From Chiloscyllium plagiosum (taxonomy: Eukaryota), in contig NC_057717.1 in assembly GCF_004010195.1 (NCBI RefSeq), positions 40,788,984 to 40,852,983 on the forward strand: 64,000 nt of DNA. The letters run 5' to 3'. The notes under the pieces were generated by a model that did no database searches, had not been told where the DNA came from, and saw only the letters and a list, made by a program, of their open reading frames with translations. The first letter of the stretch is position 1. Every line of letters begins with the position of its first letter. Positions 1 to 64,000 of the stretch are shown piece by piece. The translations under genes were made by a program, and so were the position numbers.

Positions 1-79
1 AAACATAGAGGGAAAAAGAAAGAAAGACTCAGTGAAAACCAAACAGAATCAGAAGGTTCGAAATGTCGGTAGAGAAGGA

Positions 80-365
80 CAGCACGGCGATGGAGTGGTT
101 AACACTGCTGCCTCACCGCGCCACGGACCCGTCTTAAATTCCAGACTCGGGCGAATGTCTGTGTGGAATTTGCTCATTCTCCCTGTTTCTGTGCTTTATT
201 CCCCAGGTGCACTAATTTCATCCCACAGTCGAAAAATGTGTATGCCATATTTCCCTTGGTGGGTAGGTTAGATGTATTAGCCATGGGACTGCAGGGTTAC
301 ACTAGAGTGTGGGTAGCTTGGACAATTGGACTTTATTGGGCAGAGTAGACTATTTCCACACTTTG
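80..365 (+). mobile_element. tRNA-derived SINE, HE1-like, diverged
   Basis: Head CAGCACGGCGATGGAGTGGTTAACACTGCTGCCTCAC with A-box-like motif; same body as the other copies in the window. Confidence 0.75.
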
Positions 366-2091
366 CAGTTCTATTCCTTTCAAGATTTTCAAGGAGAGGG
401 CAAGCTCATTTACCCTGTGAGATTCCAAATCCATGTTACTTCGCCTCTTGTACTATTTCTCTTCGCTCACAATCGCTCTCTCGCTCTGTCTCTGTCGCTC
501 CCATAACATTACTGTGATTTTTTTTTCAAATAATCACTTCCTTAGGAATAGGAACGTGCCACTATGTAATTGGCCTCTCTGTGCGTCTTCACCACCCACT
601 GAAATACCACACTCTCTGACCCTTCCATTGCGAAACAATGTGTGTAATGGCCCCTCTCTATCTCCATCCGTGTACAACCGGGGGTCTGCGGTATAGATTT
701 ACCTGGTCTTCCATGTATGTCACAGAAAAGGAGAATTAGAAATGCAAAAGAGAAAAACAGTTCCTGGCTAATTCTATCTGCCTGATGCCATTGAACAGCC
801 TAATCACTTTTACTTGAGGACAGAAACTATAACATCCTGCCCTGTTCACAGTACCGTCCCCTCAGACTCTCTCCCCTTCTCCTGTTCCCCTGATATATTT
901 CCTTTATCTTTCCTTTTCTCGCTTCTCAAACCCTTCTCAGGCTTTTCCATGCGCTCCCTGTCAAGCTTTGCAGCCTGCCACATGACATCATGTCAATCTC
1001 TCTCACCCTCTCCGTTATTTTCCCTGTCAATCTCTTCCCTGTGAATGAAGGAAGCATTGTCTTTGTAATACTATTTCTCTCGCTCGCTTGTTCTCTGTAT
1101 CCCCGTCTTCCTTTCTCTCGGGCCCTGTCAGTGTCTAACAGTCTCTCTCCCCCTGTATCTGTGTCTCTCTTTCCTCAGTCTCTCTCTGTCCCTGTCTGTT
1201 TCTATCTTTCTATCTATTCACCACCCCATCTTTACTCCCTAGTCCCTCTCTGTCCGTGCCTCTGTATTGACTGCCACTTCCTCACAACTACCATGGCTCC
1301 TACATTGTTCAGCCTTCGCTCTGAAACATTTCTCCTTGTAGGGAGAACAACAAAAAGTAAAATAACCACACCCAGAGCCTGAGTGTCCTGCTCTATCTGC
1401 AACAAAACTTCACTCTCTCATCAGTTCCCGAGGAAAGAGACAGAAACTATAGAATTCAAGAAGGCTGCTCATTACCATCGTTCAAATAGAAACTAGGGAC
1501 AGACAATAAGTACTGGCCCAGCCAGCAACATTCACAGCCCGGGAGGAAATTTGATGAAAAGGAAATCACAACATTATCACTTCTGTGAAAACGCTTGATG
1601 ATTGCTCATTATTTTAATAGTTTTATTTATTATGAGCTGGGGATGATTGGTGGCAGTTTGGGTTAACAAGGAAGGAGCAGCCAAAACAAGCTTTGTTTGT
1701 TTCAGAGACCAGGACAGGAGGCTAGTTACAGGCTGAAACTTGATTATAAATTGCTAACAGACATTGTGAAACTCCAGAAGAGGATTACATTGAAACATCA
1801 AGCAAAGTTGGCTATTAAGGAAATCAGCCCGCCATAATTTCACCAAAGATCCTTGGACAGTGACTTCCAAATCCACAAAAAAAAAATCCAACTAGTAAGA
1901 GTTTGGTAGGAGACTCATGGGAACATCAATTCCTACCCGACCTGTTCACGATTATGATTTAGAAATATTGTAAATTTCTATCACGGTCTCTGAGATAAGA
2001 TCCTGGAATTTCGTTCCCCGAAGGTGTTCTGGGTCGATCAGAGCACACAGACTACAGCGATTCAAGAACGTAGTTCACTACCACCTGTCAA

Positions 2092-3487
2092 AGTGTTGGA
2101 AATTCTGGAAAGGGTGAAAATAGATAAGTAACCCTGGGCCTGATGGCATTTATCCTAGGATTCTCTGGGAAGCAAGGGAGGAGATTGCAGAGCCATTGGC
2201 CTTGAGTTTTATGTCCTCGTTGTCTACAGGAATACTGCCAGCAGATTGGAGTATAGCAAATGTGGTTCCCTTGTTGAAGAAGGGGAGTAGGGATAACCCT
2301 AGTAACTATAGGCCGGTGAGTCTCACTTCTGTTGTGGGCAAAGTCTTAGAGAGAATTGTAAGGGATAGGATTTATGAACATCTGGATAGGAATAATGTGA
2401 TGAAGGATAGTCAGCATGTTTTTGTGAAGGGCAGGTCGTGCCTCACAAACCTTATTGAATTCTTTGGTTCTTCATCAGGAATGTGAAGTGGGGGTTTATT
2501 CCTGACGAAGAATTCACGATCAAAACATTGATTCTCCTGCTCCTCAGATGCTGCCTGACCGGCTGTGCTTTTCCAGGGGCTAGAAGGTTGGCTGAGCAAG
2601 TTTGCAGATGATACGAAAGTCGGTGGAGTTGTCGACAGTGAGGAAGGATGTGTCAGGTTACAGCGGGATATAGATAAGTTGCAGAGCTGTGCAGAAAGGT
2701 GGCATATGGAGTTCAATGTGGGTAAGTGTGAGGCGATTCACTTTGGTAGGAGTAACAAAAAGACGGGGTACTGGGCTAATGGTCGGATACTTGGTAGTGT
2801 GGATGAGCAGAGGGATCTTGGTGTCCATGTACACAGATCTCTGAAAGTTGCCACACAGGTAAATAGTGAGGTGAAGAAGGCATATGGAGTACTGGCTTTT
2901 ATTGGTAGAGGAATTGAGTTCCGGAGTCCTGAGGTCATGTTGCAGTTGTATAAGACTCTGGTGCGGCCGTATCTGGAGTATTGTGTGCAGGTTTGGTCGC
3001 CATACTTTGGGAAGGATGTGGAGGCACCGAAACGGGTGCAGAGGAGGTTTACCAGGATGTTGCCTGGTATGTTAGGAAGATCGTATGAGGAAAGGCTGAG
3101 GCACTTTGGGCTGTTTTCATTGGCGAAAAGAAGGTTTAGGGGTGCCTTGATAGAGGTGTACAAGATGATTAGCGGTTTAGATAAGGGTGGACCATGAGAA
3201 CCTTTTTTCACGTATGGAGTCAGCTATTACGAGGGGGCATAGCTTTAAATTAAGGTGTGGTAGGTATAGGACAGATGTTAGGGGGCGATTCTTTACTCAG
3301 CGAGTCGTGAGTTCATGGAATGCCCTGCCAGTAGCAGTGGTGGACTATCCCTCTTCATGGGCATTTAAACGGGCATTGGATAGGCATATGCAGGATAGTG
3401 GGCTAGTGTAGGTTAGGTGGGCTTGGATCGGCGCAACATCGAGGGCCAAAGGGCCTGTACTGCGCTGTATTTTTTCTGTGTTCTATG
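2092..3487 (+). mobile_element. CR1-type LINE 3' fragment (RT) with internal deletion and a short Penelope-derived piece at ~2467-2576
   Basis: ORFs 2196-2486 (NYRPVSLTSVVGK) and 2565-3197 (SKFADDTK, YCVQVWSP); ends in a CR1 tail with TTCTATG. Confidence 0.9.
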
Positions 3488-4629
3488 AATAGACAATAAA
3501 TACTGGCCCAACCAACCATGCCCTAGTGTGATGAGTTACTAAATGTGCCACCTCTCAGTTGGTTGTGGCAAGTGTAAACGTGGTGCTTAGATCAAGGAAA
3601 TGACAGTTGTAATCACAGAAGCTTTGAATTAGAGAATGTTAAAGTAACGGTAATGGGCTATTCAGCACAACGTGTCCTTCCTGCTCCAGAAAGCTCTCAC
3701 CAGCTGCTCCAATTCTCCAGCCCAATCTCTGAAGTTAAATATACATCTAGTCATCGTTTCAATACTTTGCATTCCACTTCCACCACCCTGCCTGGCAGCA
3801 CATTTCAAATCCTAAATAGTTTCTGCCTGAAGACGTTGCACCTCATTTTGTTCCGAGCTCGCGCTATCTTGCTGACAATCCAGAAGTTTTGACCATGATT
3901 ACTGACAAACGAACCAGTGTAAATAGAATATTCAAATTAGCCTATCACATTTGTTGATAGTTTAAAACAAGTGGTGCACTTCTTAATCTCTCCTGCTCCG
4001 AGAAGAGGAAGTCCAACTTTTCGAATCTTTCCATGTAGCTGAAATACATCATTCGATTTTCATTCTCGTCAAACTATTCCCATATCTCTCGGGATTTAAA
4101 ATTCTTCCTTACGTAAAATTTCCATAGTTGTGCACGATACGCCCAATATAGTTTGACCAATTATTTGTAAATATGTAGCATCATTTCCTCGGGATACATG
4201 ATTTATAAACCCGAAGATCCATTTAAACTTCTTATCAACTCGTGTAGCTTGCCTGGCCACCATTACTCTCCTACCTACGTTGTCCCTCGCTCCTTAAACT
4301 GGGATGATATCTTTTCGAATCCTTTCTGAACGTTCTGATTGTAGTGATTTCTGAATAATCGCCAACAATGCCTGAACAATCTCCTCCGCTATCTCCATTG
4401 AAGGGGTAACCATCTGGTCTTGGAGGTTTATTTAACGTTTTTCCTTTCAAATTCTCCTCTCACTTCTGCCCTCTGACTCTCTTGAAGTTCTGGAGGGCTT
4501 CTCTTGTCTGCCACCATGAAAACTGATGTAAAGTAACTATTTAATACTTCTGCAATTTCTTTGTTTACCATAATTACTTCTTCAGTCTCATTTTTCAACA
4601 TTCAAATGTTCGCACTTGCCTCTGTCTAA

Positions 4630-5202
4630 TGTTACAACACGTTGGTGAATACTTCTACTAAAAAACACAACACCCAGAAAAGCGCACCGCGCCTCATAAT
4701 CTGCTCAAGTATGAGTGACAGGGAACTCCACAAATTCCAAATACTTAAAGGAAAAATAAACATATTTTTCCTTAATTCCAAAAGTGAAAATGAAACAACA
4801 ACTACTTGCACCTCTAAGCCTCCTTTCTCTTCATGGTATTTATTTTGATCTGCCTCCCACTCTATAACAATATTCTGATCAAGTAAAAACGGCTGTCGTC
4901 CGTGGTCTGTCTTCCTTCAGATGAATATCTCCCTGGGTCGTCTTTGATCTTTTGCTGCAAGATGTCAATATACTAACTTCTTTCGACAATAATTTCAAGT
5001 TCTATTGGGTTTTAGTATTCTGGGGCATAACTTGAAGTTATTGTTTGAAGTCAAAATGGTGTAAAACAGACAAATGTTGCATAATTTCAACAATTCACTC
5101 AGAGGTAGACAATCAGTCACATGACAATTGCTTGCAAGTTCTCAATGCAAAACAGCATTCATTCTCTCTTAAAGTTACAGTACATGATTACAACTTCATG
5201 AC
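4630..5202. mobile_element. LTR-like repeat, copy 1
   Basis: TG...CA ends; collinear similarity to 8679-10224 (AAGTATGAGTGA...CTCCACAA, CTCTAAGCCT, TCTCTCTTAAAG.TACAG). Confidence 0.55.
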
Positions 5203-5549
5203 ACCTTACACCGAAGGAAGAGAATAAACCTTCAGAATGGAAAGATGGCTTCATTTTCTTTTTTTTATTCCAATGCAGAAGTCTGTAGCATAAGTCTCCA
5301 ATGAAATAGTCTCGTGCTATTGCTTTTAAATAGTTCCAAGACGTAAAATGACTGTAATTCGTGTACACAACTTTCTTGGACACATTATTCATGACGTAAA
5401 CAGTATAATGTTGTAAGGTAAGTACCAAACTTAGTAAATTACCTATCGATCACAGAGCATTTTCTCTGCTGAGTTTTCAGTTTCTATGAAAAATTGCCAA
5501 TTGGCAGTTCAAATCCTTCATCATCTTCCTGCAGCAGTACAGGTCCAAC

Positions 5550-8500
5550 TCCTATGTCGCTTGCTTCGATTGCAAGTGTGAAGAGATTTTAAAAAGTTTG
5601 GCGTAGCTAAAGCAGGTGCGGTGATGAATGCTGTTTTTAAATTCTCAAATGCCTACTGGCATTGTTCTGACCACCGAAATTTTGTGTTGTTCTGAGTAAA
5701 TCTGTTTGCTGTTGGGAACAACCCTCTGGTAGAATCTGCTCAGCTGCCAAAAACTGAATCACCTCCTTCTTTGAGTTCATTCATGGAAATTCCTCAATGG
5801 CCTTCCTCTTTGTGTTCTTTGTGGTTAACATTCCTTGACGAATGTTATGTCCCAAGAGCGTCACTTCTGCTTTCACTAATTCTGTTTTCTTCAAATTTAT
5901 GACCAGTTTTGCTTCTCTTAATCGTGCAAGGAGTTCTGACAAGTTTACCAAGAGATCTTTCCAGAGCTCACGAAATATCACTACATCATGCAATCAGAGG
6001 ACACAGTTTGTTAACCCAACCATAACTGTGTTCATGAGTCTTTAGAATGTGGGTGGTGCATTCTTCATTCCAAAGGGCATCTGTTAGAATTGATATAGCC
6101 CATTTCTGGTAACAACTACAAATCTTACTCTCGCTTTCTCTGATAATGATACTTGCCAATAACCACGCAGTAAGACCAACTTTCTGATGCAACTTGATTG
6201 ACTAACTTTCTCTCTGCATTCCTCCAATCTTGGTATTGGGTATGAGTCCGACTTTTTTGATGTTCTGACCTTTCGATCGTCCTCAAAATCGTTGACTCCC
6301 ATCATTTTTAGAAACTTACAGGATCTGCGAACTCCACTCACTTTGACTCGGTTTGATTATATCTTTGTTGCGCTTCGCATTCGCTTGCATCTGGATCTGT
6401 AGGGGTATTGTTTTATCAGACCAGCATTCCCTCCATCCACCTCAAGGGCAATAGTATTAATCGTCACGACCTTAATCCTGAATATGTTTTCATACTGCTG
6501 CAACAAAACCTTTCATTGGATTCTTTGCTCCTGAGACACATATTTCACAAACCTGACCACTCCTCAAGATTTCCTCATTGTTCAACGTATATTGAGGCTC
6601 ATCCAATGCCCGAAAATCTAGATTGATTCCTGAACATACTGGCATCACAAGCTGGTGCATTTCTGCCAATTTCTCCTTTGCACTAACCTGCTTTGGTCTC
6701 CATTTTCGTCATAAGATCCTATGTTTAAACTATCAATCCTCTGGAATGTTCACTGCTTCCTTTTCAGAGTACTCATCAGCATATACATGTTTAATTTTCT
6801 CGTTTATCTGTTGTCCGTCCCTTAGACTTTCAGGATTAAAGACCGCTGCCTGATCGTCTGCCTGTTCAGGGCTTTCCTGCACTATTGCGTTGAACAGTTC
6901 AACCCCGAACTGAATTTTAACTCTTTAATCTTTATCTTTAGTTTTTGTGTCGTTACGTGACTTATAATGGTGGGGCATTGCTACGACACAGTCTTCGAAA
7001 ATTCCATAGCAATTTTCTTTTAACTCCTCAGTTCCCTGGTCTTCTCTGGGTACTCCACTAGAGAGGGTCTCGCTCCCTCCTTGGATCCTGCTGGATTTCA
7101 CCTAAGAGCAAACTGTATTCCTGTAATTGACACTCTGCCCATCACTCCCATTGTTACTTCTCCGCATTTGAGTTGGTACTCAATCTTTATCTGACACAGG
7201 GGAAAGCTAAATTACTGTCCATCTATTCCACAAATTCCCACTCTCTCCGGTAACAAGCCAGAAAGAGCGCAAATACGGTCATCTATTATTATTAGAGCCT
7301 GGTTAGCCCCTGTACTTCTTAAAATTAAACCTACTTTCCCTTCTGCTCCTTTCCGTCTGAGTAACGAAGGTGGTAAGTTCTTCATCGAGATCAGGACGTA
7401 ACGCCAGACCGAACACCTATCTAGGCTGTGCACTCCCCTGCATCTCCTCGGCTTTGTTTGCTCCTTTCACTATTTCCACTGGTTTCATTTCTTCTATCGC
7501 ATCTTTCTTAACAGTGCCTACCTTTAACAAAAAGCACTTGAGTTTTATATCCCACTTTACCTCAATGGAAACATCTGAGTCACTACATCTCTGTTTCACC
7601 CCCTTATCCTTATTTTTTAACCTGTAGTGAGTAATCACTGATGCCACCTCTTCCTTGATTTTTAGTGTGGCATGCCCACTTCTCCTAATTTCTATCCTTC
7701 TCAGGATTGCATGTTTGCCTCAAGCTCAACATTGCCGTTTGCAATCATTTATGTTCATCTGCGATCTTGCTGCTCTTCTCACTTCTGAAAGTTCCACGTG
7801 AATTCTTATCATCTCCAAAAGTGAGATTTTGAACTCTTTCAGCAGAATCAACTCGCTTAGAACGTGAAAGGCATGATATATTTATAAGGCTGCACTCATC
7901 TATCAAAATTACTGTTAAGTTTTTTAGAACTCAACATATGTATGACCTATTTCCTTCTTTATGTTTCTGTACCTCTATCATTTCGCTTCTGGTACAATTC
8001 ATAAGCTCTGGTACAATCCAAAATAGCCAGTTTGACCTTAACATTATCTCTTAACCCCTCATCTGACAAGGATGCAAATATCTCACTCACTCTGCCTACT
8101 AGTTTCGTCTGAAGTATATTTACTCGGTTATCTGACCACTCTAGCGAAATTAGATTCCCCTAAATTGTGGAACAGGCCCTTCAGCCCAACCAGTCTACAC
8201 CGACCTTCCAAAGAGTAACCCAGCCAGATCCATTTCCCTCTGACTAATGCATCTAACATTATGGGCAATTTCGCGTGGCTGAATTCACCTAACCTGTACA
8301 TCTTTGGGCTGTGGGAGGAAACCGGAGCACCCGGAGGAAACCCACGCTGACACAGTGAGAGAGTGAAAACTCCACACAGACGGTCACCAGGGACTGGAAT
8401 CGAACCTGGGGCACTGGTGCTGTGCGGCAGCAGTGCTAACCACTGGGCAACTGTACCGCCCCAAGCTAATTTTTCAAATGAAATACAGAAGGTATCGACA

Positions 8501-8680
8501 TCTTTCTCTTCAATATGTAATAGCGTCAGCTTAATCTCCTTCCTGTTAACTTTAATTTCGTGACCAAGTCGCAACTATTGAAATTCAAATTCTCTCTCTT
8601 CCTCTCTCTTTCCTCTGTCTCTGTCTGTGTGCTCATCGACGCATCTTCTCCCTCTTACTTATTTTTTGCATTCAAACAGT
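5550..8680 (-). mobile_element. Degenerate Gypsy (Gmr1-like) LTR retrotransposon internal region: gag, protease, RT remnants
   Basis: EKDVDTFCISFEKLA (gag), ILRSTGANQALI (protease), SDSYPIPRLEEC...LLRGYWQV and LARLREAKLVINLKK (RT); many stops and frameshifts. Confidence 0.85.
8150..8462 (-). mobile_element. HE1-like SINE inserted in the Gypsy gag
   Basis: Reverse complement begins GGCGGTACAGTTGCCCAGTGGTTAGCACTGCTGCC. Confidence 0.85.
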
Positions 8681-10224
8681 TACGACGTGGTGGTGAAATC
8701 TTCTGCCAATTGAAGCAAATACCCAAGAAAACTCACCTCGCCTCGTCATCTGTTTAAGTATGAGTGAGAGACCACTCCACAAGTTCCACCATTTAAAGGA
8801 AAAATATCAATTCATTCTTCAACTCTAAAAATTAACATTTACAACAACTGTTTGAACTCTAAGCCTACATTCTCATATTTTATGTTAGCTCTCTCCCACT
8901 CTGGAACAATATGAAAAACCAATGAAAACCCCTATTAAAATTCCATCAACTAAATCTTCAAAACCGCCCAACAATGTCATCGGTCTGTTTTTTTTTTTAG
9001 CTTCAAATCTCCCTGCTCACCTTTGGTGTTTTGCTGCATAGATGTTACCTTTGAAAAAGAGACGTTTGATTTGGATTGTTAGCTTGGCACATACTCAGAC
9101 GATGGCAGTTGGTCGCTCTATGGTTGACCCAAAATGCCGACTTCTGTAGACAGCAAACATTGGATTGTCTCGTTGCTTCGATGTTGTAAGCAGCAATAAA
9201 TTCAAATTTGTTGTACCCTGGAGCATAATCTAAATTCGAGAGTGTAATGCTGGCAAAACACAGTAGGTCAGGCAAAATCTGAGGACCAGAATAATCAAAG
9301 TTTCGGCTGTAAGACCTTCATCAGGGTCGAGGCATGTGTGTTGGAGATGAGAGATAAATAATTGGAGGGGTTAGATTTGGGAGTAGGTATCTGCGAAAGT
9401 AATAGTTAGAAGAAGGTGAGGGAGAAGGTGAAATGTCGGAGGGGGAGAGTGATCGACGGTTCCGCAGGGCGGTGCCGATTGGGAGACGTGAGACATGGAT
9501 ACCCGGGTGGGGAAATGAGGAAAATGTTGAAATCCACATTTATCTCGTGTGGTTGCAGGGTAGCAAGGAGAAAACGAGGCGCTCTTCCTCCAGGCGTCGG
9601 GTCGTAACGTTTAGCAAACAACACAAATACTAACAATAGGACAGCTTGATATCATTTTTGAGGAAAATATTAGAATCTTCACAACAGAATGTCATCACTC
9701 GACACTTGGGGAGTCAGGCGAGGTTCAGAGAGAAATCAACTTTGATAACCCTGCTGCAAGTTGGGTTAGTAAAATCATCTGCAAGTATGTGCCAGTGGGA
9801 GTGGTGTATTTGAATTTTTAGAAGACTTTTGATCTGTCAGAAATTTACCTGTACCTCTACCAATGTCATTTACTGCTTCCGTCGCACCCTATGTGCTCTC
9901 CTCTACATTGGGGAGATAAGACACCTTCTTGCGGATTATTTTCAGAGAACATCTATGGGACACAAACAAACACCAAACAATCCCCATTAGCTGAACACTT
10001 CAACTTCACCTCCCACTCCATCAGGTGCAACAGCCATAAGCAAAATTTAAGTTGATCGGTTAAATTCAAGCTATTGTGAAAAAAGCCCAATGTTACTTAT
10101 TTTCAATTTTCCAGTACACTCCGAGACATTTTGTCAGTCCCATGACAAGTGCTTGCAAACTCGTGGTACAAAACAACTTTCACTCTCTCTTAAAGGTACA
10201 GAACACGCCTTTAACTTCATAACA
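8679..10224. mobile_element. LTR-like repeat, copy 2, interrupted by ~0.8 kb of Penelope and CR1 fragments (~9230-10025)
   Basis: Both ends match 4630-5202; 9840-9930 encodes a GIY-YIG-like segment (FTCTSTNVIYC...LLYIG). Confidence 0.55.
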
Positions 10225-12107
10225 CTAGCCCGCTCAGTATTTAGAAACATCTTGCAGTCTTTTTAATGCTATTAACAAACTTGCTATCATATTTTAACTT
10301 CTCCTCGCTATTGAGGTGTGTTGTTTGATATTCACTGGCTTTTAAAGGCTTCTCAATCCTTTGGATTCCCAACAATTTCACGACATTGTATGCTTCCTCT
10401 TTTGTTTTAATTCTTGTTACTGTGGTTATAAGGCTTTGTGATGTCGTCCTCACTTCAGTATGGTTTTTCTTCCTTGGGATGAATTTCAGCTGGACAACCG
10501 AATCATCCGAGAAACTCCTGTCAATACTGCTCCACAGTCTTCCTTGCTCGGCTTCCCATTCCGTCAACTCTGTCCAAATCCTCCCTCAAGTCCTTGTAGT
10601 TGCGTTATTCATTTATAATTGTGTCACATCCAAATGTAAGCAATAGAGGTGAACTGAAAAATCGTGATATTGAGATGTGGGACATCGAAAACCATTGGGG
10701 AGAAAGAGAGTGAGATAATATGGATGAGGAGAAGAATAAAATAGAAAATAACATACATTGAAGACAGAAGAAGATACATTCCCCTTTTTGGCAGCAATTC
10801 CAATGTATTTTGGTCCTTTCTACTGTCTGTGCATAACAGAGCAATATATTCGCATTCAATGTGTTATGAAGAATTTATAACTCTAATAAAATGACAGACA
10901 CCAGCTATTGGCAGAACGTAGCAGGTCAAGTTATTTATTTACTGGCAAAAAGTGGATGCATTGAAATAAGGTGGGATACCAAATACAGGAATTTATAACA
11001 CACATCCAGATACGAATGGGAGGCTGGAAAAAGGAATCCCAAAAAGGCGCTGGAGGAGGATCGTTGTTGAAAAACGAGGATAAACTGAGGATCAAATAAT
11101 ATTTCATGTTATTGTACAGTATATGCATTACTTTGTGAACTGTGTCTCTGTTGTTAATTCTTGTTTCTTGTGCACACATGAACAATATTGTCCACTTTCA
11201 GCAACACACTGATTAAACAATGTATATGAAATCATTTTTCTCCCACACATTTACATTATCCTGTTTTATTGACATTCTCACTCGTAGTTTCTTCTTCCAA
11301 ATGGATTCGGTTGCTTTCTACGCATTTACTTTTACTCTGTTTGTGAAATAAACAATATTCGTGGCTGGCGTCACTATGCAGTTATTTGTTTTCGTTTCTT
11401 AACCAAAGACAAATGTGCCCTGTCTCTGATCCATTAATCTATGGTTTCAATAAAGAAGATAACTGTAAATGGATCATATACGAATGCACTAAGGCCAAAG
11501 AAAAAGCCAGACAAATTATAAATTCAAGTCACGAAAACTGTGCAAAAAGTTGTTTTCAGCCTTGGTTTATAAAAATTGAAATGCTTTGTGTTGCAGATAA
11601 ATATTGTCTTATTAGAGCATGGAGAGGAAATTCTGAAGAAATCCACACTTCTTACATGCTGTCAGATTTTAAATGTTTAGTTTGCCAGTTGGTTCCGGAG
11701 ACTTCAGTGGCGTAAGGACCTCTCTAATGTCTCAATGGAACGTGGTTACAGAGAGCATTGTATGTGGATAACACAGCACTATCATCAAGCCTGTGAAGTG
11801 GAGCATTAACTTTCTCCTTCACCCCTAACATTGATAGATTAATTGGCGATGGGCGATAATGTCTATAGCAGGCGATGTCAACATTCCAGCCAGAAGAAGT
11901 GCTATTGTGACATATAAAGGCTGTTGTGAAAGGAGTTAACAGGACATGGTTGTTCAGAGACTGAATGATGTCAGTCTCCATGGATCCGAACTGTGTCAAC
12001 AGAGGGTTTCTTTTGCTGTGCGGATAAGTAACTTCTTTCAATGTGTTGTATCATTGTCTCAGCGGAAGCGTCATCATCAACATGATTAGGATGAGCCGAG
12101 GTGGCAA

Positions 12108-12372
12108 GATCAGAATCTGAGAACAACAATTGGGATGTTCTAATAATCCATCAGAATCTGACAATAATACAATCAAACATTGCAAGAATGGTTCAGAATG
12201 TGAGAACGACAAATTGGAATATTACAACAATGGATCAGAATCTGAGAACGATAAAATGGAATATTACAACAATTGATCATAATCTGAGAACGATAGAGTG
12301 CAACATTACAACAATGGATCAGAATCTGAGAACCATAGACTGGAATGTTCTAAATATGGAACAGGATCCTAA
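12108..12372 (+). repeat. 42-bp coding tandem repeat, ~6.5 copies
   Basis: GATCAGAATCTGAGA-like anchors at 12108, 12149, 12191, 12233, 12275, 12317, 12359. Confidence 0.9.
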
Positions 12373-12515
12373 TGTTCAAACAACCGACAGAAGTTTATCC
12401 TATGGTTTTTTGTTACTTTCTCATTTTTGGAAATGGATAGCGTGGCGGAGAGAAGGTGTACTCATGATTATTCAGGCAGGTTACTATCCCATCCTCGCTA
12501 TTGTTGGCGTTCCTA
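12188..12515 (+). CDS. First coding exon of a GPR139/GPR142-like class A GPCR (N-terminus plus start of TM1); second exon not found
   Basis: Open frame from ATG 12188 ends IIQAGYYPILAIVGVP followed by a phase-1 donor GTAAGT at 12516; resembles TM1 of the expanded shark GPR139-like family (from recall). Confidence 0.7.
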
Positions 12516-14112
12516 GTAAGTTTGTCTCTGTCCATTTATTAATTCTGTAAACCATTGTGAACACAATCGCATTTCCTATTATCTATCGTTGGGAAAGACG
12601 TAAACCATTGTAGTCACTTACATTCAGAAACTTCATTTTTATTCCTTTGATTTCATACCTTTCACTAGCAAATATATGAGGAGAAACAAAACATTTTATA
12701 ACAATGGTAGCCCCATTTTATCCTACGTTGATTTATATTTCAATTTTCCTTCTCTTACTAAACCTGTCCACTACCACCTCCATAATACCCTCAGTCTTTA
12801 CGTCTGTTTCAGTGTTTTTTTTTGTGAATAAACCATCGTCTTGACCTTTCAGTTTGCAGTTCTCTTCCAATAACTCCTCCAGTTACAAATAATTTGATAA
12901 TAAACTTATTCTTCTCTTTACCTGGGCTTATGCTGGTGCAAACTGTGAAGCCGCCTTGACTCTAAAATTAGATGTTACAGATTTCTGTCACCACTTTTAG
13001 TATAACCTGTAAAATTACACTTCGGTACACGAATGTGCTGTCGGTGCCCATGAAATAGGGGTTCCATGGAACTTTTTTTTTGCTCGAACGTTTGATTCTT
13101 AGAGTGGTGACGTGCCCATCATCTCCCAAATGCAGTGCTCCGATGTATTCACACGGTGACAGAGGATGTCTCTGTCCCCGCTGAAGGGAATCTTTGCAGA
13201 AGAATGTACGGGGCAGAGTAACTGATAATAGTGAGAACCTTTGTAAGATTAGAATTAATAAAGAGAAATGACTCAAAAAAAACTAAATCGATGGACGGTT
13301 ACTATGATGTTGCACCAGACGAGCTCCATTCCATAGTATTCAGGAAGGTGGCAACAGAGCTAGTGAAAAGCTATAGCGTCATCCAGGATGGAAGTATACA
13401 CTTTGGTGCATGCCAAACAAATCCCAATCTAGACTGATCCAACTGCTTGGTCTTCCTCCAAATCCCTCCAAACATTCCCTCTTCATATATTTATCCAAAT
13501 GTATTCCGAACGTTGTAACTACAAGAAATAATTGTTGATTATCCTTCAAAGTCGTTACTAATCTGGAAAATCGAGAAAGTAGTACACCGGGAAACAAGAA
13601 AAACCGAACGATAAGGCAACTTGATTTGATTTTTGTGGAAATATTAGAATCATTACAAAGAAATGTTATCACTAGACCCTTGGGGAATTAGAGTCAGCCT
13701 AGAATTAGGGAAGATAAATCATCTTTGATAACCGTGCCACAAGTTATGGTCATTAACGCATCTGCAAGTAAGCGCCAATTGGCGTGGTGCATTTGAGTTT
13801 TCAGAAGACTTTTGACATGTTGTTCACGAGTGAGAGAAGGCAGTCATAATCCAAGGGTGAGGGGCGAAAATACTCCATGGATTAGAAATTGGTTCGTGGA
13901 AACAATACTGGAAGTGGCACCCTTTTCTAGATTGAATGCCGTTACTCATGGAGTATCATTTGTGTCAGTATTTGGACCATAGAAACCTTTAATACATATA
14001 AATGAATTGGAGGTGGGAACCAAAGAGTATGCATCTCATTTTGTATTTGTTGAATGGTGCGAGGATCAGAAGTATTGCTTAAAATGAACGGAGTGTCCTT
14101 CATCATGAACTT

Positions 14113-14170
14113 GTGTATGTGTGTCTGTGTCTGTGTCTGTATATCTGTGTGTCTGTGTGTGTCTGCGTGG
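14113..14170 (+). repeat. (TG)n/(TGTGTC)n microsatellite
   Basis: Seen directly. Confidence 0.85.
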
Positions 14171-14533
14171 CACTGTTCTACTGTCTCTCTGAATATTGCT
14201 TTTAGTAATACGCCTCCTGACACCCCGAAGCCTGTTCACTATCGACCAGATAAATGTCAGGAGCGTGACGGAATATGACCCATTAATTGTATGGTTCTGT
14301 GATGATGGTGATCCTTTGACAAAATGATTATCACATTTACATCTTTTTCAGAGTTGTCATAAATGCAGAGGTTTCCCAGTGTCTATTCAGGATAGGATTT
14401 CGAGGCCAATTTGATTATAGCTAACAGAAACTAACTCAGGCAAAACAGTTTTCTCGATTACACAAAGATCTTGTATCAAGAAAGGGGAATGGCGAGTTCG
14501 CCGACCTCAGCTTAAATTTGGTTTGAGCAAGCA

Positions 14534-15033
14534 NNNNNNNNNNNNNNNNNNNNNNNNNNNNNNNNNNNNNNNNNNNNNNNNNNNNNNNNNNNNNNNNNNN
14601 NNNNNNNNNNNNNNNNNNNNNNNNNNNNNNNNNNNNNNNNNNNNNNNNNNNNNNNNNNNNNNNNNNNNNNNNNNNNNNNNNNNNNNNNNNNNNNNNNNNN
14701 NNNNNNNNNNNNNNNNNNNNNNNNNNNNNNNNNNNNNNNNNNNNNNNNNNNNNNNNNNNNNNNNNNNNNNNNNNNNNNNNNNNNNNNNNNNNNNNNNNNN
14801 NNNNNNNNNNNNNNNNNNNNNNNNNNNNNNNNNNNNNNNNNNNNNNNNNNNNNNNNNNNNNNNNNNNNNNNNNNNNNNNNNNNNNNNNNNNNNNNNNNNN
14901 NNNNNNNNNNNNNNNNNNNNNNNNNNNNNNNNNNNNNNNNNNNNNNNNNNNNNNNNNNNNNNNNNNNNNNNNNNNNNNNNNNNNNNNNNNNNNNNNNNNN
15001 NNNNNNNNNNNNNNNNNNNNNNNNNNNNNNNNN
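14534..15033. other. Assembly gap, 500 N
   Basis: Run of N. Confidence 1.
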
Positions 15034-16887
15034 AAAGGGACCTCTGGCAAGTGGAAGCTCTTTAAATGTGGGATAGCAACAGTTCAAGATCTGTACGTTC
15101 CTGTGAGTGTGAAGAGCAAGGTTGGCTGGAATAAGGAACTCTGGATGGCAAGAGACATTGAGGCTTTAACCAGAAAAGTAAGCAGGCATGGCTCAGGTAC
15201 AAGCAGCTGGGGTCAAGGGAATCCCTGTGGATAAATAGGGGATACAAGAGTTTACTGAAGAAGGAAATCAGGAGGGCAGATGACCTTGGCTGAGAAGAAT
15301 TGGTTGAATCCAAATAGATTCTTGAAGTATATTTAAGGAAAGAAATAACTAGAGAGAGACTAGGGATATTCAAGGTCCAAAGTGGACATGTATGTGCAGA
15401 ATCGCTGGAGTTATTTTTCCTCTGTGTTGTACGTGGAGAAGGACATGAAGTCTTGGGAACTTGGGGAAGTTAGTGATGATCTCTTGGGGACAGTCCATAT
15501 CACAGGAGAGGAAGAGTTGAATGCATTAGAATGTATGAACGTGGATGAATCTCCTGGACCTGACCAAACATATCCAACAACACTGGAAGAGGCGAGAGAA
15601 GAAATTGTGGGGTCCCTGGCAGATCTTTTTGCATCACCGTTCCCGCGGGTGAGGTCCCGGAAGATTGGAGGGCAGCAAATTTTGTGCCCTTATTCGAGAA
15701 GGGCTGCAAAAAAAAACAACCTGGGAACTATAGAACAGTAAGCCTTACAGCCGTGGTAAGTAAGTTACTTGAGATGATGCTGTGCATTTGGAAATGCAGC
15801 ATTTGATTGGGAGTAGTCAACATTGCCTTGTGCGTGGGAGACCATGCCTCACAAATTTATTAGCGTTCTTTGATGAAGTGATCAGGAAGGTTAACGAAGG
15901 CAGGCCAGCTCATGTAGACTCTACAGATTTCAGGAAGGCCTTTGATAAGGTTCCACATGATACATTGCTCTGGAAGGTTAGATCACATGAAATCCAGGGG
16001 GCGTTGGCAAGCTGAGTACACAATTGGCTTGATGGTAGGAAGCAAAGGGTAATAATCAGACTGGAGGCCTGTGACTAGTGGTGTGCCTCAGCGGTCATAG
16101 ATTCAAAGAATCCCTCCTCTGTGGAAACAGGCCCTTCAGCCCAACAAGTCCACTGGCCCTCTGAAGATTATTCCATCCAAACCCATTCCCCTCCCCTATT
16201 ACTCTATATTTACCCCGACTAATGCAACTTACTAACACATCCATGAACACTATAGGCATTTGAGTATGGCCAATTTACCTAACCAGCACATCTTTGGGTG
16301 GTGAGAGGAAACCTGTGCACCCAGAGGAAACCTTCGCAGACATGGGGAGAACGTACAAACTCAGTTAGGGGTGGCATAGTGGCTCAGTGGTTGGCACTGC
16401 TGCCTCGCAGCTCCAGGGACCCGAGTTTGACACCAGCCCCGGGTGACTGTGTGGAGTTTGTACATTCTCCCTGTGTCTGCGTGGATTTCCTCGGGGTGGT
16501 CAGGTTTTCTCCCACAATCCAAAAATGTACAGGTCAGATGAATTGGCCATGCTAAATTGTCCATTTTGCTAGGTTCATTCATCAAGGGTAAATATTGGAT
16601 AGGGAGAATGGCACTGGGTGGGGTTACTCTTCAGCAGGTCGGTGTGGACTTGTTGGGCCAAATGGCCTATTTCTATACTGTAGGAAAACTAACCATAACA
16701 AGATCTAAGCCATACAGACCATCCTGTGAGTTTGGAATTGAACCCAGATCCACGGTGCTGTGAGGCAGCAGTGCTAACCAATGAGCCATTGTGGCACTGA
16801 ACTAGCCAGGGCTAGGACCATTACTGTTTGTTATTTATATCAATGATTTGGACGAGGATGTTTGATGCATGATTAGTAAGTTTTCAG
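15034..16887 (+). mobile_element. Degenerate CR1 ORF2 fragment interrupted by nested SINEs
   Basis: SPGPDQ, CLTNLLAFFDEV...DFRKAFDKVPH; RT resumes at ~16805 (GPLLFVIYINDLD...ISKF). Confidence 0.85.
16090..16797. mobile_element. Minus-strand HE1-like SINE (16090-16362 plus ~16710-16797) split by a plus-strand HE1-like SINE (~16368-16690)
   Basis: GGCATAGTGGCTCAGTGGTTGGCACTGCTGCC on + lies inside the reverse copy. Confidence 0.8.
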
Positions 16888-17185
16888 GGATTTACTCACT
16901 CTTCTGCCCTACTGGGAGGCCAGTGAGTTCAAACTGAGACTAGGCCTTTTAAATGCCTAGACTGTAGGAAGTGCTTTAAAGGTTCCATGGAACTGATGTT
17001 CCATCAACATGTTCTCATTGATGAGAAACCTTTCTGGGGCTCTCACTGCAGAACCAGGTTCAGTCAATCATCTGACATCAAACATCAGTCAGTGAGTTCA
17101 TACCAGGGAGAGCCCATTCACCTGCTCCGTGCATAAGAATAGTTTGCTCACTCATTCAATCTGCTGAGACACCGACGTGTTATAA
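16888..17185 (+). pseudogene. C2H2 (Krueppel-type) zinc-finger array relic, ~3.5 fingers
   Basis: GFTHSSALLGGQ*VQTETRPFKCLDCRKCFKGSMELMFHQHVLIDEKPF..SHC; later HTRESPFTCSV and NLLRHRRV in shifted frames. Confidence 0.75.
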
Positions 17186-17849
17186 GGAACTACAGCAAAG
17201 AGATTTTGCTGTTAACCACATCCAGATCCAAGCCATGTTCACAGAGTCTGTTATGCTCAAGTTAATTAACCTGTGTGAGACAGGTTTAATATTTTGGATA
17301 AAAGTTAAATAAATTAGTTTTACATTAGATATATAGAGCCATTGTAGCATCTCTGACGCAAGTTTAGTTCCTTTGTGAAGGTTCATGTATTAAGAACTCC
17401 CGAAATGGACTGGAGGACAGTCAAGTTTCAGTATCTCAAGGAATAGCTGGTGAGAAACAAGAGAAAACCTGACTGAAGTCTGAGCTTTTCTTGCCAGTGT
17501 ACATCTAGGGATGAATGATGTCTGACTCCGTGATCTGCCTGACATTCAACCAGTTTGGTACAAGATGGGCTCAGTTTCTACGTGAATAGGGACAAATATT
17601 CCAAACAACTGAAGGTGATAAATATAGCTATTAGAGAAGTGGAAAGGTCTTTAAAAAGAAGATAGTGAATTATTGCTATAAAACTGAACAAAACCGAAAT
17701 GTTTCTAAAAGTAAAACAAAATTGAACATTTCTGCCCTACACTCGTCAGGGTTAGAAGACAAGTAAGCAAACTGAAACAGGGAAAACCAATTTATGAATG
17801 ATAAGGTTTGACTTGGAGCTGGATCAAAAGCTCTCAGGACTTGGGTAAT

Positions 17850-20800
17850 TCAAGATGGAGGATGGGAAAAGTTTTGGCTGTAAGAACTGCTCGCTTTTGG
17901 GGTATTTTAGGTGTTGGAAGCGAGTTCCTCAAATTCCATAAGCAGTAATCACTGTTTTTAAGTTTTTGCATTGTTTTGAAGTTTGGGTGAGAAGATCAAA
18001 ACAATGGCACTTTAAAAAGGAGGAAGTGAACAAAGATAGTGTACCACCTGGTCAGGGAGTGAGACAGAGACAGAGACAGAGAGAAAGAAACAGCAGTGAA
18101 TCTGCACAGTTACTGCCTTTGCTGTTTGAATTCAAGTGTTTCCGGACATTGGAGAGCGTTGAAGTAAAATTGACAAACAGCGAAATGCACAACTGACATC
18201 CGAGGAAACTATGTTGGAGAGCACACAGCACAGGAGCAGATAAGTGCATGGTTTTTAAGTGTAATATTACTGTCATTTTTAATAGTGAATGTAGTGGGTT
18301 ATTTTTTGTTTCTTTTATTTAGCTCTGTCCTTTGATTAAAATTTAAAAATCTGAAACACATATACTAAGTTAGACTGGATTAGTGTTTTTTAGTGCATAA
18401 GACTATGCTATTTTCTGTAGTTTGTTAAGGTACAACGATGGCCTTGAGTAGAGTGATGTGCTCTTCCTATCAGCTGTTTCCTTAATTCTGATGATAATGT
18501 CAGCAGGAAGTGTGTTTGGTTCTGAATCCTATCACATCGCATCGATCAGTTGGAGCGGCAGTTTGAGGCAATAAGGAATTTACAGGAGCTGGGGGCATCA
18601 GACGAATTGTAGTTTCAAGGAAGGGAGAAAAACCAGGAAGAGTAGCAGAGGGAGGCAGGTAGTGCAGGAGTCTCCTGTGACTAACCCCATCTCAAACAAG
18701 TATATTGTTTTGGAAAATGTAGGGGGTGATTGCCTTTCAGAAGAATGCAGCATGAACAGCCAGGTTTCTGGGACCGAGACAGGCTGTAATGTAACGAAGG
18801 GTATGTCAGGTACCAAGCGATCGATTGTGATCGGAGACACTCCAGTAAGAGGCACAGACAGATGTTTCTGCGGCCGACAGTGAGCAATCAGAATGGTGTT
18901 GCCTCCCTGTTTCCAGAATCAAGGCAGAATATTCTCAAAGGGCAGTGGGACCAGCAGCAGGTCACTGTGCACATTGGAACGAATGACACAGGAAGGAAAA
19001 AGGATGAGATGCTGAAGGGAGGATAAAGAAAATTGGGCAGGAATTCTAAAAGGAGGTCCTGAGGGTCGTAATATCTGGATTAACCCCGATGTTTTGAGCT
19101 AGTGAGGCTAGGAATAGGAGGATGAACGTCTCGGAAAGAGTGAAGACTGCAGATGTTGGAGATCAGAGTCGAATATGTGGTGCTGGAAAAGCACAACAGG
19201 CCAGGCAGCATTTGTGCAGCAGGAGAAACGACATTTTAGGAAAAAGCCCTTCATCACGAATGAGGCTGTGAGTCAAGGGGGTGGAGGGATAAATAGGAGG
19301 GGGTGGGGCGGGGCTGGGGTAAGGTAGCTGAAAGTGCATTAGGTGGATGGGGTTCGGGTAAAGGTGAAAGATCAGAGGGGAGGATGGATTGGATAGTTGG
19401 GAAGGAAGATTGACAGGTATGACTGGTCATGAGGGTGGTGTGGATTTGGAAGGTTGGGAATGGGATTCGGGGATGGTGAGGGGGAGGGGAAGTGAGGAAA
19501 CTGGTGAAATCCACATTTATAGTGTGTGGTTGCAATGTCCCAAGGCAGAATGTGAGGCATTCTTTCTCCAGGCGTCGGGTGGTTATGGTTTCGTCATAGA
19601 GGAGGCCCATGACCTGCATGACGTGGCAGAGTGGGAGGGGGAGTTGAGAGGTTTTCAGCCACAGGGTGGTGGTATTGGTTGGTGCGGAGATTTTCTGTGA
19701 AAAGCTAAGCAAGTAGGTGACTTGTATCCCCGATGTAGAGGAGACTGCATCGGGACCAACGGATACAGTAAATGACGTGTGTGGAAGTGCAGGTAAAGCT
19801 CTGATGGATGTGCAAGGTTGCTTTGGGGCATTTGGGAAGTGAGAGGGAGTTGGGGGCACAGGTTTTGCAATTCCTGTGGTGACAGAGGAAGGTGCCAGTT
19901 GGGGAGAGTGGGTTGGTGGTGTGTGGGGTGTGGACCTGACAAGGGAGTTGCGGAGAGAATGGTCTTTCCAGAAAGCAAATAAGGGTGTAGACAGACATAT
20001 ATCTCTGTAACTGGAGTCCATTTGCAGGTGGCGGAATTGGCAGAGGATGATGAAATGTATCCGGAGGTTGGCGGGGTGGAAGGTGAAGATCAGGGGGATT
20101 CTGTCCTTGTTTAGCTGTGGGAGCCGGCAGGTTTGTAAAAGATGTCGGTGTTGAGTCGGTCACTGTTGATGGAGATGGAGAGGCCCAGGATGAGGAGGGA
20201 GGACAGTGTCCAAGATGAATGTGTAACTGCGGAGCTGGTGTATGGGAGAAGGGTTCACATTTTAGATAACTAGAAACTCTTATCGGGTAGGAGTGACCTA
20301 TACAAGAAGGATGGATTGCAGCTGAATTGGATGGGAACCTATATACTGGCAGGGAGATTGCAGCAGCTGCTTGGGAGGATTTAAAGTAAGAAGATGAGGG
20401 TGTGGGACCCAGGGAGATAGTGAAGAAAGAGATCAATCTGAAACTGGTACAGTTGGGAAGACGAGCCAGTCAAACAGTCAGGGCAGGCAGGGACAAAGCA
20501 GATAACATGGCAGGACCGATAAATCAAACTGCATTTACATTAATGCAAGGGGCCTAACAGGGAAGGCAGATTAACTCCGGGCATGGTTAGGAACATGGGA
20601 CTGGGATAAGAGAGCATTTCCGGAAACATGGCTCAGGGATGGACAGAACTGGCAGCTTAATGTTCCAGGATACAAATGCTACAGGAAGGATAAAAGAGGA
20701 GGCAAGACAGGAGGGGATGGGGTGGCGTTTTTCATGAGGGATAGCATTACAGCTGTACTGAGCAAGGATGTTCCTGGGAATACATCTGGGAAGTCATTTG

Positions 20801-21590
20801 GGTGGAAGTGAGAAATGAGAAAGAGATTATTACTTTTATGGGACTCTTATAGAGCTCCACATAGTCAGCGGGAAACTGAGAAACAAATTTGTAAGGAGAT
20901 CTCAGTTATGTGTAAGAATAAAAGGTTGGTTATGGTAGGGGATTTTAACTTGCTAACTGTAGACTGGGACTGGCATAGTGTTATGGGTTTAGATGGAGAG
21001 GAATTTGTTAAGCGTGTACAGGAAGATTTTCTGATTCAGTATCTGGATGAACCTACTGGAGAAGGTCCAAAACGTGACCTACTCTTGGGAAATATGTCAG
21101 GTCGGAGACTGAGGTGTCAGTGGGGGAGCACTTTGGAGCCAGCGACCGTAATTCTATTTGTTTTAAAATAATGATGGAAAAGGATAGACCAGATCTAACT
21201 GTTAAAATTCTAAATTGGATAAAGGACAATTTTGGCAGTATTAGCCGTAAACTTTGAAAAGGTAATTTGGTGCGGATTTTTGCAGGTAAAGGGATGGCTG
21301 GAAAATGAGAACCCTTCAAAAATGACATAATGAGACAGTGTGTTCCTCTTGGGGTGAAAGGCAAGGCTGGTAGGTGTGGGGAATGCTGGATGACTAGAGA
21401 ATTTGAAGGTTTGGTCAAGAAATAGAAGGAAGCATATTACAAGTAAGGACAGAATAGATCGAGTGAATTCTTAGAGTACAAAGGAAGTAGGAGTATACTT
21501 AAAAGGGAAATCAAGAGGGAAAAAATGGGGTGAAGAAGAATCCAAAATGATTCTGCAAATACACTAAGGATAAAGGGTAACTAGGGACCC
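17850..21590 (+). mobile_element. Old CR1 LINE 5' part: 5' UTR, ORF1 esterase and ORF2 endonuclease, interrupted by a Penelope element
   Basis: MALSRVMCSS start at ~18438; IVIGDTPVRGTDR (SGNH esterase block); LVMVGDFN (APE endonuclease). Confidence 0.8.
19130..20212 (-). mobile_element. Penelope-like element 3' fragment (GIY-YIG endonuclease)
   Basis: FTCTSTHVIYCIRWSRCSLLYIGDT; KDHSLRNSLVRS; LGTLQPHTINVDF. Confidence 0.8.
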
Positions 21591-22830
21591 AATGCCATTA
21601 GAGAGGGAATTCCAGGACTTTGACTCAGCAAAAGTGAAGGCGATATAGTTCCAAGTCAGGATAGTGCATGACGTTTTTAAGATTATATTATTTACAGTGT
21701 GAAAAACGGCCCTTCAGCCCAACAAGTCCACACTGACCCTCTGAAGAGCAACCGATCCAGACCCATTCCTCTACATTTACCCCTTCACCTAAAACTACGG
21801 GCAATTTACCATGGCCAATTCACCTAACCTATATGGCTTTGTACTGTGGGGGGATACCGGAGCACCCGGAGGAAACCCACACAGATACGGGGAGATTGTG
21901 CAAACTCCACACAGACAGTTGCCTGAGACGGGAATTGAATCCGGGTCTCTGGCGCTGTGAGGCAGCAGTGCTAACGACTGTGCCTCGACTTGGAGGGGAA
22001 CTGGAGGTGGTGAAGTTCCCATATATCTAATGCCCTTGTCCTTATAGATGGAAGTGGTTGTGGGTTTGGAAGGTGCTGTCTGAGGATCTATGGTAAATTT
22101 CTGCAGTGCATCTTGTAGATAGTAGCAGTAGCAATATTTACTGAGCATGCGTGGTGGAAGGAGTGGGCGCTTGCGGATGTGATGCCAATCAATTGGTCTG
22201 CTTTGTCCTGGATGTTGGCAAGCTTCTTCGTGAGTGTTGTTGGGGCTGCACCAATCCAGACAAGTTGGGAGTATTCAATCACACTTCTGACTTGTGCATT
22301 GCAGATGGTGGACTGGCTGCAGTATTCCTTGCTGCTGTATTCCTAGCTTCTGACCTGCTCTTGTGTTTGTAGTAAGTGAAATTGAGTTTCTTTTCAATGA
22401 ATACCCCAGGATGTTGATATTATGGGATTCAGTGATGGTAATACCATTGAATGCCAAAGCGCAGTGGTTGGCTTGCCTTTTTTGTGGTAGTAGCCTGGCA
22501 TTTGTGTGGCACCAATGTTACTTACCATTTGTCAGCCCACGCCAAGATATTGTCCAGATCTTGTAGTATTTGAATATGGACAACCCCAGTATCTGAGGTG
22601 TCGTGAATGGTGCTGAACTTTGTGAAATCATCGGCGAACATCCCCACTTCTGACCTCGTGATGGAGGGGAAGGTTTTTGATGAAGCAGTTGAAGATGGTC
22701 GGGCCGAGGACACCCCCCCCCCCCCCACCCCACTGAGGAACTCCTGCAGATTCGTCTTGGACCTGAGGTGACTGACCTCCAACAACCACAACCATCATCC
22801 TATTTGTCAGGTATGACTCCAACCATCCAA
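21590..22830 (-). mobile_element. Different CR1/L2-clade LINE 3' fragment containing a minus-strand HE1-like SINE (~21690-21985)
   Basis: VLGPTIFNCFI, SEVGMFADD, DLDNILAWADKW. Confidence 0.75.
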
Positions 22831-22846
22831 CCCCGAAAAATAAGAG

Positions 22847-23727
22847 GGCTACCTCAAATTACAACAGGATCTGGACCAGATGGGCTAATGGGCTGAGAAG
22901 TGGCAGATGGAGTTTAATTCAGAGAAATGCGAGGTTCTGTGTTTTGGGAAAGCAAATCTTAGCAGGACTTATACACTTAGTGGTCAGGTCCTAGGGAGTG
23001 TTGCTGATCAAAGAGACCTTGGATTGTAACTTCATAGCTCCTTGAAAGTTGAGTTGCAAGTAGATAGGATAGTGAAGAAGGCGTTTGGTATGCTTTCTTT
23101 TATTGGTCAGAGTATTGAGTACAGGAGTTGGGAGGTTATGTTGCGGCTGTACAGCACATTCGTTAGGCCATTGGTGGAAAATTGTGTGCAATTCTGGTCT
23201 CCTTCCTATCGGAAAGATGTTGGCAAACTTGGAAATATTCAGAAAAGGTTTACAAGGATGTTGCTAGGGTTGGAGGATTTGAGTTATGGGGAGAGGCTGA
23301 ACAGGCTGGGGCTGTTTTCCTTGAAGCTTTGGAGGCTGAGGGGTGATCTTATAGATGTTTACAAAATTATGAGGGGCATTGATAGGATAAATAGACAAAG
23401 TATTTCCCTGGTTTCGGGGAGTCCAGAACCACAGGGCAGAGGTATGAGGTGAGAGGGGAAAGATATAAAATAGACCTAAGGGGCAACTTTTTTTCACACA
23501 GAGTGTGGTACGTGTATGGAATGGGCTGCCAGAGGAAGTGGTGGAGGCTGGTACAATTGCAACATTTAAAAGGCATCTGGATGGGTATATGAATAGGAAG
23601 GGTTTGGAGGGATATGGGCCGGCTGCTGTCAGCTGGGATTAGTTTGCGTTGGGATAGCTGGTCGGCATGGACGGGTTGGACTGAAGGGTCAATTTCCATG
23701 CTGTCCTTCTCTACGACTCTATGACTT
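22847..23727 (+). mobile_element. CR1 3' end (RT C-terminus and 3' UTR)
   Basis: ORF 23042-23452 CVQFWSP...LRGDLIDVYKIM; tail GACTCTATGACT. Confidence 0.9.
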
Positions 23728-23764
23728 TAAGTTGGTAACGTCCATTCATTGTGACAAAAGCCGA

Positions 23765-26300
23765 AATTGTCTTCACTCCTTCCGATAAAGGTACCTGCCA
23801 GTATCCTCTGAGCAAGTCCAAATTACAAATAGAAGTTGCTTGTTCTACCTTTTCAATACATTCTTCTCAATATGGGATCGGAAATGAATCAGACTCTGCA
23901 ACTGCATTAAATTTGCAATAGGCTGCACACAATCATCTGGCGTTGGCACCATTACTATTAATGAGCTCCAGTTGCTGCAACTCACTTTGATTCTGTTCTT
24001 TTGGAACAAGCGGTCAAGCTGTCTTTGAACCTATACCAACTTTCTTTGGCGGAAATCTATAAGGATATCACTTAATTGGAACAGCATTTCCTATATCAAT
24101 ATCATGCATAATTAAATTAGTACTTCCCAGCTTACTCCCACATATCTCACCATGCAATAGTAATAACTATTTCGGGTCATTTTGATTTCCTAAGGAAGAT
24201 AACTCAATAATTTAGACCAAATTTTGAGAACGTCCACATTGTCCATTTTAATTTGAGGAAAGTCAAATTCAGAATCCTCTGTACTCACTTCGTCACTCGT
24301 ATTTTATTCAGTAATACACCATCCTTTTATTTTCCTTCTTGATTGTTTTGGACCAGGCCAGACCTCTCAAAACATTTCAAGAAGGTAGCCCAGACCCTAA
24401 CTTTGCTAGTTGCTTTGGGAATTTGTACAGTGTATATTCAAGGATAGAATCAGCTTGTCAATACACCTCATTTTAAACCAATCAGGAAGTATTTCCAAGA
24501 TTACTGAATGAAACACAAAGAACAGTAAACAGAATACTGAATAACTTATCCTACCCTAATACCTAACAGTTTTTCTGTTCGAAGATACTTGCAACATCCC
24601 CATAAACACCCCTTGGCTCAAACGGTCGTGTCACACACAAGTTATCACAGGATAGACGGCTGACAGAGATTATCAGCATGGATCTGCTTCTTTGGGTCCA
24701 GCAGCCTTTCTTCACACGACAGCTAAAAAAAGCCAAACCCGAGAAAAGCTGAGCTGGGAGAACAGGCCCCTTTCCTTTCATTATAGAAGTGTTTGTTTTT
24801 GAAACATGAAAGCATTCTGCCTGAGTATCTGTTCGCTATTGTCAAACTGGCCCAAAAACCCTTCCAAACTCAGACTTTTCCAAACCTGTGTTTTTATGAC
24901 CCCCAGAAGAAAAGAAAATGAATAACAATCTAACCTTGCTAAAGGAACACCTTTGTCACACTATCAAAATAGCTTTTGAGCATATTCACATGACACGCTG
25001 AGATTTCTTTCTATCTGCAGTCCTTATCAAATAATTCACCTCATTCGACTTTCTTTCACTTTGATAATATCCACTAAATCTTGCTTTTTATGGTTCACCT
25101 CTCACTGGAAGTAACACTAACACTTTAACTCTGTTCACAAAATTGAAATTATTGTCTCTTGTCTGCTTCCTGCTTCATCACATACTGTGCTACTTTTATA
25201 TGCCATCTATCCAACTCCCCCGCTCAATTTAATCATTCTCTAAAGTTTGACACACAGTTCAAATATGTGGTAGCTGAAATCTGACTCACTAATTGCTCCT
25301 TGTTTAATTACAGAGTTCCACTTAGCTCATGACCCAAAACTCATTCAAATGGACTGAATATGGTAGGTTCATTTAGTATATCCCTATTGACAAGATGTAC
25401 AAATGGAATTCCTTTATCCAGTTGTTTGGATTGTCTTGACGAAAAGCTCTCAATATGATCATCTTTAAACTCGCTAATGGTCTTTAAAATTTGACGCCAC
25501 CTTTCTGATACTGTGCCATCCTTGTAAGGAAGCAGTAGAATTGAACTGTTTTTTTCCTGAGCTACCCATACCTTCCATGCATAAATTTGATGTAACATTT
25601 GACCCTTGATCATATTGTATCTCTGTGGGTAGTCTTTATCGAGTTAAACATTGGGGTAACTCTTCTACAGTCCTTCTCGCAGTGGTATTGCACAAATGGA
25701 ATGGACTCTGCAAAACTAAAGGACTCATTTATTATTGTTAACAAATCATGTTCCCACTTTTTGTTTTATCTAGGGGTCCTACTCAATCAATTAAGCCTCT
25801 TGTAAAAGGTTCCCCAAATGCAGGGATGGGTATTAACTGTGCTGCTGGATTTATTCCTGTCTGAGACTTTCCGGTTGCATGACAGGTATGGCATTTCTGG
25901 CAAATGTCAACTCCATCTTAATGCAGTCTAGGCCAGTAAAAATGTTCTTATATTTTGGTGAGTTTAATCACTCCACAATGACCCACAGATAGCTCAGGTG
26001 CTACATGCCACACCTCCTTTCTATAAGACCCTGGTAATGATTTTCTGCCACTTTCCCATCTGCCTGAATATGTGATCATCTCCATTTCCTCATCAAGACA
26101 CCATTTTTAGGTTAGTAACATTTGGGAATGCATTCAGATTCTTCTTCTGCGAAGACTTTTCAATATATTGTTTCAGTTTTTCATTTTTCTGTTGTAGCTG
26201 AGTCAATTTCTCTGAATTAAAAATATCCACTTGTTCCTCATCTGTTGTAGTTTTGTCTGAGCCATTCAATTACATATGATCGCTGATAATTCTGCTTGAA
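23765..26300 (-). mobile_element. Second Gmr1-like Gypsy remnant: integrase (~25300-26000) upstream of RT (~23770-24100)
   Basis: Minus-strand motifs NGVLMRKWR, HFYWPRLH..CQKCHTC, PAFGEPFTR..VGPL, ERWRQILKT..DKGIPFV..FSPFE, then LDLLRGYWQVPLSE. Confidence 0.75.
24344..24960. mobile_element. Probable solo LTR inserted between integrase and RT
   Basis: TG...CA bounded non-coding block interrupting the Gypsy pol remnant; no clear TSD. Confidence 0.35.
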
Positions 26301-27451
26301 CTTGCTTTTCTGTACTTTTTGTTTTCTTCGCCTGTGTCAACTCGTGGCTTTGTGACTTTGATATCAATCTGTTTATGTTCTCCAATTTTTTCATGATTCA
26401 CATAACAATGATGTTCATTATATTTTATTTAGACTATGAGATAATCCATTCACAAGAATGTTGAATTATTGCGTTCTATTAGAATGACAACTAAGCTATT
26501 GATTTTTACTGCCCAATTCCAACAGTAGACCTTGTCCCAACAATACTGTTTACTTCTGACCGAAAAGTCGATCTTTCGGGCAGGAGTCTCCATGAAAGAC
26601 TTATGCCCGAAACATTGACTCTTCTACTCCTTGGATATGCTACCTGACCCGCTGTGCTTTTCCAGCATCACACTGTTTGACTCTGAGCTGCAGTCCTGAC
26701 TTTCTAATTTTCCCTTGGTTGCCTGGTCTGAAGTAATCTGAGAGATACAGAAGCACTTGTGAGGAATTTTGTGGTCTTGGACCATGCAAAGGGAGGAGTG
26801 AAAAGGCTGTTGTATGGAGACTTGCAGTGGTTGTTGGGTTGAATTGAGATATGGGTGAGGGTATCACAGTTGGAATGCTAAGATTTGGACGTGACATGAC
26901 AAGTTCCTGAATTCTGTGTCCTCTCAAATGAAGAGTCCCTAAATCATACAATAATTGTGTTTTGGACATGTCGATAGAATGAATGCATGTGACTTGTGAA
27001 TTTACTTCCTGCCTGGTAAGATTCCTACAGCCAGGCAGCTAGTGATGGACCAAAGGGTCAGCTTCAGGAATGCTGAAGAATGGTATGACAGCCCTGAACA
27101 TCAACTATACATGGAGAGAGTCCCTATTGGCTGAGAGAAATGAATGGGAAGATTTCCATTGGTTTGACATGAGCTGTCAGGGTGATCAGACATCAACTTA
27201 GACTAAAACTAAAGGCAGTAACTCATAATGACACTCTGTAATTGTTAGTGAGAAATCGGTGGTAAAAAAACTGTCTGTTATGAATTTGTCTCTTCGTTAA
27301 GTAGGAACGTTACATTGTATGGAGGCACGCAATCTGAAATACATTAGAGCACCTTCCAGCAACTGGAGCATGCTAGTGGCCTCTGACAAAGAAAGTAGTT
27401 TCAAGGAAATATGATGTGCTTCACATGGCTACAGAAACAGAAATGGACATC

Positions 27452-27775
27452 GGCGCGCGCACACACACACACACACACTCACAGACACACAGCCACACAG
27501 AGACACCCACACAGAGACGCAGACACACTCACAAACACTTACACACACTTACACCTATACAGAGACAGACACACAGCCACGGATATACAAAGACACACAC
27601 GCACGCACACACAAATACACATGAGCACACACACAAAAATACAGACACACGCGCACACAAATACACATGCACACACACAGAGACATTCATGCACACGCGC
27701 ACACAAATCCCCCCCCCCACACACACACACACACGCATATAGAAATGCAGCCACATACACTCACAATCACAGAAC
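27452..27775 (+). repeat. Degenerate (CA)n microsatellite
   Basis: Seen directly. Confidence 0.95.
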
Positions 27776-27969
27776 AAAATGACATCTTGTGTTAAGAAAG
27801 AACAAAGCTGCACTTCAACCATCACATCTTGAGTCTTGGGTGTGGCTGTGTCATTGAAATTGTAAAGGTTATGTCTCCACATTATTTTTGGGTGGGGTGA
27901 TGAGTGATATTTTGAGGTAAATGGAGAAGCACGAATAATGTCCATGGTTTTCTCAGGCCAATATCCTCT

Positions 27970-30900
27970 TAAACATTGAAGATAGGAGCAGGAGGAGGCC
28001 ATTCAACCCTTTGAGCCTGCTTTGACATTTCTCATGATCATGGCTCCTCATCCAGCTCAATAGCCTCGCCCTGTTTATTCTCAATTACCTTTGATCCCAT
28101 TTGTCCTAAATGCTACATCTAACCACGTCTTCAATACATTCAATGCTTTGGCATCAATTGATTCCTGTGGTAATGAATTCCACAGGCTCATGACTCTTTG
28201 GGTGAAGAAATGTCACCTCATCTCCATCCTAAATGATCCGCCCTGAATCTTCAGTCTGTGTCCCCTGATACTGGACACACCCACCATCAGGTCCATCCTC
28301 CCTGCATCTACCCTTTCTCGTCCTGTGAGAATGAGATCGCCTCCCATTCGTTTAAACTCCAGCGAAAACAATCCTAACCTAGACAACTTGTCCTCATACG
28401 TTAGTTCCACCATCCTCGGAATCAGTCAGGTAAACCTTCGCTGTACTTCCACCAGAGCAAGAACATCCTTCCTCAGAAAAGGAGACCAAAACTGAACACA
28501 GTGTTTGAGGTGTGGCCTCACCAAAGCCCTGTATAAATGTAACAACACATACTTGCTCCTGTACTTGAAACATCTCACAATGAAGGCCGATGTAGCATTT
28601 GCCTTCTTTACTACCTGCTGCACCTGCATGCTTACCTTCAACGACTGGTGCACAAGGAGATGTCGGCCGTGCAGCACACTCTCCTCTCCCAATTTACAGC
28701 CTGTCAGGTAGTAATCCACCACCTTGCTTTTGATTCCAAAGTGAATAAGCTGACATTTATACAAAATAAACTCCATCTGCCATTGATTCCCCCACTCACC
28801 CAATCTGTCCAGATCATGCCATAGGTCTCTGCATCCTCGTCACAGTTCACCCTTACACCCAGCTAGGTATCGTCTGCAAGCCTGAGATATTACATTTTAT
28901 TCCTTCATCCAAATAATTAATATATATTGTTAATAACTGGGGTCCCTGTGGCACCTTACGAGTCACTGTCTGCCAATTTGACACGGACCCCTTAAGCCCT
29001 ACTCTGTTTCCTCTCTGCCAATCAGTTTACTATCTATCTCAGTACACTTACCCCAATCCATGCACTTTAATCCTGTACAGTGATATCTTAAGTGGGATGT
29101 TGTCAAACACTTTCTGAAAGCCCAAATATACCATATTGATTAGTTCCCCTTTCTCAACTCTGACAGTTACATCTTCGCAGAATTCCAATAGATTTGACAA
29201 GCATGGTTTCCTGCCCATAAATCCATGCTGACTCTGTTTGATTCTTCCACGGCTTTCTAAATGCTCTGCCATAAAGTATTTGATAAAGGATTTGCGAATT
29301 TTCCCCATTACCGATCTGAAGCTTACTGGTCTTTCATTCCCTGGTTTCTCTGTACCTCTCTTTCTGAGTATTGGAGTGGCAGTAGCTGCCTCCAATCTGC
29401 AGGGACTGTACCACAATCTAAGGAATCCTGACAGCCAAAGCATCCACTATTTGTAGAACTACTTCCTTAGATACTCTGGGATCTTGATTTATCAATTCCG
29501 GACGATTTATCGGGTTCAATCCTTTCAATTTCCCAGCACCATTTCTATACTAATATTGGCCTCCTTCAGTTCTTCCGTGTCACTAAATCTTGCATTCTCC
29601 AGCATTTCTGGTACTTGATTTGTATCTTCGAGTCAGAGAGTCCTACAGCACAGAGATAGGTCGTTTTGCTCAAACTGGTCCATACCGATCAAAATGTCCA
29701 CCCATGTTAATCCCATTTCCCTGCATTTGGTCTACATCCTATCCATGTATTTGTCAAAATGTCTTTAAATGTCGTTAACGTACCCTTTGAACCACTTCCG
29801 CTGGCAGCTCATTCCGTACATGTTAACAGCCTCTGTGTATACAAATTGCCCCTCAGGTTGCCTTTTATACTTTTCCCCTCTAACCTTAAACTAATGACAT
29901 TTAATCCTCGATTCCTTGACCATGGCTAAAAAGACTGAGTGCATGTGTGTCATGATGTTGTACACTTCTCTAAGATCCCCTCTCAGTCACCTAGACTGTC
30001 GAGAAAAAAGTTCCAGCTTGTTCAGCTTCTCCTTATAACTCAGATCATTGAGTCCTGGCAATATCCTGATAAATTTATTCTGCACTCTTTCCAGTTTAAT
30101 AACATCTTTCCTTGAGCAAGGTGACCAAAACTTAACACAATGCTCCAACTGCAGCCTCGCCATCCTCCTGCACAACTGTTCTTTTTTGTAGAAGACAGAA
30201 CTAAAGTATGTGTTCAGTTGCTCAGCTGCTTCTTTGTCCTTTGTTATACACTTCCCCATTTCCATCTGGAGGGAATCTACATTTGTATTCATTAATCTCT
30301 TTCTCTTCACGTCCAGTAGAACTTTGTAGCGTCAGTCTTCATGTCGCTGCAAGCTTCCTTGTGTACTCTGTTTTCCCCATCTTAATCAATCCCTTGCTCC
30401 TTCTTTGCTGAATACAAAACTGCTCTCAAACATCAGACCTATTATTTCTCTTGGCCAATCTCTATGCTACTTCCTTCAATTGGATACTATCTGATTTCTT
30501 TTGTAAGCCGTGGATTGGCCCTGTTACCCATTTTGCTTTTATACCAGACAGGAATAAATAGTTGTTGCATTCCCCCAAACTTTCCTTGAATATTTGCCAT
30601 TGCCTTTCTACTGTCACACCTTTAAGTAACTTTCACTAATCTATCAACGCCAACTCAAGCCTGATATATCTTCATAGTTTAATTATTAAGATTGAGCACC
30701 CTAGTCTCCAAATCAGCTGGCTCACTCTCCAACTTGATAAAAAAAAAGTTCTGTCATGTCATGATCACTCATCCCTAAGGAGTCTTACGTAGTTAGATTG
30801 GCAATGATTCCCTTCTCATTACACAGTATCCTGTCTAAGATGGCCTGCTCTCTAGATGGTTCGTCCACATGTTGGTTAAGAAAACCATCCCATATGTACT

Positions 30901-31140
30901 CCAGGAATTCTTTCTCTTAGACATTATGTCTAATTTGATTTGTCCAATCTAGATGCAGATTAAAATCACCCATGATCACCGATGTCTCCATCTCACATGC
31001 TTGGCTAATTTCCTGTTTAATGCTATTCCAACATGACAACTGCACTCTGGGGTTCTGTGTATGACACCCACTAATGTTTTTGTCCGTTGGTATTTCACAG
31101 CAACATCCATACAGACTCCACATTGTCGAAGCTAATGTCC
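27970..31140 (-). mobile_element. Old CR1 ORF2 fragments, with a nested CR1 3' end at ~29632-30180
   Basis: ORFs 28426-28803, 29048-29443 and 30917-31123 (VIMGDFN). Confidence 0.8.
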
Positions 31141-31439
31141 TAAAAAGAGATGAACAAAAATACGTGACCAGGAATTGAAATAGTTTTGCTCCAATATTGA
31201 TCTTGGCTTGATGCTAATTAGCCTTGTCGACTTTTAATGAGTTGCTTGTAAAATCTGGGTCGGCCAGCAGAAGGTGATGAGCTAGAACATTTGTGGAATT
31301 GCTATCTCAGTAGATGAACATCAGATACATTTTGTTGAGATTGTCACAGTAGATGCAATGGCAGTGCTTCTCCAGCAGGTGGAAGTGAGGGCTGATAGTA
31401 GGTCCTTCAACCAACACCTTCACTCAAAAAAAGTCAAGA

Positions 31440-33410
31440 CACAAAAAAAGATTGATCTAGGCTACTTAGTTTAACATCATTTATTGAAAAAATGGTGGAG
31501 TTTTTAAAAAAAGGATGTTACAGCAGAACACTGAGAATAGTTTTACAAAATGGGAATCTTGCCTGATGAATGTATTGGAATTCGGTGAGAAAATGGAGGA
31601 AATAGTGATTGTAATATGTTTTGATTTTCTGAAGGTGTTTGATAGCAACCATGCATAACATTACTGAATACTTGGAATACTGCGTCCAGTTCTGGTCGCA
31701 GAAAAGATGTGGATGCTCTGGAGAGTGTTCAGAGGAGGTTTACCAGGATGCAGCCTGGACTGGAGGGCTTTATCTAATGAAGAGAGGTTGACTGAGCTGT
31801 GACTTTTTTCATTGGAGAAAGGAGGTGGAGAGGGGACCTAATTGAGGTATACAAGATAATGAGAGGCATAGATAGAGTCGATAGACAGAGACTATTTCCC
31901 AGGGCATAAATCACTAACACGAGGGGTCGTAGTTTTAAGCTGGTTGGAGGAAAGTGTAGAGGGGATGTCAGAGGCAGTTTCTTTACACAGAGAGTTGTGA
32001 GAGCATGTAATGTGTTGCCAGCAGCAGTTGTGGAAGCAAGGTCATTCGGGACATTTAAGAGACGATTGGACATGCATATGATCACAGAACTTTGAGGGTG
32101 CATACATGAGGATCAGTGGTCGGAACAACATCGTGGACTGAAGGGCCTGTTCTGTGCTGTTCTGTTCTATGTTCTGTGTTCTAAGATAGGAGCCCGTGGC
32201 TTTGGAGGTACTGTGGCGAGAGGAGTTTTGAAATCTCAATCTGAAAATTTTGATTAATAGTTTTATTTTACAGGATTTCAATATGTGGAGTACCACATAA
32301 ATCAGTTCTGGTGAGACAAAAATTTACAAAATATTTTAATGACTTAGATGAGCAAAGTGAATATATTGTAAGAAAGTTTGCGAATGACACAAAAGTTGGA
32401 GAGGAGGCAAGTGGTGGGTATGACACAAAAAAAGTTTTCGGAGGCATACAGATAGGACAAGAGAGTGAACAAGGAGCTTTGCAGATTAATGCAATGCGGA
32501 TGAAATAAATGAGAACAGACATAAACCGTGAAGTTATGCTTCAGGGGAAGTGATCATAATTCTAAAGGTTTTATAATAATGATGAGAAGGGATAGAATTG
32601 ATTAAAAAATGGATGTCCCAAATTGGAGTGTGCCCAGTTTCAATGGTATTAGACTTTGAGAAGTTGGATGGGGGAGGTTATTCACAGGTAAAGGGGCGGT
32701 TGACAAGTGGGAGGCCTTTAAGAATGAGACAATAAGTGTTCAGTGATGGTATGTTCCCATTTTTGTGAAAGGCAAGGCATGGGAAAAGCTCGATGAGGAG
32801 GAAAATTGATACTCCTGTCCAGAAAATGTATGGGGCATACATCAGATATTGACAGCTGGGATCAAGTGAATCATGAGAAGGGTATAAGGGCAGTAGGAGT
32901 ATACCTAAACAGGAAATCATGAGGGCACAAGCGGGACATGAAATTGCACTGGCAAATAGAATTAAGGAGAATCCAAAAAGATTCTAAAATTATTTTAAGG
33001 TTAAAAGAATAACTAACGAGACAATTCAGCCCCTTAAAGATCAACATGGCTTTATATGCATGGAAACACAGGAGATGGCTGAGAAACTAAGGAAATGTTT
33101 TGCATCAGGAGCATGGAAGCTAAGGAACTTGGGAAATAAATAATGAGATCTTTAAAAAGAGTTCATCGTACAGAAGTGGAGGTGTTGGAGGTCTTAAAGC
33201 AGAAGAATGGAAATAATTCCCGGAGACCTGATCAGGTATTTCCCAAAACTTTGTGGGAAGGTAGGGAAGAGATTCCTGGACCACTTGCTGAGATTTTTGT
33301 ATCGTTGATAATCATAGGTGAGATGCCAAAAGCCTGTAGACTGACTAATGTGACAGCATTCTTGAAGAAAGTTGTATGGAAAAGCCAGGGAATCATAATT
33401 TGATTAGCCT
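31440..33410 (+). mobile_element. Mosaic of CR1 fragments, including a 3' end at ~31670-32180
   Basis: LEYCVQFWS, RGDLIEVYK, NDLDE..RKFANDTK; TTCTG/TTCTA tail. Confidence 0.75.
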
Positions 33411-33569
33411 TTCACTCCATAGTTGCTGCCAGATCTTCTGAGCATTTCCAGCAATTTCTGTTTTTGTTTCTGATACACAACATCCACAGTTCTTTCAGTT
33501 TTTATTTACTAGTCGGAGAGCATTACTTTTTGTATTGGAGACCTGTTAGAACATAACAGCATCCAAACA

Positions 33570-34845
33570 TAAGAAATGCAATCAGGGGTAGGCCATTTGA
33601 CCCATGAGTCTACTCTGTCTTTCAATAACATAATGGAACATCTTTCAACGAACTGGGCTCCACTTACTCACCTGCTCACTCTAACCCTTCATTCCTTTAC
33701 TGTTCAAAAATCTATTTTCACCTTTAAAACATTCAACAAGTTAACCTCATTTGCTTCACTACGTAGGGAATTCCACATATTCACAACCCTTTGGACGAAG
33801 ACGTTCATCCTCAACTCAGTCCAAAATCTGCAACCCTTATATTGAGGCTATGCCATGTAGTTCTAATTTCACCCACCAGTGGAAACAGCCTCCCTGCTTC
33901 TGTCTTATCTATCCCATTTATAATTTTCCAATCCCCCTCCACCATTCTTCTAAATTCAATGAGTATAATCCCAGTCTGCTCTATCTTTCCTCATAAACCA
34001 ACCGTCTCCTTTCCAGAATCAACATGGTCAACTTCCTCAGCAAACCTCACCCCCAGTGCCATCTCATGTAAGGAGACGAAAAGTGTACAGTGTACTTCAG
34101 GCGAGGGCACACCAGCGCCCTATACAGCTGCAGCAGAAAGTCCGAATTTTAAACTCTATCCACTGCCAATGAAGGACATCATTCTATTTGCCTTCCTAAT
34201 TAGCTACTGTACTTGCAAACCATACTTTTGCGTTTCATGCACAAGAACACTCAGATCCCCCTGCACAGCAGCATTCTGTAATTTTTCACCATTTAATAAT
34301 AATCCACTTTGCTGTTATTCCTACCAAAATGGATGACCTCATGTTTACTAACATCGTACTCCATCAGCCAGACCTTTGCCCACTCACTTAACCTGTATAT
34401 ATCCTTCTGCACATTTTGCTCTATCACTCATTTAAGTGTCTTCTGTGAACTACTACACTTCTGTGAACAACACACTACACTTGGTCTCTAACTCTAAACA
34501 ATTTACCTGAATTGTAAACAATTGCAGTCCCAAGAATAGCACACAATTGCAGTCTCAACACTGATCCCTGAGACACACCACTAGCCACTGATTGCCAACC
34601 AGAAAAAACACCCATTTATCCCACGTTTTGCATTCTTTTAGTTAACCAATCTTCTGTCCATGCTAATACATTGCCCGTAACACTGTGTATCTTTATCTTA
34701 TGCAGCAGCCTTTTGTGCAGCATCTTGCTGAATGCCGTTTGGAAATCCAGATATACCTTCCCCATTGTTTACTACTCTCATTATGACCTCAAAGAATTCC
34801 AATAAATCATTAAACATGACCTGCATTTCATGAACCCATGCTTCA
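33570..34845 (-). mobile_element. Old CR1 RT/3' fragment
   Basis: Reverse-strand CR1 3' UTR and RT-like sequence. Confidence 0.65.
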
Positions 34846-35052
34846 TTAAATAAATGTAAGATGTTGCATTTTTGTAAGGCAAACCAGGGCAGGACTTATA
34901 CAATTAATGGCTGGGCCTTGGGAGTGTTGCAGGTATTTCAGCAGATACTGTGTAAACGGAATTCTCCCATAAATCAGCAATGACATGAACATTTGTTTTT
35001 TTTTTATGATTTGGAGGTGCCGGTGTTGGACTGGGGTGTATAAAGTTAAAAG

Positions 35053-35145
35053 TCACACAACACCAGGTTATAGTCCAACAGTTTTAATTGGAAGCACACG
35101 AGCTTTCGGAACGACGCTCCAGGACTATAACCTGGTGTTGTGTGA
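35053..35145. repeat. Perfect 24-bp inverted repeat with a 45-nt loop
   Basis: TCACACAACACCAGGTTATAGTCC (35053-35076) and GGACTATAACCTGGTGTTGTGTGA (35122-35145). Confidence 0.9.
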
Positions 35146-36991
35146 TTTATTTTTGTGGTGTTTGAAGCCAATTAAAATTGAACAATATGGTGGTTCAAGT
35201 TCCTTTCATTTCTTTGAACTAGTATCAAGGGACACTGTGGACCTGGGGTGGCAGATGGATCTTTCACAGCAGAATGTGAGGGAACAGTCACCATTGGAAA
35301 TCCAGATAGACTGGAACTTGTTTCACTGGAGGGTGAGAGTTCGGGGGGGTGGCCTCATATACGTTTACAAAGCCATGAGTGGAAAGGTGAATGGCTCTAA
35401 TTGACATGATTCATACTGGAAATGTACGAAGCTTTCGTTTCAAAAATATCACATATCACGAAACTCTACCTGACACTCCGGCGAGCGATGTGGAAATTAA
35501 TGGTCTAAGTAATGGTGCCAGACGATGCCTGGGACAACATCACTTTATTCAATTAAAGTCAACAATATACATTAACAAAGGGAAAGGCACAAACTGTACT
35601 TTTACCCAGATCAGCCAGTTTCATCTGCAGTCAGACACAACTTAAAATTCAGACCATTGCACAGAAGATAGATGAGCCCACACAACATTGGAAATGATTT
35701 TGTTTGATAACAGAATTCATCGTACACTTCCTCAGAGCAACTCATGTCAACAAACTTGCTTTTTCTTGTGTGGAGTAACACACAAAATGTTACTTTAATC
35801 TGATTGATGTGAACCATTTGCATTTCAGACGTTATTTGAAAACGTCCTTCACAACAGATACGCGAGTAAATTTTACAAATTATTGATCAAAGGGGACAAT
35901 CTTTGAACTCAACGAAGATCCATAGAGATATTTTGTAAATGTTTGGAGTTGGGATTGTTTTCAATTTTTGACCCAGACATTGGCCTATTTTCCCTATGGA
36001 GGGTGATTTCAACAATAGGTAACCTGTTTATTACAATGAGAGGAGAAAAAATTTAAAATATAGATCAGAGACAGCGTTTTACACAGAGAATGGTTTGTGT
36101 TTGGGATGATTTGGTGGTGGATACTTGAAATCTTCAGAAGACATTTGGGTAAGTAAATGAATATCAAATGTTTGGAAACATATGGGCCAAGTACACACAG
36201 ATGGGATTAGTTTATTAAGACTGGCATGGATTGGTTGGACTGATGGGTCTGTTTCCATGCTGTATCACTCCATGACTCTATGACTATTTATCAATTTTCT
36301 CAATATTAAACAGTGCTGTAGTGATCCTTCAATGAGCTGTTGATGTTTAGGTTGTGTCTGAGACTCTGCGAATATTTCCTTCAGTGAGGGGAGAGACTAG
36401 TTCTCCAAGTTACCCAACTGAAAAATATTTTTTTCTTCAGTATTGTTGCTGAGTAGATTTGTTTCTGCGGAGGCGGTGGTTATGGTTTGCAGTTGGCTTT
36501 CCACCAACTGGTCAACAATGAGACAAAATATCTTTGATCCATGCAGAAACTACAGCTGCTTCCAGTAAATGAAACTGGGAAAACTCAAGGACCTTTTCTG
36601 CAGTCAGCTCAATTGGCCGATTAAAGGGAAAATGAATCAGCCAAAGTAAATTTCCTACCAAACAAACTATATTTTCCCATTTACTCACAATAGAAACATT
36701 TCACTTGGCATTTCTTCTTTAAAAAGGAAAGTAACTGAATACAGCATTCACTGTAAGACTATCAGAAAACAGGACATTGAATGCAATGACGTTCTGGTTA
36801 GTTCAGCCTGTTTATTGAATATTTTTAAAGCTCCTGAATATGAAGTTCATGCATCCAAAATCCCACATCGCAGGAACATTTGTTAAATTAACAAACTTGA
36901 ATTGATTCAAACTCATATAACTTGATACACCATTCTCTGATTCATGCATCTCATTAAAACCGAGTGGGCCCTTTATACATGATTAATAACT

Positions 36992-39790
36992 GGTAGAACA
37001 TAGAACAATACAGCACAGAACAGGCCCTTCATCCCACGATGTTATGCCGAATATTTGTCCGAGCTGAAGCACCCATCCATGTAACTATCCAATTGCCGCT
37101 GAAAGGTCGCAAATGATTCTGACTCTGCCACTCCCACAGGCAGCGCATTCCATGCCCCACCACTCTCTGGGTAAAGAACCTACCCCTGAAATCCACCCAT
37201 ACCTTCCACTCTTCACCTTAAATTTATGCCCCCTTGTAACACTCTGTTGTACCCGGGGAAAAAGTTTCTGACTGTCTTCTCTATCTATTCCTCTAATCAT
37301 CTTATAAACCTCTATCAAGTTACCCCTCATCATTCGCCGTTCCAATGAGAAAAGGCCTAGCACTCTCAACCTATCCTTGTACGACCTATTCTCCATTCCA
37401 GGCAACATCCTGGTAAATCTTCTCTGCACCCTCTCCAAAGCTTCTACATCTTTCCTAAAGTGAGGCGATCAGAACTGCACACAATACTCCAAATGTGGCC
37501 TTACCAAGGTCCTGTACAGCTATAACATCACTTCACGACTCTTGAATTCAATCCCTCTGTTAATGAACGCTCATACACCATAGGCCTTCTTACAAGCTCT
37601 ATCCACCTGAGTGGCAACTTTCAAAGATCCACGACTACAGACCCCAAGATCCCTCTGCTCCTCCAGCTTACTAAGAACCCTACCGTTAACCCTGTATTCC
37701 GCAATCTTATTTGTCCTTCCAAAGTGGACAACCTCACACTTGACAGGGTTGAACTCCATCTGCCACTCCTCAGCCCAGGTCTGCATCATATCTAAGTCCC
37801 TTTGCAGCTGACAACAGCATCCTCACTATCCACAACTCCACCAATCTTCGTATCATCTGCAAATTTACTGACTCACTCTTCGACTTCCTCTTCCAAGTCA
37901 TTAATAAAAATTACAAACAGCAGAGAACCCAGAACTAATCCCTGTGGAACTCCACGTGTAACTGGGCTCCAGGCTGAATATTTACCATCTACCACCACTC
38001 TCTGACTTCAGCCGGTTAGACAGTTGTCTATCTAACTGGCCAAATTTCCCTCTATGACATGCCTCCTGACTTTCCACATAAACCTACCATGGGGAACCTT
38101 ATCAAATCCCTCACTAAAATCCATGTACACGATATCCACTGATCTACCCTCATCCACATGCTTACTCACCTCCTCAAATAATTCAATAAGACTTGTAAGG
38201 CAAGACCTACCCTTCACAAATCTGTGCTGGCTGTCCCTAATCAAGCAGTGTCTTTCCAGATACTCATAAATCCTATCTCTCACTATCCTTTCCATTGCCT
38301 ACAAGCGAAGTAAGACTAACTGGCCTGTAATTCCCGGGGTTATCCCTATTCCCTTTTTTGAACAGGGGCACAACATTCGCCACTCTCTCGTCCCCTGGTA
38401 CCACCCCCGTCAACAGTGAAGATGAATAGATCATTGCCAACAGTACTGCAATTTCCTCTCTTGCTTCCCACATAATCCGAGGATATATCCTATCAGGCCC
38501 GGGGGACTTGTCTATCCTCAGGTTTTTCAAAATGCCCAACACATCTTCCTTCCGACCATGTATCTCTTCTAGCTTACTAGTCCGTTTCGCACTCTCCTCT
38601 TAAACAATACGGTCCCTCTCGATCGTAAATACTGAAGAAAAGTTTCATTCAAGACCTCTCCTATCTCTTCCGACTCAATACACAGTCTCCCACTACTGTC
38701 CTTGATCGGACCTACCCTCGTTCTCGTCATTCTCATGTTTTTCACATACGCATAAACGGCCTTGGGGTTATCCTTGATCCTACCCGCCAAAGATTTTTCA
38801 TGCCTGCTCTTAGCTCACCTCATCCTTTTCTTCAGCTCCCTTCTGGCTATCCTATGTCCCTCCAACGTTCTGTCTGAACCTTGTTTCCTCAACCTTACGG
38901 AAGCCTCCTTCTTCCTCTTTACAAGACATTCAACCTCCCTCGTCAACCAAGGTTCCCTCACACGACCATCTCTTTCCTGCCTGACAGGTACATACATATC
39001 AAGGACTCGTCGTATCTGTTTCTTGAAAAAGTTCCACATTTCCACGACATCCTTCCATGACGGCCTCTGCTCCCAACTTATGCTCCTCAGATCCTGTCTT
39101 ACAGCATCGTATTTACTCTTCCCCCAGTTGTAGAACCTACCCTGTTGCATGCACCTATCTCTCTCCATAACCAAGGTGAAAGTCACAGAATTGTGATCAC
39201 CATCATCAAAATGTTCACCCACTAACAAGCCCATCACTTGTCCCGGTTCGTTACCAAGTACCAAACCCAATATGGCCTCCGCTCTGGTCGGGCAATCTAC
39301 ATACTGAGTTAGAAAAGCTTCCTGGACACACGGCACAAACACCGCTTCATCCAATCTACTTGATCTAAAGAGCTTCCAATCAATATTTGGGAGTTGAAAT
39401 CGCCCATGACTACGACCCCGTGGCTTCTGCACCTTTCCAAAATCTGTTTCCCAATCTGTTTCTCCACATCTCTGCTGGTATTGGGGTGGCCATTGTAAAC
39501 ACCCAACAAGGTGACTGCTCCTTCCTATTTCTGACGTCAGCCCATACTACCTCCAAAGGCAGATCCCCTCAAACTGCCTTTCTACAGCTATTATAGAATT
39601 TCTAATTAGCAACGCCACACCCCCTCCTTTTTTACCACCCTCCCTAATCTTACTGAAACATCTGTAACCAGGAACCGCCAACAACCATTCCTGTCCCTCT
39701 TCTATCCACCTTTCCGTGATGGCCACAACATCGTAGTCCCAGGTACCGATCCACGCCTTAAGTTCACCCACCTTATTTCTTATACTCCTT
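36992..39790 (-). mobile_element. 5'-truncated CR1 LINE (near-complete ORF2, frameshifted), same subfamily as 44221-49418
   Basis: Series of ORF2 pieces 37085-39771; 3' end nearly identical to 44221 onward. Confidence 0.95.
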
Positions 39791-40234
39791 CTGGGGTAGT
39801 GTAACAGCGATGTTTTGCTGATTTGTATGAGTTAACTGCCCTATCAGAGCTATCGATGAACAGAGAAATGTATTCTTTATGATCTACATCCGTGGTAATG
39901 ATTATTGTAATACTCTCTAATTTAACCAACACTCCTGATATACCCAGACAGTTACCTGCAATGGTTTAGATGTTGAGGACTTTTTAAAAAAACGTATAGA
40001 CTATCATGTTTTAGTTCATCAGATGCTCTTTCATAAGTTTACCTAGGTGTTATATATCACTGCCAACTCACTTTTTGTTTCTCAGGCACACAGTTTTCCT
40101 TTACTATGCATTTTAGGGTCGGAGCAATTTGAAAGAAAAGATGCAGGAAGAGATAATCTGCAATGTAAGGAGATGATTCTAATCTCCGGGTCAAACTGTT
40201 TAGTGACATACACTCACGTACTGAACATACTTTA

Positions 40235-40657
40235 GACATGCTCCATATTAGTTTGCCTAAATTGAATTTAGAAACGCAGATTAGAAATGAAATGTTATTT
40301 TGTTATGTGAGAGAGACTTTGAGTGTCAGCAAAAATAAAGTCACTCATTTTGTTGGCTAATAATATTATTGAAGTTCTTTTTAGTTTTATCTGCTTGTGG
40401 TTGAATGTAGGATTAACGGGAGTTAACTTCTAATTGAATATTCTAAATATAATCACTTTGGACATGCTCTGTATTCAATTGAATTTTGAAACGTTTCGTA
40501 TGAATTACATGTTATTTGTAATGCGACAGGGACTTGCAGTGTCCAGGGAAGAAAAGCTTAATTGGTTTATTAGGTGGTAATATGTTTGAACTTTGATTAT
40601 AGTTTTATCTGCTTGTGAATGAATTAAGAAATAAAGGGAGATAACTTCCAATTGAAT
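40235..40657. repeat. Diverged tandem duplication, period ~217-226 bp, upstream of the VH leader
   Basis: GACATGCTC at 40235 and 40461; TAGTTTTATCTGCTTGTG and GGGAG.TAACTTC.AATTGAAT in both copies. Confidence 0.8.
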
Positions 40658-41008
40658 TTGTTTTATTTATTTTAAAACAAAATGCTTGCAACCATCCTCT
40701 GAAACAGACCTGAAACTACTCAAATTTACTTCCAACGAAGCTATTCAGCAAAACAAATATCCCAAAGATGTGCATATGTCCATGTTTAAGCGTAACATCG
40801 TGTAAATACATGAGCCCATGTATTCGGGCTTTGCAGGTTGATACGATGATCCAGTCTCAGCCTCCAGCAGGACACCAACAGGCGGAAGCTGGAAGCCTGA
40901 CCCTTCCGATAGTCATACAAATCCTGGCCACTGGATTGTCATTCACCACTCCTGCATCGGCTTTGGTTAGAAAGATATTGACAGAACCGTTTCCCACAAG
41001 TTATCAGA

Positions 41009-41057
41009 ATGATCGTGTCGACATTTTTTCTCAGTTTGTTACGGACTTTCTTATCAT
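41009..41057 (+). pseudogene. IGHV: Ig heavy-chain leader exon
   Basis: MIVSTFFLSLLRTFLS plus T|GTGAGA donor; joins in phase to GT-GTC-CAG-TCG (C-V-Q-S). Confidence 0.9.
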
Positions 41058-41185
41058 GTGAGAGTTTTTTGTTCAAGTCTCTCTTTGTTAATGTCTCAAC
41101 GTTAGTCTACCCCAGGATTACAAAAGAATAAGCCATAATTTTGTCTGCATTAATACTCATGGTTTATTTGTTTTCTTTTTTAAAG

Positions 41186-41495
41186 GTGTCCAGTCGGAGA
41201 TTGTTTTGACTCAGCCAGAGGCAGAGACTTTCCATCCAGCAGGCAGCCTTAGACTGACCTGTAAAACCAGCGGCTTCGATCGTAGCAGCAGCTACATGAG
41301 CTGGGTGCGACACGGCTCCGGCCAGGTTCTGGAGTGGCTGGTGAGCAACTATCGTTCAGCCAGCAAGAATTATGCACCAGCGATTAAGGGGCGATTTACT
41401 GCGTCCAAAGACACGACAAACAGCATTTTCGGTTTGGACATGGGGAGCCTGAAGATCGAAGACACCGCTATCGATTACTGTGCAGGAAAGTGAAT
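41186..41495 (+). pseudogene. IGHV: Shark IgM VH exon, probably germline-joined to D1
   Basis: [60 protein letters not shown]; AAAG acceptor ending at 41185. Confidence 0.93.
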
Positions 41496-41533
41496 CAAAG
41501 TGTTATGCATAGTGACATCCGCATACAAAAACC
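41496..41533 (+). other. Recombination signal sequence, 22-bp spacer, heptamer mutated
   Basis: CAAAGTG + 22 nt + ACAAAAACC. Confidence 0.9.
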
Positions 41534-41835
41534 ACTGACAAGGTTTTATCTCAAGTTGGTGATTGTTGTCCATGGCAGGAACGAGAAATAATGTGAGATG
41601 CAATTTAAATGCAATCCAGTAGTGCTAGTTTGTACAAATGTATAATTATTTCTACCTCCATCGTGCTGATTGCCAAATGAAATGCAGACCGAACCTGTGA
41701 AAGCAATCCAAGCTTTCAAAATACAATGAATAGTAAAATCTGAAATAATGCACTGAATCATTTTAGAGGAGTCTGAATCACTGCTTTCCAGGCAGTGATG
41801 AAATTATCTGCATTTTACAGTTTACAGTCTGTCAT

Positions 41836-41906
41836 AGTATTTGACACAATGTGTCTCACAGTGATATAACTGGAGTGGCACTGCAATTATGACCAATACA
41901 AAAAGC
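41836..41906 (+). other. IGHD: DH segment ATATAACTGGAGTGG (41864-41878) flanked by 12/12 RSSs (D2 type)
   Basis: AGTATTTGA-12-CACAGTG [D] CACTGCA-12-ACAAAAAGC. Confidence 0.88.
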
Positions 41907-42263
41907 TATCAGCCTCCATTGTGTGAAACTAGTCAGTGATTAGTTCTATAAACCGTCTTAACTTGCAGTGCACAATTAGTTCTGTGGTGTTTTATGCTAG
42001 TATCACTATTTAATTTGTACAAATTGCGATAATTATTGATACACCAGTTGGGAATTTTGAGAATCATCTCGTGTTACTCTGTGAAGTTTAACACAATATA
42101 TAAATTTATCAAGAATGATCAGAATTCACTAGCGAAATTATGCGATGAAGATTTAACGTGACTTTATTTTGCCTGTGTTTCTGAAAAATTAAAATAATGG
42201 TAGATTTTTGTTCTATGCAGAGCTAGTTATTATGTGACCCAGTACAGAGAACTTAACAGTGTG

Positions 42264-42311
42264 ACGATCTTGGTTACTGGGGCCAAGGGACCGTGGTGAC
42301 TGTGACTTCAG
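42264..42311 (+). other. IGHJ: JH segment
   Basis: DLGYWGQGTVVTVTS plus G|GTAAG; heptamer CAGTGTG at 42257-42263; nonamer degenerate at ~42225-42235. Confidence 0.95.
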
Positions 42312-42834
42312 GTAAGACCCTAGAACTTTCTTTGTGACTTTTTAAAAACTTTCTATTCATGTAACTAATTTCTGACTGAAATGAAACGCAGATTCTTTGC
42401 TGAATTTGGTTTGGTTCGGATTGAGTTTTGTTCACACTGATTTTTGACTTTCAGTTAAGGCGCAACAAATAGTTAAAATGTTGATGATGGAGTCAGTTGC
42501 TCGGTGTATCTTTTATTGATCAGATGGGCATTCTGTATGGCTGGGTAACTTGAAACACCTAATGTCTCTTAATCAGTCAGGTGTAAATAATGTATAGTAT
42601 CAGTGACACCCTGACTGTGAGTTTTATTATCAACAACAAATGTTAAGAATTTAAAGATGTTCGAAATATTGCCAAACATGATTAAAATATGCTAAAATAT
42701 CATTATTCATTTCTTGAATATATTCCCGTATACATAATGTTCTTACCACGATTATATTTTCTCATTTATTTCGTTAATATTGTTGATGACAGGCAGGATA
42801 GAAACTGTCATAAAGTTTTTCTGCGGTGCTATAT

Positions 42835-43045
42835 TTCATTCTGTTGATGAGATTCTGAGTTTGTTTTACTTGATTCTGTTGAACTGTGTTGATCGGATTC
42901 TGACTTTGTTTTTACTTGGTTTTGTTGAATTGCGTTGATTGGCTTTTGAAATTGTTTTATTTGATTATTGAATTGCTTGGATTCTGATTATGTTTCATTT
43001 AAAGCTGTTGAATTGAGTTGATTAGATTCTTATTCAGTTTGTGGA
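42835..43045. repeat. Degenerate T-rich ~45-bp tandem repeat
   Basis: TTGTTTTA(C/T)TTG..T..TGAA at ~42861, ~42906, ~42952. Confidence 0.6.
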
Positions 43046-43429
43046 ATTGATCTGCGTTTTCATGCTTTCTGTAATCGGTGTTTTCTTTCTGGTGAAGAGA
43101 TTGACTCTCTGGATCACTTTTCATTACCAATATTTGTGAACTTCTTTGTTTTTCATAAATCATTTCTGCATATGTTAAACTCATATGACAGTTTTCTCTG
43201 CTTGATTGGAAACATTATATCCGTTTGTAACGGTCTGAATACCAACTTAAGGCAGAAACGCGGAAGTGTGAAAAATTTTTTAAAAAACGAGTTTTAATGC
43301 ATTGACTTTTCAAAAAAAGGTCTCAGTTTTAATTGTAAACTAACTAAATTTTGTTTTGAGTAGCGGTTGTGACCTGTTATTTATATTCAGTTTAATCATT
43401 AGTTTGCTTGATTCTGAGCAGTTTTGTTA

Positions 43430-43574
43430 GACTTCAATTTGGGATTGTTTTTGTGAAGTTACATCATGTTCTTGGTTGTGTTGAAAATGTATGCAGAGCT
43501 AGTTCTGCTGCCAACACATAGTGTTGTGATTTGATGATCTTTGCTCTGTTGAGAAGGGACTGTGCTGGGGTAAC
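43430..43574 (+). pseudogene. Probable relic second JH (duplicate of 42160-42306)
   Basis: Shared 15-mer TATGCAGAGCTAGTT; J-like core ATGATCTTTG..AAGGGACTGTGCTG. Confidence 0.5.
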
Positions 43575-44295
43575 ATTTAATTTGTTATATTTGGGAAACA
43601 GTTTCTGGTTTCTACTTTGTTTTTGCACTGTTAACATGGTTCGTGACAGTGAACCGCTGCAGGTTCCTCATTCAATGCAATCAGAATGCGATTTGAAATT
43701 TCATAAAGCCTAATATTAATTGAAAGGCAAATCGCAAAGAATTTGGAAATGAAGGAAAACCAGATACCTTCGGGTGCAATCTTTACTTAGAAGTAATAAT
43801 TAAGGATTAATCTAATCCACGCTTTACAATCCAAATTCAGAACTCAACTATCTAGTTAATTCACAAGGTCTGTCTTTAAAACAGTTTACAAGTCATAGAG
43901 AGATATAAATAGAATTTCAAAAGTATAATGTTCTATTAGTTCTTGCTCTTGAGCAAAAAAATGCCATGACTGTATTATAATTGATCAAGAAACACCTTTC
44001 CCTTCCACTGCATACTACATATAATTTCTCTGGCTGGAAAAGGTCATTGGCAAAGACCATTTGGAAATTCTGCTCGATTCGATGAAGAACAGATCAGTTT
44101 CACTGCTTTGATCGTTTTCACAAGGAACTTGAGTTAATTAATGTTATGTCCCTGATTAAACTGGATTCGCAGGATAAAAATAAAACATTAACTGAATTAT
44201 TCAATCTGCACACTGTTTTAGGTAGAACATAGAAGATAGAACAATACAGCACAGAACAGGCCCTTCGGCCCACGATGCTGTGCCGAACATTTGTC

Positions 44296-47244
44296 CTAGC
44301 TTAAGCACCCATCCATGTACCTATCCAATTGCCGCTTAAAGGTCACCAAAGATTCTGAATCGACCACTCCCACAGGCAGCGCTTTCCATGCCCCCACCAC
44401 TCTCTGGGTAAAGAACCAACCCCTGACATCTCCCCTATACCTTCCACCCTTCACCTTAAATTTATGTCCCCTTGTAACAATCTGTTGTACCCGGGGAAAA
44501 CGTTTCTGACTGTCTACTCCATCAATTCCTCTGATCATTTTATAAACCTCTACCAAGTCACTCCTCATCCTTCGCCGTTCCAATGAGAAAAGGCCTAGCA
44601 CTCTCAACCTATCCTCGTATGACCTCTTCTCCATTCCAGGCAACATCCTGGTAAATCTTCTCTGCACCCTCTCCAAAGCTTCCACATCTTTCCTCAAGTG
44701 AGGCGACCAGAACTGCACACAGTACTCCAAATGTGGCCTAACCAAAGTCCTGTACAGTTGCAACATCACTTCACGACTCTTGAATTCAATCCCTCTGCTA
44801 ATGAACGATAATACTCCATAGGCCTTCTTACAAACTCTATCCACCTGAGTGGCAACCTCCAAAGATCTATGTACATAGACCCCAAGATCCCTCTGTTCCT
44901 CAACCTCACTAAGAACCCTACCATTAACCCTGAATTCCGCATTCTTATTTGTTCTTCCAAAATGGACAACCTCACACTTGGCAGGATTGAACTCCATCTG
45001 CCACTCCTCAGCCCAGCTCTGCATCATATCTAAGTCCCTCTGCAGCCGACAACAGCCCTCCTCACTGTCCACAACTCCACCTATCTTCGTATCATCTGCA
45101 AATTTACTGACCCACCCTTCGACTCCCTCATCTAAGTCATTAATAAAAATTACAAACAGCAGAGGACCCAGAACTGATCCCTGCGGAACTCCACTTGTAA
45201 CTGGGCTCCAGGCTGAATATTTACCATCTACCACCACTCTCTGCCTTCGACCGGTTAGCCAGTTTTCTATCCAATTGGCCAAATCTCCCTCTATCCCATG
45301 CCTCCTGACCTTCCGCATAAGCCTACCATGGGGAACCTTATCAAATGCCTGACGAAAATCCATGTATACTGCTCTACCCTCATCCACATGCTTGGTCACC
45401 TCCTCGAAGAATTCAATAAGACTTGTAAGGCAAGACCTACCCTCCACAAATCCGTGCTGGCTGTCCCTAATCAAGCAGCGTCTTTCCAGAAACTCATAAA
45501 TCCTATCCCTCAGTACCCTTTCCATTACTTTACCTACCACCAAAGTAAGACTAACTGGCCTGTAATTCCCGAGGTTATCCCTATTCCCTTTTTTGAACAG
45601 AGGCACAACATTCGCTACTCTCCAGTCCCCTGGTACCACCCCCGTTGACAATGAANNNNNNNNNNNNNNNNNNNNNNNNNNNNNNNNNNNNNNNNNNNNN
45701 NNNNNNNNNNNNNNNNNNNNNNNNNNNNNNNNNNNNNNNNNNNNNNNNNNNNNNNNNNNNNNNNNNNNNNNNNNNNNNNNNNNNNNNNNNNNNNNNNNNN
45801 NNNNNNNNNNNNNNNNNNNNNNNNNNNNNNNNNNNNNNNNNNNNNNNNNNNNNNNNNNNNNNNNNNNNNNNNNNNNNNNNNNNNNNNNNNNNNNNNNNNN
45901 NNNNNNNNNNNNNNNNNNNNNNNNNNNNNNNNNNNNNNNNNNNNNNNNNNNNNNNNNNNNNNNNNNNNNNNNNNNNNNNNNNNNNNNNNNNNNNNNNNNN
46001 NNNNNNNNNNNNNNNNNNNNNNNNNNNNNNNNNNNNNNNNNNNNNNNNNNNNNNNNNNNNNNNNNNNNNNNNNNNNNNNNNNNNNNNNNNNNNNNNNNNN
46101 NNNNNNNNNNNNNNNNNNNNNNNNNNNNNNNNNNNNNNNNNNNNNNNNNNNNNNNNNNNNNNNNNNNNNNNNNNNNNNNNNNNNNNNNNNNNNNNNNNNN
46201 NNNNNNNNNNNNNNNNNNNNNNNNNNNNNNNNNNNNNNNNNNNNNNNNNNNNNNNNNNNNNNNNNNNNNNNNNNNNNNNNNNNNNNNNNNNNNNNNNNNN
46301 NNNNNNNNNNNNNNNNNNNNNNNNNNNNNNNNNNNNNNNNNNNNNNNNNNNNNNNNNNNNNNNNNNNNNNNNNNNNNNNNNNNNNNNNNNNNNNNNNNNN
46401 NNNNNNNNNNNNNNNNNNNNNNNNNNNNNNNNNNNNNNNNNNNNNNNNNNNNNNNNNNNNNNNNNNNNNNNNNNNNNNNNNNNNNNNNNNNNNNNNNNNN
46501 NNNNNNNNNNNNNNNNNNNNNNNNNNNNNNNNNNNNNNNNNNNNNNNNNNNNNNNNNNNNNNNNNNNNNNNNNNNNNNNNNNNNNNNNNNNNNNNNNNNN
46601 NNNNNNNNNNNNNNNNNNNNNNNNNNNNNNNNNNNNNNNTTACCCTTTCCCCAATTGTAAAACCTACCCTGTTGCATGCGCCTATCTCTCTCCATAACCA
46701 AGGTGAAAGTCACAGAATTGTGGTCACCATCACCAAAATGTTCATCCACTAACAAGCCCATCACTTGTCCCGGTTCGTTACCAAGTACCACATCCAATAT
46801 GGCCTCCCCTCTGGTTGGACAATCTACATACTGCGTTAGAAACGCTTCCTGGACACACTGCACAAACACCGCCCCATCCAATCTACTTGATCTACAGAGC
46901 TTCCAATCAATATTTGGGAAGTTGAAATCGCCCATTACTACTACCCTGTGGCTTCTGCACCTTTCCAAAATCTGTTTCTCCACATCTCTGCTGCTATTGG
47001 GGGGCCTATAGTAAACACCCAACAAGGTGACTGCACCTTTCCTATTTCTGACTTCAGCCCATACTATCGCTAAAGGCAGATCCCCCTCGAACTGCCTTTC
47101 TGCAGCTGTTATACCATTTCTAATTAGCAACGCCACCCCCCCTCCTTTTTTACCACTCTCCCTCATCCTACTGAAACATCTGTCACCAGGAACCTCCAAC
47201 AACCATTCCTGTCCCTCTTCTATCCACGTTTCCGTGATGGCCAC
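44296..47244 (-). CDS. CR1 ORF2, APE endonuclease plus reverse transcriptase (middle lies in the gap; true start slightly upstream)
   Basis: AITETW, GVYYRPP, MGDFNFP, GDHNSV; GVPQGSVLGP, FADDTK. Confidence 0.9.
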   Translation of the reverse strand: MAITETWIEEGQEWLLEVPGDRCFSRMRESGKKGGGVALLIRNGITAAERQFEGDLPLAIVWAEVRNRKGAVTLLGVYYRPPNSSRDVEKQILERCRSHRVVVMGDFNFPNIDWKLCRSSRLDGAVFVQCVQEAFLTQYVDCPTRGEAILDVVLGNEPGQVMGLLVDEHFGDGDHNSVTFTLVMERDRRMQQGRFYNWGKGXXXXXXXXXXXXXXXXXXXXXXXXXXXXXXXXXXXXXXXXXXXXXXXXXXXXXXXXXXXXXXXXXXXXXXXXXXXXXXXXXXXXXXXXXXXXXXXXXXXXXXXXXXXXXXXXXXXXXXXXXXXXXXXXXXXXXXXXXXXXXXXXXXXXXXXXXXXXXXXXXXXXXXXXXXXXXXXXXXXXXXXXXXXXXXXXXXXXXXXXXXXXXXXXXXXXXXXXXXXXXXXXXXXXXXXXXXXXXXXXXXXXXXXXXXXXXXXXXXXXXXXXXXXXXXXXXXXXXXXXXXXXXXXXXXXXXXXXXXXXXXXXXXXXXXXXXXXXXXXXXXXXXXXXXSLSTGVVPGDWRVANVVPLFKKGNRDNLGNYRPVSLTLVVGKVMERVLRDRIYEFLERRCLIRDSQHGFVEGRSCLTSLIEFFEEVTKHVDEGRAVYMDFRQAFDKVPHGRLMRKVRRHGIEGDLANWIENWLTGRRQRVVVDGKYSAWSPVTSGVPQGSVLGPLLFVIFINDLDEGVEGWVSKFADDTKIGGVVDSEEGCCRLQRDLDMMQSWAEEWQMEFNPAKCEVVHFGRTNKNAEFRVNGRVLSEVEEQRDLGVYVHRSLEVATQVDRVCKKAYGVLSFISRGIEFKSREVMLQLYRTLVRPHLEYCVQFWSPHLRKDVEALERVQRRFTRMLPGMEKRSYEDRLRVLGLFSLERRRMRSDLVEVYKMIRGIDGVDSQKRFPRVQQIVTRGHKFKVKGGRYRGDVRGWFFTQRVVGAWKALPVGVVDSESLVTFKRQLDRYMDGCLS
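45656..46639. other. Assembly gap, 984 N
   Basis: Run of N. Confidence 1.
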
Positions 47245-47412
47245 AACATCGTAGTCCCAGGTAACTATCCACGCCTTAAGTTCACCGACCTCATTTCTGA
47301 TACTCCTTGCGTTGAAGTATACGCACTTGAACCCATCTGTGTCCGCAAGTATTCCCTGTCAGTTCTACCTTCTTCACAGCCTCCCCACACACTTGGACAT
47401 CCTGACAAACAG

Positions 47413-48392
47413 CTAGCCTACTTGCTGGACTACAAGTCCGGATCCCATCCCCCTGCCAAATTTGTTTAAACCACCCGGAAGATAGCTAGCAAACCTACCC
47501 CCCAGAATATTGGTGCCCTTCTGGTTCAGGTGCAACCCGTCCTGCTTGTACAGGTCCCAACTTTCCCAGAATGCAGTCCAATTGTCCAAATACCTGAAGC
47601 CCTCCCTCCTACACCATCCATGCAGCCACGTGTTCAACTGCACTCTCTCCCTATTCCTTGCCTCACTGTCACGTGGCACCGGCAACAACCCAGAGATGAC
47701 GACTCTGTCTGTCCTAGCTTTCAGCTTCCAGCCTAACTCCCTGAGCTCTTGAATGACCTCCCCACCTCTCTTCCTACCTATGTCGTTGGTGCCAACGTGT
47801 ACCACGACTTCTGGCTGCACACCCTCCCCCTTAAGGATTCTGAAGACACAGTCCGAGACGTCTCGGACCCTGGCACCCGGGAGGCAACAAACCATCCGAG
47901 AGTCTCGCCCATGCCCACAGAATCGCCTATCCATCCCTCTAACTAGAGAGAGTCTCCTATCACTAGCGCTCTCCTCCTCTCCCCCTTTCCCTTCTGAGTC
48001 TCAGAGCCAGACCTCACGCCACAGACCCGGTCACTGCAGCTTACCCCTGCTCGGCTGTCCCCCCCACCAGTGTCCAAAGCGGTATACCTATTGTTTAGGG
48101 GAATGACTACAGGGGATCCCTGCAGTGCCTGCTTCCTCCCCTTGCCACCTCTAACTGTTACCCACCTGCCTCTGTTCTCTGGCGTAACTATGTCCCTGTA
48201 GCTTCTTTCTATCACCTTCTCAGCCTCTCGAATAATCCTCAGTTCATCCAACTCCAGTTCCAGTTCCCTAACTCGTTCTGTGAGGAGCAGAATCTGACTG
48301 CATTTCCTGCAGATGAAGTCGGCAGGAGTATCAGTGGTCACCCTTACCTCAAACATCCGGCAGGAGGAACATTCCACTGCCTGCGCTGCCAT
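47413..48392 (-). pseudogene. CR1 ORF1 (CxxC..CxxC, coiled coil, SGNH/GDSL esterase), frameshifted at ~47945
   Basis: MAAQAVECSSC..ICRKC; LVIGDSL* then, in another frame, HVGTND and DGLHLN. Confidence 0.88.
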
Positions 48393-48533
48393 TACTCTAC
48401 ACTTCGTCTCCAAAGCAAGAATACTGAGTAGCTTACCTGTGAACTTTAAAGTTAGGTTAGAGGAGCAGGATGGGAGGGAGGCCCTACTATGTAGGGCCAG
48501 GGGTCTAGAACACACCCACTCAAATATCAATCA

Positions 48534-49418
48534 CTCTGCGCTCCAATCTCACTTCCGCCCAGCTCGCGCCGCTCTCTGCTGAGAAAAGACCGTTGGCGTC
48601 GAGGTAAGTTCTTTATATATCACTTATCTTCCCGACCAGCTCTGCGCTCCAACCTCACTTCCGCCCAGCTCGCGCCGCTCTCTGCTGAGAAAAGACCGTT
48701 GGCGTCGAGGTAAGTTCTTTATATATCACTTATCTTCCCGACCAGCTCTGCGCTCCAACCTCACTTCCGCCCAGCTCGCGCCGCTCTCTGCTGAGAAAAG
48801 ACCGTTGGCGTCGAGGTAAGTTCTTTATATATCACTTATCTTCCCGACCAGCTCTGCGCTCCAACCTCACTTCCGCCCAGCTCGCGCCGCTCTCTGCTGA
48901 GAAAAGACCGTTGGCGTCGAGGTAAGTTCTTTATATATCACTTATCTTCCCGACCAGCTCTGCGCTCCAACCTCACTTCCGCCCAGCTCGCGCCGCTCTC
49001 TGCTGAGAAAAGACCGTTGGCGTCGAGGTAAGTTCTTTATATATCACTTATCTTCCCGACCAGCTCTGCGCTCCAACCTCACTTCCGCCCAGCTCGCGCC
49101 GCTCTCTGCTGAGAAAAGACCGTTGGCGTCGAGGTAAGTTCTTTATATATCACTTACCTTCCCGACCAGCTCTGCGCTCCAACCTCACTTTCGCGCCACT
49201 CTCTGCTGAGAAAAGACCATTGGAGTCGAGGCAAGTTCTTTATATATCACTTACCTTCCCGACCAGCTCTGCGCTCCAACCTCACTTTCGCGCCGCTCTC
49301 TGCTGAGAAAAGACCATTGGAGTCGAGGCAAGTTCTTTATATATCACTTACCTTCCCGACCAGCTCTGCGCTCCAACCTCACTTCCGCCCAGCTCGCGCC
49401 GCTCTCTGCTGAGAAAAG
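48534..49418. repeat. 106-bp tandem monomer array (~8.5 copies) forming the CR1 5' UTR
   Basis: Units start at 48534, 48640, 48746, 48852, 48958, 49064; 97-bp variants at 49170 and 49267; partial unit at 49364. Confidence 0.97.
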
Positions 49419-49586
49419 CTCAGCAGAGAGAACAGGTGTTCCCAATCTGTGCGTTTTAAATAAATAGTTACAGCTTACAACAAAATATCAACTGAAGAGC
49501 CATTCTTTCGGAAGCAACAGCTATAGTGAATTATGTGACCAAGGCCAAATTATGAAATAATTTAAATAATCCACTTATAAGCTCGC

Positions 49587-49685
49587 AGGGCATCATGGTG
49601 GCTCAGTGGTTAGTACTGCTGCCTCATTGCGCTAGGGTCTTAGGTTCGATTCCACCCTCGGGTGATTATCTGCGTGGAGTTTCCC
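49587..49685 (+). mobile_element. HE1-like SINE head fragment
   Basis: GGTGGCTCAGTGGTTAGTACTGCTGCCTC...GGTTCGATTCC (A and B boxes). Confidence 0.75.
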
Positions 49686-52679
49686 ACCTCAATAATATTG
49701 TTAAATACAATGACTTATTAAGTTTATTAACTCAGTGGTTATTTATGATCATTGTGAACACATTCTCGTTCACATTAATCATCTGGTTAGTACCTCTGAT
49801 GTATGTTCAATTTCAGTGAATATATTAGACGTGAGGAATTTAGCAAATGTATCCTCTAGGATTAAGTCTGTTGCGCAGTTCGTTTCAGTGCTATCTCTGA
49901 CTAACTTGTCAACGCTCCTGACCATTTGTAAATTGTCCAGTTCTGATACCTGAATCTCAGACAGTTCAATTTTACCTTACGCTTATGAACCACTTTTATC
50001 TGCCAGAAGTGCAGTATTCGATTAGATGCCTCAGAATTGAGAGCCGGGACGAAGTTCTTCCAATCAGAACGAACATTTCAGGTACAAAAGGCAGATAGCA
50101 AGAGATTTGAAATTGGTTGTAGGCAACAAGAGATACTTGATAGAGCGAGGCAGCGGGAAATATGCCGCATATTTTCTTTGTGCCTCAGTTATGCAAGACA
50201 TGTTCAGTGGCATAATGTAGATTCAGAATTTTTTTTGCATTTTATTATTTGAAAACCTATCATCAGCTTTTAATGCCACTGGCAACGGTCATATTACACT
50301 TCAAAACGTATTAATCTTTTTCAAACTAAGTAGATCATCTGGTCCTGCAACATTCACAGGGGAAAGAGAAAGGGAGTTCTAGTTTGGAATCCAGTGACAG
50401 TTAATTGATGGCAATGCATTTCCTAGTTTTATTCCTCTGTAGTTCCCATAGAGTTTGAACAATTTGGAGCTGCTGTCAAAGTATTCTTGGATAAATGTTG
50501 AAATGTAACTTTCATTGTACAAACATTCTGGAACAATCCCTGGTTGTTGGAAGGTGTTAATAACTAACATGGTTTATGTACTGTCAAAACAGGTGGGCTG
50601 TGTTCTCCGTGATAGTGTCAAGCTCATTGTGTTCAGGTCTGTTGTGATGTTGTAGTAGGGTCCCTAATTCTGTGCCAGGTGGCCTGTGTTCACTTACAAC
50701 CTGTTAGAGAAGAATGTAGCACCATCTCTTATCAGGTTACTTCAGTGCAAGAAAGCAGATTGAGATGTTTGGGTGTTTCTGGAATTCCACTCACAGAGGC
50801 CAGTGAAATCTATTCAATCGCTGTCCTGGCTTGTGTCTCTTATATATTAAACAGACTTTTGGTGGTTAGCAGCTTTTTCCAGATCAATATTTGTTCACAA
50901 GCTTTTGGGCATCGCTAGATGGGGTTAATGGAGTAAGTGCTCAAAGAAATCCCAGCTTTTGACTTGCTATTCTAACAGTATCATTTATAACTAATCCAGA
51001 ATGAATCATTTTCGAAGCATATTTGATGAGATTATGCTTAGGCTGTTTTACTTTATATTAAAATGTTGTAGCTGAATTTGATTGTTCAGTGTGGTAGGGG
51101 ATCCGCTGAATCCAACACTTGCAGCAGATGATGATAGCTTTTCAGTTGGTCTTCAATTGCTAACTCCGACCATCCAGGACACCTGCTAAGAATCCTTTTC
51201 TAACAGGAGTCAAGCCAACATGATCCCTGTTTATCTAAATAGGTGTGAGCTCTTGAGCCAAAAATTTGAAAACAATTTGCTGAAGAGGGGGTCTCTGGAT
51301 ATGAAAGGTTAACCTTACTTTCTCTCCACAGGTGCTGCTAGACCTGTTGAGTTTCTCCAGAAATTTCTGTCTTTATTTTCGTTTTCTAGCATTTAAAGTT
51401 TGTTATTTCATTGAAAAAAAGTTCTGTTCGATGAAACATGTTCTTCACAGGAATCATGCATTTGAACATATTGCGAATGATCAGTTATTAAATATCAGAG
51501 AATCATTGAATTTGAGCGCACTGATCTCGAGCTGCAGTTTCACAAGAAACTATTATGAAGTGACAACACACTCCAGAGTGCAGTGGCTGCTGTAATTGGG
51601 TGGAAGTTATTTTGATCACTCAAGTAGAGAATGTTAATGACCCCGTTCCAAATAATCAGCAGAAGTTTTTTTTTACATCATGTGTGAAACAATTAATTTG
51701 TTGAAATATTTTAATAAAATGTATTCACCGCCAGTGCTAGCTTAATGAATGACACAATGATAGGAAGGTAGGAGCAAGAGGAGGGCACTCAGCTCCTCGA
51801 GCTCTTCCACCACTTACTTAGATCATGGTGCATCTGTGAGCTGAATCTACAGGTCTCCCTTTGGCTAAAACTCTTTAACACCTTTGATTAACAAGCAAAA
51901 AACTATCCCAGATTTACTGATTCGACTGCCCGTAACAAAGGGAGACACCATTTCTGAAAGACATTCCTGTGAGTACTGTGACACAATGAGGCTGGAATTA
52001 ATTGCTCATGAAAGTAAATTTTAAATCTCTGACAATTTCCAATTGAAAACTCCCAATCATCATATGTCATTAATTTAACACTATACTTCCCTGGAATAAA
52101 GCAATATAATGTGTGATTACCTTGCTAAAAATGCGGGAAGCTTCATTCCTATTGTATGATTAAGAAATAGCTCTGTTCATTCAGTGAAAACACAGTCAAA
52201 TCACACAAAAGGAAACCACGTGCCTCAAATAATTTTCAATTCTTCCAGTGGTTGTTTGAATCTCTGGACAGGTGTGGAAGTGTCAGACGTTTTATATCGC
52301 CTTGAGAAACTAGTTATCATCAGTCTATTTGAATTGCTGAAGTTTGTGTGGTATTAGCACATTCACAGCGCTGTTAGGAATTGAGTCCAATGGCTGTGAT
52401 TGAGGAAGATGAAACGGGCAGGGAACTAGTTGAGAGTCAAGTTGAAGTCTGATTTGGAGGAAAGCTTTCAGGAGAAGCATTTACAAGCATGTGCGCCCTT
52501 ATCCTCAAGGATCACAATGTTGGAACATGATGCTGAAGGGACATGTCAGCATGCAAACTGGAAGCTGAAGAAGGCACCTCGGCCCCTCTAGAATGCTATT
52601 CCATTCATGGGATCATCATTAATATTGCTGCTCACCAGTCTTCCCAACACTCGATAACATTGAACCTGATTGTTTACTG

Positions 52680-53500
52680 TTCAGCAAAAGAATCGTGAAC
52701 CTTTGGAATTCTCCACCACAGAAATTGATTGAGGACAAAACATTAAGTGATTTCAATAAGGAGATAGATTCCTTCAATCCTTAAAAAAGTGCTACGGATA
52801 TGTGGGAGAAAGGGAAACAGGCTACAATATTGGTTGAAAGCCATGAATACATTGAATGGGGCATGGTTTGTAAGTTTGCACGTAACACCAACATTGGTGG
52901 TATAATTGGCAGTGAAAGTCATCTAAACGTACAATGAGACCTTGATCAGCTGGGCCAATGGGCTTATGAGTGGCAGATGGAGTTTAATTTAAATGAATAC
53001 GAAGTGTTGTTTTTTGAGAAGACAAATCAGGTCACAACTTAGAGTTAATGGTAGGGCATTGGATAGTGATGTAAAACACAGGGCCCTGAGGTTCCAGACT
53101 CATAGAGTCTGACACAGTTAATGGTAAGGCGCTGGGTAGTGATGTTGAACACTGAAGACCCTGAGGGTTCAGACTCATAGATTCTTGAAAGCGTCGTCTC
53201 AAGTACCTAGTGTGTTGAAGGTGTTTGGCACATGTACCTTCATTGGTCATAGCACTGAGTGCAGGAGTTAGGGCTTCATGTTGTAACTGTCCAAAACATT
53301 GGAATGAACTGCCAGAGGAAGTGGTAAATGCAGAGATAGGTCCAACATTTAGAAGACATTTGAACAGCTACAGGAACTGGATAGTTCTGGATGGATATGG
53401 GCCAAAGGCAGGCAAGTGGAATTACTTTAATTTGGGGACTCTGGTCAACATTGATGAGCTGGACCAAAGAAACTGTTTCTGTGCTGTATGACTTTATGAT
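52680..53500 (+). mobile_element. Degenerate CR1 fragments
   Basis: WQMEFN and HWNELPEEVV motifs; 3' UTR tail. Confidence 0.7.
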
Positions 53501-54136
53501 TCACTGACTTTATGGTGCAGTACGCTCAAAGTCGGAAGGTGGTGAGCAAGTGAGGGGATAGATTGGGCATGTGGGAGAGTTTGGGCTGGTAGGCTGTGAG
53601 GTGTTGGCTGGCTGCTGGGTAAGCTTGCATGCACTCTGTCTGGCAAGGTGGCATCAAGGTAAATGGTAATGGTCACAGGATAATTTGATCGAATTGTGCT
53701 TGGTAGGTGAGGGGTAGTTTGAGCTGAAATGCAGGAGGTCTGTCTTTGCCAGGCTGGTTTATGGAAAGGAGGGCAGGATGCCAGGCTGGTTAATGTAGAG
53801 GTGGGCAGAGTGCCAGGATGTTTCGGGGGTGGAAGGTCACTGTAATGAAGTGACAGGTGGACGTGTTGTCAAAATGAAAAGCTCGGAGTCTGGCAAAATG
53901 GTAGGTGGTAAAGCACAGGTGCGAAAGGAGCTAGGATGCAATGTGCACAGGTTGACTTGGATAAGATGAGAGGTCAGTGATCAAGGGCTGAGGTCATGTC
54001 TTGGGTAGTGGGCGTTTGTCTGAGGTTGTGAAAATGATGGTACCAGGTCCAGTCAGGGCCAGATTCACCATGGGCCAGGTGCAGGGCGGCAGGAGTGTAG
54101 ATGAGTGAAAGGAATTGAGATCATATGTCCATCTGG

Positions 54137-54797
54137 AATATAGAATATAGAACATTACGGTGCAGTACAGGCCCTTCAGCCCTCAATGTTGAGCCAATCT
54201 GAAGCCTATCTATCCTACACTATTCCATTTTCATCCATATGTTTATCCAATGACCTTTTAAATGCCCTTAAAGTTGGCGAGTCTATTATTGTTGCAGGCA
54301 ATGTATTCCATGGCCCTACTACTCTCTGAGTAAAGAAACAACCTCTGACATCTGTCATCTATGTCCTCTCCTGCTAGCCATCACTATTCAAGGAAACAGA
54401 CTTTCACTGTCCACCCTCTGTTTATCTTTTATATCTCAATTAAGTCACTTCTCAACCTTCTTCTGTCAAACAAAAACAGCCTCAAGACCCTCATCCTTTC
54501 CTCATTAAACCTTCCTGCCATACCAAACAACATCCTGGTAAACCTCTGATCTCTTCCAAATCTTCCACATTCTTTCGAGAATGTGGTGACCAGAACAGTA
54601 CACAATACACCCAAGTGCGGCCACACCAGAGTTTTGTACAGCTGCTGCCTAACCTCGTGGTTCTGAAACTCAGTCCCTCTATCGATGAAAGCCAACACAA
54701 AGTATACCTTCTAAACAACTCTATCAAACTGGCTGGCAACTTTTAGGGATCTATGTCCATGGACACCGAGATCTCTCTGCTCAGCTACACTACCAAT
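54137..54797 (-). mobile_element. CR1 3' fragment
   Basis: ORF 54429-54698 (LAFIDRG..QLYKTLV..RRLRSDLIE); TAGAA tail. Confidence 0.85.
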
Positions 54798-55261
54798 ATG
54801 GATTGCCTTGGATGTGTTTCGTGTGATAGGGGTTGTGTGTTCCGGGCATGAATGGGTGTATAGCAGGGTAGGGTTTGTCAATGTGAGTGGGAACTTAGGT
54901 CTCGACAGAGTAAGTGCAGTGGTTAGTCTGAAAGATGAGGTTTGGTGGTGAACTGCGTGTCAGTTTGATAGTTATTAAAGTTAAAGATCACTTCTTAATT
55001 TCTCAAATCATATTTACGTAAATACTCAGCTAACACTACAAAGTCTCTGAACCTTAATAGTCCTCCATTTTTCAGAGGCCTCCAGAATTCAGATAATTGT
55101 AAATGAGATGTTTCAACTTCCAGACAATTGGCATGAGTTCAGCCGTGACAGCCATCCTCCCAGTCCCAGTGCTCAGCTCCTGCCTGTCCTGCTGCGGCAG
55201 TGACCTTGCTCCCAGAGAGAACATTCTGCCTTGCATTGATAAGTGAGGAAGGCTCACTGGA

Positions 55262-55560
55262 CCTGATTTCCAAGTATGGGGACGGCAAACACGAGGGGAC
55301 ACAACTTTAAAATGAGGGGAGATACGTATAAGACAGATGTCAGAGGTCGTTTCTTTACTCAGAGTAGGAAGGGTATGGAATGCTTTGCCTGCAACGGTAG
55401 TAGATTCGCCAAGTTTAAGTACATTTAAGTCGTCATTGGACAGGCATATGAACGTACATGGAATAGTGTAGGTGGGATGGGCTTCAGATTAGTATGACAG
55501 GGCAGCACAACATCGAGGGCCGAAGGGCCTGTACTGCGCTGTACAGTTCTATGTTCTATG
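55262..55560 (+). mobile_element. Short 5'-truncated CR1 3' end
   Basis: TDVRGRFFTQRV; tail TTCTATGTTCTATG. Confidence 0.85.
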
Positions 55561-55627
55561 ATTCACTCTGATTTCTCTCCGGGGGTACTACCAGCTGTTG
55601 GGTATTTCCAGCAGCACAGTACCTAGT

Positions 55628-55910
55628 GGGGCAGCACGCTGGTTCTGTGCTTAGTGCTGCTGTCTCACAGTGCTAGGGACTCGGGTTCCATTCCAGCCTC
55701 GACTGACTGTCTGTGAGCGTTTCCTCCCACAGTCCAAAGATGTGCAAGCTTGGGGAATTGCAAATGTTGTGTTCAGTGATTGGGAGGTTAGGTGCATTAG
55801 TCAGGGTTAACTGTAGCATAATAGGGTAGGGGAATGGGTCTGGATGCGTTAATTTTCAGAGGGTGGATGTGGACTTGTTGGGCCAAATGGCCTGTTTGCA
55901 CACACTGTCG
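55628..55910 (+). mobile_element. HE1-like SINE with internal deletion
   Basis: Head and body match the other copies. Confidence 0.75.
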
Positions 55911-56259
55911 AATTTCGATGAATCTGCATTTCCTTGGTTTGTATTTTGTGAAACGTCTCTGCTCTTCACAGCAATCCAATGGAAGCGTCAGTTGGTGAGA
56001 TCTTCAAACAGTTACTGGGGTGGGATCAGGATGTTCTTCTTCCTAAATTATATGGCAATGGTCAAGATCGAGGGCATGTTTCTAAAGAGGGAACCAATGA
56101 TCATGATCAGCAACTGGTAGGAAACAAAAATAAATTCCAGTTATGCTGTAGTTTCAGCGGGAGCATACTGGCAAACGTTTACAGCTGAGGATACATTTGA
56201 GTAACTGATAAGGTCAAATGAACAGAAACTAACATGCTCACTTGGTCATTCGATTGTAG

Positions 56260-56565
56260 AGACACCATCTCCCCCCACGCTTTATGGCCTGGTCTCCTCC
56301 TGTCAGGAGCACAACACCGGTTCTGCAATCTTTGGTTGTTTGGCGATGGACTATTCCCCTGACGTCACGAAGGTAACCTGGAAGAAAGGTGGGGAGCTAA
56401 TCACGACTGGATTGAAGACTTACCCATCAGTGAAAAACAAGAAGGGAACCTACACCCTGAGCAGACAGTTAACCCTGCCTGAGTCAGCGGTAGGTTGCCC
56501 CAGCAAAATCTACTGTGAGGTTCAACACAGCGGGTCACACAAGAGCAAAGAAATGCCATGTCCAG
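56260..56565 (+). pseudogene. IGHM: IgM Cmu1 exon (open frame)
   Basis: TTGTAG|(E)[41 protein letters not shown]|GTACG; 306 nt. Confidence 0.95.
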
Positions 56566-56574
56566 GTACGTTTT

Positions 56575-59340
56575 CACAGAATCACCTTATACAGCACAGG
56601 AAAAAGGCCCTTTGATCCACCCAATTCACGCCTATCAATAACAGCCACCTAACTATTCCAGTCTCATGTGCCAGCCTTGTGTGACTTGCCCTTGCAAGGA
56701 TACTTCATACTTATTATGAGGGGCTCAGTCTCTACATGGCTTATAGGTGCTGAGCTCCAGGCTAACACCACCCTCTGTTTGATTTTGTTTTCTCCTGAGA
56801 TCCACTTGGAACCTCCTGGCCTTACCTTCACCCTGTGCCCCTGAGGCATTGTTCTCTCCATCAAGGGGAAAGGTTTCATCCAATTTACCCTGTCTATGCC
56901 TAAAATAATTCTAGACATCATGATCATCTTCTCCCTAATTCTCCTCTGCTCCAAGGAAAACCCCTGTCTATCTAATCTAGTTTCATAACTAAAACCCTCC
57001 AACCCAGGCAAGATCCTGGCAAATCTCATCAATACTGCCTTCAGTGTAATCACATTCCTTCGATAACATGCACACAACGCTTCAGTATGGTCTAACCAGT
57101 GTTCTATTAAGTTCCAGTATCATCTCACCACTCTTCATTGTCAATGTCTAGGCTAATAAAAGCAAATATCCTCCCACTTTCTTAGCCTCTTTATCCAGAC
57201 GACACAGTACTGTAGGGGTTCGGTGAGTACATGCACCAAAGATCCTCAGGCCTTTCCAGGGTTCCACCATTCAAAACGTCATACCTCACAGATTCTTCTG
57301 CCGAATTACATCACCTTACAATAATCCAGAATAATTTCCATTTGCAACTTCTCTTCACAAAGAACCAACCCTTGTATATCCTCTTGCAATCTAAAGCCAT
57401 TATGCTCATGACTTACCAACATGACTGTTTTCATTTCATCTATGAATTCACAGGTTAATCCTGCTCAATTTGAGTCTCAATCATTGGTATGTAAGAGAAA
57501 TAGCAAGGAAATCAACACCAATCCCTACAGAACACCAGGAGACATAGATTTCCAGTCACGCAGACACCCGATGTCTATTATCCTGCTCCCATCACTCAGC
57601 CAGTTCTAGATCCAATCTATCAAATTAACTCGGATCCCATTGGCTCTGATTATTGCTATCATCTGGACATCGAGTTGTCTCTCTGAAACCTACTATCAAA
57701 TTGTTACACATGACTTCTCTCAATAAAACCGTGCTGAAAATTTTTGATTTATCTTCCAAATTAAGACTAATTTCACTTCTCAATAGTTTCCTCAATAGCT
57801 TGACAGATCTGTGTTTTCATTATTTATCCCTTCTTTCGTCCTGCATAACAGTGCAACGTTGGCTGATCTACACTCACTTGGCACAACTGCTGTGGCCAGA
57901 CAGGAATTCTAAATTATTTCAGCCGACCCAACTATTTCATCCTTTGATCGCTCAACCCGCTTGGTATACTTTTCACCTGCCCTGGAAATATAACCACTTT
58001 TCATTCAGCAAGACAACACAGAACATCACATCATGTCTCCTAATTTCTGAAAACTACATCACAACACCCCTCCATGATTTCGGTCCCCACATTGTCCCTC
58101 TTACTAGTGAACACTGACACAACACATTCGTTTCGACCACAACCTAATCCTCCGGCTCCACTCCAATAATAACATTAATGAGCATTACTTTTACCCGAAT
58201 AATTCTTTTATTATGAATAGGCCTGTAACTTTTAAATATATTTTCCTTTAGTTTGACTGCCATTATTTTCTCATGGTCCCTTTTGCTCTTCTAATTCCGT
58301 TGTCTTTCAAACTCCCCCTTGCACGTTCTGTACTCCATACTAGTTTCTATTGTTTTGAGATTTCAGTATAGACTGGAAGCCTCCCTTGTTTCTCTTTATC
58401 TCACCCTCTGTCCCCTTTGCTGTCCAGAGCCCGCCGCATTCTTGGTCCCACGCAGTGGCTTCCTGGCAAATGTCCTCGCTGTGATTTTCCTATCTCTTTC
58501 TTAAATGTGTCACACTGCTTTGACTCGGATTTAACAATAAGTATCAGCTTCCAGTCCACTCTGGTCAAGTCATTACCTGATCTTACGAAAATTGTCCTTC
58601 CCCTTTTCAGAACTTTGGGCCAATTTCTATTCCCTTGCAGTACAATCTGAAATCCAACTGATTCACGATCACTGTCTGCAAAGTGCTCCGCCATTGATGT
58701 TTTACCCACTGGGTCGACTTCATTCCCTAAAGTTAAGTTCAGGTTCACCCCTCTCTTGCAAGGTCTGGATTAAAATTCTCTGTATTAAACACATACTTTG
58801 TTAAAGTATTCTCCTGGGGGCATTTTCAGAATTGTGCTCCCTCTGAATTTTTGACAAAATGAATATCCAAGCCTAGGCTGAGGAAGTTAAAAACCTCTTT
58901 TCTCATTCCGCTATTTAATTTACATTTCTCTGAAGTTTGCCCATGTATTTGCACTTGGTCTTTTGGACCTATAGTAAGGCCTATCGTGCTCTCCCAGTAG
59001 TTATTTTTGCTGTATTTTGGTTTTGAAGTACTGTCCATTTGCCTTTGTTCCAGGAATTATCCATGGTTTCATTTCTCTTTACAGCGTAAAATACTCTTGT
59101 CAGAATTGCGACAGAAGCAGCTCCTTTTCCATCTTTCCCTATCTCGCCTGAAGGCAATAATCCTGGAATATTGAATAGCCACTCCCTCCCCGCTCTCAAT
59201 ATGTCTCCGTGATAGCAACCGCATCATTTCCTCATTTATGCCGGTAATTCATCTGCCTTGTTCATCAGACTCTGTCATTGAAACGAATACCATCCAACGT
59301 TGCATCTCCCTTCTGATTTAACCGGCCTATAGTTTCTATG
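56575..59340 (-). mobile_element. Old CR1 fragments in the Cmu1-Cmu2 intron (~56575-57650 and ~58190-59340)
   Basis: RFARILPGLEGFSYETRL; EHFADSD; EWLFNIPG. Confidence 0.7.
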
Positions 59341-59532
59341 CCTCCTTGACTCCCTTGCTGTGTCTTATAATTTTAGCCTTTCACATTGTCCTGCTGATCT
59401 TTCTGTGTGGATCCAGCACTCTGCACAATTATGATTCTTGTATCCATTAACCACAAGAAACCTTGCTATATGAGGACTGATTGTATTTGTTCTGTAATTC
59501 GTCAGATAATTTATGCGATGTATTTCCGAAAG

Positions 59533-59833
59533 ATCTAGGTATTCTCCAACCAACTCTTCTCCTAACTGTGAGCTCCAGTGAAGAAATCGCAAGCAGTAAG
59601 TTTGCAACCGTCGTCTGTTCAATCATCGATTTCCATCCGAAGTCAATCTCCGTGAGTTGGTTGAAAAATAGCCGACGCCTTGATTCTGGCTTCTTCACGT
59701 CTCCCGTGTGTGAGGCGAACGGGAACTTCTCGGTGATGAGTCCCTGATGGTGAATGGTTCAACAGCGCAGTCTATACCTGCCAGGTCACTCATGGAGAGA
59801 ACATTCAAAGTAAAAACATCACCGCACTCCAGG
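59533..59833 (+). pseudogene. IGHM: IgM Cmu2 exon, frameshifted (alternative acceptor at 59506, same phase)
   Basis: [40 protein letters not shown]; continues [17 protein letters not shown] in the +1 frame; donor G|GTAAG at 59834. Confidence 0.92.
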
Positions 59834-59999
59834 GTAAGAGACACACACTGAGAGAGCTACAAATCATTCTGAACTCTGATGAAAATCAAACACACTAATT
59901 TATCAGGCGTAGTAAACAGCACGGTACAGCTTCTCATTTCCCAACATGCCACGTATCTCATATTAGTTTGAGTATTACATTAGCATTGCTCATATTTCA

Positions 60000-60960
60000 G
60001 CATTTTGGCAAGTCAGAAAAGCATGTTTCCCCTCTGTTGAAGAAAGATACATAAACAGTGAGCTTTGCGAAATAGTTTGTTGCCTCACCATGCTGGGAGT
60101 GGCATTCAGAGTGCTGAATCCTTGCCTGGTAGTCGCTTCAAGGATAAGTTAGGGGTGGAGGGGGATATTGGATAGATATCTGATTGAAACATAGAAAATA
60201 CTGAGAGCCTTAGGTCGAGTGAACGTGGAATAGATGTTTTGACTGGTGGGCGAGACTAGAACCCAAGGGCACAGTCTCAGGGTCAAAGCGGCACCGTTTA
60301 GAACTGAGATGGGGAGTAATTTCTTCAGCCAGAGGGTGATGAGTCTGTGGAACTTGTTGCTGCAGAGTGCTGTGGAGGCCCGGCCATTGTGTGTACTCAA
60401 GCCAGAGATAGATCGGCTCTTGTTTAGTACGGGGAGAAGGCAGGAGAATGGCTTTAGCCCGAAAGATCGATTTTCCTGCTCATCGGATGCTGCCTGACCT
60501 GCTGTGAGTTTCCAGCATCATTCTGATCTAAACTCTGGATTGGCCGAACAGCCTTATTCTGATCCTCTACCTTATGATGTTGGGGTCTCAAAATGACGTG
60601 GTTAAAATATGCAGTGACCCTTACTTGAAAATAAATCAAAATGCGTTGAATGCTTCATCCCCTGCTCTGGAACGACCTGTTGGCCTTGGACACTGTACGA
60701 CATCGATTTCTATCTGGTACTGAGCTCTTTAACTTCATTTATGGGATCAGACCACAGACCAAGTGGCTATCACATTTGATGAACTGGGATAAACGTGATC
60801 TGACTGAGCTTCTTGAAGATGCTCTCTGTAATTAATGGATGAGGCAGGAGAATAAATTCTGGTGGGAATGCTACAATAGCGATGAATGAACGAGAAACTC
60901 GAGACAGGCTGATTTAGCCTGGTTTGGGGTGGCGATGTTTACACAGTGAGTAGTGGATGT
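60000..60960 (+). mobile_element. Old CR1 fragments with a short Penelope-derived piece
   Basis: TRTQGHSLRV..FFSQRVMSLWN. Confidence 0.65.
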
Positions 60961-61272
60961 CTATAAAATTAGTGTACATTTCCATCGCGTTTGTAGATTA
61001 ATTTAAGACGCTTTTGTTTTTATTTTCTCCCCTGCTCTGTGAAAAAATTAAAAACTGCAGCTTGGTAAATAAAGTGAAAGTACAGACCAGTTATGAACTA
61101 ACTGAATAGAGGGAAAGACTTAAGGAGATGGGTGTCCTTCTCGATACCCAATGCTGTACGCAATGTCTTGTTTTCAGATCTACTCCAAACACAGCCCATG
61201 AGGAACAATGACATAAATTAGAGAATGACATCACACCAATAACGCAAAGTATTTTTGATCACGTTAAATATA

Positions 61273-62033
61273 ATGAACAGAATTTCCATGGCTGTTCACC
61301 GCTCCTGTAACACTTTAGAACTGTGCAAAGAGAATAATTATTATTTATTATAATTTGTCCAAAATTTGGGATGTGATTTAGCATTCAACGTGACCAGCAG
61401 CACTTGCACCTAAGGGTTATGAACATGGAAATGGACTCATTATATTCAGATTACTCTTCTCACAAGTATCAATAGATGGTCTTAAGTGAGAGACAAACTC
61501 TGAAAGAAAGGTAATTCCATTAGTTACATGATGGTATCTTCGATTATTTTACTTCTTTCGCAGGTTTCACTTGTTACAAATCCAGTGTTCTTTCGGAATA
61601 ATTACACAGGGTATGTTATAGGTAATCANNNNNNNNNNNNNNNNNNNNNNNNNNNNNNNNNATGAACAGAATTTCCATGGCTGTTCACCGCTCCTGTAAC
61701 ACTTCAGAACTCTGCAAAGAGAATAATTTTTATTTATTATAATTTGTCCAAAATTTGGGATGTGATTTGGCAGTCAGTGTGACCAGCTGCCAGTGTGACC
61801 AGCAGCACTTGTACCAAAAGGTTATGAACATGGAAATGAGCTCATTATATTCAGATTACTCTTGTCACAAGTATCAATGGATGGTCTTAAGTGAGAGACA
61901 AACTCTGAAAGAAAGGTAATTCCATGGGTTACATGATGGTATCTTTGATGATTTTACTTTTTTCACAGGTTTCACTTGTTACAAAGCCAGTGTTCTTTAG
62001 GAATAATTACTCAGGGTATGCTACAGGTAATCA
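61273..62033. repeat. Direct duplication of ~360 bp on either side of a 33-N gap (61629-61661)
   Basis: 61273-61628 versus 61662-62033, both starting ATGAACAGAATTTCCATGG. Confidence 0.95.
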
Positions 62034-62202
62034 CAAATGTTTCACAGATCAAAACACATCAACAATAGTAAGCATCGTTTCAGCAATAGTTGGAGTTGCC
62101 ATTTTGAAGGTGGTGGCTTCACCCTGTGAAGGAGTAATCTGAAGATTGGCTGTTTGTATCAGAAAGGGGCATTTTTCATTGACTTTGATTTTTGTTTCAT
62201 AG

Positions 62203-62510
62203 AAGATACCGAGTGCCACCTAACACCTTTAAAATCCTCCCACCTCCAGTAGAACAAGTCTTACTGGAGGCGACGGTGACGTTAACCTGCGTTGTGTCCA
62301 ATCTTCCTTCTGGAATCAACGTGACCTGTAAACAAGAAGAGAAGCCTCTGAAATCAGAGATTACTGACCAGCCTGGACAGAATCCCGACAGTGTGATCAG
62401 CAAATTAGACATTTCTACTGAAGCCTGGCTGAATGGCGTTACTTTTGGATGTGTGGTGTACCATCAGAATCTACCGACTCCGCTGAGAGACTCCATCCAC
62501 AAGGAGAAAG
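62203..62510 (+). pseudogene. IGHM: IgM Cmu3 exon, 1-nt frameshift near the start and core Trp->Cys
   Basis: CATAG acceptor; [44 protein letters not shown]|GTGAG; 308 nt, not a multiple of 3. Confidence 0.92.
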
Positions 62511-62965
62511 GTGAGCGGTGAGATTAAAACACAAAGCATCCCATGAGTAATCCAGATCCAGTTACAGCAATGGCAGGCTTTGATTGGTAATGAACAAACA
62601 CCATTGGGGGCATTAATGATGCATCTTAAAGCAGGATAGCTAGGTAGCTGATTAAGAAAAAGATGGACCAAAGGATATTGTATTCTGATTAAGTCAGATA
62701 GGGTGGGAGGAAGCCTGGGTTGTGACGTTACAATCAGCAATGACAGTTGGGCAGAATGCCCTTGTTGTGGGCTGGAAACATGGAGGCAACTTTCACATTA
62801 AACTTTACTCCTTTTACTGAACAGAATGTGTATCATACTGCTCCTTTAGAAAACGAAAGTGAATAAATCCCAAATTAAAAATGGCGTATTTTAATATTTA
62901 GTGAAATTGTGATATTGATTCAGGACTTTTTTGGTTGATTTATATTTGACTCAAATATTCTGCAG

Positions 62966-63357
62966 TGATTAATCCGCTGGAGCCATCAGTGTCGGTCCTC
63001 TTGCCACCAACAGAAGAAATCTCCGCTCAGAGGTTTCTCTCCCTCACCTGTTTAGTGAGAGGTTTCTCCCCCCGAGAGATCTTCGTCAAGTGGACAAACA
63101 ATGACAAGCCAGTGAATCCCAGTAACTACAAGAACACCGAGGTGATGGCGGAGAGCGACAACACCTTTTTCTTCATGTACAGCCTGTTATCCATTACAGC
63201 GGAGGAGTGGGTCAGCGGTGCCTCTTACTCCTGGGTGGTGGGACATGAAGCGAGTCCATTGAAGATCATCAACAGAACAGTCGATAAATCCAGCGGTAAA
63301 CCGAGTTTCGTAAACATTTCACTTGCACTGATGGACACTGTTAATTCATGTCAATAA
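62966..63357 (+). pseudogene. IGHM: IgM Cmu4 exon plus secretory tailpiece; second domain Cys->Trp
   Basis: [55 protein letters not shown]; internal TM donor G|GTAAA at 63296. Confidence 0.95.
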
Positions 63358-63358
63358 A
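63353..63358 (+). terminator. Candidate poly(A) signal AATAAA overlapping the secretory stop codon
   Basis: TGT CAA TAA AAA. Confidence 0.4.
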
Positions 63359-64000
63359 AATCTCAAAGTTGCATTTAATAATTCAACAGAAGCAATGAAG
63401 TGTTTTTTTTCCTCCAGTTGTGAGTTAAATACTGAATTAGTTGTTTCTCACTCTGACTTCCATTCCATCTGTGTAGTTAAAGTGGATTATTAACAGGTCT
63501 AGGACGAGTGTCTTGTGCAGTTAATGTTCTCTGCTCAGATACACACTGGGTCAGAGACAGAGTAAAGCTCACTCATTGCAGGATTCCGCCATGTACCTTA
63601 ACCATCCGAAATCCATCTGTGACAAAATCTGACAATGTTCATTTTATATCAAGGGTAGAGCATGAGTTTTGAACTTGGTGTTCTTGATTCCCCTGATTGA
63701 ACATTCTTACAAAATTCATGTCAGTTTTAAACTGCCACATTCCACCAATTGGAAATGTAAATTTAAGACATTTTAAAATTAAATTTGATTGCAACATACC
63801 AATCATTAAGAGCGCCGAGCAGTTTGAATGTAACCTTTGTTTCTGGGGAACTGCCAGGGATCTTGCGCCAGCGCATGAGTTGACAGGATGTATCTTCACT
63901 TTCACACCAAAGAGAATCGATAGATAAGTTGTCATGGAACAGAGGGGAGGGGAACGATGAATGGTCTGTCCTCTTGCTCCCTGTGCAGAGTTTTCATGGT

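Follow-up and report, generated by a model that had tools for sequence, protein, structure and literature searches.

The IgM heavy-chain cluster in the 64-kb stretch of DNA analyzed here, referred to as the window, raises the question of whether V became joined to D1, the first D segment, in the germline, and of which segment owns the RSS that now stands behind V. An earlier note on this DNA had read the locus as a half-rearranged IgM cluster, VD1-D2-J. We find this layout, and it likely represents a shark IgM cluster whose V and D1 were fused in the germline through a RAG-type coding joint. The cluster is, by its sequence, a pseudogene, so that the half-rearranged state does not imply readiness for use.

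Architecture of the IgM cluster

The plus strand of the window carries one complete IgM heavy-chain cluster in the order leader-V...D2...J...Cmu1-4 (Table 1). The leader is present together with a VH of the shark IgM V family: a homologue search with V returned 21 candidates, 19 of them with E<=0.001 (shark IgM-type VH), the top one being a Chiloscyllium punctatum VH that is 77% identical, while horned-shark HV01 is 70% identical. A mu-type constant region lies 3' of the single JH, with C1-set matches in Cmu1, Cmu2 (partial), Cmu3, and Cmu4, and the alignment of Cmu4 and its tail to solved IgM Cmu4 reaches an E-value of 9e-45. The J-Cmu1 intron measures ~14 kb and carries a minus-strand LINE reverse-transcriptase ORF.

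Table 1. Features of the IgM cluster, in window coordinates
Feature	Position	Strand	Evidence and remarks
Leader exon	41009..41057	+	ATG 41009, splice donor GT 41058; leaders of the V homologues align
V exon with fused V-D1 junction	41186..41495	+	Pfam V-set, E 1.1e-08; Cys codon TGT 41479-41481
Coding joint (putative)	41482..41495	+	GCAGGAAAGTGAAT, 14 nt; ~6 nt V-derived (GCAGGA), at most 8 nt (AAGTGAAT) D1 remnant and/or added letters
D1 3' RSS	41496..41533	+	Heptamer CAAAGTG 41496-41502, 22-nt spacer 41503-41524, nonamer ACAAAAACC 41525-41533
D1-D2 intersegmental DNA, 302 nt	41534..41835	+	Contigs of paralogs and of a related species ~88-91% alike (records 5, 12, 21, 27, 28)
D2 5' RSS, 12-nt spacer	41836..41863	-	RSS scan; plus-strand order: nonamer AGTATTTGA, spacer, heptamer CACAGTG
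D2 coding segment, ATATAACTGGAGTGG	41864..41878	+	12-RSS on both sides
D2 3' RSS	41879..41906	+	RSS scan; heptamer CACTGCA, 12-nt spacer, nonamer ACAAAAAGC
J RSS, 23-nt spacer	42225..42263	-	RSS scan; plus-strand heptamer CAGTGTG, nonamer weak
JH coding segment (…YWGQGTVVTVTS)	42264..42311	+	Splice donor GT 42312; match to nurse-shark JH2 primer
Cmu1 exon, limits approximate	56259..56564	+	Pfam C1-set, E 5e-14; apparently intact
Cmu2 exon, limits approximate	59550..59832	+	Frameshifted; partial C1-set match
Cmu3 exon, limits approximate	62213..62510	+	C1-set match; conserved Trp -> Cys
Cmu4 exon and secretory tail	62965..63357	+	Second canonical Cys -> Trp

In the two-free-D layout, a D1 with 12/22 RSSs and a D2 with 12/12 RSSs lie between V and J, whereas the window has one free D, flanked 12/12; of D1 there remain the 3' RSS and no more than 8 coding letters. 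The free D begins 368 nt past the V end, and the J coding segment begins 385 nt after D behind its 23-spacer RSS, in agreement with the ~370 and ~385 bp of the earlier note. The other observations on which that note was built were also recovered, namely, the 14 nt between the FR3 Cys codon and the heptamer, the RSS with a 22-bp spacer behind V, the in-frame TGA at the join (41491-41493, in the V frame), and the lack of any other RSS-flanked D: a lenient scan of 41100-42700 (heptamer at least 4/7, nonamer at least 5/9) revealed no further segment with an RSS on each side between V and J.

In a strict scan of both strands of the window, which called for a heptamer of at least 6/7, a nonamer of at least 8/9, and a spacer of 12, 22, or 23, the RSS at 41496-41533 was the sole match. 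The same scan on 30 block shuffles gave a mean of 0.03 matches and a maximum of 1, so that the RSS exceeds what chance would provide. Its heptamer, CAAAGTG, is non-canonical, with an A at the third position on which the earlier note was silent. The consensus heptamer has C at this position, and an A as third base should weaken or abolish RAG cleavage. The 12/23 rule fits both the lost pair (V 23 x D1 5' 12) and the surviving pairs (22 x 12 and 12 x 23).

Assignment of the RSS behind V

Logan contigs from three runs with the same species label (X1, X2, and X3) and one run from a related species (X7) were placed on 40950-42450 with a threshold of at least 80% likeness, to admit paralogous clusters; the findings from them apply among the matches listed. 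Contigs that match the window from 41495 rightwards occur in 4/4 runs. X7 record 27 extends over 41495-41798, with 35 differing letters and 3 gaps; the match is 41495-41644 for both X1 record 4 and X3 record 20. Before 41495, such contigs have loose ends (three in X1, two in X2, two in X3, and one, of 246 nt, in X7, among the matches listed), which fit nothing in 40950-42450 and end with ...CATCATTGTG ATACTACAGTGGG, that is, with a 5' heptamer and a free D1; the last 30 letters of the loose part read TGGTCTACATCATTGTGATACTACAGTGGG. The 12-letter D1 motif occurs once in the text of the horned-shark DH paper (PMC2191167).

On the V side, a paralogous V contig of X2 departs from the window after 41484, for 91 nt, reading AGAGACCACAGCGAGAGGAACCAGGGCTGG. 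This loose end, AGAGAC CACAGCG AGAGGAACCAGGGCTGG, shows an ordinary V end, 9 nt after the Cys, followed by a different RSS with a spacer unlike that of the window. The tail of the read-through protein model P0001, read by eye, corresponds to the translation of a similar V-RSS region. Since homology to the D1-bearing clusters starts at the coding/heptamer border and homology to the V-bearing clusters stops a few letters short of the V coding end, the RSS at 41496-41533 and its 3' flank are assigned to D1, and the identification of this RSS as the D1 3' RSS in the earlier note is upheld by the comparison.

The public-run contigs serve here as stand-ins for unrearranged clusters. Alignment to them places the flank on the D1-D2 side and reveals that the window has lost the V-RSS, the interval between V and D1, the 5' RSS of D1, and some of D1 itself, which is the support that the earlier note had named for its reading. 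Split relatives are present in the same genome, as X1, X2, and X3 contain contigs that carry a free D1 and others that carry V and its RSS.

The nurse-shark primer RSS-D1 is described as targeting "sequence 3' of D1" in the part of Malecek et al. (PMC2435157) drawn on here. Over both strands, it has a single best site in the window at 41509-41526, which lies in the spacer in the expected orientation and matches at 14/18 letters; the runners-up, over both strands of the whole window, are seven sites at 13/18. The nurse-shark JH2 primer matches at 14/16 letters in J (42290-42305). Three other nurse-shark primers, IntDD-F (D1-D2 interval), Int (leader intron), and V18-1 (leader), gave only background in the V-J region, at no more than 12/18.

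The single free D could also be expected of a native one-D cluster, in which there never was a D1 and the RSS would be V's own, with a 22-nt spacer. This reading is hardly credible in view of the free-D1 paralog contigs, which align to the RSS and flank from the heptamer border, of the quite different RSS of paralogous V segments, of the spacer match to the nurse-shark D1 3' primer, and of a coding end that lies 14 nt after the Cys in the window and 9 nt after it in paralogous V.

The remaining free D is identified as D2, since the tails of the protein models P0002 and P0009 from Chiloscyllium punctatum and P0006 from Scyliorhinus torazame, read by eye, resemble the translated D2 3' RSS and its flank. 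The tail of P0009 (...ALQL), again read by eye on the protein, is compatible with the D2 3' heptamer CACTGCA. The joints of joined paralogs end at D2 within 41871-41879, and those of D2-J and VDJ-joined paralogs enter J at 42263-42269. In an X3 contig, the spliced loose end 3' of 42311 is the start of Cmu1.

The V-D1 joint

At the junction, one RSS pair and the DNA between its two members are gone, and V and D1 coding sequence now meet where the heptamers used to begin. On the V side, the window keeps GCAGGA, where paralogs read GCAAGA and then GAC; the V coding end is ~3 nt shorter and D1 is ~6 nt shorter than in the paralogs. The following letters, AAGTGAAT, agree at 5/8 positions with the paralog D1 end CAGTGGGT (CAGTGGG plus the T at 41495). 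Of the 8-nt D1 remnant proposed in the earlier note, only five letters are those of the paralog D1 end. As the other three differ, the assignment of the junction letters is uncertain, and the last eight may be a D1 remnant, added letters, or the outcome of later mutation.

The complete loss of both signals, together with a D1 3' RSS that is intact from the first letter of its heptamer, is what a coding joint made by RAG looks like. In the proposed sequence of events, the V 23-RSS and the D1 5' 12-RSS would have been cut, and the ~350-400 bp between the signals, both signals, and a few coding letters would have been lost. The trimmed V end would then have been ligated to the trimmed D1 end, which would leave the D1 3' end, the 22-spacer RSS, and the D1-D2 interval in place and yield VD1-D2-J. 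The germline V-D1 join by RAG claimed in the earlier note is supported: the segments missing from the window and the retained D1 RSS and flank are observed, and we infer that RAG made the joint and that it did so in a germ cell.

An ordinary deletion of ~400 bp, arising without RAG by replication slippage or end joining, might instead have taken the V-RSS through the 5' part of D1. It would suit a pseudogene in decay, where further indels are seen (the Cmu2 frameshift is one), and junction letters whose assignment is uncertain. However, both ends lie within a few letters of the heptamer/coding borders, both signals are fully lost, and the D1 3' RSS is untouched; two random ends would rarely land at both borders, and we consider such a deletion very unlikely.

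Germline or somatic origin of the joined state

Whether the join is germline or somatic matters because nurse-shark somatic cells commonly produce VD-D-J in one step. In the window, the joined state is part of the assembly consensus. The contig X3 record 19, with a length of 168 nt and a depth of 44, extends across 41434-41602 without a break; it differs at 17 letters and has 1 gap, which matching depths place at 41565, where the paralogs are also without the letter. As this gap falls outside the junction, a ~90%-alike copy has a junction of equal length. X3 contains RNA, as indicated by a spliced J-Cmu1 contig and by a depth over the V exon that is tens of times the intergenic depth, and record 19 could be a transcript rather than genomic DNA.

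Among the matches listed, the independent runs gave no contig of the exact locus (at least 99% alike) across the junction. A perfect contig, X1 record 2, covers 41252-41463 and ends short of it. At position 41469, the window has T and every placed contig of all four runs, among the matches listed, has C. Near-perfect contigs of the locus itself cover J and the beginning of the intron in X2 (42148-42450, 1 other letter) and X3 (42157-42450, 0 other letters); should X2 and X3 consist of RNA, transcription of the dead cluster may continue. The evidence that the joined state is probably inherited consists of the assembly and one ~90%-alike contig that spans a junction of equal length.

A somatic VD-D-J intermediate, produced by a V-D1 join in a lymphocyte or thymocyte, might have entered the assembly consensus. 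The frequency of VD-D-J as a one-step product in nurse-shark lymphocytes and thymocytes, given in the part of PMC2435157 drawn on here, agrees with this possibility, as does the lack, among the matches listed for the independent runs, of an own-locus contig over the junction. We nevertheless regard it as unlikely, because somatic junctions differ between cells and should not prevail in a consensus, and because the contig with an equal-length junction, ~90% alike, comes from another sample at a depth of 44. In the same part of the nurse-shark study, Southern blots showed no rearrangement of pseudogene clusters (PMC2435157).

IgM clusters are numerous and resemble one another, and the perfect X1 contig stops just before the junction, as might be seen if the V of one cluster had been joined to the D1 flank of another during assembly. 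Such an error, however, needs sequence shared at the seam, and the seam here coincides with recombination borders and has unique letters. In three samples, contigs that are perfect or nearly so lie on both sides of it (X1 on the V side, X2 and X3 on the J side), and a related contig spans the equivalent junction, which makes mis-assembly extremely unlikely.

Pseudogene status of the cluster

The cluster lacks the full set of open frames, canonical Cys and Trp residues, and usable RSSs that a functional IgM gene would have. The Cmu2 frame halts at a TGA (59745-59747), and the remainder of the domain, with the second Cys motif (…YTCQVTH…), continues in another frame from 59740; the C1-set match breaks off at position 62 of the 86 in the profile, immediately ahead of this stop. 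In Cmu3, a Cys (TGT, 62327-62329) stands opposite the conserved W when the domain is aligned with a solved Ig heavy chain. In Cmu4, alignment to solved IgM Cmu4 (8r83_B and 7k0c_A) puts a Trp (TGG, 63232-63234) opposite the C of YTCVV. With the frameshift in Cmu2, the residue losses in Cmu3 and Cmu4, the TGA in the junction, and the CAA heptamer, no normal mu chain is possible. Judging from these lesions, the cluster is a pseudogene, which the earlier note had missed. Decay of the V domain was considered as further evidence and dropped: V deviates at 4/41 conserved columns, within the range of 13 controls (1-9 of 41-49).

The cluster is best seen as a fossil left by a single germline recombination step and not as a working pre-rearranged gene.

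Relation to other joined antigen-receptor genes

Germline joining, partial (VD-J, VD-DJ) or complete (VDJ), affects many clusters of sharks and skates, and the joined genes arise from split genes via RAG in germ cells, according to the portions of two publications used here (PMC5192425 and PMC2193156). The cluster in the window is another case of these long-known partly joined germline clusters. Like the germline-joined IgM clusters described for horned shark and skates in those portions, it has coding segments fused where RSS pairs stood, and split relatives in the same genome. It differs from them in having the V-D1 join alone, with D2 and J still split, and in being a pseudogene. VD-D-J is not among the states VD-J, VD-DJ, and VDJ that the reviews give in these portions (PMC5192425, PMC2193156). 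A literature search for VD-D-J in shark returned only the somatic nurse-shark study, and no genome-wide catalogue naming a germline VD-D-J state came up in further searches.

The closest likeness in layout is to the somatic VD-D-J of nurse-shark Group 2 IgM genes, where, in the part of PMC2435157 drawn on here, V and D1 are joined, the D1 3' RSS is kept, and D2 and J are unjoined. The nurse-shark products are made in single lymphocytes or thymocytes, whereas the state in the window is found in an assembly, with dead constant exons and a related junction of equal length. Germline VDD-J genes are represented by P0002, P0009, and P0006, which belong to the same family and have the same D2 3' 12-RSS and flank; they carry two joins (V-D1-D2) and the window carries one.

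Chicken VH pseudogenes are not known to have an RSS, a leader, or a C gene of their own, and they act as gene-conversion donors. Unlike them, the window has a full cluster with its downstream RSS pairs intact, and no donor role is shown for it. Both are V-D fused pseudogenes, and the chicken ones are read as germline RAG products in the portion of PMC2193156 used here.

Further joined paralogs appear among the contigs. A paralogous VDD-J joint (41482 to 41878) is represented by the identical 26 letters in X1, X2, and X3, and these letters, translated by hand, give the CGVYYSNWAV of C. punctatum P0009. Since the CDR3 of this junction equals that of P0009, the paralogous VDD-J gene is shared between species or very close relatives. 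X7 contains a second VDD-J joint and a VDJ joint, and X3 contains D2-J joints. More tentatively, and with rather more doubt than confidence, the cluster could be viewed as belonging to a small VD1-joined family, which would have been duplicated after a single germline RAG cut-and-join and in which some sisters would later have undergone D2-J joining in the germline; V-D-D-J, VD-D-J, and VD-DJ would then form a stepwise series recording the order and frequency of germline RAG hits, with a germline VD-D-J state as yet undescribed in print.

Germline-joined shark antibody genes are standing evidence that RAG acts in germ cells and reshapes antigen-receptor loci over evolution. A cluster halted after the first of three joins, with the other RSS pairs in place, suggests that germline events can be single cuts and not full VDJ assemblies, and, if sister copies share the junction, the joins could be ordered and dated. 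A single dead gene leaves the understanding of shark antibodies unchanged; its value is that of a data point for a genome-wide catalogue of joined clusters.

Other elements around the cluster

The exact consensus promoter octamer, ATGCAAAT, is absent upstream of the leader. The sole octamer-like site 5' of the leader is ATACAAAT at 40915-40922, with one mismatch, ~87 nt upstream of the ATG. It was rejected as a promoter octamer, being at chance level: the window contains 88 one-mismatch sites against 90 expected.

A decayed duplicate of the J region lies at 43430-43590, ~1.2 kb 3' of JH. Aligned with 42195-42330, it shows 70% column identity, has a 33-nt insert after its nonamer-like run, and is without a splice-ready end. 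A good nonamer-like run, GATTTTTGT, is found at 42203-42211, 45 nt 5' of the J heptamer and too distant to serve J. Small insertions are present around it in paralog contigs, TTTGA behind 42206 in X2, X3, and X7 and 8 nt behind 42213 in X1.

The LINE-type element in the J-Cmu1 intron occupies 44296-48530 on the minus strand, with an N gap at 45656-46639. Its endonuclease/reverse-transcriptase ORF spans 982 codons including the gap and is accompanied by two upstream ORFs; the element helps to lengthen the intron to its present size. Pieces of similar LINE elements are found at 37085-39432.
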